This document shows, piece by piece, positions 1-64,000 of a DNA stretch of 64,000 bases. The stretch comes from Nitrospinales bacterium (lineage in GTDB: Bacteria; Nitrospinota; Nitrospinia; Nitrospinales; VA-1). The stretch lies in NCBI GenBank assembly GCA_047610985.1, contig JBLFWU010000008.1, forward strand, positions 7,025-71,024, read 5' to 3'. The translations under genes and the position numbers were made by a program. The stretch's first letter is position 1. The number at the start of each line of letters is the position of its first letter. The notes under the pieces were generated by a model. The model was not told where the DNA came from, did not search any database, and worked only from the letters and a program-made list of their open reading frames with translations.

Positions 1-1
1 A

Positions 2-1219
2 GTTCCCCTGGCGATCACCGAATTCGTGTTTAAGGGCGGTGGGTCTGATGCTAGAGGGATGGGTAAAGAAGCAAGAAGTATCCTGGAAAAAGATTTGCGT
101 CTGTCAGAGCTATTTTTTCCCTTGAGAAAACCCGTTTTTGAAGAATTGGAGGAAATGGAGAAGTCTGGCTCTGAAGTGGATTACAGAAGCTGGAGGCAGG
201 TCGGAGCACAATGGGTCATTAAAACCGAATATAGAATGATATCGAAAGGAAGAGGGCAAGTTTTCACTTTTCGTCTTTACGATGCCGTAAATAAAAGGTT
301 CATTTTAGGTAAGCGTTACAAGGCTTCGCCACAATTGCTTCGCAAAGTGGTGCACCGGTTTGCTGATGAGGTGGTGTCGCAATTGACAGGAAAACGTGGC
401 ATTGCCGAAACACAGGTAACTTTCCTGGCGCAAGAAGAGGGTGGCAAGGAAGTGTATCTTATTGATTTTGATGGCTACAATTTGCGGAGATTGACCCGCG
501 ATAATACTGTTAATTTAAGCCCCGCCTGGTCGCCAGATGGGAATTGGATTGTCTACACTTCTTATGCCGCGAATAATCCAGATTTAATTATGATCGATAC
601 TGCAGGTGAAAAACGCCAAACTCTGAATCGTTTGCCAGGGTTGAATGCTGCGCCAGCATGGTCTCCGGATATGCAAAAGATCGCTTTAGTTTTAAGCCGG
701 GATCAAAATTCCGAAATTTATCTTTTAAAGAAAAACAGGAAGCTACATCGTTTGACGCGTCACTTTAATATTGATACATCGCCCACCTGGTCTCCCGATG
801 GAAAAAAAATTGCGTTTACTTCAGATCGTTCGGGAACCGGTGCGCCACAAATTTATATTATGGATGCCGAAAAGGGAGATAACGGAAAAGTGACTCGTAT
901 TTCATTTGGTTCCTCTTATAATGACAATCCATCCTGGTCCCCCAATGGCGATAAAATCGCCTACACTTCGCGCGTGGGTAAGAGATTTCAAATCAGCGTA
1001 TATGATTTAAATACACATAAAAGCCAAGTTGTGACAATAAATGCAGGCAGTGCTGAGCAACCCAGTTGGTCTCCTGATGGCCGTTTTATCGTTTATCGCA
1101 AGCGGGTAAATGGTAACTTTAACATTTTCATCAAGCGTCTGGGTGGTGACCGAGTTCGGCAACTGACCTTCTCAGGAAAAAGCCACAGTCCCTCCTGGTC
1201 TCCTTATTTTAAGCACTAA
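2..1219 (+). CDS. tolB: TolB periplasmic beta-propeller protein (5'-truncated by window edge)
   Basis: The frame is open from nt 2, so the listed start at 26 is only the first in-window start codon. Repeated propeller-blade motif SPxWSPDG (LSPAWSPDGNWIVY, TSPTWSPDGKKIAF, NPSWSPNGDKIAY, QPSWSPDGRFIVY). The next gene is pal. Confidence 0.9.
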   Translation, partial: VPLAITEFVFKGGGSDARGMGKEARSILEKDLRLSELFFPLRKPVFEELEEMEKSGSEVDYRSWRQVGAQWVIKTEYRMISKGRGQVFTFRLYDAVNKRFILGKRYKASPQLLRKVVHRFADEVVSQLTGKRGIAETQVTFLAQEEGGKEVYLIDFDGYNLRRLTRDNTVNLSPAWSPDGNWIVYTSYAANNPDLIMIDTAGEKRQTLNRLPGLNAAPAWSPDMQKIALVLSRDQNSEIYLLKKNRKLHRLTRHFNIDTSPTWSPDGKKIAFTSDRSGTGAPQIYIMDAEKGDNGKVTRISFGSSYNDNPSWSPNGDKIAYTSRVGKRFQISVYDLNTHKSQVVTINAGSAEQPSWSPDGRFIVYRKRVNGNFNIFIKRLGGDRVRQLTFSGKSHSPSWSPYFKH

Positions 1220-1530
1220 GCCTCGAAATTCTGAAAAAAATGTTGTCAGGTGGAAAAGTTTCGGTTACCATTTATATATACCGCTAAAAAAGACTATTGG
1301 CTTTAAAATCAAGACCTTTGGAAATTCGCAGGTTATGGAATATTTATAAAATATCTATAATATTTGTTGTTATTTAAGCATAATTATATGATAATACCTC
1401 CATACCAAATTTTTATAACAGCAATAAATTCTGAAGTTTAATTCCTTTTGGAGAGCTTTTGTGCTTAAGGGGATTTTATACAGTTATTTTTTTAGACTTA
1501 ATCGGGGACAACTTTAGGCGAGGTTATTAT

Positions 1531-2313
1531 ATGAATAAATTTAATTGGAAAATGGTAGTTGCAGCAGTTTTAATGATGTTTTTGTCCACGGCATGTTCAA
1601 AGAAACTCATGCCCCCTGAAATCGAAACATCAAGTGGTGGAGTAGAAAGTTCTGACTTTACCGCATCCAACGGAACCTCATCTGAGGACAATGCATTCGG
1701 TGGTTCGGGTGGTCCTGGCGATTCTGGGTTTTTTAGCGAAGAGCCAGTTCTCGAAAGCTCCAACTTTTCCAGTGGTAGTGCTGGTAATGGTGATTCTGGT
1801 ATGATGGCAGGCGGTTCAGCCACGGGTCCTGATGGAGCCGATGGCTCTTCAATGGACGGTTTTGGTTCATCCAACCGAGCTGATATTGGCAATGGTTCGT
1901 CTGGTTCCTTTAACGCTAATCCTTTTGATGGTGGAGATAGTGGAACCCAAGAGGCTCGACTAAAATCTTTCCATGCTACCGCGGATCTCAAGGATATCCA
2001 TTTCAACTTTGATCAATATGATCTCGACAGCAATACCAAAAAAGTGCTCGAAGAGAATGCAACCTTCCTAAAGAGCAACCCAGATATGAGGGTTGAAATC
2101 CAGGGACATTGTGACGAGAGAGGTACCAATAACTATAATATCGCTCTTGGCGAACGTCGGGCTCACTCCACAAAGAAGTATCTAGTGTCTCAAGGGGTTG
2201 CTTCGAGTCGGGTGAATATTATCAGCTATGGTGAAGAGAAACCTTTCTGCTCTGACAGCAATGAAAACTGCTGGTTCCAAAACAGAAGAGCGCATTTCAT
2301 GGTAGCAAGATAA
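1531..2313 (+). CDS. pal: Peptidoglycan-associated lipoprotein Pal (OmpA-like C-terminal domain) with long Gly/Ser/Asp-rich linker
   Basis: Start moved to ATG 1531 (MNKFNWK...), preceded by AGGCGAGG. Signal peptide with lipobox LSTAC. C-terminal OmpA-type domain (NFDQYDL, RVEIQGHCDERGTNNYNIALGERRA). Sits in tolB-pal order. Confidence 0.85.
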   Translation: MNKFNWKMVVAAVLMMFLSTACSKKLMPPEIETSSGGVESSDFTASNGTSSEDNAFGGSGGPGDSGFFSEEPVLESSNFSSGSAGNGDSGMMAGGSATGPDGADGSSMDGFGSSNRADIGNGSSGSFNANPFDGGDSGTQEARLKSFHATADLKDIHFNFDQYDLDSNTKKVLEENATFLKSNPDMRVEIQGHCDERGTNNYNIALGERRAHSTKKYLVSQGVASSRVNIISYGEEKPFCSDSNENCWFQNRRAHFMVAR

Positions 2314-2350
2314 CTGAGTTTATCGGTTTGTAATAATTCGTATATAATAG

Positions 2351-2387
2351 GCCGCACTGGGTTAACTCCCGGTGCGGCTTTTTTTTT
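2351..2387 (+). terminator. Rho-independent terminator after pal
   Basis: Stem gccgcactggg (2351-2361) pairs with cccggtgcggc (2368-2378), with one G-T pair. It is followed by a T9 run at 2379-2387. Confidence 0.8.
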
Positions 2388-2440
2388 AACGAATCTCGTA
2401 ATAAACGGTTTCCGATGCTATGGGGAAAAGAGTAAAACTT

Positions 2441-3793
2441 ATGAAATCCATTAAATCGTCTATCCTCTTCCTTTTGTTTTTATCAGTTATGCTGATACCC
2501 CTGAATGCATCGGCGCAATTGTTTGGTTCTGACGATGAGAAATGGGAAAAAGTTTTTATAGGTTTAAAAAAAATTAACTCTCGCCTGGTAAGGCTCGAGA
2601 CTTCTGAGATGGTAAGCTTGAGGCATCAGCTTGAAGATTTATTACGCCAGATAGAAGAAGTTAAACAAACCCTCCCACAATTGCAGGGGTCCGTTGAGTT
2701 GAATAAATCGGAGACCCTGTCCAATTTATCTAAAATTAGATCCCAAGTAAGCGATCTAGAAGCTGAAGTCAAACATCAGGTGCTGGCAAAAATAGATAAA
2801 CAAAGTAATATCCTTGATCGTTTTCAGAAAGACCAGACCAGTTTAAAGAAAGGGTTGGCTCAAGATATAGAACAATTCGAAAAGATGAACAAAGAAAACT
2901 TTCAAAGTTTTGCCTCAGCGAATAGAAGCACATTAGAAATAGTCGTGCAAAGATTGGCAGCTCTGGATGAGACAACAAAAAAGAGTTTTGAAGATACTAA
3001 GGGGCTTTTTATAACTGATGTTATTCCTGCCATGGCCAAGGAAAACCTCGATAACAGAAAAGCAATTCTAGAAGATCTTTCGAAATCGCGTGAGACCAGC
3101 GAAAATGCATTGGCGGGGCTGTCTGAAAAAAGCAAAATGTTGGTCGATATTCTTGGGGAAAACTTAAAGCAAGGTGTGGAGACAAAAGAACAGATTGCAT
3201 CCATCAATGAAACTCTTGTTGCAGCTAATAATAATTTGGCGGTTAACAATAAAAACTTGATGGTTGCAGATCAAAAAATTAACAAATTAGCTGAGACCTT
3301 AAAGGCCCTTCGGGTGCAAAATGCTGCATCCAGTGAAACTCTTGTAGTATTGAAAAAAGGTTTAATTGAAGGAGGAGAGTTTGATCGGTTAGCAGATGAA
3401 AAGATTAATAAGCTCGTTGAGAACTCTGCGCAGCTGATTGCAAATGCGAACAAACTCGAGGAGTCTGTGCTCGGTGAATTGAAACAGTCCTCGCAGAAAG
3501 AAGATTCAAATCTGGATAAAATCAATCTGGCTAATGAAAAACTTTCGCGCTTAATTGAGATTTTAAAAGCGATGGCAATTGAACAAGGCAAGTTAAGCCA
3601 GGTGGTAAAGGCTCAAACTGCAATGAGCAAGGCACAGGCGGGATTGGTGAAAAATCATGAAAGTATTAGGAAAGCTCTTGCTGACTTGCGCAACAAAGCA
3701 AATGTAAATATTTCTAGAAATGAAGACATTACGAAAGTTTTAGGAAAGCTCGAAAAGAATAATTCAGGTGCTTCTTCAAAGTCCGAGAAATAA
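2441..3793 (+). CDS. Secreted all-coiled-coil protein of unknown function, in the position usually held by cpoB/ybgF
   Basis: N-terminal signal-like segment MKSIKSSILFLLFLSVMLIPLNASA. The rest is heptad-like and rich in Lys/Glu/Leu/Asn/Gln, with no TPR motifs visible. An alternative start at 2420 is possible. Confidence 0.6.
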   Translation: MKSIKSSILFLLFLSVMLIPLNASAQLFGSDDEKWEKVFIGLKKINSRLVRLETSEMVSLRHQLEDLLRQIEEVKQTLPQLQGSVELNKSETLSNLSKIRSQVSDLEAEVKHQVLAKIDKQSNILDRFQKDQTSLKKGLAQDIEQFEKMNKENFQSFASANRSTLEIVVQRLAALDETTKKSFEDTKGLFITDVIPAMAKENLDNRKAILEDLSKSRETSENALAGLSEKSKMLVDILGENLKQGVETKEQIASINETLVAANNNLAVNNKNLMVADQKINKLAETLKALRVQNAASSETLVVLKKGLIEGGEFDRLADEKINKLVENSAQLIANANKLEESVLGELKQSSQKEDSNLDKINLANEKLSRLIEILKAMAIEQGKLSQVVKAQTAMSKAQAGLVKNHESIRKALADLRNKANVNISRNEDITKVLGKLEKNNSGASSKSEK

Positions 3794-3884
3794 GCGAAGA
3801 ATCAATAAACAGCCTTACCGGGTTCTACTATTAAGGCTCCCTATTTTTAGCCGAGAATTTATTCGGTGTGGATAATCTCTCTCA

Positions 3885-5246
3885 ATGGCAAAAGCAACTA
3901 CCATTTTCAGCTGTCAAAAATGTGGCCATCAGGCTCCGAAATGGTTGGGTAGATGTCCCGAATGTAGTTCATGGAATAGTTTTGCCGAAGAGAGCCATCA
4001 ACCCATATCTTCAAAATCGCGGCATAAAACAAAATCCCCCCCCCCTTCTCCAATAACTAAAGTCCAATCTGTTCAGGAAAACCGTATGACCACAGGCATC
4101 GGTGAGTTTGACCGGGTTCTGGGGGGCGGCATGGTTGAAGGATCGCTTATACTTATTGGCGGTGAACCCGGTATAGGAAAGTCAACTCTTGTCTTGCAAA
4201 GTATGGGGCATCTCGCAAAGTTGGGAAAGAATGTTCTTTATGTTTCTGGAGAAGAATCGGGTTCGCAGATCAAATTGCGCGCAGAGAGGTTAGATGCTCT
4301 TTCCGATAACCTTTTGATCTGTTCCGAAATTTGCATTGAAAGCATTATCAAATGGATTGATAAAATTCAGCCCGATGTTTTGGTTCTGGACTCTGTACAA
4401 ACCTTTTATACGGAAGACTTGCAGTCGGCTCCGGGCAGCATTGGTCAGGTTCGTGAAGTCGCATTTAAAATTTTCCAGGAAATTAAACATCGAAACCTTC
4501 CTACACTTTTGATCGGTCATATAAATAAAGACGGCGCAATTGCTGGTCCCAAATCGCTGGAGCATATTGTGGACACAGTAGTATACTTCGAAGGCGAACA
4601 GGGACATGCTTATCGAGCTTTACGAGCCATAAAAAATAGATTTGGTCCAACTCCTGAAATCGGAGTATTTCAAATGGCACCTACGGGATTAGTTCCCGTC
4701 GAGAATCCTTCAGAGTGGTTTTTAGCAGAACGGCCCGAGGATTCTGCTGGATCGGCTATCGTTGCAACGTTAGAGGGAAGCCGTACCCTATTGGTTGAAG
4801 TGCAGGCACTAGTAACCACTTCATCTTCTATCGGTATGCCACGACGAATGGCAACGGGATTTGACCACAATCGCATGTCCCTTCTGATTGCTATTATGGA
4901 AAAGAGGTTAGGAATGAACCTTCAGGGAGAGGATATTTTTGTAAACCTTGCAGGGGGTATTAAGATCACAGAACCCGCTTTGGATCTGGGAGTGGCAGCA
5001 GCTATTGCAAGCAGCTTTCAAAATCGCCCCATCGACCCAGAATTGGTGTTGTTGGGAGAAGTAGGTTTAACTGGCGAAGTTCGTACCGTTATGCAGCTTG
5101 ATGCCCGATTGATTGAAGCGCGAAGATTGGGATTCAAACGTTGCATTGTTCCGAATTCGGCCAAAAAGACAAGAAATCTTTTGACTGATGGTATTGATAT
5201 TAGTTTTGCAAAAAACCTGTCAGAAGTTTTTGAACAAATTTTTTAA
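3885..5246 (+). CDS. radA: DNA repair protein RadA/Sms
   Basis: Zn ribbon CQKCGH...CPECSSW, Walker A GGEPGIGKST, KNRFG motif, and a Lon-protease-like C-terminal domain. Confidence 0.95.
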   Translation: MAKATTIFSCQKCGHQAPKWLGRCPECSSWNSFAEESHQPISSKSRHKTKSPPPSPITKVQSVQENRMTTGIGEFDRVLGGGMVEGSLILIGGEPGIGKSTLVLQSMGHLAKLGKNVLYVSGEESGSQIKLRAERLDALSDNLLICSEICIESIIKWIDKIQPDVLVLDSVQTFYTEDLQSAPGSIGQVREVAFKIFQEIKHRNLPTLLIGHINKDGAIAGPKSLEHIVDTVVYFEGEQGHAYRALRAIKNRFGPTPEIGVFQMAPTGLVPVENPSEWFLAERPEDSAGSAIVATLEGSRTLLVEVQALVTTSSSIGMPRRMATGFDHNRMSLLIAIMEKRLGMNLQGEDIFVNLAGGIKITEPALDLGVAAAIASSFQNRPIDPELVLLGEVGLTGEVRTVMQLDARLIEARRLGFKRCIVPNSAKKTRNLLTDGIDISFAKNLSEVFEQIF

Positions 5247-5258
5247 TGGGATTTTTCG

Positions 5259-5951
5259 ATGAGTGTTTGCGCGGTGGTGCCAGCAGGAGGGGCGGGAACT
5301 CGTATGGGAGGAACTGTTCCCAAACAGTTTCAAGAGTTGAGTGGAAAACCTATCCTCTATTACACACTTAAAACACTCCAAAATTGTGGCCTCATTTCCG
5401 AGTTGATTCTAGTGGTGCCAGAAAAAGAATATGACAAGGCCTGCGTTGATTGGCTGGGTAAGCCCGAAATCGTAACAAAAGTTGTTATAGGGGGCGAAAA
5501 AAGACAAGACTCCGTCTATAACGGGTTTTGTGAGGTTTCTCCGCAAACAGAAATTGTATTAGTGCATGATGGCGTACGGCCTTTTTTATCGCATCGAATG
5601 ATTCAGGAATCAGTCGATGTGGCCAGAGAATATGGCGCAGCTATCACCGCAATTCCAGTACATGATACGATAAAAAGGGTAGATGCTTCTGGTTTGGTTT
5701 CGCAGACAGTTGATCGGGAGGGCTTGTGGAGAGTCCAAACCCCTCAGGTGTTTCGTTATGAACTTTTGCAAGAGGCATTCAAAAAAGCGAATTCCGAAAA
5801 ATTTTATGGAACCGATGAAGGCACCTTGATAGAGCACCTTGGAAAGCCAGTAAAGGTTGTTGAAGGTTCGGAACAAAATATAAAAATCACACGACCTGAA
5901 GATCTTGGGCTGAGCGAAATTTTTATTTCCAAGGCCTTTCCAGGAAATTAG
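5259..5951 (+). CDS. ispD: 2-C-methyl-D-erythritol 4-phosphate cytidylyltransferase
   Basis: N-terminal AVVPAGGAGTRMG...PKQF motif, VLVHDGVRPF, and typical length (230 aa). Confidence 0.9.
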   Translation: MSVCAVVPAGGAGTRMGGTVPKQFQELSGKPILYYTLKTLQNCGLISELILVVPEKEYDKACVDWLGKPEIVTKVVIGGEKRQDSVYNGFCEVSPQTEIVLVHDGVRPFLSHRMIQESVDVAREYGAAITAIPVHDTIKRVDASGLVSQTVDREGLWRVQTPQVFRYELLQEAFKKANSEKFYGTDEGTLIEHLGKPVKVVEGSEQNIKITRPEDLGLSEIFISKAFPGN

Positions 5952-6044
5952 ACCTCTCTAAAATAAAATGCTTCTAAAATAAAAATTAGGCATCTAAAAT
6001 TTAAAGCTATAAACAAAATCTTAAATTAAATCAGGAGAAATATA

Positions 6045-6482
6045 ATGCTGCAACCTGGAACCGAAGCGCCCGCTTTTTCTGTAAATGATCATAATGGCAA
6101 TTCGATAAACTTAAAGGATTATCTAGGGAAAAAAATAGTGCTATGGTTTTACCCCAAGGCGGATACCCCAGGGTGTACGATGGAAGGCCAGGGGTTTCGC
6201 GATGATTTTAAGAAGTTTGAGGAGAAAGGGATTCAAGTTTTCGGGGTGAGTCTGGACAATGAAAAAGACAATAAAGCCTTTGCTGAAAAGTATTCATTTT
6301 CTTATCCCTTACTCTGTGATGTGAAAAAAGATATTGCTTTGGCTTACCAGGCTATTAAAAGTGCCGATGACCAATATGCAGCTCGAATTAGTTATGTGAT
6401 TGGTGAAGATGGGAAAATATTGGAAAGTATTGAAAGTGTCGATACCAAAAACCATTCAAATGATTTGTGTTCTCGATATTAA
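6045..6482 (+). CDS. bcp: Thiol peroxidase / peroxiredoxin, Bcp type
   Basis: AhpC/TSA fold with active-site FYPKADTPGCT; 145 aa. Confidence 0.85.
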   Translation: MLQPGTEAPAFSVNDHNGNSINLKDYLGKKIVLWFYPKADTPGCTMEGQGFRDDFKKFEEKGIQVFGVSLDNEKDNKAFAEKYSFSYPLLCDVKKDIALAYQAIKSADDQYAARISYVIGEDGKILESIESVDTKNHSNDLCSRY

Positions 6483-6523
6483 AATAGCTGTGTTTTTAGC
6501 ATTTAACTGTAGTGGAGTGAGCT

Positions 6524-7621
6524 ATGGCTTATAAGGATACCCTGATTCCGGAACCTCTCGATGATGGCCAGAAAAAGGAAAAAAAAGAAATTCTTCATAA
6601 GAGAATTTCTCCGGTCAATTTTGAAGATATAAATGATGTCGGGGATCTGGTTGAATCTTTTCAGTCGGCTTCGATTCAGGCGAGGAACCTCGGTCAGTGC
6701 GCCCAGATATTTGGGAAAATGCTTCAAGATGACGAGCGTCCAACCATAATGCTGGGTCTCGCGGGACCGCTGATTGCTGCAGGGTTGAGGAAGGTGATCC
6801 GCGATATGGTTCATTACAATATGGTCGATGTCATCGTGTCAACGGGAGCGGTTCTCTATCAGGATTATTATAATGCTCTGGGTGGCGGTCATTATTATGG
6901 AAGTCCTACTGCTGATGATGCAAAACTTCGCGAACTTTTTATTGATCGTATTTATGATACATATGTCGATGATGAACTATTTGTTGATGATGATATGCTG
7001 ATTGGGGAGTTTGCCGATAAGCTGGAACCGAGAAACTATTCCAGCCGCGAATTCATTTCTCTTCTTTCTGATACGATTGACGATGAAGAGTCAATTCTGG
7101 TGACGGCTCGTAAAAATAATATTCCAATTTTTTGCCCTGCTCTAAACGATTCGAGTATAGGAATTGGACTTACCGAGCATTATTACAACTGTCGCAAAGA
7201 AGGGCGAAAACCTATTACCATCGATTCCATCCGCGATAATTATGAGCTCACTCAAATTGTTGTGAATTCATCACGGACTTCGGCATTTTATGTGGCAGGT
7301 GGTGTGCCGAAAAACTATATTAATGATTCAGTTGTTATGGCTTATATTTTTGGCAAGGATACTGGAGGCCATAAATACGCGGTACAAGTGACTACTGATT
7401 CGCCACATTGGGGTGGATTGAGTGGCAGTACGCTTGGCGAGGCGCAATCATGGGGAAAGGTCAATAAAGAGGCGAGCCATAGTATGGCATTTGTAGAGCC
7501 CAGCGTTTCTTTGCCTTTGATCTACGGTCATGCTTTTCAAAAAGGTCTATATAAAGGAAGGTCTAGATTGAAGTATGAGTGGGAAGGGGATACCCTTAAG
7601 AAAATGACAGCTGACGGTTAA
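6524..7621 (+). CDS. Deoxyhypusine synthase family protein (bacterial homologue)
   Basis: The 365-aa protein has DHS-like blocks (LAGPLIAAGLRKVIRDMVHYNMVDVIVSTGA, VAGGVPKNYI, WGGLSGSTLGEAQSWGK). The family call is from memory of DHS sequences. Confidence 0.7.
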   Translation: MAYKDTLIPEPLDDGQKKEKKEILHKRISPVNFEDINDVGDLVESFQSASIQARNLGQCAQIFGKMLQDDERPTIMLGLAGPLIAAGLRKVIRDMVHYNMVDVIVSTGAVLYQDYYNALGGGHYYGSPTADDAKLRELFIDRIYDTYVDDELFVDDDMLIGEFADKLEPRNYSSREFISLLSDTIDDEESILVTARKNNIPIFCPALNDSSIGIGLTEHYYNCRKEGRKPITIDSIRDNYELTQIVVNSSRTSAFYVAGGVPKNYINDSVVMAYIFGKDTGGHKYAVQVTTDSPHWGGLSGSTLGEAQSWGKVNKEASHSMAFVEPSVSLPLIYGHAFQKGLYKGRSRLKYEWEGDTLKKMTADG

Positions 7622-8757
7622 TTGTGTTTCGCGAATTCATCATTCAGATCTAGAAAAATCCTTGCTCTATCAATTTGAGGAATCGCCTCTAGTCGCGATT
7701 TAACTTCATTGATTCGTTTTTGAACTCCTTCCATCTCTTGGTGACCCTCCATTTGCAGGAATACATCTAATAAAATCTTTCCCTTGATATGGTGAGTGCG
7801 AATTTCAGGGTCCGATTTTACTCCGCGCATATTTTTAAAAACTGGTTTCGTGATTTCAATCAATTCTTTTCGCGTCAGGGGATAAAGATTTTCGACCTCG
7901 GCATCGAGTTCTCCATCTACATGAACGAGAACATCCTGCACATTGTCAAAGGCTTTTATCACATTTCTTCTTACCACTTCTGCAACACCATGGCCTTCTG
8001 TAACGGTCATTTCCGGGTCAACCAAAATATGAACATCTATGAGGATTTCTCCGCCAATGGTGCGTGAGCGTAAATCATGAAAATGAATGACTTCAGGTAT
8101 TTCGTTCAAGATGGCGAAGATTTTTTTGGTGTGCTCTTCACTTAATGCGGTGTCCATTAAATCCCGAAAACCTTCACGTGAAAAATCATAACCTACCTTG
8201 CAGACCATTAAGCCGACCAAGCCTCCTGCAAGTGGATCCATAATGGCAATGCCGTTCCACGCTCCTAGAATACCGATAAATGCTGCAATGGATGAAATCG
8301 CATCGGTGCGATGGTGCCAGGCATTTGCGATCAGAGAGGGACTCTTTGAGGTTTCGCCAATTTTGCGAGTGTAGCGGTATAGACCTTCATTAATAAGGAC
8401 AGAAAGAATTGCAATGGTGGCAGCTAATCCACCTGGTTCTTTCTCTACGCTCTGGGTTATCGTCTCCCAGGCTTCATAGGCCACTCCTAACCCCGTGATA
8501 ATAATCAGCAGTCCTACCACTGTTGTGCCAATGGTCTCGGCTCGCCCATGGCCATAGGGATGATTTTTATCAGGCGGTAGTTGCCCCACGCCATGAGAGA
8601 AATAAACAACCGCGTCAGTAATGAGATCGGATAAGGAATGGAAGGCATCTGCAACTAGGGCCATGCTGTTGCCAAAAACTCCTCCGGCAAACTTAATAAG
8701 TGAAAGGAAGAGGTTGGCGATGGCTCCTACGGCAATGGCTTTGGTTCCAGGTGTCAT
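7618..8757 (-). CDS. Cation diffusion facilitator (CDF) family metal efflux transporter with an extra C-terminal domain
   Basis: Six predicted TM helices with metal-site motifs (HSLSDLITD, WHHRTDAISS). A cytoplasmic CTD is followed by a second CTD-like segment. Confidence 0.85.
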   Translation of the reverse strand: MTPGTKAIAVGAIANLFLSLIKFAGGVFGNSMALVADAFHSLSDLITDAVVYFSHGVGQLPPDKNHPYGHGRAETIGTTVVGLLIIITGLGVAYEAWETITQSVEKEPGGLAATIAILSVLINEGLYRYTRKIGETSKSPSLIANAWHHRTDAISSIAAFIGILGAWNGIAIMDPLAGGLVGLMVCKVGYDFSREGFRDLMDTALSEEHTKKIFAILNEIPEVIHFHDLRSRTIGGEILIDVHILVDPEMTVTEGHGVAEVVRRNVIKAFDNVQDVLVHVDGELDAEVENLYPLTRKELIEITKPVFKNMRGVKSDPEIRTHHIKGKILLDVFLQMEGHQEMEGVQKRINEVKSRLEAIPQIDRARIFLDLNDEFAKHN

Positions 8758-9854
8758 GGGGTTTTAGAGTTCTTGTTTAATAACTTTATTATTTTAACAT
8801 TTGCAGCAGGGAAGGGGTATTGCTCCAATTCATTTGGTTTTACCCATTTCCAGTCATCACATGCAGTGGGGGAGAGTGTCCCTGAATATATTTGGCATTG
8901 AAAAACATGAAGCGTTACCCGAAAGCGAGTATAGCTATGGCGGTGAGTCATTAACTTTTCCCCAATGCGAATATTAACTCCAAGCTCTTCCTTTATTTCT
9001 CGACGCAAACATTCCGTTTCTGTTTCACCCGATTCCCTTTTTCCACCAGGAAACTCCCAAAGTCCACCCATTAATCCTTTGGCTCTACGCTTTTGAATGT
9101 ACACACACCCTTTTTTTAAAATCACTGCTGCACTAACCTGAAGTTTGGATATTTTAATCGTGGTCTTAGAGGGTGGAAAGAATTCCTGTTTGTCAGATTG
9201 ATTGGCTTCGCAAAGTCGCTTGAGTGGACACTCTTTGCAGAAAGGATTATTTGGAAGACAGACGGTGGCACCCAGCTCCATGAAAGCCTGGTTGAAATCA
9301 CCACACCTTTTTTCAGGGAGTAAATCTTCCATAGTGTTCCAGAGTCGTGTCTCTGATTTTTTGTTATTCCCATTGTCATTTAACAACATCAATCTTGACA
9401 ATACTCGCTTTACATTGCCATCTAAAACGGGAACCCTTTTATCAAAAGCGATACTCAACACGGCCCCTGCCGTGTAGCGTCCGACACCGGGTAATTCTAA
9501 AATATTTTTCATTGAGTCAGGAACTTTGCCTTTAAATTCGTGTTGGATATGAATTGCAGATTTTCTCAAGTTCCTGGCGCGCGAATAATATCCTAGTCCC
9601 TCCCAATGTTTCAGTACATTTGTTTCACTTGCGGCGGCCAACTTTTTAACTGTTGGGAAAGATTTCATCCATTTTTTATAATAGGGGATAACCGTTTTGA
9701 CCTGCGTTTGTTGCAGCATAAATTCTGATACGAGAATTCGATAGGGATCGAGGTTTTTACGCCAGGGCATATCGCGTTTTTGCTCGTCATACCAATTTAG
9801 TAGGCGAGATTGTAGATTTTTTATTTTTTTGAGTGCAATCATAATGGAAGGCAA
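8754..9854 (-). CDS. mutY: A/G-specific adenine DNA glycosylase MutY
   Basis: HhH-GPD motif LPGVGRYTAGAVLSIAF, 4Fe-4S cysteine cluster CLPNNPFCKECPLKRLC, and a C-terminal NUDIX-like domain (GLWEFPGGK...REIKEELG). Confidence 0.9.
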   Translation of the reverse strand: MPSIMIALKKIKNLQSRLLNWYDEQKRDMPWRKNLDPYRILVSEFMLQQTQVKTVIPYYKKWMKSFPTVKKLAAASETNVLKHWEGLGYYSRARNLRKSAIHIQHEFKGKVPDSMKNILELPGVGRYTAGAVLSIAFDKRVPVLDGNVKRVLSRLMLLNDNGNNKKSETRLWNTMEDLLPEKRCGDFNQAFMELGATVCLPNNPFCKECPLKRLCEANQSDKQEFFPPSKTTIKISKLQVSAAVILKKGCVYIQKRRAKGLMGGLWEFPGGKRESGETETECLRREIKEELGVNIRIGEKLMTHRHSYTRFRVTLHVFQCQIYSGTLSPTACDDWKWVKPNELEQYPFPAANVKIIKLLNKNSKTP

Positions 9855-9956
9855 GGTCTCAATAGAAATTGCGCACTGATTTAATAACAGAATGATGTCC
9901 TAATAATTGCGATCTGCGGCTCTAACTAGAGGGTTGTCTGGCTCTCATTTAGCAGT

Positions 9957-10595
9957 TTAGACCCCTTGGGTTTCCTTGCTCCAGATTATTTTATGCAATT
10001 GGGTTTGCAGGCGAACGGGGAGCCGGTCTTCAAGAATCCATTTGACCATCTCCTTCAGCTCAAGTTTATCAAAAACAGGAGAAAATAGAATAGGAGCGGT
10101 TTCATTGATCTTATGCTTTTTTATTAAGTCGCGGCTCCATTCATAATCCTGTCTATTCAGGATTACGAATTTAACTTCATCATGTGGGGCAAGGAGTTTT
10201 AAATTATCCAGATTATTCTTTTCATGCTCACCACTTCCGGGACATTTTATATCCATAATCTTTATTACATCTCGAGGTACTTTTTTCAGTGACAATGAAC
10301 CTCCCGTTTCCAGCATGACTTGATAGCCATTTTTAAGAAGTGTATTCATTAAGGGGTAGACGTCTTCCTGCATCAACGGTTCTCCGCCGGTGATTTCAAC
10401 AAGGTTTACCCCAAAACTTTCTACTTCTTTAAGCGTTTGATCAATGCTCTGGGTTTTCCCCTCATGGAAGGCATAGGCCGTGTCACACCAGACGCACCGA
10501 AGGTTGCAACCGGTCAATCGAATGAAAACACAGGGTAACCCTGTGTGGGAGGATTCCCCCTGAACGCTCAAATAAATTTCGTTAACTTTAATCAT
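9957..10595 (-). CDS. queE: 7-carboxy-7-deazaguanine synthase (radical SAM)
   Basis: Radical-SAM motif CNLRCVWCDT, N-terminal QGES motif, 212 aa. Confidence 0.9.
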   Translation of the reverse strand: MIKVNEIYLSVQGESSHTGLPCVFIRLTGCNLRCVWCDTAYAFHEGKTQSIDQTLKEVESFGVNLVEITGGEPLMQEDVYPLMNTLLKNGYQVMLETGGSLSLKKVPRDVIKIMDIKCPGSGEHEKNNLDNLKLLAPHDEVKFVILNRQDYEWSRDLIKKHKINETAPILFSPVFDKLELKEMVKWILEDRLPVRLQTQLHKIIWSKETQGV

Positions 10596-10646
10596 TTCGT
10601 AAGTGTTATAGCAAGACGGGTACAGAGTAGAAAGTATAGTGCATTT

Positions 10647-12131
10647 TCAAGTCTCTTGAACCTGTTTTGAGGGTAGAGCAATAATGAAGGTAGAACCTTC
10701 TCCTAAAGAACTTTTTGCTGTGATAGTGCCGCCGTGACGTTCAATTATTCTTTTGCAAATAGAAAGGCCCATTCCCGTGCCTTCATATTCGCTTCTTCCA
10801 ACCAGTCGCTCAAGAGGTTTGAATGCTTTTTCCATATATTTTTGATTGAAGCCGATGCCATTATCCTTAACTGATATTTTGTGAATAAAGTTTCCATTGG
10901 AGGAGTGAGATAATTCAGATGTGATTTCAATGACAGGTGGATTTCCATTTTTTTGAAACTTCAGAGAATTGCTGATCAAATTGGTGAACACCTGCTGTAT
11001 TTGAAATGGATGAATTTCTATTTCTGGTAAAGGACCTAATTGGATTTTCCCCTTTGATTTTCTGATTTTTAATTCTAAGTCTAATAATACTTGTTGGATG
11101 ACGTCTTCCAATTTAATTGGATGGAATTCATAATCCGTTTGCGCGATCACTTTGGAGTAATTGAGAAGATCCGAAATCAGGAGGCTCATTCTTCGCGATG
11201 CGTTCTGCATTCGTTTAAGGTATTCGGAGCCTTTCTCATTAGAGAAATCAGGATTGGAACTTAAAAGAAATTGTTCAAGTCGATCTCCAAACGTTACAAT
11301 TTTCCGTAAGGGCTCGTTGAAGTCATGCGAAGCGATATAGATAAAGTCCTTAAGTTCATTATTCCTTTTCTCAAGCTCTTTGGAGTATTTTTGAAGCTCC
11401 CAAGATTTTTTTTCAAGATTATTGACAACATAATTAATCTCATCGATCAAGTGATTATAAGCAGTGCATAGTTCTGCAACTTCGTCTTTGCTTTCCGTTA
11501 GAATAGGAGGCCGCCTTTGGCCTGGAGAAAATTTTAGTGCCGCATCTTTTAATTTAATAATGTCTTTTGTAAGGATTTGGCTGAGAGTTACTGTTATAAG
11601 AGTGCCGATTAAAAGTATTGCCATACATACAAGCAGGGTTCTCATTTTTGCAGCCTGCATTTGTTGCTGTAAATTTTTTAAAGAGTAACCAATAATTAAA
11701 TTTCCAAAAGTTTCCTTTTCAAAATGGATCGGTGTGGAGAAAAAACAAATATCTCCGATATGAAATAATTCTTTAGTATGAATAGATGCAGGTAAGTTTA
11801 ATTTTGAATTATTAGGATTGTAGGAAGAGATGAGATGATCCTTCTCATTAAAAATCCCTAAATAGGCCAGATCGGGATTTTTTTTCATTCCTTCTACTGT
11901 TTGAGTGAGTGCTGTAAAGTCCAGAAATTTGTAACTTGCCCCAATGGTGGTAGAAAAGATCGCACCCATTTCCTGAACTTTTTTTCCTAATCGTAGGTTC
12001 GCATCTTTTTCCTGTTGCTGTGTAGAATAAAATGCGATGAAGGAAATGGTAAGGGTCAAGGTCAACATGGAACAAAGCATAAACTTTGTGCGAATGGAAT
12101 AACCTGAAATTTTTCTTATTGGTGAAAACAT
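10647..12131 (-). CDS. Membrane sensor histidine kinase (periplasmic sensor, HAMP, HisKA, HATPase)
   Basis: Two TM segments flank a roughly 140-aa extracytoplasmic region. H-box IASHDFNEPLRKI and G-boxes DNGIGF / GTGMGLSICKRIIERHGG. There is no adjacent response regulator. Confidence 0.85.
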   Translation of the reverse strand: MFSPIRKISGYSIRTKFMLCSMLTLTLTISFIAFYSTQQQEKDANLRLGKKVQEMGAIFSTTIGASYKFLDFTALTQTVEGMKKNPDLAYLGIFNEKDHLISSYNPNNSKLNLPASIHTKELFHIGDICFFSTPIHFEKETFGNLIIGYSLKNLQQQMQAAKMRTLLVCMAILLIGTLITVTLSQILTKDIIKLKDAALKFSPGQRRPPILTESKDEVAELCTAYNHLIDEINYVVNNLEKKSWELQKYSKELEKRNNELKDFIYIASHDFNEPLRKIVTFGDRLEQFLLSSNPDFSNEKGSEYLKRMQNASRRMSLLISDLLNYSKVIAQTDYEFHPIKLEDVIQQVLLDLELKIRKSKGKIQLGPLPEIEIHPFQIQQVFTNLISNSLKFQKNGNPPVIEITSELSHSSNGNFIHKISVKDNGIGFNQKYMEKAFKPLERLVGRSEYEGTGMGLSICKRIIERHGGTITAKSSLGEGSTFIIALPSKQVQET

Positions 12132-12192
12132 TCTAGGGTTGGGGCCTTGTTCTAATAAGCATAAATTGAATCCTTTATGATTAATGAAAATA

Positions 12193-12600
12193 TCATTTTA
12201 CATGTATTAGAATTTTATCAGTAATGGCTGGGTTATAAGGAACATGGTCGGCATAAGAAAACAGAGCACGAATAACATGCTGGCCTGAAACAAGGTTCAC
12301 AGTTTTGCATTTTGAACCATCCGACATATGAATTGCATCATTTTTTCCTATGGGAATATCCAAGTCGCTAGGCAGTGAAGAAAATAGAATATGATGATGC
12401 CCATATCCTTCCCTCACCCCATTGTCTTCATGCTCAAGAATTATGCCTTCTATTTTCATGCAAATTTTAACTGGATTGCTTACAATCTCATTTGGTTTGG
12501 GTTCAACAATGGTTACCTTGGCTTTTGGGGTGCCCAAGGCAGTGGAAGAAATCAAAGCAAAACTAAAAATTAGGATAAAAATATACTTGGTTTGCCTCAT
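12193..12600 (-). CDS. Small secreted protein, DUF4399-like
   Basis: Signal peptide MRQTKYIFILIFSFALISSTALG and a GYGHHHILF motif reminiscent of DUF4399 (from memory, not verified). Confidence 0.55.
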   Translation of the reverse strand: MRQTKYIFILIFSFALISSTALGTPKAKVTIVEPKPNEIVSNPVKICMKIEGIILEHEDNGVREGYGHHHILFSSLPSDLDIPIGKNDAIHMSDGSKCKTVNLVSGQHVIRALFSYADHVPYNPAITDKILIHVK

Positions 12601-12847
12601 GATGGCTCCAGAGTATGAAAATAGTTATTCCAATGTAATTGTATCTTTATTTCTCAATTAAAATAGACATTTTATTTTAAAAAAATATAACTGCTATGTT
12701 GTAAAGATATCCTTCGTGATCAATATTCACATGTCGGAACGCCTTAAATTAAGAGCTTATTAAGTCTATGGTTCCTGAAATTCAGGTAGAATGCAAAGAG
12801 AAAAAATTGGAGCCAACTAAAACACAACAAGCTCGGTTTTCTTGCAA

Positions 12848-13813
12848 ATGATTAGAATAATTTCCATCATCTTACTGGTTAATGTTTTTCTGATAGGTTC
12901 TTCACTTAATCCAGTCAGGGCAAAAGAAATATCTGATTGGGGAAGGATAAATCCGAAGCTTAAAAGGGTTTTGCCTTTAAAAAGTACTGGAAACCCTGAT
13001 GATGAAAATGAATGCCTTCTTTGCCATAAAAAATATATCAGAGCATTTGGAAAAACAATTCACGCTAAAATATTTGTTTCCCGAAAAGGAAAACTTTTAG
13101 GGAGTGCTTGTGAAACCTGCCATGGGCCGATGGTCAGGCACTTACGAGGTAAAACTCGTAAAGAAAGAAACTCTTCAGTTGTCTCCTTTAAATCAATAAG
13201 CCAGAAAAAGAAAGATTTTATTTGTCTTCAATGTCACGATGGGGGATCGAATGACTATTGGCAGGGTAGCTTGCATGAAATGTCGGATGTCACATGTATT
13301 GATTGCCATTATATATTGAAAAAGAGAAGTAAACGCGGACCTTATATAAGTGAAAACCCGAATAGAACATGCTTCCAATGTCATAGAGGGGTAAGAGCAA
13401 AATTTCAAAGGGCATCTCACATGCCAGAAAGAGAAGGAAAGGTTCTATGTAGCAATTGTCACGATGCCCATGGAGGGCCAGGTGATAGTCTTCTAAAACG
13501 ACCTACGGTTAATGAAACCTGCTATCAATGCCATCAGGAAAAGCGTGGTCCAAATATCTGGGAACACCCGCCGGTTCGAGAAAACTGTTCCAACTGCCAC
13601 GATCCTCATGGATCCAACTTCAAGGCGCTTTTAAAATTAAAGCCACCCTATCTTTGTCAGCAATGCCATATGAATGAATTTCATCCTAGTTCTATTTATG
13701 AGGGAAGTGATCTTGCTAATAATGAAGAGCGTATTATTGAAAAATCTTGTTTAAATTGTCATAGTGTGATCCATGGTTCGAGTCATCCATCAGGAGCGAG
13801 ATTCCAAAGGTAA
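12848..13813 (+). CDS. Periplasmic decaheme c-type cytochrome, MtrA/DmsE/PioA/MtoA-like
   Basis: Ten CxxCH motifs: CLLCH, CETCH, CLQCH, CIDCH, CFQCH, CSNCH, CYQCH, CSNCH, CQQCH, CLNCH. N-terminal signal peptide, about 320 aa, C-terminus CLNCHSVIHGSSHPSG. An alternative TTG start lies at 12842. Confidence 0.85.
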   Translation: MIRIISIILLVNVFLIGSSLNPVRAKEISDWGRINPKLKRVLPLKSTGNPDDENECLLCHKKYIRAFGKTIHAKIFVSRKGKLLGSACETCHGPMVRHLRGKTRKERNSSVVSFKSISQKKKDFICLQCHDGGSNDYWQGSLHEMSDVTCIDCHYILKKRSKRGPYISENPNRTCFQCHRGVRAKFQRASHMPEREGKVLCSNCHDAHGGPGDSLLKRPTVNETCYQCHQEKRGPNIWEHPPVRENCSNCHDPHGSNFKALLKLKPPYLCQQCHMNEFHPSSIYEGSDLANNEERIIEKSCLNCHSVIHGSSHPSGARFQR

Positions 13814-13844
13814 TTTGCCGACACTTGCATAGGGTTTTATTTTT

Positions 13845-16142
13845 ATGAGATCAATTAAAATCCTGAATTTAGTTCCAACTGTTTTTTTTCTCTTTCTCCT
13901 CACGGGTATTTCTCATTCGCAGGAAAATTTGCAGAGTATTGTTCCAAAAATCCCTGTCCAAAAAGGAGGGTTGGAATCCGTCTTGCTTGATGGATTGGAA
14001 AAAGACCAAGACTGGGTGGAAGAAGGATTAACTGGGAATTATAGTATGGGCGGTGTTGGGGCGGTTTTAAGCAATCAGTCTTCCAGGCTCATGAAATTTA
14101 ATGGGATGAAGAATGATTCCGGATATTTTCATGGTAATGCCGACCTTTCTTATCATCGAGGCTCTTATTTTGCGAATTTTTTAGCAGAAGATATCGGATT
14201 TGAAAACCGGAATCTTCTTTTAGATTTCGGGAAATACGATGATTATAAACTCACGGCCAGCTTCAGTCAGAGCTCCCAACTTTTGACGGATAATAGCAAG
14301 ACTCCCTTGGAAGGGTTGGGTGGAAGTAATTTTACTCTTCCCACAGGTTTTGTTACAGGCCCGAGTGGGGCGACCATATCAGTTGCAGGGGTAAAGGACT
14401 CGGACTTGAAAATAGACGGTAGAGATACTACAGTATTTGGGTTTTTAAAATCAGTCGGGAAAAATACGTTTGGCTTGAACTACAAAAGAGAAACAAAAAA
14501 TGGCTCCAGATCGTTGGGAGCGGTTGTGGGCACCAACGGTGGAAATGCAAGAAGCATCGTATTGCCAGAAACATTTGATCAAACTACCAATGAGATGACT
14601 GCGAGTTTTTTACATGTTGATGAAAACAGCCAGCTTAAAGTCGAGTACTTTCTTTCCCTGTTTGACAATCGAATAGAATCGGTAACTTTTCAAAGTCCTT
14701 ATTCCGGAGATATCGATTTAAGCGTCGGCGGGGTAGTCACGGCCCCCGGTGCAGGGCTTATTTCAAGGGCTCCGGATAATAGTTATCACCGGTTCAGCGC
14801 ATCGGGTCGCTGGAACTTATCAAGAACCGCCAGGGTTTCCGCTGTTATGGAATATGGATTGATGTCGCAGGATGATAAATTGTTCGCCTTTGCATTGGGT
14901 ACCAGTACCGATCTTCTTCCCCGCCAATCAGCGGAAGCAAAAACACACAGCCTCCATTTTAGTCTCAATGCTTCTGCCCGACCGGTGAAAAATCTAAGTG
15001 TGAGTACCCATTACCGGCATTACCAAACTATCAACGATACGCCCAGCACTTTGTTTTTAGCTGTTGTCAATGACACACAGGGTCAGGTTGCTGGAAATAG
15101 CGCAAGGGCTCTGATCAGCCAACCTTATGATACGACTCAGGATCAGATGAAGCTGGATGCTTCATATAGGGTTTTCAAGGCGACTCATTTTAAGCTGGGG
15201 TATGAAGTTGAACTCATGCAACGCAGTCACCGGGCAGTTGAAGAGTCTTGGGAAAATACATTTAAAGGCAGCATCCGGTCCACCTATATCCCTAATACCA
15301 GTATCAACCTTAAAGGCTCCTTTGCAAAAAAAGTTGCCGATGAATACGATGCCTTTCAAATATTCTCTGACCGACATACAGCTTCTTTTGTAGCAGGTTC
15401 TTCAGGATTTGATTCGCTTCCGGAGTTACGAAGGCTGGATGTTGCCAACCGGGATAGATCAAAAATGGGTGCTAACATCTCGTGGTTCCCTTCAGATTTT
15501 TATACCTTTGGAATCAATTACCAATATCAGGAAGACGATCACCCGGAATCGCCGATGGGATTAAGAACCCGTCGCAATCAAAATGTAACATTTGATGCCA
15601 ACTATTCTCCGAGTGATACGCAATCAATTTTTATTTTCTACACTTTTTCGAAAATGGATGCCGAGCAAAATGGCAGAGACCATAATCAATTTGCTGCAGG
15701 CTCAGCAAACGATGTGACCCGAAACTGGCGTGTGGATCATGACGACAAAACCCATACTATAGGCTTGGGATCACGTACCAAGTTCATGGAAAACCGATTG
15801 TCCTTTAACATTGACTATAGCTTTACGCAAAGTATCAGTAATACTACCTTTGCTGCGGGATCCAATGCCGCTGTAGCCAACCCTACTGAAATGCCCAACC
15901 TTGGTACGGTAAGGCATAGTTTTGAAACAATAGGGGAGTATAAAATAAATGAAAACTTGAGTTGGGGGATCAGTTATTTATATGAAAATTATAAGGAAGA
16001 TGATTTCGCGACGGATAATTTCGACCCAGGTTCAGTATTTGATACCGGTACTATAGCCAGTGTGATTCCACTTACCGGTTCTAATCAAGACTACAATGGC
16101 CATATTTTTATGGTGTTCGCTTCCTACCAGTTAGGGAATTAA
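13845..16142 (+). CDS. Outer-membrane beta-barrel protein, MtrB/PioB-like (decaheme-associated porin)
   Basis: The 765-aa protein has a signal peptide (LLTGISHSQE). Composition is rich in Ser/Thr/Asn/Gly/Tyr with alternating-strand character. It starts 32 nt after the decaheme cytochrome gene, matching the size and gene order of MtrB/PioB/MtoB. Confidence 0.6.
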   Translation: MRSIKILNLVPTVFFLFLLTGISHSQENLQSIVPKIPVQKGGLESVLLDGLEKDQDWVEEGLTGNYSMGGVGAVLSNQSSRLMKFNGMKNDSGYFHGNADLSYHRGSYFANFLAEDIGFENRNLLLDFGKYDDYKLTASFSQSSQLLTDNSKTPLEGLGGSNFTLPTGFVTGPSGATISVAGVKDSDLKIDGRDTTVFGFLKSVGKNTFGLNYKRETKNGSRSLGAVVGTNGGNARSIVLPETFDQTTNEMTASFLHVDENSQLKVEYFLSLFDNRIESVTFQSPYSGDIDLSVGGVVTAPGAGLISRAPDNSYHRFSASGRWNLSRTARVSAVMEYGLMSQDDKLFAFALGTSTDLLPRQSAEAKTHSLHFSLNASARPVKNLSVSTHYRHYQTINDTPSTLFLAVVNDTQGQVAGNSARALISQPYDTTQDQMKLDASYRVFKATHFKLGYEVELMQRSHRAVEESWENTFKGSIRSTYIPNTSINLKGSFAKKVADEYDAFQIFSDRHTASFVAGSSGFDSLPELRRLDVANRDRSKMGANISWFPSDFYTFGINYQYQEDDHPESPMGLRTRRNQNVTFDANYSPSDTQSIFIFYTFSKMDAEQNGRDHNQFAAGSANDVTRNWRVDHDDKTHTIGLGSRTKFMENRLSFNIDYSFTQSISNTTFAAGSNAAVANPTEMPNLGTVRHSFETIGEYKINENLSWGISYLYENYKEDDFATDNFDPGSVFDTGTIASVIPLTGSNQDYNGHIFMVFASYQLGN

Positions 16143-16221
16143 TTGTTTGCAGCAATTATTTGGACTTTACTCGCTAAAATATTAAGCTTAGACTTATTTT
16201 TTTATTTAAGGAAGAAAACTT

Positions 16222-16764
16222 GTGGCAAAATTTTATACAGAACTTGATGCAAAATTAGAGGAATTTATTGCTAACCAAAAAATATTTTTTGTGGGCACCG
16301 CCGGTCAAGAAAGTCGTGTCAATGTGTCTCCCAAGGGTATGGACAGTCTTCGAATTCTGAATGCAAATCAGTTGATATGGCTCAATCTCACTGGAAGTGG
16401 TAACGAAACTGCGGCCCATGTGCTGGAGCAGCCTCGTATGACGCTCATGTTCTGCGCGTTTGAAGGAAAACCGCTGATATTAAGAGTTTATGGAAAAGCC
16501 AAAGCCGTTCACCCGAGGGATGACGAATGGGCGGAGTGGATTGACCGGTTTCCAAAATACCCAGGCTCGCGACAAATATTTTTACTTGATATCGATTCTG
16601 TGCAAACCTCATGCGGTTTTGCTGTACCCAACTACCAACATCAGGAAGATCGTGGTGATCTTATTTATTGGACGGAGAAAATTGGTGAAGATGGAGTGAA
16701 AAACTATTGGAAAGAAAAAAATCAGGTAAGCATTGATGGCAAGCCCACCGAGATTTTTAAGTAA
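16222..16764 (+). CDS. Pyridoxamine 5'-phosphate oxidase-like (FMN-binding split barrel) family protein
   Basis: GTG start with AAGGAAG about 7 nt upstream. Sequence pattern FFVGTAG...VNVSPKG...LTGSGNET is typical of the PNPOx-like family. Confidence 0.65.
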   Translation: MAKFYTELDAKLEEFIANQKIFFVGTAGQESRVNVSPKGMDSLRILNANQLIWLNLTGSGNETAAHVLEQPRMTLMFCAFEGKPLILRVYGKAKAVHPRDDEWAEWIDRFPKYPGSRQIFLLDIDSVQTSCGFAVPNYQHQEDRGDLIYWTEKIGEDGVKNYWKEKNQVSIDGKPTEIFK

Positions 16765-16812
16765 ACTCGGGGCCAATTTGGAGCTAACACTCTGGTAAAG
16801 GTATTTTGTTTG

Positions 16813-18231
16813 TCATATGCCTAAGCGGCTGGTGAGAATGCGTGTTCCCATGCGGGCTTTGGCGGTGAAGTCTGCCCATGATCGTAATTTGGTGATCTGC
16901 TTCATAAGGTAGGTGGGACTGCGATAGAACCGTGCATGGCATTCGTCCTGAAGTTCCCGTAATTCTTCTTCAGAGAAATCTTTGTTCCAGAATTTGATTT
17001 TAAAATCGGCAGATGGATTTTCTGCGAATTCCTGCCAGTAATCTTCTGGAACGATTCCCTCCTCCAGCATTTGAAAATAAAGTTCTACTTTAGGGTAGGG
17101 TGTGCAGATGGAAAATTGCGCGTAATCGGGTTTTAGTTTTTTTGCGAAGTTTACGGTTTCGAACATTTCTTCTTTAGTTTCGTGAGGAATGCCGATCATC
17201 ATATAAGCGAAGAACCCAATTCCCGCATCTCGCGTCATTTTACAGGCGCGTTCCACTTTTTCAGGAGTCTGGCCTTTCTGCAGGTATTTCAGGTGTTTTG
17301 GGCTGGCTGATTCTATTCCAAAATGGATGCGATAACAGCCCGCCCGTTTCAACGCCGCGACAACTTCTTCGTTGATAGTATCAACACGGGCAGAAATTTT
17401 GAAATGGATTTTAATGCCGCGCTCGACAATAAGATCGCAAATGGCGAGAACATTCTTTTTATCGATAGTGATTGTATCGTCTACAAAGAATAGATCATCG
17501 ACTCCCATTTTTGCCAATTGTTCAACTTCATCGACCACATTTTCAGGGCTGCGAATACGAAACTTGGTTTTGCGAATATCGCAGAATGAACAAGCCGCTG
17601 GGCAACCGCGTGTCGCTTGAATGGTGAAAAATTGCCTGCCTTCACCAATAATATGTTTGTAGCTTCCAATATCTACCAGATGTCGTGCGGGAAACGGTAG
17701 TTCATTCAGATCCAGCAGTTCCGTTTCTGCAGGGTTGACATGCTCTTCACCATTTGCTTTGTACCCAAGGCCGTTGATGGGTTTTAATGATTTTTTATTT
17801 TCCAGTGCCTGAATCAAGCTGGTGAAAATCTTTTCACCTTCACCGAATACCACATAATCGATTTCGGGTTGATGCAGTGTTTCCTTAGAATATAAATTTA
17901 CATGCGGCCCACCGAGGCAAACTTTAAGATTTGGGTTCTCCTGCTTGAGAAGGCGCGCGGTGTGTAAGGCATCCAGTAGATTGAAGGTCATAATGCTCAT
18001 AGCGACCATATCGGGCTGAATCTCCCTCACGCGGCGGGATAATTCTTCCTGAGAAACATTTTCAGGAGGACAATCGATGAAATCAGGCCGGTTACCTGTT
18101 TCGCGCTCATAATAAGCCGCAACATAGAGCAACCCCAGTTTCGGGTAGTAGCCTTTGCCACCTTCGAGTGCTTTAGGCACCGAAGATTCAAGGGAGATGG
18201 TTTCGGGTGGGACGAGGAATAAAATTTTCAT
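16813..18231 (-). CDS. B12-binding domain radical SAM protein
   Basis: N-terminal cobalamin-binding-like Rossmann region. Radical-SAM cluster motif ATRGCPAACSFCD (Cx3Cx2C). 472 aa. Confidence 0.85.
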   Translation of the reverse strand: MKILFLVPPETISLESSVPKALEGGKGYYPKLGLLYVAAYYERETGNRPDFIDCPPENVSQEELSRRVREIQPDMVAMSIMTFNLLDALHTARLLKQENPNLKVCLGGPHVNLYSKETLHQPEIDYVVFGEGEKIFTSLIQALENKKSLKPINGLGYKANGEEHVNPAETELLDLNELPFPARHLVDIGSYKHIIGEGRQFFTIQATRGCPAACSFCDIRKTKFRIRSPENVVDEVEQLAKMGVDDLFFVDDTITIDKKNVLAICDLIVERGIKIHFKISARVDTINEEVVAALKRAGCYRIHFGIESASPKHLKYLQKGQTPEKVERACKMTRDAGIGFFAYMMIGIPHETKEEMFETVNFAKKLKPDYAQFSICTPYPKVELYFQMLEEGIVPEDYWQEFAENPSADFKIKFWNKDFSEEELRELQDECHARFYRSPTYLMKQITKLRSWADFTAKARMGTRILTSRLGI

Positions 18232-18304
18232 GGGCTTGAACCACTTTTTCCTTTAAAATCAGACTCTTATTTTACCACAAATTATTTTGAAAGGACGGTC
18301 TAGA

Positions 18305-19276
18305 GTGAAGCCTGTCGTCACAGTAACCAATTTGTTTCCTGAAAAAGCGTTGGAAAAACTAAGTCCTCATTGTGATTTGAGAACCAATCAGACCGACCAT
18401 CCTCCTTCTGCTTCGGATTTAGAAAAAATAGCCTCCGAAAGCGTTGTTATGATCACTTACTTATCGGACAAAATTGGTCCGGGCATTATAGATAATGGTC
18501 CAAATTTAAAACTTATTGCCAATTATGGGGCCGGATTCAATAATATTGACGTGGCTTATGCCTCTAATCATGGAATCTGGGTCACTAACACTCCGGGAGT
18601 TTTGCACGAAACCACCGCCGATCTGACCTGGGCGATGATCCTGGGTGCGGCGCGAAACATTGTTCCGGCTGAGCGGTTTACCCGCGAAAACCGTTTCAAA
18701 GGGTGGTCTGCAAAAATGTATCTGGGGGGAGATGTTTATGGTAAGACCCTGGGAGTTATCGGTTGTGGTGAGATAGGTTCAGCGGTGGCCCGGCGAGCGT
18801 CTGGATTTAATATGAAAGTTCTTTATTGCAATAGAAACCGCATGGCTGAGGAAAAAGAAAATGCCTTAAATGCGCAATTTGCAGCGTTGGAAGATTTGCT
18901 GCGGCAATCTGATTTTGTGACAGTGCATGCTCCGCTTACAGAACAAACAAAATATATGATTGGAAAAGAGCAATTGTTGATGATGAAACCTACTGCATAT
19001 TTAATTCATACCGGACGCGGTAAAGTGGTGGATGATGCAGCATTGGTTGAAGTACTAAAAGATGGGAAAATTGCAGGTGCCGCGTTGGATGTTTATGAAA
19101 ACGAACCAGCTCTAACCGAGGGTATGACAGAATTGGAAAATCTGATGCTGCTGCCGCATATTGGCAGTGCAAGCTTCGAAACTCGCGATCGCATGGCGGA
19201 TCTTCTGGTGGATAATGTGTTAGATGTTATAGGCGGAAAAACTCCGCCTTGCCTAGTGCCGGGGTGGGGAAAATAG
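18305..19276 (+). CDS. D-isomer-specific 2-hydroxyacid dehydrogenase (glyoxylate/hydroxypyruvate reductase-like)
   Basis: NAD-binding GVIGCGEIGSAVARR; catalytic-domain motifs TGRGKVVD and PHIGSAS. Start moved to GTG 18305, preceded by AAAGGA; the ORF-track start is TTG 18287. Confidence 0.85.
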   Translation: MKPVVTVTNLFPEKALEKLSPHCDLRTNQTDHPPSASDLEKIASESVVMITYLSDKIGPGIIDNGPNLKLIANYGAGFNNIDVAYASNHGIWVTNTPGVLHETTADLTWAMILGAARNIVPAERFTRENRFKGWSAKMYLGGDVYGKTLGVIGCGEIGSAVARRASGFNMKVLYCNRNRMAEEKENALNAQFAALEDLLRQSDFVTVHAPLTEQTKYMIGKEQLLMMKPTAYLIHTGRGKVVDDAALVEVLKDGKIAGAALDVYENEPALTEGMTELENLMLLPHIGSASFETRDRMADLLVDNVLDVIGGKTPPCLVPGWGK

Positions 19277-19278
19277 CC

Positions 19279-20376
19279 TTAAACGTTAAACCGAAAATGC
19301 ATAATGTCGCCGTCTTGAACTACATAATCCTTACCTTCGACCCGTAGTTTGCCAGCTTCTTTAATGGCTGCTTCGGTTTTGTATTTTTCCAAATCTTCTA
19401 AGCAATAAACTTCAGCGCGGATAAAACCTTTTTCAAAGTCTGAATGGATGGCTCCTGCCGCTTGCGGGGCTTTTGAGTTTTTTGGAATCGTCCAAGCCCG
19501 GGTTTCCTTTTCTCCTGCGGTGAAATACGTGGAGAGTTCCAGCAGTCCATAGCCGGTGGCGATCATACGGTCGAGTCCGGTTTCAGTCAGCCCCATTTCT
19601 TCCATAAACATTTGCTGTTCCTCGGGGTCTTCCATTTCCATAATCTCACCTTCGATTTTTCCAGCAAGCGCGACGACTACAGACCCGTCTTGCTCGGCGA
19701 TGGCTTTTACTTTCTGAACCAGTTCGTTGTCAGTATCTCCAGGGTCCATGACATTGCAGATGTAAAGAACGGGTTTTGCACTTAAGAGAGTCAGGCTTTT
19801 AACAAAACTTTGATCATCATCAGAGAGTCCGGTAAGGGCTCTGGCAGGTTGACCATTGTTAATACCTTCGATTAACTTTTTAAGAACTTCCATTTGTGAA
19901 CGTGCTTCTTTGTCGCCGGATTTTGCTAGCTTCTCTATTTTGGTTTTTCGTTTATCCAGTGAGTCCATATCTGCAATCATCAACTCGGTGTTGATCGTGT
20001 CGATGTCAGCGGCTGGATCGATGATGTCACTTACATGAGGGACATTACCGTCTTCAAAACAACGCACAACATGGGCTATGGCGTCGACTTCGCGAATATG
20101 GCCGAGAAATTTATTTCCCAATCCTTCACCTTTGGATGCTCCTTTGATCAAGCCCGCGATATCAACGAACTCCATCGTTGTAGGAACGATTTTTTTTGTT
20201 TGGACATAGTGGGTGATGGTGTCCAGACGTTTATCTGGAACAGGTACAATGCCACTGTTTGGTTCAATGGTGGTGAAAGCGTAGTTTCCCGATTGCGCTT
20301 TCGTGCGTGTCAGTGCGCCGAATAAGGTTGATTTTCCGGCATTTGGTAGGCCGACCAGGCCACAGGTGAATCCCAT
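19279..20376 (-). CDS. ychF: Ribosome-binding ATPase YchF
   Basis: G1 motif [17 protein letters not shown]-like C-terminus [11 protein letters not shown], 365 aa. Confidence 0.95.
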
Positions 20377-20392
20377 TTGAAAAATGACTCCT

Positions 20393-21808
20393 TTAAGTGT
20401 TGGTTTTTTGAGATGAAGGAAATGGTTTTAAAAAAAACAGAGCCAAGAATACCAGAAAAGCGTAAGCGGCGATAATTTTAAAAAACTCCTGTGGTGATAC
20501 AAAACTATAGAGAGTGAGGAAACAAACCGCACCGACACTTCCATAAGCCCCTGTTAATCCCGCCAATTGGCCCGTCAGGCTTTTCTTGATTAAAGGAACA
20601 GCAGCAAAACACGCTCCATTTCCGGCTTTAAAAAAGATGGACCCGATTAAAACAAGAGCGATCGCGTTTGGAAGTTGCCAGGTAGAGTTTATTTCTCCGA
20701 TGAATCCGTGGGTCACCATGCCGCCGAGAACGAGAAAAATGAGTATTTGTTTGCGACCAAACCGATCAGAAGCCCAGCCGCCGCCAGGACGAGCTACCAG
20801 ATTCATAAAAGCATAACTGGCTCCCAGCATTCCTGCCACCCCTACTGAAAGAGAGAAAGTTGTTTCTAGAAATTGCGGAAATATTGAAACGATAGCCAAC
20901 TCGGAACCGAAGGTAAGGGAATAAACCATGCTTAAAATAGCGACCTGGCTGAATGAATATTTTTCTTCACCAGCGTCCGGCTGTTCAATGTAGGGTAAAT
21001 TAATCTGCCAGCAGCGGAAAATCTGGATCGCAAGCATTCCTGATAGTCCCGACATCAATAGCCATGATAGTGGAGAAGGAATTAATGTGAAGGGGTGCCC
21101 AGACAGTTTCCATACAAAAAGTGCAAGAGAACCGTAAATGGGTATTAGGATAAGAGATTGTAAGAACAGGTCTTTTCTGGAATAGACTTTGATGGTGCTG
21201 TGTACTGCCATTTCAAAATTATGACTTCTTTCAGGTATATCCGGACAAAATCGAAAATAAACATATGCCCAGATAATGCAAAGAATGCCAGAAAAAGCAG
21301 TGGCGATTCTCCAGCCAATATCGATGGAAAAAGGCAGAGCAATGAGAGGTAGAGAGAAGGCGGCTGCGGCGGCACCGAAGTTCCCCCAACCCGCATAGAT
21401 TCCTTGGGCTATTCCCATTTTATTATGTGGAAACCATTCTGCGATCATTTTTATACCGACTACGAATCCGCCGCCGACCACTCCCATCAGCAGACGAGTG
21501 ACCAGCAGGCCTTCAAAACTTTCGCAAAGGGAAAAGGCTATGCAAACCACCCCTGAGAAAAGGAGCAGTCCGCTAAAAACTTTTTGTGGGCCATATTGGT
21601 CGGTCAAAGAACCGATGACGATGCGTGCTGGGATGGTGAGAACTACATTGCAAATCATCAAAATATTTACTTCAGTTTGAGTCAGCCCCAACTGATGTAA
21701 GATCGTTGTGTTGAACGGAGCCATGTTGAACCAGGCTACAAATGTCAGGAAAAATGCGATCCATGTCAAATGCAGGGTGCGCGACTGCGTTGAAGAGAAA
21801 CCTAACAT
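20393..21808 (-). CDS. narK: MFS transporter, nitrate/nitrite porter (NarK/NNP) type
   Basis: About 12 TM helices. MFS motif GWASDRFGRKQ. NNP-signature-like glycine motifs YAGWGNFGAA and FFKAGNGACFA. Confidence 0.75.
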   Translation of the reverse strand: MLGFSSTQSRTLHLTWIAFFLTFVAWFNMAPFNTTILHQLGLTQTEVNILMICNVVLTIPARIVIGSLTDQYGPQKVFSGLLLFSGVVCIAFSLCESFEGLLVTRLLMGVVGGGFVVGIKMIAEWFPHNKMGIAQGIYAGWGNFGAAAAAFSLPLIALPFSIDIGWRIATAFSGILCIIWAYVYFRFCPDIPERSHNFEMAVHSTIKVYSRKDLFLQSLILIPIYGSLALFVWKLSGHPFTLIPSPLSWLLMSGLSGMLAIQIFRCWQINLPYIEQPDAGEEKYSFSQVAILSMVYSLTFGSELAIVSIFPQFLETTFSLSVGVAGMLGASYAFMNLVARPGGGWASDRFGRKQILIFLVLGGMVTHGFIGEINSTWQLPNAIALVLIGSIFFKAGNGACFAAVPLIKKSLTGQLAGLTGAYGSVGAVCFLTLYSFVSPQEFFKIIAAYAFLVFLALFFLKPFPSSQKTNT

Positions 21809-21822
21809 TTATTTTGAAGTGG

Positions 21823-22161
21823 TTATTCGGGGGTATTGGTCATTAGCTGGTGAGACTTAACTACGCCATTTTTTTCGAAAACGATAATCATGTCCTTTAT
21901 GATATCGGAGCCGAAGGAATTGATGTGGTTATATTCATAGGTCCATACGGAGTATCCATTTTGAATGCCCTTTTTAAACGGGGGGCCAAACATAGCCTGA
22001 ACCTCTTTGTGGGTAGTCGTTCCTTTTACTATATTGGCATAAAGTGATGCATCAAAATTTTTTCCGGCTGTTCCGCATCCTGAAAATAAAATAGCCAGAA
22101 TCATTATGGCAAAGCTAATTTGCAGAGAAAGATTGGCTTTATGAAGTCCGATTTTTTTCAT
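21823..22161 (-). CDS. Small lipoprotein (SmpA/OmlA-BamE-like fold suspected)
   Basis: Lipobox LFSGC after a signal peptide; 112 aa. Its start overlaps the rng stop by 4 nt. Confidence 0.5.
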   Translation of the reverse strand: MKKIGLHKANLSLQISFAIMILAILFSGCGTAGKNFDASLYANIVKGTTTHKEVQAMFGPPFKKGIQNGYSVWTYEYNHINSFGSDIIKDMIIVFEKNGVVKSHQLMTNTPE

Positions 22162-23690
22162 GAGGTTTCGATATAGTATTTTTCTCGGTGGAGCTTTGGA
22201 TTTACGTTGAATGTGATTTCAAGGTTATTTTGTTTTTCCATTTCTTCCAGCAATCCGCTTTCTTCCTCAAACAGCATGTCGTATATAACAGGGTGAACTT
22301 TTATTTCCAGATTTTTATTGGTGATGTTGTCGTTGCCTCTGCGTTGGATTTCGCGGATGATTTCATAGCAGATGGTTGTAGGGCTTTTAATATAGCCTTT
22401 CCCGTCGCAGTAATCGCAGGGGTCGCACAGGGTCTGCACCAGACTTTCGCGAACGCGTTTTCGAGTCATTTCTACCAAGCCCAGTTCAGAAATTTTCAGG
22501 ATGCGGGTACGCGAACGATCACTTTTCAAAGCTTGTTTCAGAGCATTTGATACGATCTCTTTGTTTTCTTCATTAGCCATGTCAATGAAATCTACAATGA
22601 TGATGCCGCCAAAATTTCTGAGGCGTAGCTGGTAGACCACTTCTTTTAAGGCTTCGAGATTGGTTTTTAGAATCGTATCTTCCGGGTCACTATGTCCCAC
22701 ATATTTCCCAGTGTTTACATCAATGGCAACCAGGGCTTCGGTTTGGTCTATTATAATGTAACCTCCAGACTTCAACCAGATGGTTCGTCCCAATGCGCGG
22801 TTGATATCCAACTCGACACCATAATGATCGAAGATCGGCATCGAGTCTTTATACAATTCGATTTTATCCGATAGATGCGGCATGTAAGTTGTGCAAAACT
22901 CCAGACATTTTTCGTAGTCTGATTTTGAGTCAATGATCAACCGCTCGGTGTTATTGGTGAATAGATCGCGGATAGATCGGAAAATTAGGTTGAGGTCTTC
23001 GTAGACCAGATGGGGTGCGCTGATGTCTTCGGATTTTTTTTTCAGATTCTCCCATAGATGATGCAGAAAACTCACATCCGATTCGAAATCGGATCTTAGG
23101 GCATCCTGACCCGCTGTGCGGACGATATAACCGGCACCCTCGTTACCCACTTCGCTGATAAGTTGTTTTAAACGTTCTTTTTCGGTTTCATCTTCTATTC
23201 GTCGGGAAACACTTATATGATTGATTGTAGGCATGTAGACCACATGCCTCCCGGGAAGCGTGATGTAATTGGTGATGCGCGCTCCCTTGGTCCCTAAAGG
23301 ATTTTTTGCAATTTGTACCAGAATCTCCTGGCCCTCTTGGAGAATATCCTGAATTTTTATATCATGGTGAGGTCGGCCTGGTTTTCCTTCGAAAGGAAGG
23401 TCTTTGTCTTCTTCTGCAAGGGGTGGCGGTGCCAAAGGGTCTTCTTCTAGTCCAAGCATATCTACCACATCAATGTCACCTACATAGAGAAAACCGGCTT
23501 TCTCAAGACCGATATCTACAAAGGCAACCTGCATCCCCGGAAGAATTTTGGTCACTTTGCCTTTGTAAATATTACCGACAATTCCCTTATGGGCGTTATG
23601 CTCGATGAACAATTCGACCAACAGGTTATTTTCCATCAAAGCAACCCGAATTTCACGCTGGTTTGAATTGATGAATATTTCCGAAGACAT
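22158..23690 (-). CDS. rng: Ribonuclease G / RNase E-G family endoribonuclease
   Basis: N-terminal S1 domain (GNIYKGKVTKILPGMQVAFVDIG), RNase E/G catalytic core (IDVNTGKY..., GGIIIVDFIDM), and a CPxC zinc-link-like CDPCDYCDG. 510 aa with no long scaffold tail. Confidence 0.9.
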   Translation of the reverse strand: MSSEIFINSNQREIRVALMENNLLVELFIEHNAHKGIVGNIYKGKVTKILPGMQVAFVDIGLEKAGFLYVGDIDVVDMLGLEEDPLAPPPLAEEDKDLPFEGKPGRPHHDIKIQDILQEGQEILVQIAKNPLGTKGARITNYITLPGRHVVYMPTINHISVSRRIEDETEKERLKQLISEVGNEGAGYIVRTAGQDALRSDFESDVSFLHHLWENLKKKSEDISAPHLVYEDLNLIFRSIRDLFTNNTERLIIDSKSDYEKCLEFCTTYMPHLSDKIELYKDSMPIFDHYGVELDINRALGRTIWLKSGGYIIIDQTEALVAIDVNTGKYVGHSDPEDTILKTNLEALKEVVYQLRLRNFGGIIIVDFIDMANEENKEIVSNALKQALKSDRSRTRILKISELGLVEMTRKRVRESLVQTLCDPCDYCDGKGYIKSPTTICYEIIREIQRRGNDNITNKNLEIKVHPVIYDMLFEEESGLLEEMEKQNNLEITFNVNPKLHREKYYIETS

Positions 23691-23849
23691 AAGTTTTTCC
23701 TGATTGAAAAGGGAGTTGGAGGTATTATAACACGCTACAAGCTCCAGAGCCTGATAAAACTCCCCTTACAGAGGAAGATAAGCGAACCGTATGTGAAAGG
23801 AGTTACGATATCTATAAGTCTGATGGGTATCTACTGGTTGCTTCCCCAG

Positions 23850-24950
23850 CTAGTGGATAGTGCGGCGCATTTCCACGTTCAACAGCAAGCCAATTGCAAA
23901 AAAATTCGTGATGAGGGAGGATCCTCCATAACTCACAAAAGGCAAAGGTATGCCTGTGATAGGGAAGATTCCGATGGTCATGCCGACGTTAAAAATTATA
24001 TAGAAGGCAATGGAAATGATAAGACCCAGAGAAAGGAAAAATCCAAAACGATCGGCGGCGCGAAAGGCAATGTTCAACCCTTTTAATATGATAAAGACGA
24101 ATAAGGAAATAAGAAGGATCACACCAAAGAATCCGGTTTCCTCCGCAAAAACGGAAAAAATAAAATCCGTATGTTTTTCCGGGAGAAAGTTGAGTCGACT
24201 CTGGGTGCCAGCAAATAATCCTTTGCCCCAAAATCCCCCTGATCCGATTGCTATTTTAGACTGAATAGAGTGATAACCCGCGCCTAAAGGGTCTAGTTCA
24301 GGATTAAACAAGGTATGCAATCTTGCTTTCTGGTAGTCCTTAAGAACAAACCATAGCGTAGGTGCTAAAGCAAACCCGCCAATAAACAGCTTGATCAATG
24401 TCGCACGATTGATTTCGATAGCCACAATGAATGCAAGAAAGATAAATAAAATCATCATGGTGGTGCCCAGGTCTGGTTGTACGACGATGAATCCACCTAT
24501 TGTAGCGGTTAGCAGAGCAGGGACGACAAGATCGCGCAGGGTATATTGGCCTGAAAGTTTTCCCGACTCAAAGTATTTTGCGAGGGTGATGATGATAGCA
24601 ATCTTGGCAAACTCAGAAATCTGAAAGCTTTGTGAACCAATATGTATCCAACGCTTAGACCCTGACACCACGACACCGTTGAGCAAAACATAACCCAACC
24701 CGATAATTGTCAATGCGTAAATGAGATAGGCGTAGCGGCTGAACCAGCGATAGTCCAATGCCAGAGCAACCAGCATGGCAATGAGGCCGTAGCCGATCCA
24801 ATAAATCTGTTTGATGTATAGTCCTCGAAAAAATTCTTCAGGGCGTGCATGATTGGCGCTATAGATAGCGACCACCCCAATCACCGATACAAGCAGGATG
24901 CTCAAGAAATACAACCAGTTGAAGTTGGATACTAGACGACGGTCAATCAT
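23850..24950 (-). CDS. rodA: SEDS family peptidoglycan glycosyltransferase (RodA-like)
   Basis: Ten-TM FtsW/RodA/SpoVE pattern: QSKIAIGSGGFWGKGL, LPEKHTDFIFSVFAEETGF, ITGIPLPFVSYGGSS. Confidence 0.8.
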   Translation of the reverse strand: MIDRRLVSNFNWLYFLSILLVSVIGVVAIYSANHARPEEFFRGLYIKQIYWIGYGLIAMLVALALDYRWFSRYAYLIYALTIIGLGYVLLNGVVVSGSKRWIHIGSQSFQISEFAKIAIIITLAKYFESGKLSGQYTLRDLVVPALLTATIGGFIVVQPDLGTTMMILFIFLAFIVAIEINRATLIKLFIGGFALAPTLWFVLKDYQKARLHTLFNPELDPLGAGYHSIQSKIAIGSGGFWGKGLFAGTQSRLNFLPEKHTDFIFSVFAEETGFFGVILLISLFVFIILKGLNIAFRAADRFGFFLSLGLIISIAFYIIFNVGMTIGIFPITGIPLPFVSYGGSSLITNFFAIGLLLNVEMRRTIH

Positions 24951-25067
24951 AATCGAAATTTTACCACAACTAATTGAAAAATAGTCTGTTGTTTTATCTA
25001 GGCTGCTGTTTGAGCAAAGTTGAGATTATATGGGATTTGGGCTATCTTAAAAGGCAGGAGGTAGCTT

Positions 25068-25226
25068 ATGGAAAATAAGAATCAGAAAAAAAGCGCAGAT
25101 GAAGTTTCTGGAAAAAACGAAAAAAGCGAAAAAGAAAAAATGGAAGAACAGAAAAAACAAAGTGCCCGACTGGCAGAGCGTAAAGGCCAACGACCTGCGT
25201 TTCCTTTTAGCAGAAAAAAGCTTTAA
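25068..25226 (+). CDS. Unlisted 52-aa Lys/Glu-rich small protein (MENKNQKKSADEVSGKNEKSEKEKMEEQKKQSARLAERKGQRPAFPFSRKKL)
   Basis: ATG at 25068 is preceded by GGAGG (25057-25061). A sigma70-like TTGAGA-17-TATCTT lies upstream. It is below the ORF-track length cutoff. Its stop overlaps the convergent redoxin gene stop by 4 nt. Confidence 0.4.
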   Translation: MENKNQKKSADEVSGKNEKSEKEKMEEQKKQSARLAERKGQRPAFPFSRKKL

Positions 25227-25744
25227 GACTTTTTTAGCAATTGGCGAATTGCTGATTCGGTCGCCTGATAACGTCCTTCCCCGAAATGCATGTAACGGAC
25301 TCTTCCCTGTCGGTCGATTAAATATAATGCCGGCCAATAGCGGTTTTTATATGCCCGCCATAAACGAAATCCGTTATCCTGAGCTACCGGAAATCTTATC
25401 TGATGTTTTTTAACTGCTTGTAGAACATTCTGATATTTTTTTTCAAAACCAAATTCTGGCGCGTGTATTCCCAGAACCACAAGACCGTGGCCTTTATATT
25501 TTTTGTGCCAGGTTTTCACATAAGGCATTGCGTTCAAACAGTTGATGCAGGAGTAAGTCCAAAAATCAATCAGCACCACTTTCCCAAGCAATTGTCGCAT
25601 CGATGCAATAGGGGGAGTGTTGATCCAGTTTTCCAATCCTCTGAATTCCGGTGCTGGGTAAAGCACGGGCAATGATGATGAGGTGGTTTCTTTGCCAGAG
25701 GTTTTTTTTTGGCTGAATAAATTCCCGAAAAAGTTGTTGTCCAT
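25223..25744 (-). CDS. Thioredoxin-fold redoxin (DipZ C-terminal-like)
   Basis: FWTYSCINCLNAMPYV CxxC active site; GVHAPEF-type motif (LGIHAPEFGFEK). Confidence 0.75.
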   Translation of the reverse strand: MDNNFFGNLFSQKKTSGKETTSSSLPVLYPAPEFRGLENWINTPPIASMRQLLGKVVLIDFWTYSCINCLNAMPYVKTWHKKYKGHGLVVLGIHAPEFGFEKKYQNVLQAVKKHQIRFPVAQDNGFRLWRAYKNRYWPALYLIDRQGRVRYMHFGEGRYQATESAIRQLLKKS

Positions 25745-25846
25745 ATTAAAATCCTATCAGAGTTTTAATTTTAGTCGTAAAATTTATACTGACCTTACAC
25801 CTCGAATCCTTTGCAATAACTTGAACAACACTCCTAGGAATTAATT

Positions 25847-26365
25847 ATGAAAGATTGTCCCTGCGGTTCTGATTTCCCATACACTGATTGCTGCGGTCCT
25901 TTGATTCGTGGTACAGGTTTTGCCGATACGGCGGAAGACCTGATGCGCTCCCGGTACACTGCTTTTGCACAAAAAAACTGGGAATATCTGGTTTTGACCA
26001 GTCACCCCGAAGAAAAAAAAGAAATGGCCCGACTGGAATCATCTTTGATAGATCAAGAGGCTGAATGGAAAAAACTGGAAATAGTAGGTACTCGAAAAGG
26101 TGGTAGTGAGGATAACGAAGGTCAGGTCGATTTTATCGCGCACTATTTAAAGGATGGAACGCCACAGACCTTGCGTGAATCTTCGCGTTTTTATAAGGTC
26201 AACGGGCGCTGGGTTTATAGTAGAAAAGACTCCTCTCTCCCGCCTGTTCTCGCGGCACCTTTGAAAAAACCGAAAACATTTATCCGCGAGGAAGCTAAAG
26301 TCGGGCGTAACGATCCTTGCCCTTGTGGAAGCGGTAAAAAGTACAAAAAATGTTGTGCCTCCTAA
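25847..26365 (+). CDS. ychJ: YchJ family SEC-C motif protein (UPF0225)
   Basis: N-terminal CPCGS...CC and C-terminal [20 protein letters not shown] metal-binding motifs; MRSRYTAF block. Confidence 0.85.
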
Positions 26366-26612
26366 CGTTGAAGCTAAGTTTTAAGGGCATAATCTTGATG
26401 CCAACTCGATGCTTCTTTTCCTTTTATAGTGAGTAATGTTGGTGGACTGTAGTCAAAGAGACTATGGTATTTGTAGGATTAGCGGGTATTGACCAATTCC
26501 CAATACGCCAGCGAGCAAGGCTATATAAATCAATGGTATTTTGTTTTGTATACTTTCTAATCGATGCCCCTGAAAGCCTTAATTGACACTCGCTAGCCCA
26601 ACCACTCCCAAA

Positions 26613-26648
26613 CTTTTCCACAGGTTGTTAACAATTTTTGTGGAAAAG
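26613..26648. promoter_or_regulatory. Inverted pair of DnaA-box-like 9-mers within a 36-bp imperfect palindrome
   Basis: TTTTCCACA at 26614-26622 (+) and TGTGGAAAA at 26639-26647, which is TTTTCCACA on the minus strand. The 10-bp arms cttttccaca/tgtggaaaag flank the palindromic ttgttaacaa. Confidence 0.55.
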
Positions 26649-27016
26649 AATTTGCACGACTATCCCCTCTGTCAATGCCTTGTGGGACAAGGCTATCTAT
26701 ACCAATATGTTTGAAAGGCTCTATTTTTAGCCTTGAAAGGCGGGTGCAGGCGAGAACTACCCTTATCTAGAGTGAATTCATTGCAAAGAAAAGTAGAATT
26801 GCGGCGGCCTTTATATGTCATGAAAATACCCTGCGTCAAAATTCCAGTGGGACTTTAGTGCTGGTTTTAAGCCTTTATATGGAAAGAATTACTTTAATAA
26901 ATATGAAGGGTTTTTTGACTCGCGAGTTTAGTGGATATCCGGCTGCCAAGAATTTGTTACCAATTTTAGCCTTTAATGCTCGGCACAATCAGCGGGGCGC
27001 ACTCTAGAAAAAAAAA

Positions 27017-27025
27017 TGTGAAAAA
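27017..27025 (-). promoter_or_regulatory. DnaA-box-like 9-mer
   Basis: TGTGAAAAA on the plus strand equals TTTTTCACA on the minus strand, matching TTWTNCACA. Confidence 0.45.
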
Positions 27026-27150
27026 CTGTTAAAACTCGAATGGTCTGTCAATAAATAAATGTCAGATGGAGTAAAATACCATAAGTAGTTGAAATAATGT
27101 ATTTTATCGTTATTTTGATATGACAGGTTTTCATCGTTCTCAATTTCAAG
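27026..27150. other. AT-rich tract (possible DNA unwinding element)
   Basis: Visibly the most AT-rich stretch of the gap (e.g. gtcaataaataaatgtcag, gaaataatgtattttatcgttattttgatatg). It lies between DnaA-box-like sites. Confidence 0.35.
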
Positions 27151-27177
27151 TTTTTATCCAGCAGGGTGAAATGAAGT

Positions 27178-27197
27178 TTATTCACAAGTTATTCACA
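27178..27197 (+). promoter_or_regulatory. Tandem DnaA-box-like 9-mers
   Basis: TTATTCACA (27178-27186), then ag, then TTATTCACA (27189-27197). Each is one mismatch from TTATCCACA and matches TTWTNCACA. Confidence 0.55.
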
Positions 27198-27295
27198 GTT
27201 TGAAATTTTGTTAAGACTTGTTTATTTGTTCTTTATTGAACTGGCGAGGGAATTAATTTTGGTGTGGAGAGCCGTCAAAGTGCTTGCGCTATATA

Positions 27296-28213
27296 TTATT
27301 TATGAGATTGTAGGAAGCTTTCCATATCAAGAGGAAGGTTGGCGGAAAAAGAAAGCGAAACTCCTGAAACGGGATGATTTAATTCGAGATGGCTGGCGTG
27401 AAGAGCTTGTCTGTCCATTTTTAGCGTGCCTGAATTGGGGTTTTTACCGCCATAAAGCTTGTCGCCTATAACAGGGTGATGAAGAGATGCCAAATGAACT
27501 CTAATTTGATGCGTTCTGCCGGTTTCCGGTCGAAGTTTTAAGTAGGTCCAGCTTTTACAGCGTTGTAAGACTTCATAATGAGTGCAGGCTGGGCGACTGT
27601 GGTTTCCTCCCGTGCCCATTTTTTTACGCTGTGTTTTGTGTCTTCCTACGGGTGAGTCGATCAAACCTTTATCATTTTTTACTTTGCCTTTTACAAAGGC
27701 GAGATACTCTTTTTTTATTTCGCGGTTCTTAAATTTTACTGCGAGAACTTTATGAGCAGTTTCAGATTTTGCGATCAGCACCAACCCCGATGTCTCCTTA
27801 TCTAGTCGATGCACAATTCCCGGTCGTTCCACCCCGCCAATTCCGGAAAGGTCATTACAATGGTGGAGCAGGGCATTGACGAGGGTCCCTGCAGAATGGC
27901 CCGGTGCCGGGTGCACCACCATGCCTGCGGGTTTGTTAACCGCTAGCATATGCTCGTCTTCGAAAATAATGTCTAAAGGGATGTCTTCAGAAGTAGCGTC
28001 CAGCATCTCAAGAGGGGGTAGTTGTAATGCAACTTTTTCTCCGAGCCGCATCTTATATCCTGCTAGACGCGATTTTGCGTTCACCGTCACACAGTTTTCA
28101 TCAATCAGCTTTTTTAATCTTGAACGGCTGATTTCCTGCAGGTTTTCAGTTAGAAAAACATCGAGGCGTTTTTTAATCGAAGTCTCATTGACCTCAAACT
28201 CATAGTGTTGCAT
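27296..28213 (-). CDS. rluD: 23S rRNA pseudouridine synthase, RluD family
   Basis: S4 domain followed by the catalytic motif HRLDKETSGLVL. Start moved to ATG 28213 (MQHYEF...), preceded by GGGAG. Confidence 0.9.
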   Translation of the reverse strand: MQHYEFEVNETSIKKRLDVFLTENLQEISRSRLKKLIDENCVTVNAKSRLAGYKMRLGEKVALQLPPLEMLDATSEDIPLDIIFEDEHMLAVNKPAGMVVHPAPGHSAGTLVNALLHHCNDLSGIGGVERPGIVHRLDKETSGLVLIAKSETAHKVLAVKFKNREIKKEYLAFVKGKVKNDKGLIDSPVGRHKTQRKKMGTGGNHSRPACTHYEVLQRCKSWTYLKLRPETGRTHQIRVHLASLHHPVIGDKLYGGKNPNSGTLKMDRQALHASHLELNHPVSGVSLSFSANLPLDMESFLQSHK

Positions 28214-28328
28214 AGAACTCCCATGCCCTCTAGCGAGGGAGGTAAATAGAAAACCCCTCAATCGAGGAGCTTGTTGACAACCGTTGGATATTAAGAGTTT
28301 TGACCTTTTGAGTCCAGCGTTATGTTGG

Positions 28329-28841
28329 CTATTTTTCCAAAAGGCGGGGCATCAGCTCTACCAGATTGCAAGGCTTGTGCGTGTTATCGAGTTGATGGAC
28401 AAGGATCTGGTCCCATCCATCTTTGCAAGCCCCTGTAGAACCCGGCAAGGCGAACAGAAAAGTGCCGTTAGTCACACCCGCGGTGCAACGTGACTGTAGT
28501 GTAGAGGTTTTGATACTCTGGTAGCTGAGCATGCGAAACAATTCGCCAAATCCTGGAATGGCCTTATCATATAACTCTTCGAAGGCTTCTGGCGTTATGT
28601 CGCGACCAGTGACACCGGTTCCGCCTGTGGAAATCACGACATCTACTTCTGGACTGGCGATCCATTTCTTTAGCTGCTCCTGAACCAAATCTATTTCATC
28701 CTTGATAATCTTTTTCTCGGCCAGATGGTGTCCAGCATCCTTAATTCGGTCTACCAGCACTTGACCCGATTTGTCATCTGCTTCCGTTCTTGTATCAGAT
28801 ACGGTTAACACTGCAATATTCACACATTTTTTTTCACTCAC
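28329..28841 (-). CDS. moaB: Molybdenum cofactor biosynthesis protein B (MoaB/MogA family)
   Basis: LTVSDTR, TGGTGVTGRDITPEA, GFGELFR, PGSTGA and PCN motifs are all present; 170 aa. Confidence 0.85.
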   Translation of the reverse strand: MSEKKCVNIAVLTVSDTRTEADDKSGQVLVDRIKDAGHHLAEKKIIKDEIDLVQEQLKKWIASPEVDVVISTGGTGVTGRDITPEAFEELYDKAIPGFGELFRMLSYQSIKTSTLQSRCTAGVTNGTFLFALPGSTGACKDGWDQILVHQLDNTHKPCNLVELMPRLLEK

Positions 28842-28971
28842 AACCTGATCTCCTGTTCACAAAAAATACCTGCAGAATCCGTTTAAAAAGTACTCTGAAT
28901 TTAGGTGGATTTAATAAGGCTTTTGAAGTTAAATGTTCCCAAGTATAGCATAAGCCAAACAGGGAATAAAA

Positions 28972-29676
28972 ATGCCAACAGCAATCGTAACAGGCGGTGC
29001 CATCCGTATTGGCAAGGCCATGGCCTTACACCTTGCAGGGAAAGGGTTCAACATTGCCCTGCATTACCACAAGTCAGTGCCCTCTGCGGTGATTGAAGAA
29101 ATCAAAGCGCAGGGCGTTCAGTGTCGAAGCTACCCTTGTGATTTCTCCAACCTAGAAGAAGCAGAAGGATTCATTGAAAAAGTTCTTTCTGACTTCGATG
29201 ATGTAGAACTCCTCATAAACTCTGCGGCAAATTTCATTCAAGAAAATTTGGAAGAAACTCAAAAAGAAACTTTGACCGATACTCTGCAATTGAATCTGAT
29301 GTCCCCCTATCTATTGATGCGTGATTTCAAACGAAGCATTAATAAAGGGATGATCGTCAACATTCTCGATGAACGAGTGCGTAAACATATTTCTACTTTT
29401 GGCGCTTACTCCATTAGTAAAGTTGGATTAAAACATTTAACCGAACTGGCCGCAGTGGAATGGGGCGAAACCGTTCGCGTAAACGGCATTGCTCCGGGGC
29501 TCATTCTGCCACCTCAAGGGGGCGCGCCAGACTATCTGGAAAAAGCTGCTAAAAAAGTACCCACCCGCACTCATGGAAAAATTGAAAACCTATTGCAGGC
29601 TCTCGACTATTTAATGGAAAATCAATTCGTTAACGGGGATACCCTATTTGTTGACGGAGCAGAGAGTTTCCGCTAG
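28972..29676 (+). CDS. Short-chain dehydrogenase/reductase (pteridine reductase/FolM-like)
   Basis: TGGAIRIGKA cofactor motif, YSISK (YxxxK) catalytic motif, VRVNGIAPG. Confidence 0.75.
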   Translation: MPTAIVTGGAIRIGKAMALHLAGKGFNIALHYHKSVPSAVIEEIKAQGVQCRSYPCDFSNLEEAEGFIEKVLSDFDDVELLINSAANFIQENLEETQKETLTDTLQLNLMSPYLLMRDFKRSINKGMIVNILDERVRKHISTFGAYSISKVGLKHLTELAAVEWGETVRVNGIAPGLILPPQGGAPDYLEKAAKKVPTRTHGKIENLLQALDYLMENQFVNGDTLFVDGAESFR

Positions 29677-29770
29677 CCCCCACCCTAGGGATTATTTAGT
29701 TTCTTTGACAAAATAAAAGCTGGTACTCTTATTTAACAAGTTTTTTAAGAAATATAAAACGGAGATAAAA

Positions 29771-30118
29771 ATGAAAAAGATGTTTATTGCGATTCCATTG
29801 GTCCTGATGGGAATGTTTTTTGCTTCGACCGCTCTGGCCCATGACGATGAACATGGAAAGGGTGGCCAAGGTATGTACGAAGAGGGTAGCGGAGGATCAG
29901 CTATGGAAATGGATCGTAAATCCCGTGCGATGTCTCATGAATATAAAGAAGATCATGGCGGCGGGGATCATTCTAAAGAACATTATGAAAAGAAGTACGG
30001 TAAGTACGAGCATGAAAAAAAGGACCACATGAAAGAAGAGGGCAGTAGTATGAAAGACGAAGCCATGAAGATGAAAGAAATGGAACAAAAACGCATGGAT
30101 GAAGGAAGCAAAATGTAA
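29771..30118 (+). CDS. Secreted His/Met/Glu/Lys-rich low-complexity protein (putative periplasmic metal-binding protein)
   Basis: Signal peptide ending ALAHDDEH. The mature part is dominated by H, M, E, K, G and D (HEYKEDHGGGDHSKEHYEKKYGKYEHEKKDHMKEEGSSMKDEAMKMKEME). GGAG RBS upstream and a terminator downstream. Confidence 0.6.
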   Translation: MKKMFIAIPLVLMGMFFASTALAHDDEHGKGGQGMYEEGSGGSAMEMDRKSRAMSHEYKEDHGGGDHSKEHYEKKYGKYEHEKKDHMKEEGSSMKDEAMKMKEMEQKRMDEGSKM

Positions 30119-30207
30119 CCCACTAACGTGGGAGGCTATAGGTCAGGACGTTTGGTGGCGAAACTGAATCTATAAGCTTCTGGGGAAATCGATTGTGAAA
30201 ATATAAG

Positions 30208-30236
30208 CCCTCTCCTGTTTAGGAGGGGGTTTTTTA
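30208..30236 (+). terminator. Rho-independent terminator after the His-rich gene
   Basis: Stem ccctctcct / aggaggggg with loop gttt, followed by a T-run at 30230-30235. Confidence 0.75.
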
Positions 30237-30331
30237 TTGCCTCCAGTTTGCCATGCCGAGCCGTCACTCTGGGCTTGTCGACGGGTGAAGCACCTGAAGT
30301 TACCTTTAATCTCCCCCCTGATAAGGGGGAT

Positions 30332-30668
30332 TGAGGGGGGTTCCTGATAAATGTTGTTTACAACTATTTGGAAATATTTTTGGGAGTTGGGAACATTGTG
30401 ATGAAAACTAAGTCATTCTTATAAAAAACGTGGCTTCACTTCTAGAGTTTTTTGGGTGTTTTATGCCCAAGAGGTATAAGGAGGAAGCCTTGGGAGATAT
30501 ATATGAAACTCTCAAGGAAATGAATTCGAATGAGTGTTCAAAATTTACCGTTAAGCATGTTTCATCATTCAAAATAGTTTGTTTGATTTTAAGTGCCTTG
30601 CGAATTCGCTGGAGTGATTTTGTGGATTCTGAAAAAGAGCGCAATAGGTAAAAAGGCAACCCCCCTCA
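30332..30668. repeat. 337-bp segment bounded by an 11-bp perfect inverted repeat (tgaggggggtt / aacccccctca)
   Basis: IR arms at 30332-30342 and 30658-30668. They enclose one small ORF (30430-30651). A G/C hairpin at 30312-30330 lies just outside. Confidence 0.4.
30430..30651 (+). CDS. Hypothetical small protein with C-terminal hydrophobic helix (weak call)
   Basis: 73 aa from GTG, or 62 aa from ATG 30463 (MPKRYKEEALGDIYETLKEM...). No clear RBS. An equally long antisense ORF exists (30408-30659). Confidence 0.3.
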   Translation: MASLLEFFGCFMPKRYKEEALGDIYETLKEMNSNECSKFTVKHVSSFKIVCLILSALRIRWSDFVDSEKERNR

Positions 30669-30717
30669 GTCCCTCTTGTTAGGGTGGAGGTCGCAGCTTC
30701 CTCATCCGTGGTTAACT

Positions 30718-31407
30718 TTATTTTTTATATTTGATAGGGTCTTCAAAGCCTGCATCGTTAAAGCCTTTCAAACGCAAAAGGCAACTGTCGCAACTGCCGC
30801 AAGAGGCACCGTCGTCTGTGGGGCTGTAACAACTGTGGGTCAGCGAATAATCAACGCCTAATTCCAACCCTTTGAGTATAATCTCGGCTTTTGTAAGTTT
30901 TATCAACGGAGTATGAATTTTTAATTTTTCTTTTCCTTCCACTCCGGCTTTGGTGGCGAGGTTTGCAAGTTTTTCAAATGCGGCAATGAATTCGGGGCGA
31001 CAATCGGGATAACCGCTATAGTCCACCGCGTTGACTCCCAAAAAAATGTTCTGCGCATTTTTTACTTCTGCGTACGCTAGGCAAAAGGAAAGAAAAATAG
31101 TGTTGCGAGCAGGAACATAGGTGATGGGAATTTCTGCGCTCATTTCTTTTTCATCACGATGCATTGGAACGTCGATAGAATCGGTCAGCGCCGATCCGCC
31201 AAATTGTCGCAGGTCAATGGTCATGATCTGATGATCAATAACGGCGAATTTTTGCGCAATTTCTCTGGCTCGGTCGAGTTCTACCCTATGCCTTTGTCCG
31301 TAATCGAAACTGAGGGCGTAGACTTCAAATCCTTCTTTTTGTGCTATTGCCAGAGTTGTGGTGGAGTCTAACCCTCCACTTAGAAGCACTATAGCGTTGT
31401 TTTTCAT
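30718..31407 (-). CDS. queC: 7-cyano-7-deazaguanine synthase
   Basis: PP-loop [11 protein letters not shown] and C-terminal zinc cysteines CYSP...CGSCDSC; 229 aa. Confidence 0.9.
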
Positions 31408-31537
31408 GGGTTAAGGGGTATAGGTGTCGGTAAATGTATTTTAAATATTGCCAGCATCGGGGGGTTATTATATACTAACTTATTTACAATAAAGCCAAAT
31501 ATTCCCCTGAATTTTTAAGGGTTTAAGCAAATTTTTC

Positions 31538-32875
31538 ATGTTTGAAAATTTATCGGATCGCCTCGAGCGAATCTACAAAAAATTAAAAGGCCGCGGCATA
31601 TTAAAAGAGGCTGATGTCGATGAAGCGTTGCGCGAAATTCGTGTTGCGTTGATCGAAGCTGATGTAAGTCTGCCGGTGATAAAAGATTTCCTTGCCCCGG
31701 TGCGTGAAAAAGCCGTAGGTCAAGAGGTATTGAAAAGTCTGACTCCTGGTCACCAGATGGTTAAAATTGTTAATGATGAATTAACGATTTTAATAGGAGA
31801 TGCATTTACGGATATTCAGTTTGCTGCGAAACCCCCGACTATAATTTTGATGGCCGGATTGCAAGGGTCGGGTAAAACCACTACCGTTGGTAAGCTGGCG
31901 AAACGATTTAAGGAAAAGGGTAAAAACTGTCTTTTGGTTCCTGCCGATGTTTATCGTCCGGCGGCAATCGAGCAGTTGCATGTTCTGGGTCGCGAGCTTG
32001 GTGTTGCAGTCTATGATGGCGGTGATGAAAAAGATCCGATTGCTATCTGTAAAAAGGCTCTGGATGAAGCGATCAACAAGATGAGCCAAGTCGTCATCAT
32101 TGATACTGCGGGTCGTCAGCAGGTCGATGATGATTTGATGGACGAGTTGAAGCGCATCAAAGAAACGGTGCAACCTCACGAAGTGTTGTTTGTTGCCGAC
32201 GCAATGATGGGCCAGCAGGCCGCAGAAATCGCAAAAACGTTTAACGATGCGGTTGGTATAGATGGCGTCGTTTTGACAAAAATGGATGGCGATGCACGAG
32301 GTGGTGCCGCACTTTCTATTAAGTCTATTACTGGAAAACCCATTCGTTTTGTCGGTATGGGAGAAAAACTGGATGCTCTCGAACCGTTTCATCCGGATCG
32401 GATTGTTTCCCGTATCCTCGGTATGGGCGATGTCATGTCGCTGGTCGAGAAGGCGGAAGAGAATTTTGAAAAGGAAGAGCAGGAGGAGTTACAAAAAAAG
32501 TTCAAGGCCAACTCCTTTACTCTTGAAGATTTTCGTGACCAGTTAAAGCAAGTTCAGAAAATGGGTTCCATGGAACAGTTGATGGGTATGATACCGGGTG
32601 CTGGAAAATTGAAAGGGCTCAAGGTAGACAACAACGCTTTTGTGCAGATCGAAGCCATTATCAATTCGATGACGCCGAGAGAAAGGGCCAAGCATAATAT
32701 TATCAACGCAAGCCGCAAGCGTAGGATTGCTCAGGGCAGTGGAACGCGGGTGAATGATATTAATAAATTGTTAAAACAGTTTGCGCAGATGCAAAAGATG
32801 ATGAAAAAAGTTTCACGAGGTGGCGGGCTAAACTTTGGCAGCCTCATGGGTGGTGGCGGCTTTATGGGTCGTTAG
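31538..32875 (+). CDS. ffh: Signal recognition particle protein Ffh
   Basis: N and G domains ([27 protein letters not shown]) and a Met-rich M domain ([13 protein letters not shown]...MQKMMKK). Confidence 0.95.
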
Positions 32876-32948
32876 CGAAGAAATAATTTTATTTTACAGG
32901 AGTCTTCCCCAAATTTCGGGGAGGCCGTTTTTCACGAAGGAGAAAACA

Positions 32949-33194
32949 TTGGCAGTAGTAATTAGATTGACTCGACGAGGAGCAAAAAAGAAACCCTTTT
33001 ATCGAATTGTGGCGGCAGACTCCAGAATGCCGAGAGACGGTCGGTTTCTCGAAATTTTGGGAACGTATGATCCCATGGTGGAAGAGAATGGTTTTAAGGT
33101 GGACGCAGATAAAGCTATGGCATGGATTAAGAAAGGTGCAAAACCCAGTAAAACAGTTGGTTCTTTGTTCAAGAAGGCCGGGGTCGGCGCTTAG
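32949..33194 (+). CDS. rpsP: 30S ribosomal protein S16
   Basis: Start moved to TTG 32949 (M)[25 protein letters not shown], with AAGGAG 7 nt upstream. The ORF-track N-terminal extension has no S16 similarity. Confidence 0.9.
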
Positions 33195-33428
33195 TGTTGA
33201 CATCACTTCGTCAGATTTAATAGAAACACATAAAGCTAATTCGTAGGTTTAAATTCATGTTGTTTTGGTAGTTCTTCCTTTGCCCGGCTTCTATGTCTGG
33301 ATTTTAGGTTTAAGTAAGTTCTATATCTCTTGTTGCACAAAACCACAATTCGCAGAAGCGGATAATTAGTTTTGGTTCGTAAGGCCTTCACATAAGAGGA
33401 AGTTTTTTTGCGAACAAAGGAGAGTGGC

Positions 33429-33659
33429 ATGAAAGAGCTCATATTGATGATTGCGAAATCGCTGGTAGATAAGCCTGATGAGGTGGAAGTTGCAGAAGTG
33501 AAAGGTGACAAGACAACGGTTCTGGAGTTGAAAGTCGCCAAAGAAGACCTGGGGAAAGTGATTGGTAAGCAGGGGAAAACTGCCCACGCCATCCGCACTA
33601 TTTTGAACGCAACGGCGACCAAGTTGAAACAGCGGGCTGTGCTAGAAATTCTTGAATAA
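33429..33659 (+). CDS. KH-domain RNA-binding protein (YlqC/UPF0109 family)
   Basis: [19 protein letters not shown]...[16 protein letters not shown] (GxxG KH motif). Conserved position between rpsP and rimM. ATG 33429 is preceded by AAGGAG. Confidence 0.8.
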
Positions 33660-33661
33660 AT

Positions 33662-34165
33662 ATGGACTGGATTCCGGTAGGTAGAGTAACTCGCACTCAT
33701 GGTTTGAAAGGGGAATTGAAATTTTTCCCTTCCGACCTGGATGACCTTGTCGTACAAAACGATCAACAGATTCGTTTGGGTGAAACGACATTCAAGATTA
33801 AGTCTGTTCGTGGTGCCAAGTCGCCTTTTATTGTTAAGTTTGATGGTATTGACAGCATCGAAGCCGCGCAAAGTTTGAAAGGTCAGGAAGTTCTGGTCGC
33901 TAGAGAAGATCTTGAGTCGTTGCCCGAGGGCGAATATTATCGCTTCGAGATTGAAGGGCTAAAAGCATTTGATGATACCGGGAAATATTACGGTGTGATA
34001 GAAGACATCATAGCGACCGGAAGTAACGATGTTTATGTGGTGCGTGAGGATGGTAAAGAATGGTTGGTTCCTATGATCGATTCGGTGGTGCAAAGTGTCG
34101 ATCTGGAACAAGGTAAACTTATATTTCATTGTGTTGAGGGATTGTTTGACGACACTCCGGTTTGA
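33662..34165 (+). CDS. rimM: 16S rRNA processing protein RimM
   Basis: [16 protein letters not shown]-terminus and a PRC-barrel C-terminus; rpsP-rimM-trmD-rplS synteny. Confidence 0.9.
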
Positions 34166-34847
34166 CATTGTCAGTATTTTTCCAGGGATGTTTGAGTCCC
34201 CTTTCGGCGATAGCATTATTGAACGTGCCCGCGAAAAAGGTTTGCTGGATATACGGGTTCACGATCTGCGCGATTATACGCTGAACAAACACCGGAAGGT
34301 GGATGACGCGCCCTTCGGCGGTGGCGTAGGCATGGTGATGAATGTAGAACCCATTGACCGGGCCCTGGAGTCGATAAAGAAAGAGGTGCCGAAAGCCAGA
34401 ACGATTTTGCTTTCGCCGGGTGGCAGACCTTTCAATCAGGAAAAAGCCAGCGAGTTGTCTCATGAGGAAAGTTTAATCCTGATTTGCGGTCGTTACGAAG
34501 GCATTGATGATCGGGTAAGATTGCATTTTGCCGATGAGGAAATTTCCATCGGTGATTATGTTCTGACAGGTGGAGAACTTCCGGCAATGGTTCTGGTTGA
34601 AGCGGTTTCCCGGTTAATTCCTGGTGTTTTAGGAGACTCAGCATCCATTATTGAAGAGTCTTTCTCTGAGGGAATGTTGGAATATCCGCAGTATACGCGG
34701 CCGAGAGATTATAAAGGATTCAAGGTTCCGGATGTTCTGGTCTCCGGTGATCCTAAAAAAATTCGTGCATGGCAAAAAGCTGAGGCATTGAAAAAAACAG
34801 AAAGCGTTCGTCCCGACCTGTTAGAAAAAATAAAACGGTCGAATTAG
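34146..34847 (+). CDS. trmD: tRNA (guanine37-N1)-methyltransferase TrmD
   Basis: [12 protein letters not shown] start region, GGGVGMVM and [10 protein letters not shown] motifs. Start assigned to in-frame TTG 34146, overlapping the rimM end; the ORF-track start at 34095 adds a non-homologous extension. Confidence 0.9.
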
Positions 34848-34868
34848 AAAATAGAATTTACAAATAGG

Positions 34869-35462
34869 TTGGCATTGACAGAGGTATCGAAAGCAAATAT
34901 TCATCTGGCATTGGTTCATTTTCCTGTTTATAACAAATCTGGGGAAGTGGTCGTCTCATCCGTAACAACTTTGGATGTTCACGATATATCACGTGTTTGC
35001 AGAACTTATGGGGTGGGAACATTTTACGTTATCACACCACTGAAAACACAGGAGGAGTTGGTGGAACGGTTGGTAGGCCATTGGTTGAAAGGCCATGGCG
35101 CAGAATACAACCCTACCCGCAAAGAAGCGTTGTTGAAAACAGTTGTTAAAAAAAACCTAGATGATGTGGTTAAAGAAATTACCGAACAAAGTGGCAAGAA
35201 ACCCCGCATTGTTGTGACAGGAGCAAAAGAAGCACCCAAAAGTATTGGTTACACGGCGTTAAAAAATGAATTGAAACAGGGAGATCCGACTCTACTGGTT
35301 TTTGGTACGGGGTGGGGGTTGGAAAAAAATCTGGTTCAAAATGCAGATCATGCCTTGTTGCCGATTGAAGGCGTTAACGGATTCAACCATCTGCCAGTTC
35401 GCGGTGCCATTGCGATCATTCTTGATCGTTTGTTAGGCCACCGGGAAACACCGGTAGATTAA
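34869..35462 (+). CDS. Predicted SAM-dependent RNA methyltransferase (Methyltrn_RNA_4/PF09936-like) inserted between trmD and rplS
   Basis: 197 aa with LALVHFPVYNK...TTLDVHDISR...FGTGWGL pattern. The family assignment is from memory and the TTG start is tentative. Confidence 0.55.
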   Translation: MALTEVSKANIHLALVHFPVYNKSGEVVVSSVTTLDVHDISRVCRTYGVGTFYVITPLKTQEELVERLVGHWLKGHGAEYNPTRKEALLKTVVKKNLDDVVKEITEQSGKKPRIVVTGAKEAPKSIGYTALKNELKQGDPTLLVFGTGWGLEKNLVQNADHALLPIEGVNGFNHLPVRGAIAIILDRLLGHRETPVD

Positions 35463-35513
35463 TGAAAAGTTTTTAAATAAAGATAATTGAGCACAATCTT
35501 AGGAGAGAGGTAA

Positions 35514-35939
35514 ATGAATTTAGTAGATCAAGTTGAAGCTAAGGAAATGAAAAAAGAAGTCACCGATGTTCATATCGGCGACACCGTCAAAGTGCATATG
35601 CGCATTGTTGAGGGTGAAAAAGAACGTATTCAGATGATCGAAGGTGTGGTCATTAAGATGCGTGGTGGTGGAGCACGAAAGACTCTGACAGTCAGAAAAA
35701 TTTCATTCGGCATTGGTGTCGAGCGTATTTTTCCGTTTCATTCTCCCCGAGTCGAAAAAATTGAGGTTGTCAAACGCGCAAAAATCCGTCAGGCCAAGTT
35801 GTATTATTTGAGAGAACTGCGTGGTAAGGCTGCAAGACTTAAAGAGCTCAAGCCTGTTCGGCCTACAACAAAAGCCAAGAAAACTCCAAAACGAGGCAAA
35901 AAAGCCAAAGCTGCTAAAGCTGCTAAAGCTTCTTCCTAA
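35514..35939 (+). CDS. rplS: 50S ribosomal protein L19 with Lys/Ala-rich C-terminal extension
   Basis: [27 protein letters not shown] and [18 protein letters not shown] core; an extra tail of about 28 aa ([22 protein letters not shown]). Confidence 0.9.
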
Positions 35940-36053
35940 TTGGGCTCCTGCCTAATGGGGATATTTTCTGTTGTTATCTTTATTTGTTTCTTCCCCTTTT
36001 AAAGGGGGCTGGAGCAAAGGCTATTTCTGGAAATAGATCTATTACTTCTCCCG

Positions 36054-36920
36054 TCAGGGAGTGAGGGCTTCTACGGATACGCCGGGAACGGGTTGAGGTT
36101 TAGCGGGGGATGGCCCTGGTTTTGGTAAATTAAATGTTTGCCCGAGTCCGTGCTTCATTTTTACATTCTGGTAGTCGTATTTTGCACGCGCGAGATAATT
36201 CCTGAGTCCCTGCATCCGTGTTGCATCCGCAGGGTGAGTGGAAGACCATTCCGGTGGGGCTTTGCCTCCTTTTACCTGGCTGAATCGCTGCCAGAACTGG
36301 AGTGCTTCATTCGGATCGTAACCCGCCCTTGCCATATAGAGTAGACCTATCTGATCTGCTTCGCTTTCGTGAGAACGACTGAACGGCAAAGTAACCCCAT
36401 AAAGAACACCGACGCCAAGAGCAGAAAGAATAATATTTCTTTGCGTATTATTTTTCATACTGAAGCCAGCCCCGATCATTGCCCCTTGTAATAACATTTG
36501 CTGTGTCATTCGCTGTGCCCCGTGGCGAGCTATGACATGTGCAATTTCATGGCTCATTATAGTAGCCAGCCCTGCTTCATTTTTTGCAACCGCAAGAAGA
36601 CCTGTGTAGATTGCCACTTTTCCACCCGGTAAGGCGAAGGCATTTTTCTTTTCCGATTCGATCAACTTGAATTCCCATTCCAGTTTGGGCATGTCACTCA
36701 CGGCAACAATTTGCTGTCCCACTCTGCTGACAATTTGATTCAACTGCTCATCTTCTGATTCCTTTTCCTCTTTTAATATTTGATCGTATGATTGTTTCCC
36801 TAATGAAATTTCCTGCGACTTGGGAATAAGAATCAAAGCCGATCTGTTGGAAATAGGTGTCGTGGCGCAAGCGGTTATAGTAAAGACCGTCAAAATGATG
36901 AAAAGAAAATATTTTTGCAT
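36054..36920 (-). CDS. M48 family zinc metalloprotease (lipoprotein)
   Basis: HEIAHVIARH (HExxH) and downstream ESEADQIG; N-terminal lipobox-like TITAC. Confidence 0.85.
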   Translation of the reverse strand: MQKYFLFIILTVFTITACATTPISNRSALILIPKSQEISLGKQSYDQILKEEKESEDEQLNQIVSRVGQQIVAVSDMPKLEWEFKLIESEKKNAFALPGGKVAIYTGLLAVAKNEAGLATIMSHEIAHVIARHGAQRMTQQMLLQGAMIGAGFSMKNNTQRNIILSALGVGVLYGVTLPFSRSHESEADQIGLLYMARAGYDPNEALQFWQRFSQVKGGKAPPEWSSTHPADATRMQGLRNYLARAKYDYQNVKMKHGLGQTFNLPKPGPSPAKPQPVPGVSVEALTP

Positions 36921-36952
36921 AGGTTAATTATAAAAGCCTCTATGCTTTATTT

Positions 36953-36978
36953 CAACCCACCCTTTTAGGGGTGGGTTG
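36953..36978. other. Perfect 10-bp-stem GC-rich hairpin in the divergent M48/rnhB intergenic region
   Basis: caacccaccc (36953-36962) pairs with gggtgggttg (36969-36978), loop ttttag. No T-run on either strand. Confidence 0.6.
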
Positions 36979-37010
36979 CTTGCTGGTTTGGGATACATTA
37001 TGCTTTGGCA

Positions 37011-37619
37011 ATGGATTTATTAGAATATGAGACCAAAGCGGTTACTAAAGGTTATGTGAATATTGCCGGAGTCGATGAAGCAGGGCGCGGACCTCTTGCA
37101 GGCCCTGTGGTTGCTGCTGCTGTGATCTTTCCTGCCAAGATCAATATTGCCGGCCTGGACGATTCGAAAAAGCTTTCTCCCAAAAAACGTGAAGAACTGT
37201 ATCCGCAAATTCAAGCCGTGGCTATTGCTTATGGTGTGGCCATCGTCAGTCGGGAAGTGATCGATGAGATCAACATCTTGCAAGCGTCTCGGTTGGCTAT
37301 GAAAAAAGCTGTAGAACAGTTGCAGCCGGTTCCGGATCTGTTACTCATCGATGGTAATCAGAAAATAGACTCTAATTTAGATCAGTGGGCAATTGTGAAA
37401 GGCGACTCCAAAAGCTTGTCTATCGCCGCCGCTTCTGTTCTTGCTAAAGTCACTCGTGATCGGATTATGGAAGATTATCATAATCTTTATCCGCAATATG
37501 AGTTTCATCGCCATAAGGGTTATGGAACAAAATTGCACCGATCTCTCATTGAAGAGCACGGCCCTTGCCCTATTCATCGCAGTACTTTTAAGGGTGTTTC
37601 TGAGTTTATAAACCAATAA
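37011..37619 (+). CDS. rnhB: Ribonuclease HII
   Basis: GVDEAGRGPLAGPVV active-site motif and DSKKLS; ATG at 37011. Confidence 0.9.
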   Translation: MDLLEYETKAVTKGYVNIAGVDEAGRGPLAGPVVAAAVIFPAKINIAGLDDSKKLSPKKREELYPQIQAVAIAYGVAIVSREVIDEINILQASRLAMKKAVEQLQPVPDLLLIDGNQKIDSNLDQWAIVKGDSKSLSIAAASVLAKVTRDRIMEDYHNLYPQYEFHRHKGYGTKLHRSLIEEHGPCPIHRSTFKGVSEFINQ

Positions 37620-37626
37620 ATTATTT

Positions 37627-39363
37627 ATGCTTTCATTTTTAAAGAAAAAATGGTGCCTCGCTGAGGTTTATCACGATAAAGCTTTGGCTTTAGGCAAAGA
37701 ACTTAATATCCCAGCAACCGTTGCGGTGTTGCTGATCAACCGCGGTGTTATGACCGCGGAAGAGGCAAGACTTTATCTGCAGTCGGACCTGTCGCAGTTG
37801 CACGATCCCTTCTTGATGGCGGGTATGGATGCGGCCGTGAAGCGGGTGATTCGTGCCATTGAGAATGAAGAATCAATCACCTTATTTTGTGATTATGATG
37901 TCGATGGGGTGACCTCAGCGGCTTTCCTGACACATTTTTTCCGCGACCTCGATTGCCCAGTCACAGCCTATCTTCCAGAACGACAAGCGGAAGGGTATGG
38001 ACTCAATTCAGATGCGGTTCGAAAAATACGAGAGCAAGGCGCCAGTCTAATGATCACTGCCGACTGCGGTATCACGGGGGTCAAAGAGGTGGCTCTGGCA
38101 AATGAGATTGGATTGGATGTGATTGTCACCGATCATCATCAGGTCGGGGAAGAAGGTTTGCCGCAGGCGGTGGCGGTGTTGAATCCGCACCGGGAAGAAT
38201 GTGATTACCCTTTTCGTTTTTTAAGCGGTGTGGGGCTGGCTTTTAAATTAGCTCTTGGCGTTCGTAGTGGATTGCATACTGCAGGAAGGAAGAAGGAGGA
38301 TCTGCCCAACATGAAACGTCATCTGGATTTATTTGCTCTAGGAACCATTGCTGATGTTGCGCCTCTAACTGGTGAAAACCATATTCTGACCCGGCATGGA
38401 TTGGAAGTTTTATCGACCTCCGCCAAACCGGGTTTGGTAGCGTTAAAAGAAGTGTCGGGAATTGTAGGAAACGTGGATGCGCGCTCGGTAGGGTTTGGTC
38501 TTGGTCCACGCCTCAATGCCGCGGGGCGATTGGGCAAGGCAGATAGTGGGTTGCATTTGCTAACCGCAACAGATCTTAGTACAGCGATGACCTTGGCTAA
38601 GGAACTCGAGAAAACAAATCAGGAAAGAAAAGAAATTCAGGAAGAAACTTTTCTGGAAGCAGAATCCTTGTTGCGTAACGAAAGAGATCTTGAAAATGAG
38701 AGAGTGATTGTGTTGGCGTCAGAAATTTTTCATCCTGGAGTCATCGGTATAGCCGCTTCAAAAATAGTCGATATATACCACCGTCCCACGGTGTTGATTG
38801 CTTTGGAAGAAGGTAAAGGGAAAGGGTCTGGTCGTAGTATCCTGAAGTTTAATTTGTTTAAAGCTTTTACGAATTGTTCTTCTCATCTCATACAATTTGG
38901 CGGCCATGCCTATGCCGCAGGACTAAGCATAGAAGAAGAAAATGTCGATGCCTTCCGTGACGCTATGAATGAAGTGGGGCAACGGTTTTTGACGGACGAG
39001 GATTTGATCCCAGAAATAAAACTAGATACAATTCTTGATCTATCGCAAATCGATTTTCCATTCTATAAAAGCATTGCTTTGCTTGAGCCTTTTGGTGCTG
39101 AAAACCCCGTTCCGTCTTTCCAGTCAAAGGGTGTGAAAATCAAAGAGCTAAAGCATATGGGAAAAGAAAAAAACCATATACGTTTTCGTGCGGTTCAGGG
39201 GAGTGGGCAAATTGGGGTGATTGCTTTCAATTTTGCCAGCCTGTTTGAGTCACTTGATACTGCCAATGAAGTTTTCGATATTGCTTACGAGCTTCACCTA
39301 AACTCCTGGAACGGTCGCGAAAAACTGGAGTTGAGATTATTGGATATAAAGGCTTCGGAGTGA
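37627..39363 (+). CDS. recJ: Single-stranded-DNA-specific exonuclease RecJ
   Basis: DHH motifs (CDYDVDGVTS, ITADCG, VTDHH), DHHA1 region (GGHAYAAG), 578 aa. Confidence 0.9.
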   Translation: MLSFLKKKWCLAEVYHDKALALGKELNIPATVAVLLINRGVMTAEEARLYLQSDLSQLHDPFLMAGMDAAVKRVIRAIENEESITLFCDYDVDGVTSAAFLTHFFRDLDCPVTAYLPERQAEGYGLNSDAVRKIREQGASLMITADCGITGVKEVALANEIGLDVIVTDHHQVGEEGLPQAVAVLNPHREECDYPFRFLSGVGLAFKLALGVRSGLHTAGRKKEDLPNMKRHLDLFALGTIADVAPLTGENHILTRHGLEVLSTSAKPGLVALKEVSGIVGNVDARSVGFGLGPRLNAAGRLGKADSGLHLLTATDLSTAMTLAKELEKTNQERKEIQEETFLEAESLLRNERDLENERVIVLASEIFHPGVIGIAASKIVDIYHRPTVLIALEEGKGKGSGRSILKFNLFKAFTNCSSHLIQFGGHAYAAGLSIEEENVDAFRDAMNEVGQRFLTDEDLIPEIKLDTILDLSQIDFPFYKSIALLEPFGAENPVPSFQSKGVKIKELKHMGKEKNHIRFRAVQGSGQIGVIAFNFASLFESLDTANEVFDIAYELHLNSWNGREKLELRLLDIKASE

Positions 39364-39372
39364 TGTTGTTTC

Positions 39373-41949
39373 TCATTCAACCCTTACAGCTTCTTTGGGG
39401 TTTAGTTGTTGTGCGAGACGAGCGGGGTAGAGTCCCGCCAGAATAGAGACTCCCCATGAAAAGGCGACCAGCAGAGTAATGAAGAAATAGGGGAAGTGGA
39501 TCTGGATCGTCCAGCCGAAGGATTGCTTATTAATAACAAAAATTAAAATATAGGAAACGATCACGCCAGCTATCAAACCCATTGCCGAACCTATAAGTCC
39601 TAAAATTCCTGCCTCGATCAATACCATGCGTTTAATTTGATGGGTGAACGCTCCGATAAACCTTAAAATTCCTATTTCCCTTTTCCGTTCTAGAATAAGT
39701 GAGACAAGGGTATTGAACAGCCCGAGCACTGCTACCAGAATGGCAATGATCTCCAAGGAGTAGGTAATCGCGAAAGTTTTGTCGAATACTTCCAATACCT
39801 GTTGTTTGAGTTCAGTATTAGAGCGAATGATAAGCCGATGTTCGCTGAGTATGTTTAAAACCTCTTTTCGAACTTCATTCAATCGAGATTTGTCAGAAAG
39901 ATAAATAACAAAACTGTTGATTTCATTTTCATTGAAATATTTCAAAAAGGTGGTGCGGTCGAGGATGATGTATCCACGTTCGCGGGAGTAATCGAAATAA
40001 ATAGCGGTAATTTTTAAGTTCGCAGGTCCATTTGGGGTTTTTAAGTTCAGTGTGTCACCTACGTTAACCTTGTGTTTGAGGGAAAAGGCCTCTGAAACAA
40101 TCGCTCGGTTGTTGTTGACCATATGCTGAGCGAGCTCACTTGCTGGCGGGCCAGATTTAATAACCAGATTTCCATATTGTGATAAGACGGAGAAATCTCC
40201 TGTGGCAAGCACGACGGGTAGGTTGTTATAAGAAATATCCATGGCGCGGAACTGATCAATATCTGCGATCCCGGTAATCGCTTTTAGTTTTTTGATGGGT
40301 TCGGAAGGCAGGGTATGTTGGTAGTCGATATCACGGCCGCCTGCAACGCGAACAAATAAGTCGGCTCTTAATGTCTGATCGATCCAGACAATCACGGTTT
40401 GCCGAAAGCTGTGAACCATGATGGACATGCTGATGACCATCATAAAAGCAATGGCCAATGATGAAACGGCTAACGCATTCCTACCTACATTTTGGGAGAG
40501 GTTCATGCAAGCCAGTAGTCCTTCGCCTCCTAGTATGTTTTTGAAAAAACTGTGAAATCGGTTGCGCGTCCAAAGCAATGCTGCTGGCGACAGCATTGAC
40601 AATCCCAGAATGATAAGGAAAACAGAAAAGAATCCAAAATAAGGAAACTGCTTTATAGGTGGAAGCTGTGTGCAGAATCCTGCGAGTAGAAAAACAACCA
40701 CCGCAGAATAATTTAACTGTCGACTGCCACGGAAGAGTTTTAAGTCGTAACTGCCGCGCCGCATGACGGTTGTAGGTGGTGTCGTGGCAGCATCCCAGGC
40801 GGGAATCAATGCCGAAACGAAAGACAGCCCGACTCCCAATAGGAAATAAGGACCCATCTGCTGCCAGTGGAAATCTACTTCTGTGACGTAGCTGGGTGCG
40901 TATAGATTGTTGACAGTCAGAGAAACAGCATCTAGTGAAAATTGCGCGAAATAATATCCCAGTCCGATTCCTAAAATAGACCCTGCGGCACCTATTATTC
41001 CGGCTTCGAGAAAAAATATAAGTGCTATCAAGGTAGGTGTTGCACCGAGCGCACGCAATGTTCCTATCTCGACCCGCCGCCGCACGACCGAGAGCGCGAT
41101 CATATTGTAGATCAGGTATAGAGCAACGAGTAAGGCAACGAAGCTTAGAGCGGTGAGGTTGTATTGAAATGCCTTTAACATTTTTTCGACTTGTTGATTT
41201 TTACGTTGTGGACGTTCCACCAGAAGATGTTCGGGCAATAGGGCGGAAATCTTTTTTTGCATGACATCAAATTTCAATGGATGTAGGAACTGGATATCGA
41301 TGCGGTCGAGTCGGCCTATTTTATCGAACACCTTTTGCGCAGCAGCAATGTCCATCAGGGCAAAGTTTCCGTTCAAGGCTTTGGCTATGCCCTCGTCTTC
41401 AAGTATGGCGTTGATGTTGAGTATTTTCTCTTTCCCGTTTATCAGAAACTGCAAAGTACTGCCTGTATCGAACTGGACTCCTGGAATAAATTTTTCTGGC
41501 AGGATCATTCCGGCGGGGTCCATGATGAGAGGTAATAATCCTTTCAGACCCTTTTCTATTGTTTTGAGAGAAAAATCTCGAATGCCGCTGTCTTGCAAAA
41601 GGTCGGTGCCGATGATTTCTACAACCTCGCCGCTGGTAGACTCGACTCCATAACCCTCAATAACCGGATAGGCCTTGATTTCCTTCCTCAAGGCGTGAAG
41701 TTTTTCAAGATGAGTTTCATCAAAGTCTATGCCTTCAACCCGGATGACGGCATCTGCGCGCCCGAGAACCAGATCAACGCTTTCGGTAAATGACATCATG
41801 GTTTGCTGATTGGCCAGTTGAATACTGAGAAAAACCGCGACACCGACAGCCACTCCAAAAATTGTGATAGTGGTGCGAAATGGATCGCGTATAAGCGGAC
41901 GCAAAATGAGGGCTATAAATAGATCTTTGAAGTAGTAAAGAAAGCTCAC
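39373..41949 (-). CDS. ABC transporter permease with two FtsX-type domains (MacB/LolE-like, fused)
   Basis: The 858-aa protein is a duplicated unit of four TM helices plus a large extracytoplasmic domain. Its start overlaps the stop of the upstream ABC ATPase by 4 nt. Confidence 0.8.
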   Translation of the reverse strand: MSFLYYFKDLFIALILRPLIRDPFRTTITIFGVAVGVAVFLSIQLANQQTMMSFTESVDLVLGRADAVIRVEGIDFDETHLEKLHALRKEIKAYPVIEGYGVESTSGEVVEIIGTDLLQDSGIRDFSLKTIEKGLKGLLPLIMDPAGMILPEKFIPGVQFDTGSTLQFLINGKEKILNINAILEDEGIAKALNGNFALMDIAAAQKVFDKIGRLDRIDIQFLHPLKFDVMQKKISALLPEHLLVERPQRKNQQVEKMLKAFQYNLTALSFVALLVALYLIYNMIALSVVRRRVEIGTLRALGATPTLIALIFFLEAGIIGAAGSILGIGLGYYFAQFSLDAVSLTVNNLYAPSYVTEVDFHWQQMGPYFLLGVGLSFVSALIPAWDAATTPPTTVMRRGSYDLKLFRGSRQLNYSAVVVFLLAGFCTQLPPIKQFPYFGFFSVFLIILGLSMLSPAALLWTRNRFHSFFKNILGGEGLLACMNLSQNVGRNALAVSSLAIAFMMVISMSIMVHSFRQTVIVWIDQTLRADLFVRVAGGRDIDYQHTLPSEPIKKLKAITGIADIDQFRAMDISYNNLPVVLATGDFSVLSQYGNLVIKSGPPASELAQHMVNNNRAIVSEAFSLKHKVNVGDTLNLKTPNGPANLKITAIYFDYSRERGYIILDRTTFLKYFNENEINSFVIYLSDKSRLNEVRKEVLNILSEHRLIIRSNTELKQQVLEVFDKTFAITYSLEIIAILVAVLGLFNTLVSLILERKREIGILRFIGAFTHQIKRMVLIEAGILGLIGSAMGLIAGVIVSYILIFVINKQSFGWTIQIHFPYFFITLLVAFSWGVSILAGLYPARLAQQLNPKEAVRVE

Positions 41950-42623
41950 GTTGAAATGGGGGTTAGTTTGCCATCGCGAATTTCAAAATGTTTGTTACCG
42001 CAGGCTGCTATTTGGGGATTATGGGTGACGAGGATGACGGTTGTTTTAAAATCAGATGCGGCACGTTGCATCAACTCAATAATTTTTTTTCCGTTTTCTG
42101 AATCAAGGTTTCCTGTAGGTTCATCCGCTAAAAGGATCACGGGTTGGTGCACTAACGCTCGGGCGATGGCGACGCGTTGCATTTCACCGCCTGATAGTTC
42201 TGCGGGGAAAGATTGGGCGCGATTCCAGAGTCCGACATATTCCAGAAGTGTTTGCACTCGATTGCCTTGTGTTTTCGAAGAATGTGCTAGAAGAAGCGGG
42301 AGTTCTACATTTTCCTGAATTGTCAGGGTGGGCATCAGATTGAAAAACTGGAAAACGAAGCCAATTTCTTTTCTTCGTAATAATGTCAGATCGTGATCAG
42401 AAAGTTCAGATACCTTTCGGCCTTGTAAAAAAATTTGCCCATGGTCGGGCAGGTCTAGCCCCGCAAGCAGGTTCAGTAAAGTGGTTTTTCCACCGCCACT
42501 GGGGCCCATGATGGTGACAAAGTCTCCGGCTTCGAAACTCAGATTCACACCCTGCAATGCTGTTACAGATGCTGCTCCACTTTGGTAGGATTTATAGACA
42601 TCAATAAACTGGATAATCGCCAT
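41946..42623 (-). CDS. ABC transporter ATP-binding protein (LolD/MacB-type)
   Basis: Walker A GPSGGGKTT, signature LSGGEMQRVAIARAL, Walker B LLADEPTGNLD. Confidence 0.9.
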   Translation of the reverse strand: MAIIQFIDVYKSYQSGAASVTALQGVNLSFEAGDFVTIMGPSGGGKTTLLNLLAGLDLPDHGQIFLQGRKVSELSDHDLTLLRRKEIGFVFQFFNLMPTLTIQENVELPLLLAHSSKTQGNRVQTLLEYVGLWNRAQSFPAELSGGEMQRVAIARALVHQPVILLADEPTGNLDSENGKKIIELMQRAASDFKTTVILVTHNPQIAACGNKHFEIRDGKLTPIST

Positions 42624-42739
42624 GGCTGGATTTCATTAAGTGATAAAAATGTGCCGTTGAACCTTACCGCAGATTATAATAAGGATGTGGGTTTTTGTTT
42701 AATAATTAATTGACGGATTTTATTGTCAGGAATTGAAGA

Positions 42740-43921
42740 ATGGCTATTTCAGAAAAAGTGAGTGGATTTATGGAAAAGTCTTCCTGGATCAGGAAGATGT
42801 TTGAAGAGGGGATTCTCCTTAAAGAGCAGTTTGGTGAAGAAAATGTTTTTGACCTTTCATTGGGCAATCCGGTCATCGAACCCCCGGATGAAGTGCAGGC
42901 AGCTCTGGTACAGGCCGCAAAAGATACTTCCCCAGGACTTCACCGCTATATGCCGAACGCAGGGCTTCAGGATGTGAGGGAAGCAATAGCGAAAACACTT
43001 TCTAAAGAATGTCAGGTGCCGTTAACGGCAAATGATTTGGTGATGGTCTGTGGTGCTGCTGGTGGATTGAACATCACTCTCAAGACCCTACTTGATAGTG
43101 GTGATGAAGTCCTGATTTTTGCTCCCTATTTTGTTGAGTATCTTTTCTATGCTGATAATCATGGTGGTAAAGCAGTAGCGGTGAAAACGCATGATAACTT
43201 CACTCTAGATATGGATGCTTTAAAAGGAGCTCTTAATGATAAAACCAAGGCGGTAATTGTCAATTCGCCTAACAACCCTACCGGCGTGGTTTATTCGCGT
43301 GAAGAACTGAAACAATTAGCTAAAATATTGAAAGCGCATTCTGAAAAAACCGGGAAAGCGGTTTATTTGATTTCAGACGATCCTTATAAAAAAATAACTT
43401 TTGATGGGGTGGAGGTTGTGAACATCCTTGAACTTTATGAGAATAGCATTTATATCACCTCGCACTCGAAGGACATTGCTTTACCTGGAGAGAGAATCGG
43501 GTTTGTAGCGGTACACCCGAAATGTGAAGATGCTGGCAATCTGATAGCAGGATTGATTTTTTCGAATCGGGTATTGGGGTTCGTGAATGCCCCGGCTTTA
43601 ATCCAACGTGTGGTTAAAAATGTTCAAGGGGTGACGGTGGATGTGGAGCAGTACAAAAAAAAGCGCGACTATTTATATGGAGAACTGACTCGTATTGGTT
43701 ATCAGGTAGTGAAACCGCAAGGCGCGTTTTATTTTTTCCCAAAATCACCGCTAGCAGATGAAATTGAGTTTGTAAAAAAACTGGCAGAGAAAAGGGTGCT
43801 GGTGGTTCCTGGCCGTGGATTTGGTTGTCCCGGCTATTTCCGTATCTCCTATTGCCTTCCGGATTCTGTAATAGAAGGCTCCATCGCTGGATTCGAGTCA
43901 ACCTTTAACAGTTGCCATTAA
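42740..43921 (+). CDS. Class I/II pyridoxal-phosphate-dependent aminotransferase (aspartate/alanine-type)
   Basis: NSPNNPTG and PLP-lysine region SHSKDIALPGERIG; 393 aa. Confidence 0.85.
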   Translation: MAISEKVSGFMEKSSWIRKMFEEGILLKEQFGEENVFDLSLGNPVIEPPDEVQAALVQAAKDTSPGLHRYMPNAGLQDVREAIAKTLSKECQVPLTANDLVMVCGAAGGLNITLKTLLDSGDEVLIFAPYFVEYLFYADNHGGKAVAVKTHDNFTLDMDALKGALNDKTKAVIVNSPNNPTGVVYSREELKQLAKILKAHSEKTGKAVYLISDDPYKKITFDGVEVVNILELYENSIYITSHSKDIALPGERIGFVAVHPKCEDAGNLIAGLIFSNRVLGFVNAPALIQRVVKNVQGVTVDVEQYKKKRDYLYGELTRIGYQVVKPQGAFYFFPKSPLADEIEFVKKLAEKRVLVVPGRGFGCPGYFRISYCLPDSVIEGSIAGFESTFNSCH

Positions 43922-44100
43922 GGAAAGCCAGTAGGTTTCTTGGCAGGGGAGGCAATACTTGGCGAATCTGGAGTAAAAGGCTTGACGAGACCTATTTTCG
44001 TTTTTGGGAATAGACTTGTTGCCCCCCACGGCGAGTGGGTGATAAAATAGAGTCAATATATACAAATAGAAGTTAATCGTTTTTTACAGGAATATCAGTT

Positions 44101-45255
44101 ATGGCTTTAACTACAGATCAGATCAATCGTTACAGTCGGCATTTGTTGTTGCCAGAAGTAGGGGTTGAAGGACAGGAAAAAATTTGTAATGCGAAAGTTC
44201 TATTGATTGGCACCGGGGGGCTGGGTTCTCCGCTGGCATTGTACTTAGCCGCTGCGGGAGTCGGAACTTTAGGGTTGATTGATTTCGATGTGGTGGATTT
44301 GAGCAACCTGCAAAGGCAGGTGATCCATGGTGAATCAACTGTGGGAAAGCTAAAGGTTGATTCTGCAAAGGACCGAATTGCTGATATCAATTCGAGCATT
44401 GATGTCAAAACATATAATTTGAGATTGTCGTCTGAAAATGCAATGGATATTTTTAAGGACTACGACATCATCATTGATGGCACTGATAATTTTCCGACAC
44501 GCTATCTTGCGAGCGATGCCTGTGTGCTGTTGAAAAAACCTTATATCTACGGATGTATATTGAGATTTGAAGGTCAGGCTTCGGTATTCGATTCCAGAGT
44601 CGGCCCTTGTTATCGATGTTTGTTCCCCGAGCCACCGCCACCTGGATTGGTGCCGAGTTGTGCAGAGGGCGGTGTTTTGGGAATTCTTCCCGGAATTGTA
44701 GGTCTCCTTCAAGCCAATGAAGCGGTGAAATTGATTCTTGGAAAAGGGGACTCCTTGGTAGGTCGTTTGCTTTTGTTCGATGCTTTGGGCATGAAGTTCA
44801 GGGAAATGAAACTCAGGAAGGATAAGGATTGTCCTATTTGTGGTGATAACCCGACCATAAAAGAATTAATCGACTATGAAGAATTCTGCGGCATTGTTCC
44901 AGTTCAGGCCTCTCCAGAGGACGATGAAATGGAAATTGGTGTTGAGCAGGTTAAGCAGATGCTGGACAACAAGCAGGCATTTAGGCTGATTGATGTGCGG
45001 GAAACCACAGAGTACGATATTTGTAAAATTGCCGGGGCGATTTTGATTCCACTTGGAGATATAGAAGCAAAAGATCCGGCAAAACTTCATGGCTTGAGAC
45101 CCGATGAAGAAATTGTTCTGCATTGTAAGGCCGGCGTACGTTCTATGAAGGCTGCCAAGGCACTACAGGAAATGGGGTTCAAAAATCTGAAAAGCATGCG
45201 TGGCGGTATCAATGAATGGTCAGAAAAGATCGATTCTTCTGTCCCTCTTTATTAA
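44101..45255 (+). CDS. ThiF/MoeB-family adenylyltransferase fused to a rhodanese domain (MoeZ/MoeBR-like sulfur-carrier-activating E1)
   Basis: RYSRHLLLPEVG, nucleotide loop IGTGGLGSP, two CxxC pairs (CYRC, CPIC), and a C-terminal rhodanese active-site loop HCKAGVRS. Confidence 0.85.
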   Translation: MALTTDQINRYSRHLLLPEVGVEGQEKICNAKVLLIGTGGLGSPLALYLAAAGVGTLGLIDFDVVDLSNLQRQVIHGESTVGKLKVDSAKDRIADINSSIDVKTYNLRLSSENAMDIFKDYDIIIDGTDNFPTRYLASDACVLLKKPYIYGCILRFEGQASVFDSRVGPCYRCLFPEPPPPGLVPSCAEGGVLGILPGIVGLLQANEAVKLILGKGDSLVGRLLLFDALGMKFREMKLRKDKDCPICGDNPTIKELIDYEEFCGIVPVQASPEDDEMEIGVEQVKQMLDNKQAFRLIDVRETTEYDICKIAGAILIPLGDIEAKDPAKLHGLRPDEEIVLHCKAGVRSMKAAKALQEMGFKNLKSMRGGINEWSEKIDSSVPLY

Positions 45256-45272
45256 CAGTCGGAACTCTTAAA

Positions 45273-46061
45273 TTGTCCTCTTTGAAAAACCGAAAAGTAA
45301 TTGTAACCGGTGCCGCCGATGGTATTGGCAAGGCTCTTGCCTTGGCCTTCGCAAAAGAAGGGGCGCAGGTTGCAGGTTGCTCACGTGGCACCGAACGGCT
45401 GGATTCTCTTGCAAAAGAGATAGAGGGTTCGGGTCATGTTTTTTTCGCTGCTGATCTTTCTACGGCCGAGGGTGTTCGTGCATTTTTTGATAAGGTGCAA
45501 GAGGCCTTTGGTGGGATAGATGTTCTTGTTAATAATGTAGGTGCGATTTTAAAGCTTGGAAACTTTTTTGAAGTCTCAGATGAAGATTGGGAAAATTCGT
45601 TTCAGATCAATCTCATGTCGGCGGTTCGTCTCTGCCGATTGAGTATTCCCGCGTTACGAAAATCTTCTTGCCCACGGATTATTAATATATCTTCCGTCGC
45701 TGCGTCCCACCCACAGGAGATATTCCCGCATTACAATGCGATGAAAGCAGGACTCTCGAACCTGACAGTTTCGCTTGCGCAAACCCTGGCAGAAGATGGT
45801 ATTTGCGTCAACACGATCTCTCCTGGTCCTGTATGGAGTCGATCGTGGGAACAGGAAGCCGAGGTACAAGGTAATGGGCCATCTTTTGAGCAGACTAAAA
45901 AAAATATTATGGAACAGACAGGTAAATCCATTCCCTTGAAAAGAATGGGAATGCCGGAAGATCTAACCGGGCTGGCTCTGTTCCTTGCTTCCGAACAATC
46001 CTCATGGATCACTGCAACAAACTTCACAGTTGACGGCGGATTAACGCGGAACCCTTTCTAA
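45273..46061 (+). CDS. Short-chain dehydrogenase/reductase
   Basis: VTGAADGIGKA, NNVG and YNAMKAG (YxxxK). The start is probably TTG 45273 or 45282, because the ORF-track ATG at 45216 would overlap the preceding gene. Confidence 0.8.
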   Translation: MSSLKNRKVIVTGAADGIGKALALAFAKEGAQVAGCSRGTERLDSLAKEIEGSGHVFFAADLSTAEGVRAFFDKVQEAFGGIDVLVNNVGAILKLGNFFEVSDEDWENSFQINLMSAVRLCRLSIPALRKSSCPRIINISSVAASHPQEIFPHYNAMKAGLSNLTVSLAQTLAEDGICVNTISPGPVWSRSWEQEAEVQGNGPSFEQTKKNIMEQTGKSIPLKRMGMPEDLTGLALFLASEQSSWITATNFTVDGGLTRNPF

Positions 46062-47392
46062 TGTTAGCTACTCTGCATTCTTCAAAATACTTTTTTACTC
46101 CAAAGCGTTGGTTACACCTTTTATTTTTGGTGACAATACTTTGCATTGCAAACCAGGGTTGTTCGGTTTCTCAAACAGCACAGCAGGCTAATAAAGTACT
46201 CGTCAATAAAGAGGATCCTATATTTGACAAGCGCTTTCAGGATATTTCCATTGAAGATATCGACCTGCAAAACTTTTGGACTAGGTTGGATGATGTTGAG
46301 GAAAGTAATGACAGAGACCCCATCTCTATAGACAATCAGACCTTTGCTCGTATTTCGCAATCCGTCAAATCGGCGGTGGTCAATATCTACACGGTAAGGC
46401 TGGAAGAAAAAGACGCGAATATTGGAATAGATCCCAATAGTTTATTGCCATTTAATATCCCCATTGTCTCCAGCATTCTTGATTTTGTACCTTTTCAGGT
46501 TCCCGTCCCATTTAATTCGGAAGGACTCAGTCTGGGGTCCGGATTTCTAATTAATCAGCAGGGATATATTCTTACTAATGCTCATGTTATTTCTAACGCA
46601 GTTGATATTCGTGTGGTTCTGTCGGAAGAGAAAAAAGAATATCCTGCACAAATTATAGGCATTGATCGGTTGTCGGACACGGCGCTGATAAAAATCGATC
46701 CGGATTTTCTTCCCAATGTTCTTCCTTTTGGTGATTCGGATGCGTTGCAAATGGGAGAAGTTGTTTTAGCAATGGGGAATCCATTAGGGTTTCAACATTC
46801 TGTCACATCAGGATTAATCAGTGCCAAGGAGAGAACTTCACCACACCCCAAAGATCGATTTGTTAATTACTTGCAAACCGATTCGGCTATCAATCCGGGA
46901 AGTAGTGGAGGTCCGTTAATAAACCTGCATGGGGAAGTTGTTGGAATCAATACTGCGATCATTCAGCAAGCTCAATTGATCGGTTTTGCTATCCCCATAA
47001 ATGCAGTGAAAGAAGTCATGGGTATGCTGATTATTGGCGAAGAGGAGCGAGGATGGTTTGGCGCCAGTGCAACACCTATTTCCAATGAAGAAGCTGCCGA
47101 GTTAGAATTTGAAAGTTCTGACGGGCTTATAGTAAAGAGCGTGGAGAAAGGAAGCCCTGCAGAGGCTTCAGGGCTGAAGGAAAAAGATATCATTGTTGAG
47201 TTTAACCATAATCCTATTGACAATTTTGTTATCTTTCGTCGCAAACTATTAGCCTTGGCTCCGGGACAAGCGATCAATTTGAAAATATTTCGCGATGGAA
47301 AAACTTTTGAAGTGACGAGCACGCTTATTAAAAAACCGACAGAAACAGAAAAAAACGAAGAAACGTTTAGCGAAGATGCTCCTTCCTCCTGA
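46061..47392 (+). CDS. HtrA/DegP-like trypsin-family serine protease with one PDZ domain
   Basis: Catalytic triad contexts TNAHVI, DTALIKI, GSSGGPLIN; PDZ-like GSPAEASGLKEKDIIVEFN. Its start overlaps the upstream stop (TAATG). Confidence 0.8.
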   Translation: MLATLHSSKYFFTPKRWLHLLFLVTILCIANQGCSVSQTAQQANKVLVNKEDPIFDKRFQDISIEDIDLQNFWTRLDDVEESNDRDPISIDNQTFARISQSVKSAVVNIYTVRLEEKDANIGIDPNSLLPFNIPIVSSILDFVPFQVPVPFNSEGLSLGSGFLINQQGYILTNAHVISNAVDIRVVLSEEKKEYPAQIIGIDRLSDTALIKIDPDFLPNVLPFGDSDALQMGEVVLAMGNPLGFQHSVTSGLISAKERTSPHPKDRFVNYLQTDSAINPGSSGGPLINLHGEVVGINTAIIQQAQLIGFAIPINAVKEVMGMLIIGEEERGWFGASATPISNEEAAELEFESSDGLIVKSVEKGSPAEASGLKEKDIIVEFNHNPIDNFVIFRRKLLALAPGQAINLKIFRDGKTFEVTSTLIKKPTETEKNEETFSEDAPSS

Positions 47393-47421
47393 ATAAAATT
47401 TTTTAACGGATAAAAATATTT

Positions 47422-48804
47422 ATGACTTCTTCTATTAACCCACAAATTTTCCGGGAATATGATATTCGCGGCATCGTGGATCAAGACCTCACCTCAGAAT
47501 CTGTAGCAAGTATTGGCAAAGCCATTGGTACCTATATCAGGAGAGGCGGAGGCAAAACAATAGTGGTTGGCAGGGATGTGCGTTCGAGTTCTATTGGGTT
47601 TAGAGATATTCTTTCGAAGGCATTAAATTCGACCGGATGTGATGTCATCGATATCGGAATGGTGCCTACCCCGGTGACGTATTTTGCTCTGCATCATTTT
47701 AAAGCCGATGGCGGGGTGATGATTACCGGTAGTCACAATCCACCAGAGTTCAATGGATTCAAAATCAGCCAGGGTCTGCACAGTTTGTACGGTGAAAAGG
47801 TGCAGGCGTTGAAAAGATTAATCGAAGCAAATGATTTTGAAACAGGAACTGGCAATACAAGACAGCAAGAGGTGCTGGGCGATTATATGGAAAAGATATG
47901 TTCCATTTTAAAGATATCGCGAAAGGTAAAAGTAGTGGTTGATGGCGGCAACGGCTGTTTTGGAATTGTTGGTCCGGATCTTTTAAGAAAGCTGGACCAA
48001 AACCCTGTCGAACTGTTCAGCGAACCCGATGGCACCTTTCCCAATCACCATCCTGATCCTACGGTTACGGAACACCTGACTCACTTGATTGCAAAAGTTC
48101 GCTCTGAAAATGCAGAACTCGGTATCGGGTTCGATGGCGATGCAGACCGGATCGGGGTTGTCGATGAAAAAGGAAATATCTTATGGGGAGACCAACTGCT
48201 CACCATTTTTGCTCGCGATATTCTTTCCCGGAACCCAGGAGCTACCATTGTGGGGGAAGTAAAATGTTCTCAGAACCTTTATCAGGATATTGAAAAGCAT
48301 GGGGGAGTCCCTGTTATGGCGGCGGCCGGGCACTCTCTGATAAAAAATAAAATGCGTGAAACAGGAGCTCTGTTGGCTGGAGAAATGAGTGGTCATATAT
48401 GTTTTGCCGACAATTACTACGGTTTTGATGATGCCATTTTCGCAGCCTGCCGTATCCTTCAAATTGTAGCGGAATCGAAGCAAAAGGTTTCTGAAATGCT
48501 TTCCGACTTGCCGAAAACAGCTTCTACTCCTGAGATTCGGATTGATTGTCCTGATGACAAGAAATTTGAAATTGTCCGCGAGTTAACAGAAATTTTCAGA
48601 GATAAATATGATGTTATAGATATCGATGGCGTTCGCATTAAGTTTGATGGTGGTTGGGCTTTGATACGCGCTTCAAACACACAGGCTATTCTGGTGCTGC
48701 GATTTGAGGCTATCAACGAAGAAAGATTGCAAGAACTGGTGGTCTTGGTGAAAAAGCAAATGGATAAGTATCAGCCCGTTGTTCAATTCGATTACAAGTC
48801 ATGA
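47422..48804 (+). CDS. Phosphomannomutase/phosphoglucomutase (alpha-D-phosphohexomutase)
   Basis: Phosphoserine loop TGSHNPPEFNGFK, metal loop GFDGDADR, sugar loop GEMSGH. Confidence 0.9.
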   Translation: MTSSINPQIFREYDIRGIVDQDLTSESVASIGKAIGTYIRRGGGKTIVVGRDVRSSSIGFRDILSKALNSTGCDVIDIGMVPTPVTYFALHHFKADGGVMITGSHNPPEFNGFKISQGLHSLYGEKVQALKRLIEANDFETGTGNTRQQEVLGDYMEKICSILKISRKVKVVVDGGNGCFGIVGPDLLRKLDQNPVELFSEPDGTFPNHHPDPTVTEHLTHLIAKVRSENAELGIGFDGDADRIGVVDEKGNILWGDQLLTIFARDILSRNPGATIVGEVKCSQNLYQDIEKHGGVPVMAAAGHSLIKNKMRETGALLAGEMSGHICFADNYYGFDDAIFAACRILQIVAESKQKVSEMLSDLPKTASTPEIRIDCPDDKKFEIVRELTEIFRDKYDVIDIDGVRIKFDGGWALIRASNTQAILVLRFEAINEERLQELVVLVKKQMDKYQPVVQFDYKS

Positions 48805-49181
48805 TAAAAAAATACTTGCACACACGGTTCAGAGTGTCTGACATGGATAAATCGATTTCTTTTTACCAGGATATTCTGGGGATGGAAGTACTCGAGCAGA
48901 AAACTTCACCGCGCGGTTCCAAATTGGTGTTCCTGAAGTTTCCGGGTATGGATTGCGAATTGGAATTATGCGCTTTCCCTGATTCAGGGTCGGTCCATGT
49001 TCCTGAAGATTTGGTCCATCTTGCTTTTGAAGTGGATGACCTGGAAATGTGTATAGAAAAACTCAATGCGTCTGGTGTTCCTATTACAGAAGGCCCCATA
49101 GAGTCTTCAAATGGAACAAAGTTTATATTTACCGAAGACCCGGATAAATATGAAATCGAATTGATGTATTACAAAGATTAA
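48801..49181 (+). CDS. Glyoxalase I / VOC family protein
   Basis: HTRFRVSDMDKSISFY... and HLAFEVDD motifs; 126 aa. ATGA overlap with the preceding gene. Confidence 0.75.
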   Translation: MIKKYLHTRFRVSDMDKSISFYQDILGMEVLEQKTSPRGSKLVFLKFPGMDCELELCAFPDSGSVHVPEDLVHLAFEVDDLEMCIEKLNASGVPITEGPIESSNGTKFIFTEDPDKYEIELMYYKD

Positions 49182-49415
49182 ACTTTGGTCACGATAACTC
49201 CAACATATCCCTCCACTTGTTCTTCGAAAGGTTGCCTAAATGACATGCTAGTTTATTTTCTAATTAGACTAAATTTTCAGGTTAGAATTTTTCTGCTACC
49301 ACTGGCGTGCGTTGAGGGGGTCGATTGTTGGAAGGATTCATTTTAGGCCATCCTCTTTCTTGTTAACTCCAAGTTGAAAGAGGAAGAAATTAGCCAAGGT
49401 GGAAAAGTAAGGAAC

Positions 49416-49787
49416 TTAGAAAATAAGCCCGTTTTTCTTAAGCCAGTCTTCAGTATTAAACTTTTTGTTGGAAAATTCCTGAAACTCGATTTCTTTTTTG
49501 GAAAGCTGTTGCCCATCGATGAACTGCGTCTTTTTAGAAGACTTCTTGCGCGCGCGTTTTTTTGGAGCCGGTTGTTCTTCGGTGAGTTCTTCTTCCACTT
49601 CTAATTCAAGTGAGTCGGTCAGCACTTCCATTTTAAGTACAAGAACCATAAAGCTTTTTGGACATATTTCTTCGTTTTTCTGGATTTCCGCAACAATCTT
49701 TTTTACCTTAGACGATGTCATTACCGCTTCCGTAATGGCTTTGGATAATTTTTCAAAACTGCGTTCAGCCCCGTCGGATTCACTCAC
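49416..49787 (-). CDS. Hypothetical acidic/basic 123-aa protein
   Basis: It is the only long ORF in a gene-sparse stretch. It has a charged bipartite composition (acidic EVEEELTEEQ then basic KKRARKKSSKK). No recognisable family. Confidence 0.45.
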   Translation of the reverse strand: MSESDGAERSFEKLSKAITEAVMTSSKVKKIVAEIQKNEEICPKSFMVLVLKMEVLTDSLELEVEEELTEEQPAPKKRARKKSSKKTQFIDGQQLSKKEIEFQEFSNKKFNTEDWLKKNGLIF

Positions 49788-49909
49788 AAAATCCCCCTTT
49801 CGGTTTCAAAAAAACGAATAAATTTTTATTTCTTGTACTTATCTAACCTTAAACCTCAGCTATTCCCTTGTCAAGGGGACCTTTGTAAAAGCATGAAAAT
49901 GGAGGATAA

Positions 49910-49944
49910 GTTATAATCCCCGTTTCATAACGGGTGGTTATAAC
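49910..49944. other. 35-nt extended imperfect palindrome/hairpin (GTTATAAT-cc-CCGTT tcat AACGG-gtg-GTTATAAC)
   Basis: A 6-bp inner stem (49919-49924 / 49929-49934) plus an 8-bp outer stem (49910-49917 / 49937-49944). It lies in the divergent region between the 49787(-) and 50033(+) genes. Confidence 0.55.
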
Positions 49945-50032
49945 AAGCCCGAATTATAGTCAAGGCGGATGTGATTTTTAAACACTTTCCTTATTGTAAA
50001 TAGGAAATTTTGTAGAAAAGGTTATACGTTTT

Positions 50033-50380
50033 ATGGAATTTTTTTCCAATATTCTAGCTTCTCCGTCCCTCGTCTGGGTCGTGACGGCAATGGGGTTTTA
50101 TTTGGTCAATATATTTTTGGGCCTGTTTATTGCCTTTCAGAAAAACACGGTCGATACTCGGAAAATACATAAATACCTTTTTTACTCCATCGCGTTCTGT
50201 TTGATTTACTTCCTCATTATGAATCAGACGCATAATGAGAACACGTTGATAGATTATGCGGTGGTTCTATACATGGTTGCACTTGTCCCCTTCAGCAAAC
50301 GTTGGGATATTTTAGTGCATGCTCTGGTTGCGGTGATTGGGCTGATACTTATGCCTTTGCTCATCGTCCTGCAAACCTAA
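50033..50380 (+). CDS. Hypothetical small integral membrane protein (about 4 TM helices)
   Basis: The 115-aa protein has four hydrophobic segments. No recognisable family. Confidence 0.5.
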   Translation: MEFFSNILASPSLVWVVTAMGFYLVNIFLGLFIAFQKNTVDTRKIHKYLFYSIAFCLIYFLIMNQTHNENTLIDYAVVLYMVALVPFSKRWDILVHALVAVIGLILMPLLIVLQT

Positions 50381-50398
50381 GAGACCACTCGGCGTGGA

Positions 50399-50450
50399 GC
50401 CAGAAGGTCTATTCTCTTAAAGTGAAACTATTGTCTTCAAGCTTCTGGAT
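50399..50450 (+). repeat. Left arm of a 52-bp imperfect inverted repeat flanking the ferredoxin gene
   Basis: gccagaaggtctattctcttaaagtgaaactattgtcttcaagcttctggat matches the reverse complement of 51062-51113 at 45/52 positions (40/45 in the core, 50406-50450). Confidence 0.85.
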
Positions 50451-50611
50451 AGCATTGCTTCTTCTGACAGGAGGTTGACTCTTTGCATTATAGCGAGTGA
50501 TCACAGCAAGCTAGGTGATCCCGGTATTTGGTGTCATGTTGATTTAGTAACAACATCACATAATCATGCAGGCACATAAGGATAGATTTAAGGAGAGTAT
50601 ACTAGCGAACG

Positions 50612-50917
50612 CTAGTCTGCGATGGCGGCTTTGACGGTGATGTCGCCGTAGACTTTTACCCGGCAACCGAGTTTTTGATGGTCTTCGAGTTTGTGGATTT
50701 TTTCAAAGAAAGTACGCCCGTTGACGTTTTCCATGGGCTCAACTTCTACCACGCATTTGGCGCATAAACCAGTTCCTCGACAATTGAGGAATTTGTTGAA
50801 GCCTTTATAAATCTCGGCATCGTTATAAAGAGCCGCCTGCCGTAAATTGGCACCATAACCTGCTTTAAATTCAAAAGTTTCATCGGTTTCTGTGTTGATG
50901 ACTTTTATTTTTGGCAT
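50612..50917 (-). CDS. 2Fe-2S ferredoxin-like protein
   Basis: The 101-aa protein has cysteine pattern C-x5-C-x2-C-x29-C (LNCRGTGLCAKC...LGCRV), close to plant-type 2Fe-2S spacing. Confidence 0.6.
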   Translation of the reverse strand: MPKIKVINTETDETFEFKAGYGANLRQAALYNDAEIYKGFNKFLNCRGTGLCAKCVVEVEPMENVNGRTFFEKIHKLEDHQKLGCRVKVYGDITVKAAIAD

Positions 50918-51061
50918 GATAACCCTTTAGATGTTTAGGTTTCGAGAGCGTCATTAATGCCCGATTAACCGGACAATGTCAATCCCTAATTCTTTAAGTT
51001 GACGGAGTTAATTTGTACTCTGAGCATCCCCCTTGTCAGAGGGAGATCATTGAAGCTCAAC

Positions 51062-51113
51062 ATCTAGAAGCTTGAAGGCAATAGTTTTGCTATAAGAGAA
51101 TAGACCTATTGGC
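51062..51113 (-). repeat. Right arm of the 52-bp imperfect inverted repeat flanking the ferredoxin gene
   Basis: atctagaagcttgaaggcaatagttttgctataagagaatagacctattggc is the reverse complement of the left arm with 7 mismatches. The hairpin at 51026-51047 lies just inside it. Confidence 0.85.
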
Positions 51114-51131
51114 CCGCGGGGGCCTACCCCG

Positions 51132-52949
51132 CTAAATGGAATAATTATGTCCCATTAGTATCTTCTTTTCTTTTAGAAAGTCCTGAATTTTGGTCGATGC
51201 CATTTTTGCATCTTGAGCTTCATCTAAAGACAGGGTGATATCGGGTTCGCCCGTGGGTTGCGAGGCGACTTGTATTTCTATCACCTGGTAAGGGTTCGCC
51301 AGCAGTCTGAGGTCTTCCTGATCTTCTTTGTGGAAAGCGTTGGATGTGGAAATTACCACATGCCCGGCATCGAGAAACAGTTTTGCCACCTCTCCCAGCC
51401 GCCTTGCTGACTCATCTTCAACAGTGGAATTGCTTAAATCAGCCGAGACACCCAGATTCACATTTCTGCGATCTAAAAGGTAGCTCTGGAAATTGTTCTC
51501 AAAAAGATTATGCTCAAGAGTTCTTGCCAAGGGGCCTTTTCCTGATCCCGGTTCGCCGGTGATGAGGATCAATGCGGCACGGTGCCCATTTCGATAAGCG
51601 CGTTCTTCTGGTTTGATGTCGCTTTTTATCCAGTTGAAATCACGGTTACGAACCTCATCTCTGAGTTTGTCTTCTTTAGTAATCGGATTGTAGGTGGTGA
51701 TGATTCCACCACCGCAGACATCGTATTCATCGACCAATACAAAACGTCCCGTACTCGCGATTGATCCAAAAAGATCGAAAGCCACCGGAGATCTCGTTTT
51801 CAGTGTCAGTTCCGCGACATCATTTTTTGCTATGTAGTCTTGATTGCTTAATGTCTCAAGAGTGGAGGCATCGATGGCTTTTTTAAATTCATGGACTTCG
51901 CATTCCACTTCCTGCGTGTTCAGCTTGATTGTGAATTTGCGGCCTTTTTCCAGATTGCGTTTTCCCATCCAGAAAACATTGGCATCAAAAGTTGTGGAAA
52001 CGATAGGTAACTCGTCCATCAAAGTACAAACATCTCCACGCTCGACAAAAATTTGTTCATCCAAAGTGAACCCAATGGATTCCGAAGAGGTTGCTACGTT
52101 GGGTTGTTCGGGAACGCTCCAGGCTTCGATGGTTTTAACGACGGCTTGTTTGCTTGAAGGTGAGAAGATAACACGGTCTCCTACCTTGAGCTTACCTGAT
52201 TCCACACGCCCGGCAATGATTCTGCGTTCGTCAAATTTATAGACGTCTTGAACGGGAAAGCGAAAGGGAAGATGATCGGGTCTCGGTTTTTTCTCGAACT
52301 GGTCAAGCATATTTAAAACCGTGGGGCCTTTGTACCAGGGCATTTCATCTTTCAGTTTGGCAATATTGACACCTAACTTTGCTGAGACGGGAATAAACTC
52401 TCTTGCTTCAACACCTAATGATTCTAAAAATTTGGAGTACTCCGCTTTGATTTTGGAATACACTTTTTCGTCGTAATCCACTAAGTCCATTTTGTTGATG
52501 ACCACGGCCACCTGTGTGAGACCCAGCAGTTTAAGAATGTAGCCGTGTCGGCGAGATTGTTCTTGCACCCCTTCTTTGGCATCGATGAGAAGAAGCGCGG
52601 CTTCTGCATCGGCAGCACCGGTCACCATATTTTTCAGGAACTCCTTATGTCCCGGAGCATCGATGATGACGTATTTTCTTTTTGGGGTATGAAAAAATAT
52701 TTGCGAGGTATCGATGGTGATACCTTGTTCCTGTTCTTCTTGCAATGCGTCTAGTAGAAAGGCAAACTCGAAAGTTTTTCCTTGCTGGGCGCAGATGTCT
52801 TTGATGAAGTCGAGTTTCCCTTCAGGGAGGCTCCCCGTATCCGAGAGCAGACGGCCTACTAAAGTAGACTTACCGTGATCCACATGACCTACGATGACCA
52901 TCCGCATCAAGCGGCTGGAAAGTTCTTGTGCGTTTCCGTTATTGCCCAT
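51132..52949 (-). CDS. cysN: Sulfate adenylyltransferase subunit 1 (CysN GTPase) fused to a degenerate APS-kinase-like C-terminal domain
   Basis: GTPase motifs [18 protein letters not shown]. The C-terminal roughly 160 aa align to CysC but with altered key motifs ([16 protein letters not shown]). Confidence 0.85.
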
Positions 52950-53756
52950 TTACATATACCCTCGGGCTCGCAGTTTCTGCATGGCATAGGTATCTTCCTG
53001 ATCCTGTGCCCTACCAGAACGCTCTGATGTTGTTGTGTTGTGTTTTAACTCTTCAACGATCTCTTCCACGTTTTTGGCATTGGAATCTATGGTACCAGTG
53101 CAAGGGGCACAGCCTAATGATCGGTAACGCTTGCCCTCGGGGGTTGCGAAATAGAGATCGATGATGGGGATTTTCTCCCGCAAAATATATTCCCACACAT
53201 TCAATTCTGTCCAATGAAGAATGGGGTGGATGCGAATGTGCGTGTCGTCCGCAAATGTAGTTTTATATTGATCCCATAACTCGGGTGGCTGATCTTTGAA
53301 GTTCCACTCAAAGTTTTTATCTCGCGGTGAGAAATATCTTTCTTTGGCGCGAGTGCCTTCTTCATCACGGCGAATTCCGAGAATGAGTCCAGTGTATCCA
53401 TGCTCGTCCATTATGCATTGCAGGCCCTGGGTTTTGAGGGCTTCACAGCAGGTGATGCGTCCTTTTTCATGGTTCATGCCTTCATCCAATGCTTTCTGGT
53501 TTTTTCCTACGACCAGGTTCAAACCCCACTCCTTCGCATAATGATCACGGTATTCTATCATCGCGGGGATTTTATAAGTGGTGTCAATATGAACCAGAGG
53601 GATTGGGCAATGCCCAAAAAAGGCCTTACGCGCCAGCCAGACCAAAATCGTAGAATCTTTACCAATAGACCACAGCATGGCAAGATTTTTGAAGTTTTTG
53701 TAGGCTTCGCGGAGAATAAAAATGCTTTGATTTTCAAGCTCGTCTAGATGATCCAT
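52950..53756 (-). CDS. cysD: Sulfate adenylyltransferase subunit 2
   Basis: PAPS-reductase-fold PP-loop region ([14 protein letters not shown]); C-terminal GRAQDQE...[10 protein letters not shown]. Abuts the cysN start. Confidence 0.9.
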
Positions 53757-53888
53757 TTAATACAGAAATTCCTTAATGTGATAGGGAAACTCCACTTTAT
53801 CCTGATTTTTCAATAGAATCAAGGGGGACGAGGATTTTACGGGAAATTAATAGAATGCGCAACGAGAATGCTGCATTTTTAGTGTTTT

Positions 53889-55400
53889 TCAGGAGAAATA
53901 CTTGCGAACCACATCGGGGAAGGGGCAATGCAAGCAGTTATTCTGGCTCTGAGTGCAGAAATCCTGATAAACCTGCATCAGCCCCTGCACCTGCTTTTCG
54001 GAGGTCAGTAGCTGTATCATTTTTTTCTCGTCGCCAAAAATATAATGCTTCATAAACCGGATTAATTTATTGTCGCTGGCTCCTTTACTGATTTGGAATA
54101 TATAATTGAGGCTCTCTTCGAGGTCGCCAAGCTTGCCAGCGCGGGCAAAAATTAATCCGATGGGAAGGCCAATATTGATAATGATTTCGCGTGACCGGGC
54201 GGCGCCGATAAGTTGCTGGGGGCCGGCCAAGGTTTTCCCCCCTGGCGTGTAGTGCTGAGACCAGTAGTCTGTGGCATCTACGCAGAAAAAATTTAAAAGT
54301 TTATCGACTTCTTTTCGCGAGGCATTTTTGATTTTCAAAGTGGAAATGGCTTGAATGAAGTTGGAGAACAGGCCTTTCTTTTCCTGAAGAACAACCAGAT
54401 AAGCCAATCCCGCAATCCGTCTGTAAGGATAGTTCGCCGGACGAATGGCACGAAAACACCAATCCTTTTTTGTCAGCGGCGAATCAGGCAATGAATTTTT
54501 GTAACTTTCCAATATTTTGACTAGCTTGCGCAAAGCCGGTATCTCTTTCCAGTTTTCCGAATCCATCAATCCCGAAGCACCGAAAAGCAATGCCTGATAG
54601 TGAAGAACTCTTTCCTCTCCCTTAAACTTTGTAGGAACCAAATCTCTCAGCGTAGTAAGAGGCAGGGTGTCAGCAAGAATTTGAAACGGTTGTTTATTGT
54701 TGGGGTATCCCAGAGCTTCTGCGACACCTCGGTAAAAGGTTTGCTCGTATCCTTCGATGATGATCGGGTCGTGAAAGCGTTCCAGTTTTCTTAGCACTCT
54801 TGCTTCGCCAGCGGCGTTGAGTAGTTGAGTTAACTTTTCTTCGGATAATTTGGAAAGGGGTTCGTGGCAGAGCCCTACATTGCATTGATTGAGAACCGGA
54901 TAGCTTTCAAAATCGAGTTCATCATTGAGATCTAGGATTCCTTTGGTCAGAAAATCTTTTATCTCAAAATCGAATGTTGCATTATTTTTTTTGTTTTGTT
55001 TAGGTGGTTGTTTTCCTCGTCCCTGCCACATATAGACATGCAAAACGACATTGTCAAAGTCCGGGTTCTTAGAATGACCGTGGCTTTCCCAATCGGTGGC
55101 ATAGACATGCAGTTCTACATCTCCTTCGTATACTTTCCCGTTGACCTTGATTGTTGCGCTAGTGAAGTCGGGGCCTTTGCCAAAATTCCAGTAGCCGGGG
55201 TAGATAATTTCCAGGTTTTGATCGTCCTGGGTCTTGAGCTTGGGAGTACAAAACAACTGGTCGTTCCAGATGCAGCGAATTACTTTTTCGGGGACGCGTA
55301 TCGTGTGATCTTCTTCTCGAACTTCAAACTGATTTAAGACTCGGGTAAATTTCAAATAGGCATCTGAAAATTTTTGCGCCGCGATCATTTGATTTTCCAT
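53889..55400 (-). CDS. DUF2851 family protein
   Basis: N-terminal block IWNDQLF...GPDFTSATIKVNGKVYEGDVELHVYATDWESHGH...VVLHVY is as remembered for DUF2851. Its start overlaps the cysS stop by 16 nt. Confidence 0.65.
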   Translation of the reverse strand: MENQMIAAQKFSDAYLKFTRVLNQFEVREEDHTIRVPEKVIRCIWNDQLFCTPKLKTQDDQNLEIIYPGYWNFGKGPDFTSATIKVNGKVYEGDVELHVYATDWESHGHSKNPDFDNVVLHVYMWQGRGKQPPKQNKKNNATFDFEIKDFLTKGILDLNDELDFESYPVLNQCNVGLCHEPLSKLSEEKLTQLLNAAGEARVLRKLERFHDPIIIEGYEQTFYRGVAEALGYPNNKQPFQILADTLPLTTLRDLVPTKFKGEERVLHYQALLFGASGLMDSENWKEIPALRKLVKILESYKNSLPDSPLTKKDWCFRAIRPANYPYRRIAGLAYLVVLQEKKGLFSNFIQAISTLKIKNASRKEVDKLLNFFCVDATDYWSQHYTPGGKTLAGPQQLIGAARSREIIINIGLPIGLIFARAGKLGDLEESLNYIFQISKGASDNKLIRFMKHYIFGDEKKMIQLLTSEKQVQGLMQVYQDFCTQSQNNCLHCPFPDVVRKYFS

Positions 55401-56824
55401 TCAGTGCCGTTGGCAGTATCTTCAATCAGCACGCCCATTGCAGTTAATTCATCGCGACAGCGGTCGGCATCCGCCCAGTTTTTGGAACTACGCGCGGCAT
55501 TGCGGTCGGTAATCAATTTTTCTATTTTTTTAACGTCGAGATTAAGGTTCTCGTTTTTGATCGCAAACAATTCTTTTTCAAACTGCTCCGGGGTACGGGA
55601 AAACAAACCGAGAATTTTTCCTGCGTTCAGCCATGCATGGGTAGATACCGCAAAATCTTCCAAGCCGTCCTCATCGTTTAGTGCCGAGTTGATGTTTCGC
55701 AGCCCTTCGTTCAGGTGAGCTATAACAACGGCGGTATTTAGGTCATCATTCATTGCCGTTTCAAAAATTTTTGTTAGAGCATGTTTTTTAACCTTGTCCT
55801 GAAACCCTGAAATAGAGTTTGTGTCGAGGTCTTTTAGTTTTTCATTTGCCCCTGCAAGCCCCTCATAAAACCGTGTCGTTACCTTGGTTGCATCTTCGAG
55901 GTTCTTTTCGGAAAAATCTATCGGACTGCGGTATTGACTGCTGATTAAGAATAGTCGCAATACTTCGGGGTGGTATTTTTTGTAAACATCGCGAAGGGTG
56001 AAAAAGTTGCCCAATGATTTCGACATCTTTTCCTTGTCGATGTTGACGAATCCGTTGTGAACCCAATAGCGAACCGGCTGTTTGCCGGTGCAACCGCAGG
56101 ATTGGGCAATTTCGTTTTCATGATGCGGAAATACTAAATCTTTGCCACCCCCATGAATATCAAAGGTGTCACCGAGATATTTTTTGCTCATCGCCGAGCA
56201 TTCGATATGCCAGCCCGGTCTGCCTAGCCCCCAGGGGCTATCCCATGAAGGCTCTCCCGGCTTGCTCTTTTTCCATAACGCGAAATCCAGCGGGTCTTTT
56301 TTGGTGTCGTTGACTTCGACGCGAGCCCCTGACTGCAAATCGTCAATATTTTTTCCGGAGAGGCAACCGTAGTCCTTGAACGATTTTATGGAATAAAAAA
56401 CATCGCCTCCTGATTCATAAGCCTTGTCCTGATCAACAAGAGATTGAATCATCTCCAGCATTTCAGCGATGTGATCGGTGGCTTTCGGTTCTTCAGTGGG
56501 GGATTCGATATTGAGTTCCCCCATATCCTGATGAAAGGCTTCGATGTATTTTCGATTGACCTCCTGCCAGTCGATGCCTTCTTCGTTAGCTCGGTTGATG
56601 ATTTTGTCATCAATGTCGGTGAAGTTGCGGATGAAGCATACATCGTTTCCCAGATATCGCAGATAGCGGTAAAGCGTGTCGAAGGCAATAGCTGCGCGGG
56701 CATGACCGACATGACAGTAGTCGTAGACGGTGACGCCACAGACATACATGCCGACTTGTTTTTCTTTTTGCGGGATGAACTCTTCTTTCTTCCCGCTCAT
56801 GGTATTGAATATTTTTAAACTCAT
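55385..56824 (-). CDS. cysS: Cysteinyl-tRNA synthetase
   Basis: HIGH-type CHVGHAR and KMSKS (EKMSKSLGN). Start moved to ATG 56824 (MSLKIFNTMSGKKEEF). Confidence 0.95.
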   Translation of the reverse strand: MSLKIFNTMSGKKEEFIPQKEKQVGMYVCGVTVYDYCHVGHARAAIAFDTLYRYLRYLGNDVCFIRNFTDIDDKIINRANEEGIDWQEVNRKYIEAFHQDMGELNIESPTEEPKATDHIAEMLEMIQSLVDQDKAYESGGDVFYSIKSFKDYGCLSGKNIDDLQSGARVEVNDTKKDPLDFALWKKSKPGEPSWDSPWGLGRPGWHIECSAMSKKYLGDTFDIHGGGKDLVFPHHENEIAQSCGCTGKQPVRYWVHNGFVNIDKEKMSKSLGNFFTLRDVYKKYHPEVLRLFLISSQYRSPIDFSEKNLEDATKVTTRFYEGLAGANEKLKDLDTNSISGFQDKVKKHALTKIFETAMNDDLNTAVVIAHLNEGLRNINSALNDEDGLEDFAVSTHAWLNAGKILGLFSRTPEQFEKELFAIKNENLNLDVKKIEKLITDRNAARSSKNWADADRCRDELTAMGVLIEDTANGTEWKIK

Positions 56825-56952
56825 CAAGGTCAGCGGGGTTACCCCGCGGTCAATAGTCAAAGATTTTTGAGGCGAACGATTTTCGTTGCGCTTCTATATA
56901 AGTTTACTCTATTTTTTTCAGACGGGGTAGTAGGCCTTGATATTTCCCGCGC

Positions 56953-58905
56953 CTAGTTGCCCACGGTGGTGGGCTGAATGCGGGCTTCCAGCTCTTTCAC
57001 GGTGTTGCGCAATGCAGCAACCGCGAATTCGGCTTGGCTCTTGAGAGATGTTACGGTCACGGTGGTTTTGCCGTAGCCTGAAATTTCTTTGCGGATTTTA
57101 TCCAGTTTTCGTTCCAGAAGTATGCTGCGTTTGGAGCTGAAGCTTTTGGCTATGGCACCTTTCAGACCTTCTCCCGCAAAATGTTTGGTGACAGCCATCA
57201 ACATACGTTTTCGTGAAATGAATTTTTTGCCGTTTTCCCAGTCTTCGATGGCCTGGAACATTTCTCTTTCAATATTGTCGACGATAGAATTGTAATCGGT
57301 GGGGTCGGTCATGTCGTGGATTTCTCCTGGAACCGACGCCGATTTGATATCGAAATCAAAAGTCTGGTCTACACCTGTGAGGTCTGCCGAGCGAATATTA
57401 TTTGCAACCTCGTCAGGACTCAACATGGGTGCCCAGACCTGCATGATATAGCCTTCACTTTTTACATTTTTAAATTCGTACTCGCCTTTTGCGTTGGGCT
57501 GGGTGTAGTGACCATTTGGAACTACAAAGAGAGTGCCAATCATGTCTTTGTGCATATTGCATCGCAACACAATGGGGCCGGCGGTGTTGAATGCAATGGA
57601 CTTAAAAGAACCTGAAGCCATAGCCCCCAGGTTGAACTGGTTACTTAGAGATTTTGAATAAATGTTATGAACTTCTTTATCGTGGTTAGCAAAGGTCACG
57701 GTAGTTCCCGTTTGTATAACTGAATGGCGGGGAAGAAAATTCAGTCCATTCTGCTGAATGGTTAAAACGGGAGCTTTTATCTGCCCTTGTACTGGTAGCT
57801 TTGTTTTTGTTTCTAAAAGTACCAATGTGTTCGGGCTGGGAGCTTTGCCGTTTATAAGAATCGTTCCTTTAACCTGAGTCAATTTGTTGACTTTTTTGGA
57901 ACCTTCTTCCATTTTATGGTTAGAACCAGAACCTTCTTCTTTTTTCTTTTCTTCTGCTTTAGCGGGTGCGACCTCGGCTTGTTTAACTGGTTCGGATTTA
58001 GAAGCTTGTGGCTTGGGCTGGTTGATCGGCTTTTCTGCTGCAGGATCATATTTACCCAAGGCGGTTAGCATCTGGATGACGAAGGGTTTTTCATATTGTT
58101 TGTCCAGCTCAATGGCTTTCAAAAAATGGGGTGCAGCTGATTCAAATTTCTTTTGGATTCCCAGAACGATGCCAAGGTTGAAATGAATCAATGCAAAATC
58201 AGGGTCGATTTCAAGTGCCTGTTTGTAAATGTTGACTTCTTGTCCGTACATTTTTTTCCGGCCATACGATTTTCCCAGTAAGTTGTAAGCCATAAGGTTA
58301 TTGGGTGCCAGATCGATCGTTTTCTTGAAAAGGCGGATCGCATCTTCGGGAATATCGCCTTCCAGTTGGGACATGGCCCAGTTGAAAGTGATTTCGCTGT
58401 CGTTTGGAGATAGCTCGTGGGCTCTGGCAAAGCGTTTGTTGGCACCTTCAAATTTTTTCGCCATCCGCATTGCGGCACCCCAGATGGAGTATAGCTCCGG
58501 CGAGTCGGGACTGATAATGGAAGCTTTTTCAAATTCCATGCTACCGGCGTTGAATTCGCCCTTTTCGGTAAGCTCCATACCTTTTTGGATATGTTCTAGT
58601 GCTTGCCGAGGCAAAGTAGTTCTTGGTGATGGAGTGGATGTGGCTGTTTTTATCAGATTGCCTAAGTCGGTTTCAGGGGCGGTTTTCTGGATGTTCTGAG
58701 GTGTAGATTTCTCAGAATTATTTTTTTTGATTTCGGGTTTATTATTTGATTCTTGATAACTGGAATAGGATTGGAGATTAGTAGTAGGGGCTGAATAATG
58801 CATCAAGGCCCAAAGTCCGGCTCCGAGAGCTGCAAGCCCCGTAATCGTAAGAATGGAGTTTTTTAATAAATTTGTTGATTCGGTTTTTTTATGTTTTGAT
58901 TCCAT
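56953..58905 (-). CDS. Membrane-anchored TPR-repeat protein with C-terminal cupredoxin-like and carboxypeptidase-regulatory-like domains
   Basis: N-terminal TM helix; about 6 TPR units. A Pro/Lys/Glu/Ala linker precedes a segment GTTVTFANHDKEVHNIYS...LRCNMHKDMIG with possible His/Cys/His/Met copper ligands, then GEYEFKNVKSEGYIMQVW. Confidence 0.65.
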   Translation of the reverse strand: MESKHKKTESTNLLKNSILTITGLAALGAGLWALMHYSAPTTNLQSYSSYQESNNKPEIKKNNSEKSTPQNIQKTAPETDLGNLIKTATSTPSPRTTLPRQALEHIQKGMELTEKGEFNAGSMEFEKASIISPDSPELYSIWGAAMRMAKKFEGANKRFARAHELSPNDSEITFNWAMSQLEGDIPEDAIRLFKKTIDLAPNNLMAYNLLGKSYGRKKMYGQEVNIYKQALEIDPDFALIHFNLGIVLGIQKKFESAAPHFLKAIELDKQYEKPFVIQMLTALGKYDPAAEKPINQPKPQASKSEPVKQAEVAPAKAEEKKKEEGSGSNHKMEEGSKKVNKLTQVKGTILINGKAPSPNTLVLLETKTKLPVQGQIKAPVLTIQQNGLNFLPRHSVIQTGTTVTFANHDKEVHNIYSKSLSNQFNLGAMASGSFKSIAFNTAGPIVLRCNMHKDMIGTLFVVPNGHYTQPNAKGEYEFKNVKSEGYIMQVWAPMLSPDEVANNIRSADLTGVDQTFDFDIKSASVPGEIHDMTDPTDYNSIVDNIEREMFQAIEDWENGKKFISRKRMLMAVTKHFAGEGLKGAIAKSFSSKRSILLERKLDKIRKEISGYGKTTVTVTSLKSQAEFAVAALRNTVKELEARIQPTTVGN

Positions 58906-59207
58906 AACTTGTTTTACTATCCTGATATCAGTGTTAATAACCCGTTTGCTTTAGATCGCCGCTTGCGAATATTTATTCCATTATTTTTTTGTCAATAGCA
59001 CGAAAAAAAACCACCATTGTTGGCCTCAGCTGATTTTTGCTTGATTTTAGGAATAATCAGGTTGAATTTCTTCGAGTAATACGATTAAATCATAGCCGCG
59101 AACGGCCTGTCAACCGAACAGGTTGGGATTGTTTCTTGCCAGCAGGGTTTTCTACTTACTTCAACGATGATTTTAGCCCGGCTGAAACCCACAGACTTAA
59201 ATAATAA

Positions 59208-60374
59208 ATGAATTCCACAACAGAAATAGAAGGCCTTGTAGCCTGCCTTAAAGGCAAGTCGGGTTATCTTCCCTGCCAGTTTATAGAAATGGCTTTGAAG
59301 GAAGGAATGATCCATTCCCAGGTTCCTATCGAGGCATCACATATTCAACCGGTGAGCCTCGATTTGCGATTGGGAAAAAAGGCATATCGAATTCAGTGCA
59401 GTTTTTTGCCAGAGAATGATCCAGTAGAAACTCGCTTAAAAGATGTAACGCTTTATGAGTTTGATATCTCCAAAGGCGGAATCCTGGAAAAAAATGCGAT
59501 TTATTTGATTCCTCTGATGGAAGAATTGCATTTGCCACCTGAGTTTTACGGGCTTGCCAATCCAAAAAGTTCTACGGGTCGGCTGGATATGTTTACCCGC
59601 GTGATTGTGGATGGAGGTCACCGTTTCGATGAAATTCCGTTAGGGTATCGAGGAAAGCTTTATCTGGAAGTCATACCGCGGTCTTTTCCGGTAAAGGTGC
59701 ATACGGGGCTTTCGCTGAACCAGTTGCGGGTGGCGCACCGTACCTCGCAATCTCTAGACAAAAAGAAACTGGTGAACAAATTTAAGAAAAACCCGGTTTT
59801 ATTTGACCAAAGCGGATTCCACATTCCTGTCGATGAAGTGAAGTTAGAAGAGGGTGTCTATGTCGGCGTCGATGTGTATGGTGACGAACCTGAATCTATT
59901 GTAGCTTATAAGGCCAAGACGAATTCGAATGTGATCGACCTTTCCAAAATAGGGCATTACAAGATAGAAGAGTTTTGGGAGCCTATTTATAGGCCAAAAA
60001 AGAACAGGTTGATCCTAGAGCCCGAAAGCTTCTATATTATGATGTCGAAAGAGAAGATATGCATCTGGCCCGACTGGCTTGCGGAAATGATTGCCTACGA
60101 ACCCAATAGTGGCGAATTACGCACCCATTACGCAGGTTTTTTCGATTCCGGTTTTGGATGGAATGGAACAGATGAATTGATGAATCAAGGGACCCGAGCG
60201 GTGATGGAAGTTCGCCCGCACGATGTGCCATTTATGGTAGAACATGGACAGACATTTTGTCGACTCAAGTTTGAACGGGTAGTGGCAAGACCCGATAGGG
60301 TTTATGGAGTTGAGCTGAATTCTAATTATCACTCTCAAGGGTTGGCCTTGAGTAAATATTTTGAGTCCCACTAG
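59208..60374 (+). CDS. 2'-deoxycytidine 5'-triphosphate deaminase, long (DCD/PF06559-like) form
   Basis: The 388-aa protein has IQPVSLDLRLGKKAYRIQCSFLP and SSTGRLDMFTRVI blocks recalled from the long-form dCTP deaminase family. Confidence 0.7.
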   Translation: MNSTTEIEGLVACLKGKSGYLPCQFIEMALKEGMIHSQVPIEASHIQPVSLDLRLGKKAYRIQCSFLPENDPVETRLKDVTLYEFDISKGGILEKNAIYLIPLMEELHLPPEFYGLANPKSSTGRLDMFTRVIVDGGHRFDEIPLGYRGKLYLEVIPRSFPVKVHTGLSLNQLRVAHRTSQSLDKKKLVNKFKKNPVLFDQSGFHIPVDEVKLEEGVYVGVDVYGDEPESIVAYKAKTNSNVIDLSKIGHYKIEEFWEPIYRPKKNRLILEPESFYIMMSKEKICIWPDWLAEMIAYEPNSGELRTHYAGFFDSGFGWNGTDELMNQGTRAVMEVRPHDVPFMVEHGQTFCRLKFERVVARPDRVYGVELNSNYHSQGLALSKYFESH

Positions 60375-60402
60375 CGTGGGGATAAATGGTATTGAGACAA
60401 GT

Positions 60403-61026
60403 ATGGAACGAGATGAATTAAAATCTATTGTTGAGAATGTTTTGTTGGCCGCTGACCAGCCTGTGAATGCGGGTGAGCTTGAAAAAATTTTTCTCAACAC
60501 GGCAGAAAAAAATGATTTGCAGGTGATTCTTGAAGAATTGAAGGAAGAGTATCAATCTCGAAACCTTCAGATATTGGAAGTGGCCGATGGTTACCAGTTG
60601 TGTACCCGGCATGAGTTTAATGACTGGATTCGTAAATTCTTGAAGCTGGACAGGTCGTCACGGTTGTCGCAACCCAGTCTGGATACGCTTTCGATCATTG
60701 CGTATAAACAACCTCTGACGCGTCAGGAGGTAGATGATATTCGTGGCGTCGATTCGAGTGGGGTTGTCAAAACTCTGTTAGAAAAAAAAGTGATCGGACC
60801 GGCAGGTCGAAAAAAAGTTCCTGGGCGGCCTATCATGTATCGTACGACACAAAAATTCCTGGAATATTTTGGTTTGAAAGATTTGAGTGATCTGCCAACG
60901 CTTGAAGATTTAAAAGAAGAACTGGAAGGTGATGATCCGCCTGTACAGTCACAGATAGAATTCGCAAATGCAGACTCTTCAGGCTCTGTAGCTGTGGAAG
61001 ATGAGGAAAATACCTCGCCCGAGTAG
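60403..61026 (+). CDS. scpB: Segregation and condensation protein B
   Basis: Tandem winged-helix pattern (LKSIVENVLLAADQPV, SQPSLDTLSIIAYKQPLTRQEVDDIRGV, GRPIMYRTTQKFLEYFGL). ATG at 60403. Confidence 0.85.
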   Translation: MERDELKSIVENVLLAADQPVNAGELEKIFLNTAEKNDLQVILEELKEEYQSRNLQILEVADGYQLCTRHEFNDWIRKFLKLDRSSRLSQPSLDTLSIIAYKQPLTRQEVDDIRGVDSSGVVKTLLEKKVIGPAGRKKVPGRPIMYRTTQKFLEYFGLKDLSDLPTLEDLKEELEGDDPPVQSQIEFANADSSGSVAVEDEENTSPE

Positions 61027-61077
61027 AGTAGCCCCATTTGTTTTACCACCCTTTATCCTTACATCTATTTTTAAATC

Positions 61078-61839
61078 ATGGAAATTCGTTTACAAAAAAT
61101 TATAGCTGACGCTGGTCTCGCCTCCCGAAGGGAAGCGGAAAGATGGATCGAACAGGGAAATGTGGAGGTGAACGGTAAAGTTGTAAAGAAACTGGGTTCG
61201 CTGGCAGACCCTAGTGTAGATGCCATTAAAGTTTTAGGGAAATCCATCCCCAGGAAGCAAGAAGAGGTTTATGTAGTTTTAAATAAACCTACCGGTTGCC
61301 TCACCACCATGGCGGAAGATAAGCGTGGTAGAACCACGGTCATGGAATATGTGCGGGTCACCAAGGTTCGAGTTTTTCCGGTAGGACGTCTTGATTTTAA
61401 TACCCAGGGGGTGTTGCTTTTTACCAACGACGGTGCGCTGGCAAAAAAACTATTATTGCCAAAGTATAAGGTTGAGCGTACCTATAAAGTAAAAGTCTCG
61501 GGGATGCCAAACGAAAAAACGTTGAAACGGTTAACACGTGGAGTTCATATCGATGCCGAGAAATTCAAGCCTATTGAAGCCAGAATTCAAAAAACCAGTG
61601 GCAAAAATTGTTTTCTCATAATGACACTTGTTGAAGGTAAAAATAGGCATATTAAAAAAGTTTGCGAGCATATTGGCCATCCCGTTATCAAATTGCAACG
61701 TACCCACTTTGGCGGATTGAACTTGACCGGGCTTCCCTTGGGTGCGTGTCGGTTTTTGAGTCCAAAAGAAGTAAAGGCACTTAAAAAACTTGTGGTTGAT
61801 GAACCACTACCCACCCGGCCGACAAAGAAAAAACGATGA
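61078..61839 (+). CDS. rluB: 23S rRNA pseudouridine synthase, RsuA/RluB family
   Basis: S4 domain (RLQKIIADAGLASRREAE) and catalytic VGRLDFNTQGVLLFTNDG. Follows scpB, as is common. Confidence 0.9.
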   Translation: MEIRLQKIIADAGLASRREAERWIEQGNVEVNGKVVKKLGSLADPSVDAIKVLGKSIPRKQEEVYVVLNKPTGCLTTMAEDKRGRTTVMEYVRVTKVRVFPVGRLDFNTQGVLLFTNDGALAKKLLLPKYKVERTYKVKVSGMPNEKTLKRLTRGVHIDAEKFKPIEARIQKTSGKNCFLIMTLVEGKNRHIKKVCEHIGHPVIKLQRTHFGGLNLTGLPLGACRFLSPKEVKALKKLVVDEPLPTRPTKKKR

Positions 61840-62804
61840 GGAATCGGTTTTTCAAAAGATATTTTTGGGTCATAGGTTTTCTTGTGATCGCGCAATTCGA
61901 CGGTCGTTTCGCGTTGGCGCAACCTATATTGAAAGATTCTTATCAAGGAACCGCCCGGGTCACGACGAAAGATGAAAACTATGTCGTTGCTCGTAAGAAG
62001 GCTGTGTCTTTAGCCATGAAAGATGCGATGTCTCTAGCATTTAAAGATTTAATGGGTGAAGAAGAGTTTATGGCTAATCGGAGGGATCTTAATAACATCA
62101 TCCGGCGAGCCAGTCGTTATGTGAAAAGTTATAGATATTTGCAGGCATTGGATGATCTGGAGGGTAAGGCGGGTAAGGTGATTTTAGAGGTTCGATTTTT
62201 TGCCGGTGCGATGAATCAGGCTTTAGCGGGCATGGGAATTATCGCTGGCCCTGTGAGTGAACATAAAGTTATCGTTTTGATGAAAGAGAGTAGCTTTACT
62301 TCTGCGCCTCTTTCATCTTTTTGGGATATTATTCCCATCTCAGAAACGCAGCTTGCAAAAAACTTTTTGGAGTCAGGAGTGGAAGTGATAGACCGGGAAC
62401 AGGTTCGCGATATAATTTCCGAAGCCATCGTTTTAAGTGCTATCAAAGGAAACGTTGAAGATGCCAGGAATATCGGCTTGAAAGCTGGGGCAGATATCGT
62501 TATCGTGGGAACGGCTTTTTCAAAATTGAAAAAAAATAAGGATAAGGACATGAAAATGGTTCAGGTGAATATCAGTGCCAAAGCCATTTCAGCGATCGAC
62601 TCTTCCTTAATTGCCGCCAAAAGCGATTTTGCTACCGTAGAAAACGAATATGAATTGTCAGCAGAACTTGAAGCTTTTGATGTAACCAGCCAAAAACTTG
62701 CAGATTTCCTACTACCTTCTTTTCATCGTTATTGGAAAAATGGCGTGCAAGCCCCAGCCAAAAGGGCACCCGATGCCCCCCCAATGGCTATGACGGATAT
62801 GTAA
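61836..62804 (+). CDS. Secreted hypothetical protein (322 aa)
   Basis: Signal-like N-terminus ending FALAQP. ATGA overlap with rluB and 3-nt spacing to the next gene suggest an operon. No family recognised. Confidence 0.5.
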   Translation: MRNRFFKRYFWVIGFLVIAQFDGRFALAQPILKDSYQGTARVTTKDENYVVARKKAVSLAMKDAMSLAFKDLMGEEEFMANRRDLNNIIRRASRYVKSYRYLQALDDLEGKAGKVILEVRFFAGAMNQALAGMGIIAGPVSEHKVIVLMKESSFTSAPLSSFWDIIPISETQLAKNFLESGVEVIDREQVRDIISEAIVLSAIKGNVEDARNIGLKAGADIVIVGTAFSKLKKNKDKDMKMVQVNISAKAISAIDSSLIAAKSDFATVENEYELSAELEAFDVTSQKLADFLLPSFHRYWKNGVQAPAKRAPDAPPMAMTDM

Positions 62805-62807
62805 ATT

Positions 62808-63878
62808 ATGAGTCAGGATAAAAATAAAAATCTATTTCTGATTTCTTTAATTCTGTTTTTCGTTGCCTGCTTTCTGCTTTATTTTTCCCGTCGTGTGATA
62901 GCCCCTTTTCTAATTGCCTTTGCGCTAGCTTATCTTTTGGATCCGTTGGTGGACAGGATGTCATCTTCAAAGAGGGTTTCGAGAACCGCATCGGTGTTGT
63001 TTTTGATGGTGGCATTTTTTGCGCTGGTGGTATTCGCCGGTATTTTTCTTGTCCCCATATTGAGCATGCAGACGGAAAACCTGGTGCAAAATATTCCTGT
63101 CTATATTGGAATTGTTCAGGACTGGTTGCGCCCTCTTCTAGATATGGTAAGAGGGCTGGATCCAGTAAAAGTCGAAGAAATTCTCAATGAAGGTTTGTCC
63201 CGCTTTGGTGAGTTGCCCATGAAAGCTATACAGTTTTCCGGGAAACTGCTGTGGGGCTCGATTTCCAACCTGTTCAATATTATTTTGATGGTTGCCAATC
63301 TAGTGATCATTCCTGTGGTGATGTTTTATTTACTAAGAGATTTTGATTCTATAATCGAAAAACTTTTGGCTCTGGTTCCTCCCCGGTTCCAGATAAAAAC
63401 AAAGGAAACGGTTGTGGAGATTGATCAGGTTCTGTCCAGCTTTGTTCGCGGGCAATTGATGGTGGTGGGATTGATGGGTGTTATGTATGCCATCGGTCTT
63501 TTTCTGTGCGACACTCCTATGAGCCTTTCATTAGGCCTCATGGCTGGTTTGGTCAACCTGGTTCCCTATCTTGGATTGGTGTTGGGTTTTGCCCCGGCGG
63601 CGCTCTTAACTTTTATGCATACTCAGGAGTGGATGCCTGTGCTAGGTGTTGCGGGTGTTTTTGCGTTTGTTCAGGCGATGGAGGGCATGGTTATTACCCC
63701 ACGTGTGGTTGGTGAAAACATTGGTCTGCATCCGGTTGCGGTGATCTTCGCTGTTCTTCTTGGCGGCGAGCTGTTTGGCCTTGTTGGCATGATCCTCGGT
63801 GTTCCTATTGTGGCGGTGCTGAACGTTTTGGTTTCGCGCGGTCTTTTGCAGTATAAGAAATCCCCCTTCTACAGCTGA
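62808..63878 (+). CDS. AI-2E family transporter (PerM/YhhT-like permease)
   Basis: About 8 TM helices; characteristic C-terminal region VTPRVVGENIGLHPVAVIFAVLLGGELFGLVGMILGVPI. Confidence 0.85.
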   Translation: MSQDKNKNLFLISLILFFVACFLLYFSRRVIAPFLIAFALAYLLDPLVDRMSSSKRVSRTASVLFLMVAFFALVVFAGIFLVPILSMQTENLVQNIPVYIGIVQDWLRPLLDMVRGLDPVKVEEILNEGLSRFGELPMKAIQFSGKLLWGSISNLFNIILMVANLVIIPVVMFYLLRDFDSIIEKLLALVPPRFQIKTKETVVEIDQVLSSFVRGQLMVVGLMGVMYAIGLFLCDTPMSLSLGLMAGLVNLVPYLGLVLGFAPAALLTFMHTQEWMPVLGVAGVFAFVQAMEGMVITPRVVGENIGLHPVAVIFAVLLGGELFGLVGMILGVPIVAVLNVLVSRGLLQYKKSPFYS

Positions 63879-64000
63879 TAGCATTCATCTAATATTCAGT
63901 TTTAAATTTCAAATACTTTGTAAGGATAGAGCTCCTTGCTCGACATTATTAATGTAGAGATTTTTTGTGGGTATTTATATATAGTTATCTATATATTGAG

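What the first reader, a model, noticed from the sequence alone, without database searches (positions are those of the whole stretch)
26366..27295. 930-bp gene-free gap between convergent ychJ and rluD carries a DnaA-box cluster and an AT-rich tract: candidate oriC with no dnaA nearby
This is the longest non-coding stretch in the window, yet the flanking genes converge, so no promoter needs this space.

Five 9-mers match the relaxed DnaA-box consensus TTWTNCACA:
- TTTTCCACA at 26614-26622 (+).
- Its inverted copy at 26639-26647 (-). Together the two form a 36-bp imperfect palindrome.
- TTTTTCACA at 27017-27025 (-).
- Tandem TTATTCACA-ag-TTATTCACA at 27178-27197 (+).

Two-mismatch sites lie at 26930-26938, 27154-27162 and 27263-27271.

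A motif with 7 fixed positions and one 2-fold position is expected about once per 3x10^4 positions per strand under equal base usage. Five copies within 600 bp is therefore very unlikely by chance. A strongly AT-rich block (27026-27150) sits between the boxes, as an unwinding element would.

The nearest gene runs fit outward replication: ychF to the redoxin gene on the minus strand to the left, and ffh to rplS on the plus strand to the right. Orientation over the whole window is mixed, however.

No dnaA or dnaN lies within 26 kb on the left or 37 kb on the right, so an origin here would be unlinked to dnaA. The alternative is a DnaA-titrating (datA-like), DARS-like or DnaA-regulated locus.
Basis: partly seen in the sequence, partly recalled or inferred. 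Interest (0 to 1): 0.6.

Follow-up and report, generated by a model that had tools for sequence, protein, structure and literature searches.

The report
Conserved DnaA-box cluster, probably not the origin
The gene-free gap holds a real cluster of binding sites for the replication initiator DnaA, conserved across the Nitrospinaceae family, but both flanks carry the same strand bias, so it is probably a DnaA-regulating site and not the chromosome's replication origin.

Summary
The 930-bp gap between ychJ and rluD is gene-free. It holds 5 of the window's 10 TTWTNCACA sites within 584 bp, which no simulation reached.

The window is from a Nitrospinaceae bacterium. Twelve related genomes, down to 58-65% RluD identity, keep the gap. 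They also keep all five boxes, with changes that preserve box-likeness and box-to-box distances constant to 1-3 bp. No RNA family, conserved RNA fold, conserved ORF or promoter excess was found.

The oriC reading fails the one test that separates it from its rivals. Four-fold-site GC skew has the same polarity from at least 36 kb left to 37 kb right of the gap. A single-replichore model beats a switch at the gap by 42.6 log-likelihood units, and six relatives show no sign change either.

I therefore favour a non-origin DnaA-binding regulatory locus of the datA / DARS / Bacillus DnaA-box-cluster kind.
- The "palindrome" is really a triple box with the orientation and 5-bp spacer of the E. coli DARS core.
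- A conserved block matches the IHF consensus.

Whole-replicon skew could not be computed and dnaA could not be located, so oriC keeps about 10%.

The parts
25847..26365 (+). ychJ (SEC-C motif protein), left flank
   Evidence: NCBIfam YchJ-family hits; Pfam YchJ_M-like and SEC-C on the identical protein.
26366..26516 (.). Unconserved spacer after ychJ
   Evidence: 0-5% invariant columns in the 6-genome alignment.
26517..27255 (.). Conserved non-coding block of about 740 bp
   Evidence: Block-wise conservation in alignments A1 and A4 and in the 12-genome MAFFT alignment. No Rfam hit, conserved fold or conserved ORF.
26614..26622 (+). DnaA box a, TTTTCCACA
   Evidence: Exact pattern match. Identical in 11 of 12 genomes; L084 has TTTTCTACA.
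26625..26633 (+). Middle box b, in 11-bp register with box a. It is the degenerate TTGTTAACA in the window's clade and TTTTACACA in the second clade.
   Evidence: 12-genome alignment. TTTTACACA fits TTWTNCACA in L082, L083, L084, L092 and L143.
26639..26647 (-). DnaA box c, TTTTCCACA. It is inverted and lies 5 bp from box b.
   Evidence: Invariant in 12 of 12 genomes. Boxes a-b-c share the orientation and 5-bp spacer of the E. coli DARS1 and DARS2 cores.
26831..26845 (.). Conserved non-box block, TGCGTCAAAATTCC
   Evidence: GTCAAAA is kept in 11 of 12 genomes; L084 has GCCAAAA. The bound factor is unknown.
26941..26960 (-). Conserved block GCTGCCAAGAATTTGWTACC, a candidate IHF site at 26947-26959 (-)
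   Evidence: One mismatch to WATCAANNNNTTR in the window. Exact match at the aligned position in L001, L002, L004 and L154.
27017..27025 (-). DnaA box TTTTTCACA
   Evidence: In relatives it reads TTTTCCACA, TTTTTCACA or TTATTCACA, and it is present in 12 of 12.
27026..27150 (.). AT-rich tract between the single box and the tandem boxes. It contains the conserved CTGTCAATAA (27044-27053), ATTGAA and TCTCAAT.
   Evidence: 71% AT. Conserved sub-blocks appear. It lies on the 5' side of the tandem boxes, so it is not where a BUS-type unwinding element would sit.
27178..27186 (+). Tandem DnaA box 1, TTATTCACA
   Evidence: Variants are TTACTCACA, TTTCTCACA, TTACTAACA and TTTTCCACA in most relatives; L084 and L143 read CTTTCCACA and ATTTCCACA at these columns.
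27189..27197 (+). Tandem DnaA box 2, TTATTCACA, 2 bp after box 1 (11-bp register)
   Evidence: Variants are TTATCCACA (L002), TTTTTCACA, and TAATTCACA or TAACTCACA in the second clade.
27198..27245 (.). T-rich tract downstream of the tandem boxes, ...CTTGTTTATTTGTTCTTTATTG
   Evidence: 73% AT. Conserved within the window's clade but not in the second clade, where it is GC-richer.
27296..28213 (-). rluD (RluA-family pseudouridine synthase), right flank. The 305-aa form is the length of most close homologues.
   Evidence: NCBIfam RluD and RluA-subfamily hits. Most close homologues are 303-315 aa.

Best explanation
The gap is a family-conserved DnaA-binding nucleoprotein site that is not the replication origin.

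**Proposed working**
- DnaA occupies three groups of sites held at fixed distances: a triple box (26614-26647), a single box (27017-27025) and a tandem pair (27178-27197).
- The distances are about 378 bp and about 161 bp.
- Bendable AT-rich DNA and a probable IHF-type site (26947-26959) help fold the DNA into a defined complex.
- The complex sequesters DnaA and/or changes its nucleotide state, and so tunes when the distant oriC fires.
- This is the job done by datA and DARS1/2 in E. coli, and by the non-origin DnaA-box clusters of Bacillus subtilis and Streptomyces.

**Shown**
- The boxes exist, and their positions and spacing are conserved.
- Coding, RNA-structure and promoter signals are absent.
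- There is no strand-asymmetry switch.

**Inferred**
- That DnaA and IHF actually bind.
- The direction of the effect, whether titration or inactivation versus reactivation.
For: **Cluster is real**
- 5 of the window's 10 TTWTNCACA sites fall within 584 bp. No simulation reached this.

**Conservation**
- The gap persists downstream of rluD in 12 Nitrospinaceae genomes, including circular 2.31-Mb and 2.43-Mb contigs.
- It also persists in L006, where ychJ and the redoxin gene are absent.
- Nearly all substitutions in the five boxes fall at the degenerate positions and keep TTWTNCACA or leave one mismatch. Intervening DNA diverges.
- Box-to-box distances are held at 378-381 bp and 161-163 bp.

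**Not the origin**
- Per-gene four-fold-site GC skew: nearly all minus-strand genes on both sides are C-rich on the coding strand (about -0.07 to -0.42; two short genes are slightly positive). Plus-strand genes mostly run from about 0 to +0.47, with four clearly negative.
- Log-likelihood is -2625.0 for one replichore against -2667.6 for a switch at the gap.
- No sign change appears in L001, L003, L004, L005, L082 or L084.
- The same polarity holds 26-36 kb further left in a 94%-identical relative.

**Not RNA or protein**
- No Rfam family.
- Weak consensus folds with negligible covariation.
- No ORF conserved in frame.
- Promoter-like sites are not enriched.

**Resemblance to known DnaA-cycle sites**
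- Read on the minus strand, the triple box is box(+), 5 bp, box(-), 2 bp, box(-).
- E. coli DARS1 is TTATCCACT-ATTCC-TGTGGATAA-CCA-TGTGTATTA, and DARS2 has the same plan (the 5-bp I-II spacer is stated in PMC6868365).
- An IHF-consensus block is conserved. IHF is reported to exist in Nitrospinae (PMC10316083 and PMC10325909).
Against: - No binding or functional data exist.
- The architecture is also what an origin looks like: distal boxes, a tandem pair in 11-bp register and an adjacent AT/T-rich tract.
- The TTTTCCACA-N16-TGTGGAAAA arrangement occurs about 350 bp upstream of dnaA in many other phyla. Geometry alone therefore does not separate a DARS- or datA-type site from oriC.
- The middle box of the triple is degenerate in the window's own clade, whereas DARS box II is the strongest box in E. 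coli.
- The conserved block of about 740 bp is larger than DARS2 (455 bp) or minimal datA (262 bp) (PMC5742627).
- The true oriC and dnaA of these genomes were not located. The non-origin status rests on 73 kb of local strand asymmetry, not on a whole-replicon profile.
Confidence: 0.6

Rival explanations
1. It is the chromosomal replication origin (oriC) of Nitrospinaceae, unlinked to dnaA. DnaA bound to the distal boxes and to the tandem pair would unwind the adjacent AT/T-rich DNA.
For: - Five conserved boxes with fixed spacing.
- A tandem pair in 11-bp register followed by a T-rich tract that passes the permissive BUS rule in the window's clade (rule from PMC8287927).
- A distal-plus-proximal box layout as in B. 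subtilis incC (PMC6669920).
- An IHF-like site.
- The inverted pair with a 16-bp spacer is common next to dnaA elsewhere.
Against: - There is no switch of four-fold-site GC or AT skew at the gap. Polarity is the same from -36 kb to +37 kb, and the log-likelihood difference is 42.6. No sign change appears in six relatives either.
- No dnaA lies within 36 kb on the left or 37 kb on the right.
- The T-rich tract downstream of the tandem boxes is not conserved in the second clade.
- The larger AT-rich tract lies on the 5' side of the tandem boxes. That is the wrong side for a BUS-type or E. coli-type DUE. The side rule rests partly on my own reading of the E. coli and B. subtilis origins.
Confidence: 0.1
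2. It is a transcription unit, such as an unstructured sRNA, a small protein or an antisense RNA, whose promoter is controlled by DnaA acting as a transcription factor.
For: - DnaA-box clusters in B. subtilis often regulate neighbouring genes (own knowledge of Ishikawa 2007 and Okumura 2012; the clusters are mentioned in PMC5742627).
- A 740-bp conserved non-coding block leaves room for a transcript.
Against: - The flanking genes converge on the gap.
- No Rfam match.
- No conserved fold.
- No conserved ORF.
- Two promoter-like sites against 3.3 expected, and the -10 element of the better one is not conserved.
- No terminator-like site inside the gap.
Confidence: 0.1
3. The 9-mers are bound by a protein other than DnaA, such as a nucleoid-associated or chromosome-organising factor. 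Their match to the DnaA box would then be coincidental.
For: - Several conserved blocks are not DnaA boxes: TGCGTCAAAATTCC, GCTGCCAAGAATTTGATACC and CTGTCAATAA.
- The centre of the palindrome, GGTTGTTAACA, is invariant within the window's clade.
Against: - Variation among orthologous boxes follows the known degeneracy of the DnaA box. Positions 3 and 5 vary while TT.T.CACA is largely kept, and L002 carries the perfect E. coli box TTATCCACA.
- The same 9-mer arrangement sits in front of dnaA genes in many phyla.
Confidence: 0.08

Closest known systems
E. coli DARS1 / DARS2 (DnaA-reactivating sequences)
   Same: - A non-coding chromosomal site away from oriC.
- A core of three 9-mers, one opposed to two, with a 5-bp spacer between the opposed pair. 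The window read on its minus strand is TTTTCCACA-AAAAT-TGTTAACAA-CC-TGTGGAAAA.
- Like DARS2, it has extra boxes, a candidate IHF site and tightly conserved spacings (PMC5742627).
   Different: - No sequence homology, and a different phylum.
- The II-III spacer is 2 bp, not 3.
- The middle box is degenerate in the window's clade, whereas DARS1 box II is a perfect consensus box.
- The block is about 740 bp against 101 and 455 bp.
- No Fis is expected outside Proteobacteria (own knowledge).
- ADP release from DnaA is untested.
E. coli datA (DDAH locus)
   Same: - A cluster of about five DnaA boxes in roughly 1 kb of non-coding DNA outside oriC, with an IHF site.
- Two of its boxes are about 160 bp apart across AT-rich DNA: datA boxes at L210 2245 and 2407, 162 bp apart. 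The window's single box and first tandem box are 161 bp apart.
   Different: - Box orientations differ.
- The IHF-like block here lies outside that 161-bp interval.
- No homology.
- DnaA-ATP hydrolysis is untested.
- The distance to oriC is unknown.
Non-origin DnaA-box clusters of Bacillus subtilis and Streptomyces coelicolor
   Same: Intergenic clusters of DnaA boxes away from the unwinding site that restrain untimely initiation by binding DnaA (cited in PMC5742627).
   Different: Those clusters are less elaborate, to my knowledge. Here the spacing is fixed to within 1-3 bp, and additional conserved non-box motifs point to a defined architecture, not a simple sink.
Bacterial oriC with a basal unwinding system (BUS; B. 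subtilis incC)
   Same: Distal box or boxes plus a proximal tandem pair 2 bp apart, followed in the window's clade by a tract with T in the middle of most in-frame triplets.
   Different: - It is not at a strand-asymmetry switch.
- The putative trio tract is not kept in the second clade.
- No dnaA or dnaN is nearby.

Membership tests
oriC (chromosomal replication origin) | Cluster of DnaA boxes | tested here: met
   Five exact TTWTNCACA sites in 584 bp. All are conserved.
oriC (chromosomal replication origin) | Lies at the switch of leading/lagging strand composition (GC-skew minimum) | tested here: not met
   Four-fold-site GC skew has the same polarity from -36 kb to +37 kb. Log-likelihood is -2625.0 for one replichore against -2667.6 for a switch at the gap. 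Relatives agree. The whole-replicon profile is not available.
oriC (chromosomal replication origin) | AT-rich unwinding element on the 3' side of a box read as TTATCCACA, with DnaA-trios (BUS rule: box, spacer of 0-16 bp, then three or more NAN triplets) | tested here: inconclusive
   The window's clade passes the permissive rule: ATT-TTG-TTA starts 7 nt after box 2, and 10 of 13 in-frame triplets have a middle T. The second clade does not pass within 16 bp (rule). The trio strand and orientation are taken partly from my own knowledge.
oriC (chromosomal replication origin) | Supports DnaA-dependent autonomous replication; marker-frequency peak | not testable with these tools
   No reads or cultures are available.
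DARS (DnaA-reactivating sequence) | Core of three DnaA boxes. Box I opposes II and III, with a 5-bp I-II spacer. | tested here: met
   On the minus strand of the window: box, 5 bp, inverted box, 2 bp, inverted box. E. coli DARS1 and DARS2 read from NC_000913.3 have spacers of 5 and 3 bp (PMC6868365). Caveats: the II-III spacer is 2 bp, not 3, and the middle box has 2 mismatches to TTWTNCACA in the window's clade.
DARS (DnaA-reactivating sequence) | Promotes ADP release from ADP-DnaA | not testable with these tools
   This needs a biochemical assay.
datA (DDAH locus) | DnaA-box cluster outside oriC, with an IHF-binding site between essential boxes | tested here: inconclusive
   A cluster outside a skew switch: yes. 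The IHF consensus is exact in 4 of 12 genomes at the aligned position 26947(-) and has 1 mismatch in the window. The site lies between the triple box and the single box. IHF-consensus sites are not significantly enriched in the gap: 4 against about 1.5 expected.
datA (DDAH locus) | [quoted passage not shown] | not testable with these tools
   The distance to oriC is unknown, and no assay is available.
Structured non-coding RNA gene | Match to a known RNA family, or a conserved secondary structure with covariation | tested here: not met
   No Rfam match at gathering score, and only chance-level E-values. RNAalifold energies are -5 to -20 kcal/mol over 200-400 columns, with covariation terms between +0.1 and -2.6.

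The most novel reading that the evidence does not exclude
The locus is a catalytic DnaA-cycle element of the DARS2 or datA type. It would be an IHF-assisted complex on a head-to-head/head-to-tail triple box that changes the nucleotide state of DnaA, operating in Nitrospinota. That would make such elements ancient and widespread, not a speciality of enterobacteria. It would also suggest that the similar triple boxes seen upstream of dnaA in many phyla do the same job.
Probability: 0.2. Interest if true: 0.65.

Novelty: new member of a known kind. Interest (0 to 1): 0.4.

Why it matters
**Why the locus is useful**
- Outside E. coli and a few Firmicutes and Actinobacteria, almost nothing is known about chromosomal sites that control the initiator DnaA away from the origin.
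- This locus is conserved across the main family of marine nitrite oxidisers. Box spacing is fixed to within a few base pairs, and it carries a DARS-like triple box and an IHF-type motif.
- It is therefore a well-defined, testable candidate for such a regulator in a phylum that, unusually, also has IHF.

**A practical warning**
- A DnaA-box cluster with an AT-rich tract is not enough to call an origin in MAG contigs.
- Local four-fold-site skew can reject the call even without the whole replicon.

Tried and rejected
**RNA, protein and promoter readings**
- Rfam at gathering and at permissive thresholds, and tRNA/tmRNA search: nothing.
- RNAalifold on three segments, and on both strands of the right half: no convincing consensus structure.
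- Conserved small ORF: stop-free stretches differ in frame and position between genomes. The 115-aa gene called inside the gap of L084 has no counterpart elsewhere.
- Promoter and terminator scan: no enrichment.
- Plasmid homology, for an integrated replicon: none.

**Attempts to locate dnaA or the true origin**
- No DnaA motifs in the window.
- No dnaA in 10 kb further left (L085).
- Coordinates on the circular contigs are uninformative because their start points are arbitrary.
- Looking for N. gracilis accession numbers to compare with DnaA CCQ89934.1 gave none.
- Tetranucleotide screening of the metagenome hits for a Nitrospinaceae dnaA locus found only L187. That is a short 3-box intergenic site with no dnaA.

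**Other tests**
- The metagenome scan for the inverted box pair returned mostly unrelated origin or dnaA-promoter regions of other phyla. It shows the arrangement is generic and adds little about this locus.
- The BUS/DnaA-trio test did not discriminate.
- IHF-consensus counting in the gap is not significant on its own.

Full report
**Organism and setting**

The window is a chromosome piece of a Nitrospinaceae (Nitrospinota) bacterium with about 43% G+C.
- The RluD protein next to the gap finds Nitrospinaceae and Nitrospinota MAGs at 78-93% identity, then drops to other phyla at 47% or less.
- Gene content is ordinary housekeeping: tolB-pal, radA, ispD, mutY, queE, rng, rodA, ychJ, rluD, moaB, queC, ffh, rnhB and recJ.
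- No tRNA gene and no Rfam family occurs anywhere in the window.

- The gap 26366-27295 lies between the stop codons of ychJ (+) and rluD (-).
- It is the longest stretch of the window without an ORF of at least 100 aa.
They are half of the ten sites in the whole window.
- Simulation shows this clustering does not arise by chance.
  - The largest cluster within 600 bp was at most 3 in 300 Markov-1 windows.
  - None of 20,000 stretches with the gap's own composition reached five sites.
- The AT-rich tract is real but moderate, at 71% AT.
- The three 2-mismatch sites exist. They are not conserved.

**Conservation**

Relatives keep the synteny ychJ, gap, rluD, with a gap of about 880-940 bp. They include L001-L005, two circular contigs of 2.31 and 2.43 Mb (L082, L084) and metagenome contigs L083, L092, L143 and L154.
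- L006 has 58% RluD identity and lacks ychJ and the redoxin gene. It still has a gap of about 1.1 kb after rluD, with recognisable boxes at the corresponding places.
- The first 150 bp after ychJ are unconserved. Positions 26517-27255 are conserved in discrete blocks separated by freely diverging spacers.

In a 12-genome alignment the five boxes are always present.
- Nearly all their substitutions fall at the known degenerate positions 3 and 5.
- Examples are TTATTCACA, TTACTCACA, TTTTCCACA, TTATCCACA and TTTTTCACA.
- Distances between boxes are kept within 1-3 bp: 378-381 bp from the palindrome to the single box, and 161-163 bp from the single box to the first tandem box.

By contrast, the window's other large intergenic region (30119-30717) cannot be aligned even to the closest relative. 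The gap therefore carries a DNA-level element under purifying selection, including selection on spacing.

**What it is not**

- There is no Rfam match even at permissive thresholds.
- RNAalifold finds only the invariant palindrome, a 6-bp hairpin and weak folds with negligible covariation, on either strand.
- No reading frame stays open in register across genomes.
- Promoter-like sites are fewer than in shuffles, and no terminator-like site lies inside the gap.
- There is no similarity to plasmids.

**The origin test**

An origin must sit where the leading strand switches. Window-wide GC skew is positive throughout, and the cumulative curve rises monotonically.

To remove the effect of gene orientation, I measured G versus C at four-fold degenerate sites, gene by gene.
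- Nearly all minus-strand genes have a C-rich coding strand, whether left or right of the gap. Values run from about -0.07 to -0.42, with two short genes slightly positive.
- Plus-strand genes mostly run from about 0 to +0.47, with four clearly negative.

Averaged over orientation, the plus strand is G-rich by +0.13 on the left and +0.18 on the right. T exceeds A on both sides.

A model with one replichore has log-likelihood -2625.0. A switch at the gap gives -2667.6, barely better than no asymmetry at all (-2674.1). Scanning all possible switch points places the best ones at the window's ends.

Relatives agree.
- No sign change is seen in L001, L003, L004, L005, L082 or L084, although the ychJ-side value is weak within 10 kb.
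- The same polarity holds in the 10 kb beyond the window's left edge in a 94%-identical relative. That stretch also has no dnaA.
- No DnaA signature occurs in the window.

Replication therefore runs through this locus in one direction, and has done so for as long as the family has existed. I could not obtain whole replicons or locate dnaA. This evidence is local, covering 73 kb, but it is strong.

**Anatomy and likely mechanism**

The "palindrome" is a triple box: TTTTCCACA-GG-TTGTTAACA-ATTTT-TGTGGAAAA.
- The middle 9-mer is in 11-bp register with the first.
- It is degenerate in the window's clade. In the second clade (L082, L083, L084, L092, L143) it is a proper box, TTTTACACA.
- Read on the minus strand, the plan is box, 5 bp, inverted box, 2 bp, inverted box.

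I read the E. coli DARS cores from NC_000913.3.
- DARS1 is TTATCCACT-ATTCC-TGTGGATAA-CCA-TGTGTATTA.
- DARS2 is TTATTCACC-TTTTC-TGTGGATAG-AGT-TGTGAAGAA.
- Both share the orientation plan and the 5-bp spacer, which are considered critical for head-to-head DnaA contacts (PMC6868365).

Other features of the block:
- The single inverted box lies 378 bp to the right of the triple box.
- The tandem pair, with a 2-bp spacer suited to head-to-tail contacts, lies 161 bp further on.
- A conserved block at 26941-26960 is an exact E. coli IHF consensus in four relatives and one mismatch away in the window.
- IHF is reported to occur in Nitrospinae, unlike in most phyla (PMC10316083 and PMC10325909).
- Other conserved blocks, TGCGTCAAAATTCC and CTGTCAATAA, have no assigned factor.

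Fixed spacing, extra factor sites and a non-origin position are the hallmarks of DARS2 and datA (PMC5742627). My best reading is a DnaA-binding regulatory complex that titrates DnaA or alters its nucleotide state. Whether it acts negatively or positively cannot be told from sequence.

**Limits of the analogy**

About a dozen hits lie about 350 bp upstream of a dnaA gene, often with a third box in the centre. The arrangement is a generic DnaA module, not a DARS signature.
- The tandem pair followed by a T-rich tract passes the permissive BUS rule in the window's clade but not in the second clade.
- The larger AT-rich tract is on the 5' side of the tandem boxes.

These features keep a residual origin-like flavour. 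I leave oriC at about 10%, and a dormant or former origin cannot be excluded.

**Verdict**

- The oriC interpretation is not supported.
- It is a new member of a known kind: non-origin DnaA-box clusters, not previously described in Nitrospinota to my knowledge.
- It is of moderate interest, mainly as a clean, testable candidate for DnaA-cycle control outside Proteobacteria.

Noticed in passing
window 12842-16142 (+): A DmsE/MtrA-family decahaem c-type cytochrome (12842-13813) lies next to an MtrB/PioB-family outer-membrane porin (13845-16142). This is a porin-cytochrome module of the kind used for extracellular electron transfer, here in a Nitrospinaceae genome (NCBIfam).
   Followed up: no
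L121, L122, L127, L150, L188, L193 (metagenome contigs): Low-GC (34-36%) marine contigs carry TTTTCCACA-N16-TGTGGAAAA. The centre is a GTTAAT/ATTAAC motif like the window's GTTAAC, and a third box lies 63 bp away. They sit inside ORF-poor regions of 1.2-2.7 kb. These are possibly origin-like or DnaA-regulatory regions of another marine lineage.
   Followed up: partly
L101, L115, L116, L117, L124, L130, L133, L158, L172, L176, L194, L202: In contigs from soil, peat and water metagenomes, the same inverted box pair lies about 350 bp upstream of a dnaA gene. In most of them there is a third box in the centre, with spacers of 3 and 4 bp. This looks like a widespread triple-box module in dnaA promoter or oriC regions.
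   Followed up: partly
window 30119-30717: The second-largest ORF-free stretch (599 bp) cannot be aligned even to the closest relative, L001, which is about 90% identical in the flanks. It is a variable spacer, in contrast with the conserved DnaA-box gap.
   Followed up: no
window 26831-26845 and 26941-26960: Two conserved non-box blocks share a TCAAA(A)TTC core in inverted orientation about 105 bp apart. In the second clade both read GTGTCAAAATYC. This may be a pair of sites for an unidentified DNA-binding protein.
   Followed up: partly
window 27296-28261 (-): The mechanical rluD ORF of 321 aa starts at a TTG. Most close homologues are 303-315 aa, and the top hits are 305 aa, so the real start is probably at 28213.
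   Followed up: no
L084 11271-11618 (-): A 115-aa gene with no Pfam hit is called inside the homologous gap of one circular relative. It has no conserved counterpart in other genomes and is probably a spurious call.
   Followed up: partly

What the first reader, a model, noticed from the sequence alone, without database searches (positions are those of the whole stretch)
50399..51113. Ferredoxin gene bracketed by 52-bp inverted repeats, each placed about 18 nt past the stop codon of a convergent flanking gene
Positions 50399-50450 and 51062-51113 are reverse complements of each other at 45/52 positions (40/45 in the core). Weaker similarity continues inward (tctgacagg at 50463-50471 versus tctgacaagg on the complement of 51030-51039).

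The arms enclose only the 101-aa 2Fe-2S ferredoxin-like gene (50612-50917, minus strand) and its unusually long flanks of 161 and 144 bp.

The placement is symmetrical. The left arm begins 18 nt after the stop of the plus-strand membrane-protein gene, with the conserved core at 25 nt. The right arm ends 18 nt before the stop of the minus-strand cysN(C) gene, again with the core at 25 nt. Both convergent transcripts would therefore carry the same-sense element in their 3' UTRs.

Competing explanations:
- A pair of MITE/REP-like elements or terminal repeats that delivered the ferredoxin gene as cargo.
- An invertible segment.
- A long duplex in a cysN-fdx read-through transcript that loops out the ferredoxin mRNA for RNase III-type processing, as happens with rRNA precursors.
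- A shared 3'-UTR element or sRNA.

A possible partial third copy of the outer end (gggaatagacttgttgcc) lies at 44006-44023.
Basis: seen in the sequence. Interest (0 to 1): 0.65.

Follow-up and report, generated by a model that had tools for sequence, protein, structure and literature searches.

The report
Two dispersed-repeat copies flank ferredoxin gene
The 52-bp inverted repeat around the ferredoxin gene is real, but it is the conserved core of two oppositely oriented copies of a roughly 100-nt intergenic repeat that occurs at least six times in this 64-kb stretch of an uncultured marine Nitrospinaceae genome, and nothing indicates that it moves or flips the gene.

Summary
Positions 50399-50450 and 51062-51113 are 45/52 complementary, and this is the longest inverted repeat in the window.

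The ferredoxin gene (fdx) is not cargo. The order cysS-DUF2851-cysD-cysNC-fdx is kept across Nitrospinaceae that lack the repeat.

Each arm is the core of a roughly 100-nt element built as hairpin, 52-nt core, spacer, hairpin. Profile searches with a leave-one-locus-out control find four more diverged copies in the window, after moaB, after a 115-aa ORF, upstream of cysS and upstream of moeB.

The equal 18-nt offsets are explained by the first hairpin of each element, which abuts the stop codon.

The two fdx cores were about 94-96% identical when this clade arose. Since then they have diverged independently with no compensatory changes. One lineage deleted the cysN-side arm and kept the other at 51/52. 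Every assembly shows the same orientation. No recombinase or transposase lies among the ~56 ORFs scanned (of 60 called).

Each core is more conserved (92%) than four-fold degenerate sites (76%), so each copy probably has a sequence-specific role of its own.

Verdict: a new REP/BIME-like intergenic repeat family, of modest interest.

The parts
50399..50450 (+). Left arm: the 52-nt core of the element that follows the membrane-protein gene.
   Evidence: It is orthologous to copies in L014 (48/52) and L016/L017 (51/52).
50381..50478 (+). Full left element. Hairpin 1 (type B, CCAC-TCGGC-GTGG) at 50385-50397, core at 50399-50450, weak hairpin 2 (GCTTCTT-CTGAC-AGGAGGT, with G.U pairs) at 50457-50475.
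   Evidence: Family profile hits over 50382-50478.
51062..51113 (-). Right arm: the 52-nt core of the element that follows cysNC.
   Evidence: It is orthologous to copies in L014 (48/52) and L018 (about 85%, two indels).
51025..51132 (-). Full right element. Hairpin 1 (type A, GCGGGG-TAGGC-CCCCGC) at 51132-51116, which includes the G of the TAG stop. Core at 51113-51062. Hairpin 2 (ATCTCCC-TCTGACAA-GGGGGAT) at 51047-51026.
50612..50917 (-). 101-aa 2Fe-2S ferredoxin-like gene. It is ancestral at this position, directly downstream of cysNC.
   Evidence: Weak Pfam Fer2 hit. Homologues are named 2Fe-2S proteins in Nitrospinaceae. Synteny is shown.
50953..50982 (-). fdx's own conserved promoter-like site: TTGACA (50982-50977), 17 nt, CATTAAT (50959-50953). 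It lies inside the repeat bracket.
   Evidence: The same motif sits at the same distance from the ATG in L004, L005, L006, L012, L013, L014, L016-L019.
50033..50380 (+). 115-aa predicted membrane protein, convergent with fdx. Its stop abuts the left element.
51132..52949 (-). cysNC (sulfate adenylyltransferase large subunit fused to APS kinase). Its stop abuts the right element.
28221..28330 (-). Family copy 3. It starts at the stop of a moaB-like gene (28841..28329) and ends at the start of an rluD-like gene.
   Evidence: Arm-only profile gives E 0.046, and 0 of 150 shuffled windows reach its score. Left out of the model, it scores 25.9 bits, E 2.4e-7. The copy at the same site in L025-L027 carries ACCACTCGGC and CCAATAGGTC.
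30119..30235 (+). Probable family copy 4. It starts 1 nt after the stop of the 115-aa ORF 29771..30118. Hairpin 1 is CCCAC-TAAC-GTGGG. Hairpin 2 is CCCTCTCC-TGTTTA-GGAGGGGG followed by TTTTTT, an intrinsic-terminator shape.
   Evidence: Left out of the model it scores only 7.8 bits (E 0.12), although it is the best hit outside the training loci. This is the weakest member.
43938..44040 (-). Family copy 5, between an aminotransferase gene and a ThiF/MoeB-rhodanese gene and antisense to both.
56829..56934 (+). Family copy 6, in the spacer between the TPR gene and cysS and antisense to both. Hairpin 1 is type A (GCGGGG-TTA-CCCCGC).
   Evidence: E 6.4e-4; left out: 17.2 bits, E 1.4e-4. An orthologous copy is in L014.

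Best explanation
The inverted repeat is a by-product of two neighbouring members of a lineage-specific dispersed intergenic repeat family.

**The element.** One unit is about 95-115 nt. It consists of a short G+C hairpin, a 52-nt sequence-conserved core (G[C/G]C[A/T]ANAGGTC ... GAAAC ... AAGCTTCTGGAT) with no consistent fold, a variable spacer, and a C-rich/G-rich hairpin.

**The arrangement at fdx.** One copy fills the 3' flank of the membrane gene on the plus strand. The other fills the cysNC-fdx spacer on the minus strand. Because those two genes converge on fdx, the copies face each other. Because hairpin 1 abuts each stop codon, both cores begin 18 nt after a stop.

**History.** The two cores shared a recent common origin on the stem of the clade that contains the window, L014, L016/17 and L018. 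The origin was either gene conversion between two older copies or copying of one core. The ancestral arms were about 94-96% identical, while their hairpin 1 sequences belong to two different subtypes. Since then the arms have evolved as independent single-copy elements.

**Function.** The arms neither mobilise nor invert fdx, and they are not maintained for pairing with each other. Each core is under purifying selection. Most likely each copy acts alone as a sequence-specific site, for example a protein-binding site on DNA or in a 3' UTR, flanked by stabilising or terminating hairpins.

**Shown:** the repeat, the family, the ancestral position of fdx, the timing, the independent decay, the loss of one arm, the single orientation, and the sequence constraint.

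**Inferred:** the copying mechanism and the molecular function.
For: **1. The repeat is real**.

**2. It belongs to a family.**
- A profile built from the other loci finds both fdx arms at E 9e-6 and 2e-5. Their scores are 21.6 and 20.4; the best of 150 dinucleotide-shuffled windows scores 13.0.
- Left-out copies are recovered at E 2.4e-7 (moaB) and 1.4e-4 (cysS-upstream).
- The blocks are colinear and the hairpin types are shared between unrelated loci.

**3. fdx is ancestral here.**
- cysD-cysNC-fdx synteny holds in relatives at 65-95% ferredoxin identity.
- The sister clade (L012, L013, L019) and the outgroups have short spacers without arms.

**4. The arms decay independently.**
- Arm substitutions among the window, L014 and L016 fall at positions 9, 15, 22, 25, 26, 36 and 49.
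- All lower complementarity, except possibly position 36, whose direction is ambiguous. None is compensatory.

**5. One arm can be lost.** L016/L017 lost the whole cysN-side spacer, so that the cysN TGA stop overlaps the fdx -35 box. They keep the other arm at 51/52.

**6. The cores are constrained.** Between the window and L014 the arms are 96/104 identical.
- Four-fold degenerate sites are 338/444 identical (Fisher p 1.4e-4).
- Adjacent non-coding DNA is 218/285 identical (p 2.6e-4).

**7. The fdx pair is exceptional.** Core identity is 87% for this pair against 35-69% between other copies.

**8. No inversion or transposition machinery in the window.** No recombinase or transposase was found among the ~56 ORFs scanned of the 60 called.

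**9. One orientation** in all assemblies.
Against: - Only 64 kb of this genome could be searched. The genome-wide copy number is extrapolated, not counted.
- Exact-pattern scans of 185,579 species genomes and of JGI metagenomes found the two core halves only at the fdx locus. Any other copies must therefore be as diverged as those in the window.
- The orf115 copy is not significant by sequence alone.
- No terminal inverted repeats, target-site duplications or transposase were found, so no copying mechanism is demonstrated.
- No family member was detected in more distant Nitrospinaceae loci.
- Strong sequence constraint on the cores is unusual for selfish repeats and leaves room for a specific function that I did not identify.
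- Gene conversion cannot be distinguished from two near-simultaneous insertions.
Confidence: 0.6

Rival explanations
1. The element is a functional RNA or protein-binding module rather than a selfish repeat. Each roughly 100-nt copy would be a cis-acting 3'-UTR or 5'-leader element, or a small RNA, recognised through its conserved core. The copies might mark a set of sulfur and molybdenum-cofactor genes. The inverted repeat at fdx would then simply be two such modules.
For: - The cores are more conserved than four-fold degenerate sites.
- Hairpin 2 is more stable on the element's sense strand in 8 of 10 copies, because of G.U pairs.
- Four copies begin 0-4 nt after a stop codon, and one ends in a canonical terminator.
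- Five of the six sulfur- or Moco-related genes in the window (cysN, fdx, cysS, moaB, moeB-like) adjoin a copy.
Against: - No consensus secondary structure was found, and core folds are no better than shuffles.
- There is no Rfam match.
- Two copies are antisense to both neighbouring genes.
- The gene association is a post hoc category, and both the copies and the genes are clustered.
- Six copies in 64 kb is far denser than known regulons or sRNA families.
Confidence: 0.15
2. The two arms work as a pair of operators. A protein bound at both would loop the 660 bp that hold fdx and its promoter, or the two sites would insulate fdx from read-through on either side.
For: - Both arms are under sequence constraint.
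- They bracket the fdx promoter and gene.
- Each core contains two 14-nt near-repeats, CTATTCTCTTAAAG and CTATTGTCTTCAAG (read directly from the sequence).
Against: - L016/L017 do without the upstream arm and keep the fdx promoter and gene intact.
- The same core occurs at four unrelated loci as a single copy.
- No regulator gene is adjacent.
Confidence: 0.08
3. The arms form a long duplex in a cysDN-fdx read-through transcript, or in the antisense read-through from the membrane gene. That duplex would be cut by RNase III to release or destroy fdx mRNA.
For: - The arms pair in the minimum-energy fold of the 751-nt RNA on both strands, with z-scores of -8.5 and -10.9.
- All five transition differences between the window's arms give G.U pairs on the plus strand (read directly from the arm sequences).
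Against: - There are no compensatory changes. In L014, two of three transitions give A.C mismatches on that same strand.
- Complementarity has only decayed since the common ancestor.
- One lineage lost one arm and retained the other at 51/52.
- fdx has its own conserved promoter downstream of the upstream arm, so its normal mRNA contains only one arm.
Confidence: 0.07
4. The 611-bp interior is an invertible segment, flipped by recombination between the arms.
For: Inverted repeats bracket a promoter-plus-gene unit. The ancestral arms were nearly identical.
Against: - The orientation is the same in three same-strain contigs from different samples and in L014, L016, L017 and L018.
- No recombinase was found among the ~56 ORFs scanned of the 60 called.
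- The present arms share at most 15 bp of uninterrupted identity. From general knowledge, this is below the 20-30 bp usually needed for efficient RecA recombination.
- Inversion would not obviously change expression, because fdx carries its own promoter.
Confidence: 0.03
5. The arms are the ends of a mobile cassette (a mobile insertion cassette or composite element) that delivered fdx.
For: Imperfect inverted repeats flank a single gene.
Against: - fdx sits in the same place and orientation, with the same promoter, in relatives that lack the arms, across the family.
- The arms appeared around a gene that was already there.
- There are no target-site duplications.
Confidence: 0.01

Closest known systems
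REP/BIME elements of enterobacteria, and RIME elements of rhizobia (intergenic mosaic elements)
   Same: - Short, non-coding and confined to intergenic spacers, many per genome.
- Built as a mosaic of hairpins separated by conserved linker motifs.
- Often sit directly after stop codons and in either orientation.
- Neighbouring copies create inverted repeats.
   Different: - There is no sequence similarity to them.
- The best-conserved part here is the unstructured 52-nt linker, not the palindromes.
- The two hairpins are unlike each other.
- No RAYT-type transposase could be looked for outside the window.
- Copies are far more diverged from one another (35-69%) than typical REPs, yet conserved at orthologous sites.
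MITEs, such as Correia/NEMIS (Neisseria), RUP and BOX (Streptococcus), and ERIC/IRU
   Same: - About 100 nt, dispersed and intergenic, with presence varying by lineage.
- Can be co-transcribed in UTRs and can provide hairpins or terminators.
   Different: Terminal inverted repeats and target-site duplications were looked for and not found. There are no near-identical young copies apart from the fdx pair.
Invertons (invertible promoters or genes bracketed by inverted repeats)
   Same: Inverted repeats of tens of bp bracket a few hundred bp that contain a promoter.
   Different: Only one orientation is seen, there is no invertase nearby, and the repeats are members of a dispersed family that are decaying independently.
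Mobile insertion cassettes and pdif modules (a gene flanked by inverted recombination sites)
   Same: A single passenger-sized gene sits between imperfect inverted repeats.
   Different: The gene predates the repeats at this locus. No Xer-like 11-6-11 site structure was seen by eye.
rRNA-type processing stems (RNase III substrates formed by distant flanks)
   Same: A read-through RNA could form a duplex of 52 to about 90 bp enclosing the gene.
   Different: There is no covariation, one arm is dispensable, and the gene has its own promoter inside the bracket.

Membership tests
Dispersed intergenic repeat (REP/BIME/RIME-like mosaic element) | Several copies at unrelated intergenic loci in one genome | tested here: met
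   Six copies in 64 kb. Leave-one-locus-out profile E-values range from 2e-7 to 1e-4 for four loci. The fifth is weak at E 0.12.
Dispersed intergenic repeat (REP/BIME/RIME-like mosaic element) | Mosaic of palindromic units and conserved linkers, with no coding capacity | tested here: met
   The layout is hairpin 1 (two subtypes), a 52-nt core, a spacer and hairpin 2. No reading frame is conserved across copies.
Dispersed intergenic repeat (REP/BIME/RIME-like mosaic element) | Associated transposase (RAYT or IS200/IS605-like) in the genome | not testable with these tools
   None was found among the ~56 ORFs scanned of the 60 called in the window. The rest of the genome is not available.
Dispersed intergenic repeat (REP/BIME/RIME-like mosaic element) | High genome-wide copy number | not testable with these tools
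   Only the window and short loci are held. Exact-pattern scans found the fdx locus only, as expected if other copies are 35-69% identical.
MITE | Terminal inverted repeats | tested here: not met
   The ends of all six copies align no better than shuffled sequence.
MITE | Target-site duplication | tested here: not met
   There are no direct repeats at the boundaries. The boundaries are approximate, however.
Inverton (invertible DNA segment) | Both orientations present in a population | tested here: not met
   One orientation in L001-L003, L014/L015, L016, L017 and L018. Raw reads were not examined.
Inverton (invertible DNA segment) | Site-specific recombinase encoded nearby | tested here: not met
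   No integrase or invertase domains were found among the ~56 ORFs scanned of the 60 called in the window.
Mobile cassette or composite transposon carrying fdx | The gene is absent from the site in relatives that lack the repeats | tested here: not met
   fdx is present at the same site without repeats in L004, L005, L006-L011, L012, L013, L019 and L020-L024.
Long-range RNA processing stem | Compensatory substitutions keep the two arms complementary | tested here: not met
   About eight substitutions occurred in three lineages. None is compensatory, and all but possibly one lower complementarity.
Long-range RNA processing stem | Both arms are co-transcribed and cleaved | not testable with these tools
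   No transcript data are available. The fold prediction shows only that pairing is possible.
Known RNA families (Rfam 15) | Match to a curated covariance model | tested here: not met
   No hit at gathering score across the window. Only chance-level snoRNA hits with E above 4 appear in 50300-51200.

The most novel reading that the evidence does not exclude
The roughly 100-nt element is not junk. It would be a selectively maintained cis-element of a new kind, either a protein-binding site or an RNA module. Its 52-nt core is held by purifying selection at each locus, and in marine Nitrospinaceae it marks genes of sulfate assimilation and molybdenum-cofactor or sulfur-carrier synthesis (cysDN-fdx, cysS, moaB, moeB-like). 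The fdx gene, bracketed by two copies, would be its most strongly targeted gene.
Probability: 0.12. Interest if true: 0.6.

Novelty: new member of a known kind. Interest (0 to 1): 0.32.

Why it matters
Striking inverted repeats around a gene are easily read as transposons, invertons or RNA processing stems. Here comparative data show a plainer cause: two copies of a small dispersed repeat that happen to face each other.

The useful residue is a previously undescribed intergenic repeat family in uncultured marine nitrite oxidisers. Its cores are more conserved than synonymous sites. That makes it a candidate functional element, for example in mRNA 3'-end formation or as a protein-binding site. 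It can be tested with existing ocean metatranscriptomes.

The family also gives a marker for strain-level structural variation, because one arm is deleted in one lineage.

Tried and rejected
**Database searches that found nothing**
- Rfam at gathering score on the whole window, and at E up to 10 on the locus.
- Exact-pattern scans with each half of the core: GTDB species genomes gave only L014, JGI metagenomes gave only three contigs of the same locus, and viral contigs gave none. This first looked like evidence against a dispersed family. It turned out to reflect the divergence of the other copies.
- BLAST of the element against plasmid and phage collections.
- A literature search for Nitrospina intergenic repeats found nothing relevant.

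**Structure tests that failed**
- Each arm folded alone is no better than shuffles.
- RNAalifold on six arm copies gives -4.6 kcal/mol, and on twelve family copies gives no structure at all.
- A small central hairpin (GCGA-loop-TTGC) seemed to covary between copies. Core folds are not better than shuffled sequence and are inconsistent between orthologues, so I dropped it.

**Mobile-element signatures**
- Terminal inverted repeats and target-site duplications were not found.

**Ideas checked by eye and dropped**
- An outward-facing promoter in the arm (TTGAAG-N18-GAGAAT) is not conserved in other copies.
- A small ORF through the arm is rejected because the frames are not conserved between arms.
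- Resemblance to an IHF site or a parS half-site does not fit.
- Apparent homology between the right arm and the sister clade's cysN-fdx spacer (TTCTCTT...ATAGCAA) is rejected. That spacer instead aligns with the sequence downstream of hairpin 2.
- A sense-after-stop-codon rule for the family is rejected, because two of four copies in co-directional spacers are antisense.

**Not attempted**
- A covariance model of the family. MAFFT does not place the two hairpin-1 subtypes in the same columns, and I could not supply a hand alignment.
Full report
**1. The observation**

The window has a 52-nt inverted repeat, 50399-50450 against 51062-51113. It is 87% complementary (45/52) with 611 nt between the arms. 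It is the longest inverted repeat in the 64 kb. BLAST gives E about 3.5e-11 for the partner arm and nothing else below 0.3.

The arms enclose a 101-aa 2Fe-2S ferredoxin-like gene (fdx, 50612-50917, minus strand). Each arm lies exactly 18 nt from a stop codon. On one side is a 115-aa membrane-protein gene (plus strand). On the other is cysNC (minus strand).

Neither arm folds better than shuffled sequence on its own. There is no Rfam match.

**2. Organism and synteny**

The ferredoxin's homologues are all from Nitrospinaceae/Nitrospinota metagenome-assembled genomes. Three contigs from different samples are 99.97% identical to the window where checked. They carry both arms in the same orientation.

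The gene order cysS-DUF2851-cysD-cysNC-fdx, usually followed by a convergent small membrane gene, an SDR and HtrA, is kept in relatives down to 68-71% ferredoxin identity. These include 3.4-Mb genomes. fdx also has its own conserved promoter-like site, TTGACA-17 nt-CATTAAT, at a fixed distance from the ATG in every lineage read.

fdx is therefore an old resident of this site and not cargo.

**3. Who has the arms**

An fdx nucleotide tree gives ((((window, L014), L016/17), L018), ((L012, L013), L019)), L004, L005, L006.

| Lineage | cysN-side (right) arm | Membrane-side (left) arm |
|---|---|---|
| Window | present | present |
| L014 (GTDB representative, MAG DUZG01000017) | present; the repeat is 53 nt at 89% | present |
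| L018 | present, more diverged, two indels | unknown (contig ends) |
| L016/L017 | absent | present, 51/52 identical to the window |
| Sister clade (L012, L013, L019) | absent; spacer 2-38 nt before the -35 box | absent in L012 (93-nt spacer); not covered in L013 and L019 |
| L004, L005 | absent | absent (40-54 nt spacers) |

In L016/L017 the whole cysN-fdx spacer is missing, so the cysN TGA stop overlaps the fdx -35 box. Because L018 and the outgroups have a spacer there, this is a secondary deletion.

Both arms therefore appeared on the stem of one clade, around a gene that was already there.

**4. How the arms have evolved**

Comparing the five 52-nt arms of the window, L014 and L016 gives this picture:
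- Positions 5-6 are GA in all left arms and AT in all right arms. This is an old difference.
- All other variable positions (9, 15, 22, 25, 26, 36, 49) are lineage-specific changes in one arm.
- The inferred ancestral arms were 49-50/52 identical.
- Every later change lowers complementarity, with position 36 ambiguous. None is compensatory.

Orthologous arms are 92.3% identical between the window and L014, and 98% between the window and L016, with no indels. By comparison:
- Adjacent non-coding DNA is 72-79% identical, with indels (Fisher p 2.6e-4).
- Four-fold degenerate sites of cysD, cysN, fdx and the membrane gene are 76.1% identical (338/444; Fisher p 1.4e-4).

Each core is thus under purifying selection for its sequence. 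The pair is not under selection for complementarity.

**5. The arms are cores of a dispersed element**

- A profile of the arms alone picked up a 69%-identical ungapped match at 28310-28261 (E 0.046). None of 150 dinucleotide-shuffled windows reached that score. The match begins 16-18 nt after the stop of a moaB-like gene and in the same sense.
- The copy at the same site in relatives L025-L027 carries ACCACTCGGC, which is the left element's hairpin, and CCAATAGGTC, which is the right arm's start.
- Broader profiles then found three more copies. One is in the TPR-cysS spacer (56829-56934, E 6.4e-4). One is directly after the 115-aa ORF 29771..30118. One is at 44040-43938.
- A leave-one-locus-out test gave the following. 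The fdx arms are found by a model of the other loci at E 9e-6 and 2e-5. The moaB copy scores E 2.4e-7 and the cysS-upstream copy E 1.4e-4. The orf115 copy scores only E 0.12, although it is the top hit outside the training loci. Shuffled windows reach at most 12-15 bits.
Alone that match is at chance level. In context it is part of a full copy with a CCCAC-TCGCC-GTGGG hairpin.

The unit has four parts:
1. Hairpin 1, in two subtypes. Type A is GCGGGG/CCCCGC (cysN and cysS-upstream copies). Type B is (C)CCAC/GTGG(G) (membrane, orf115, 44-kb and L025 moaB copies).
2. The 52-nt core.
3. A variable spacer.
4. A C-rich/G-rich hairpin 2. In the orf115 copy this is a canonical terminator followed by a T-run.

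Other properties of the family:
- Orientation is not tied to transcription. In spacers between co-directional genes, two copies are sense and two antisense.
- No terminal inverted repeats or target-site duplications were found.
- No recombinase or transposase was found among the ~56 ORFs scanned of the 60 called.
- No copy was detected in more distant Nitrospinaceae loci.
- There is no similarity to plasmid or phage records.

**6. Why the fdx pair is so similar**

Cores at different loci are 35-69% identical, whereas the fdx pair is 87% identical and was about 95% identical ancestrally. The pair combines a type-A and a type-B hairpin 1 with almost the same core. The similarity starts sharply at the boundary between hairpin 1 and the core.

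That pattern fits gene conversion between two neighbouring inverted copies, or copying of one core next to a different hairpin. I cannot separate these possibilities, because the sister clade has no detectable copy at either site.

**7. Rival readings**

- **Long-range RNA duplex.** A transcript spanning both arms would pair them (z -8.5 and -10.9), so an RNase III substrate is physically possible. Against it are the lack of covariation, the loss of one arm in L016/17 with the other retained, and the fdx promoter lying inside the bracket.
- **Inversion.** There is one orientation everywhere, no recombinase in the window, and at most 15 bp of uninterrupted identity between the arms.
- **Cargo.** Excluded by synteny.
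- **A functional module.** This remains open. The cores are constrained. Hairpin 2 is more stable on the sense strand in 8 of 10 copies because of G.U pairs. Five of the six sulfur- or Moco-related genes in the window adjoin a copy. That association is post hoc, and both genes and copies are clustered. No consensus fold exists for the core.

**8. Verdict**

The most eye-catching interpretations are not supported.

What is there is a new, lineage-specific, REP/BIME/RIME-like intergenic repeat family. Two of its members face each other across an ancestral ferredoxin gene. It is a new member of a known kind and of modest interest. The unresolved point is why the cores are more conserved than synonymous sites.

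Noticed in passing
window 12842-16142: A multihaem c-type cytochrome (paired CXXCH, 323 aa) sits next to a 765-aa MtrB/PioB-type outer-membrane porin (Pfam E 8e-117). This is a module typical of extracellular electron transfer or iron oxidation, found here in a Nitrospinaceae genome.
   Followed up: no
window 50612-50917: The ferredoxin-like protein falls just below the Pfam Fer2 cut-off (20.4 against 21 bits). Its best solved-structure matches are chloroplast NDH subunit PnsB3 (E 5e-8). Its fixed position after cysDN(C) across Nitrospinaceae suggests a role in sulfate assimilation.
   Followed up: partly
L016 and L017 (cysN-fdx junction); L019: In L016/L017 a clean deletion fuses the end of cysN to the fdx promoter, so the TGA stop overlaps the TTGACA -35 box. 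L019 has only 2 nt between the cysN stop and the -35 box. Its fdx has also lost its stop codon and runs on to 130 aa.
   Followed up: partly
window 30311-30342 and 30658-30689: This is the second-best inverted repeat in the window (32 nt, 84%). It is made of hairpin-2-like modules (TCCCCCCTGATAAGGGGGA type) and brackets about 315 nt that hold a 62-aa ORF with a good Shine-Dalgarno sequence. A similar hairpin (CCCTTGTCAAGGGGA) lies at 49865.
   Followed up: partly
window 26366-27295: A 930-nt stretch has no ORF longer than 65 aa, 37.6% G+C (window 43.2%), and no Rfam or tRNA hit. A gap of similar length lies at the same place in relative L028, but only 34 nt are conserved.
   Followed up: partly
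window 28221-28330, 43938-44040, 50381-51132, 56829-56934: Five of the six sulfur- or molybdenum-cofactor-related genes in the window (cysN, fdx, cysS, moaB-like, ThiF/MoeB-rhodanese) adjoin a copy of the repeat. My rough post hoc hypergeometric estimate is P about 5e-4. Genes and copies are clustered, so this could be coincidence.
   Followed up: partly
L006-L010 (fdx downstream): In the lineage at 79% ferredoxin identity, the small convergent membrane gene is replaced by an 899-aa KAP-family P-loop NTPase gene.
   Followed up: no
window 50451-50611: The fdx 3' flank evolves at about the neutral rate (74% identity, with indels), except for two conserved islands. These are CGTTCGCTAGT.TACTCTCCTTAA directly after the stop and AAATCAACATGACAC about 70 nt further on. 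Their role is unknown. They may relate to the fdx terminator.
   Followed up: no
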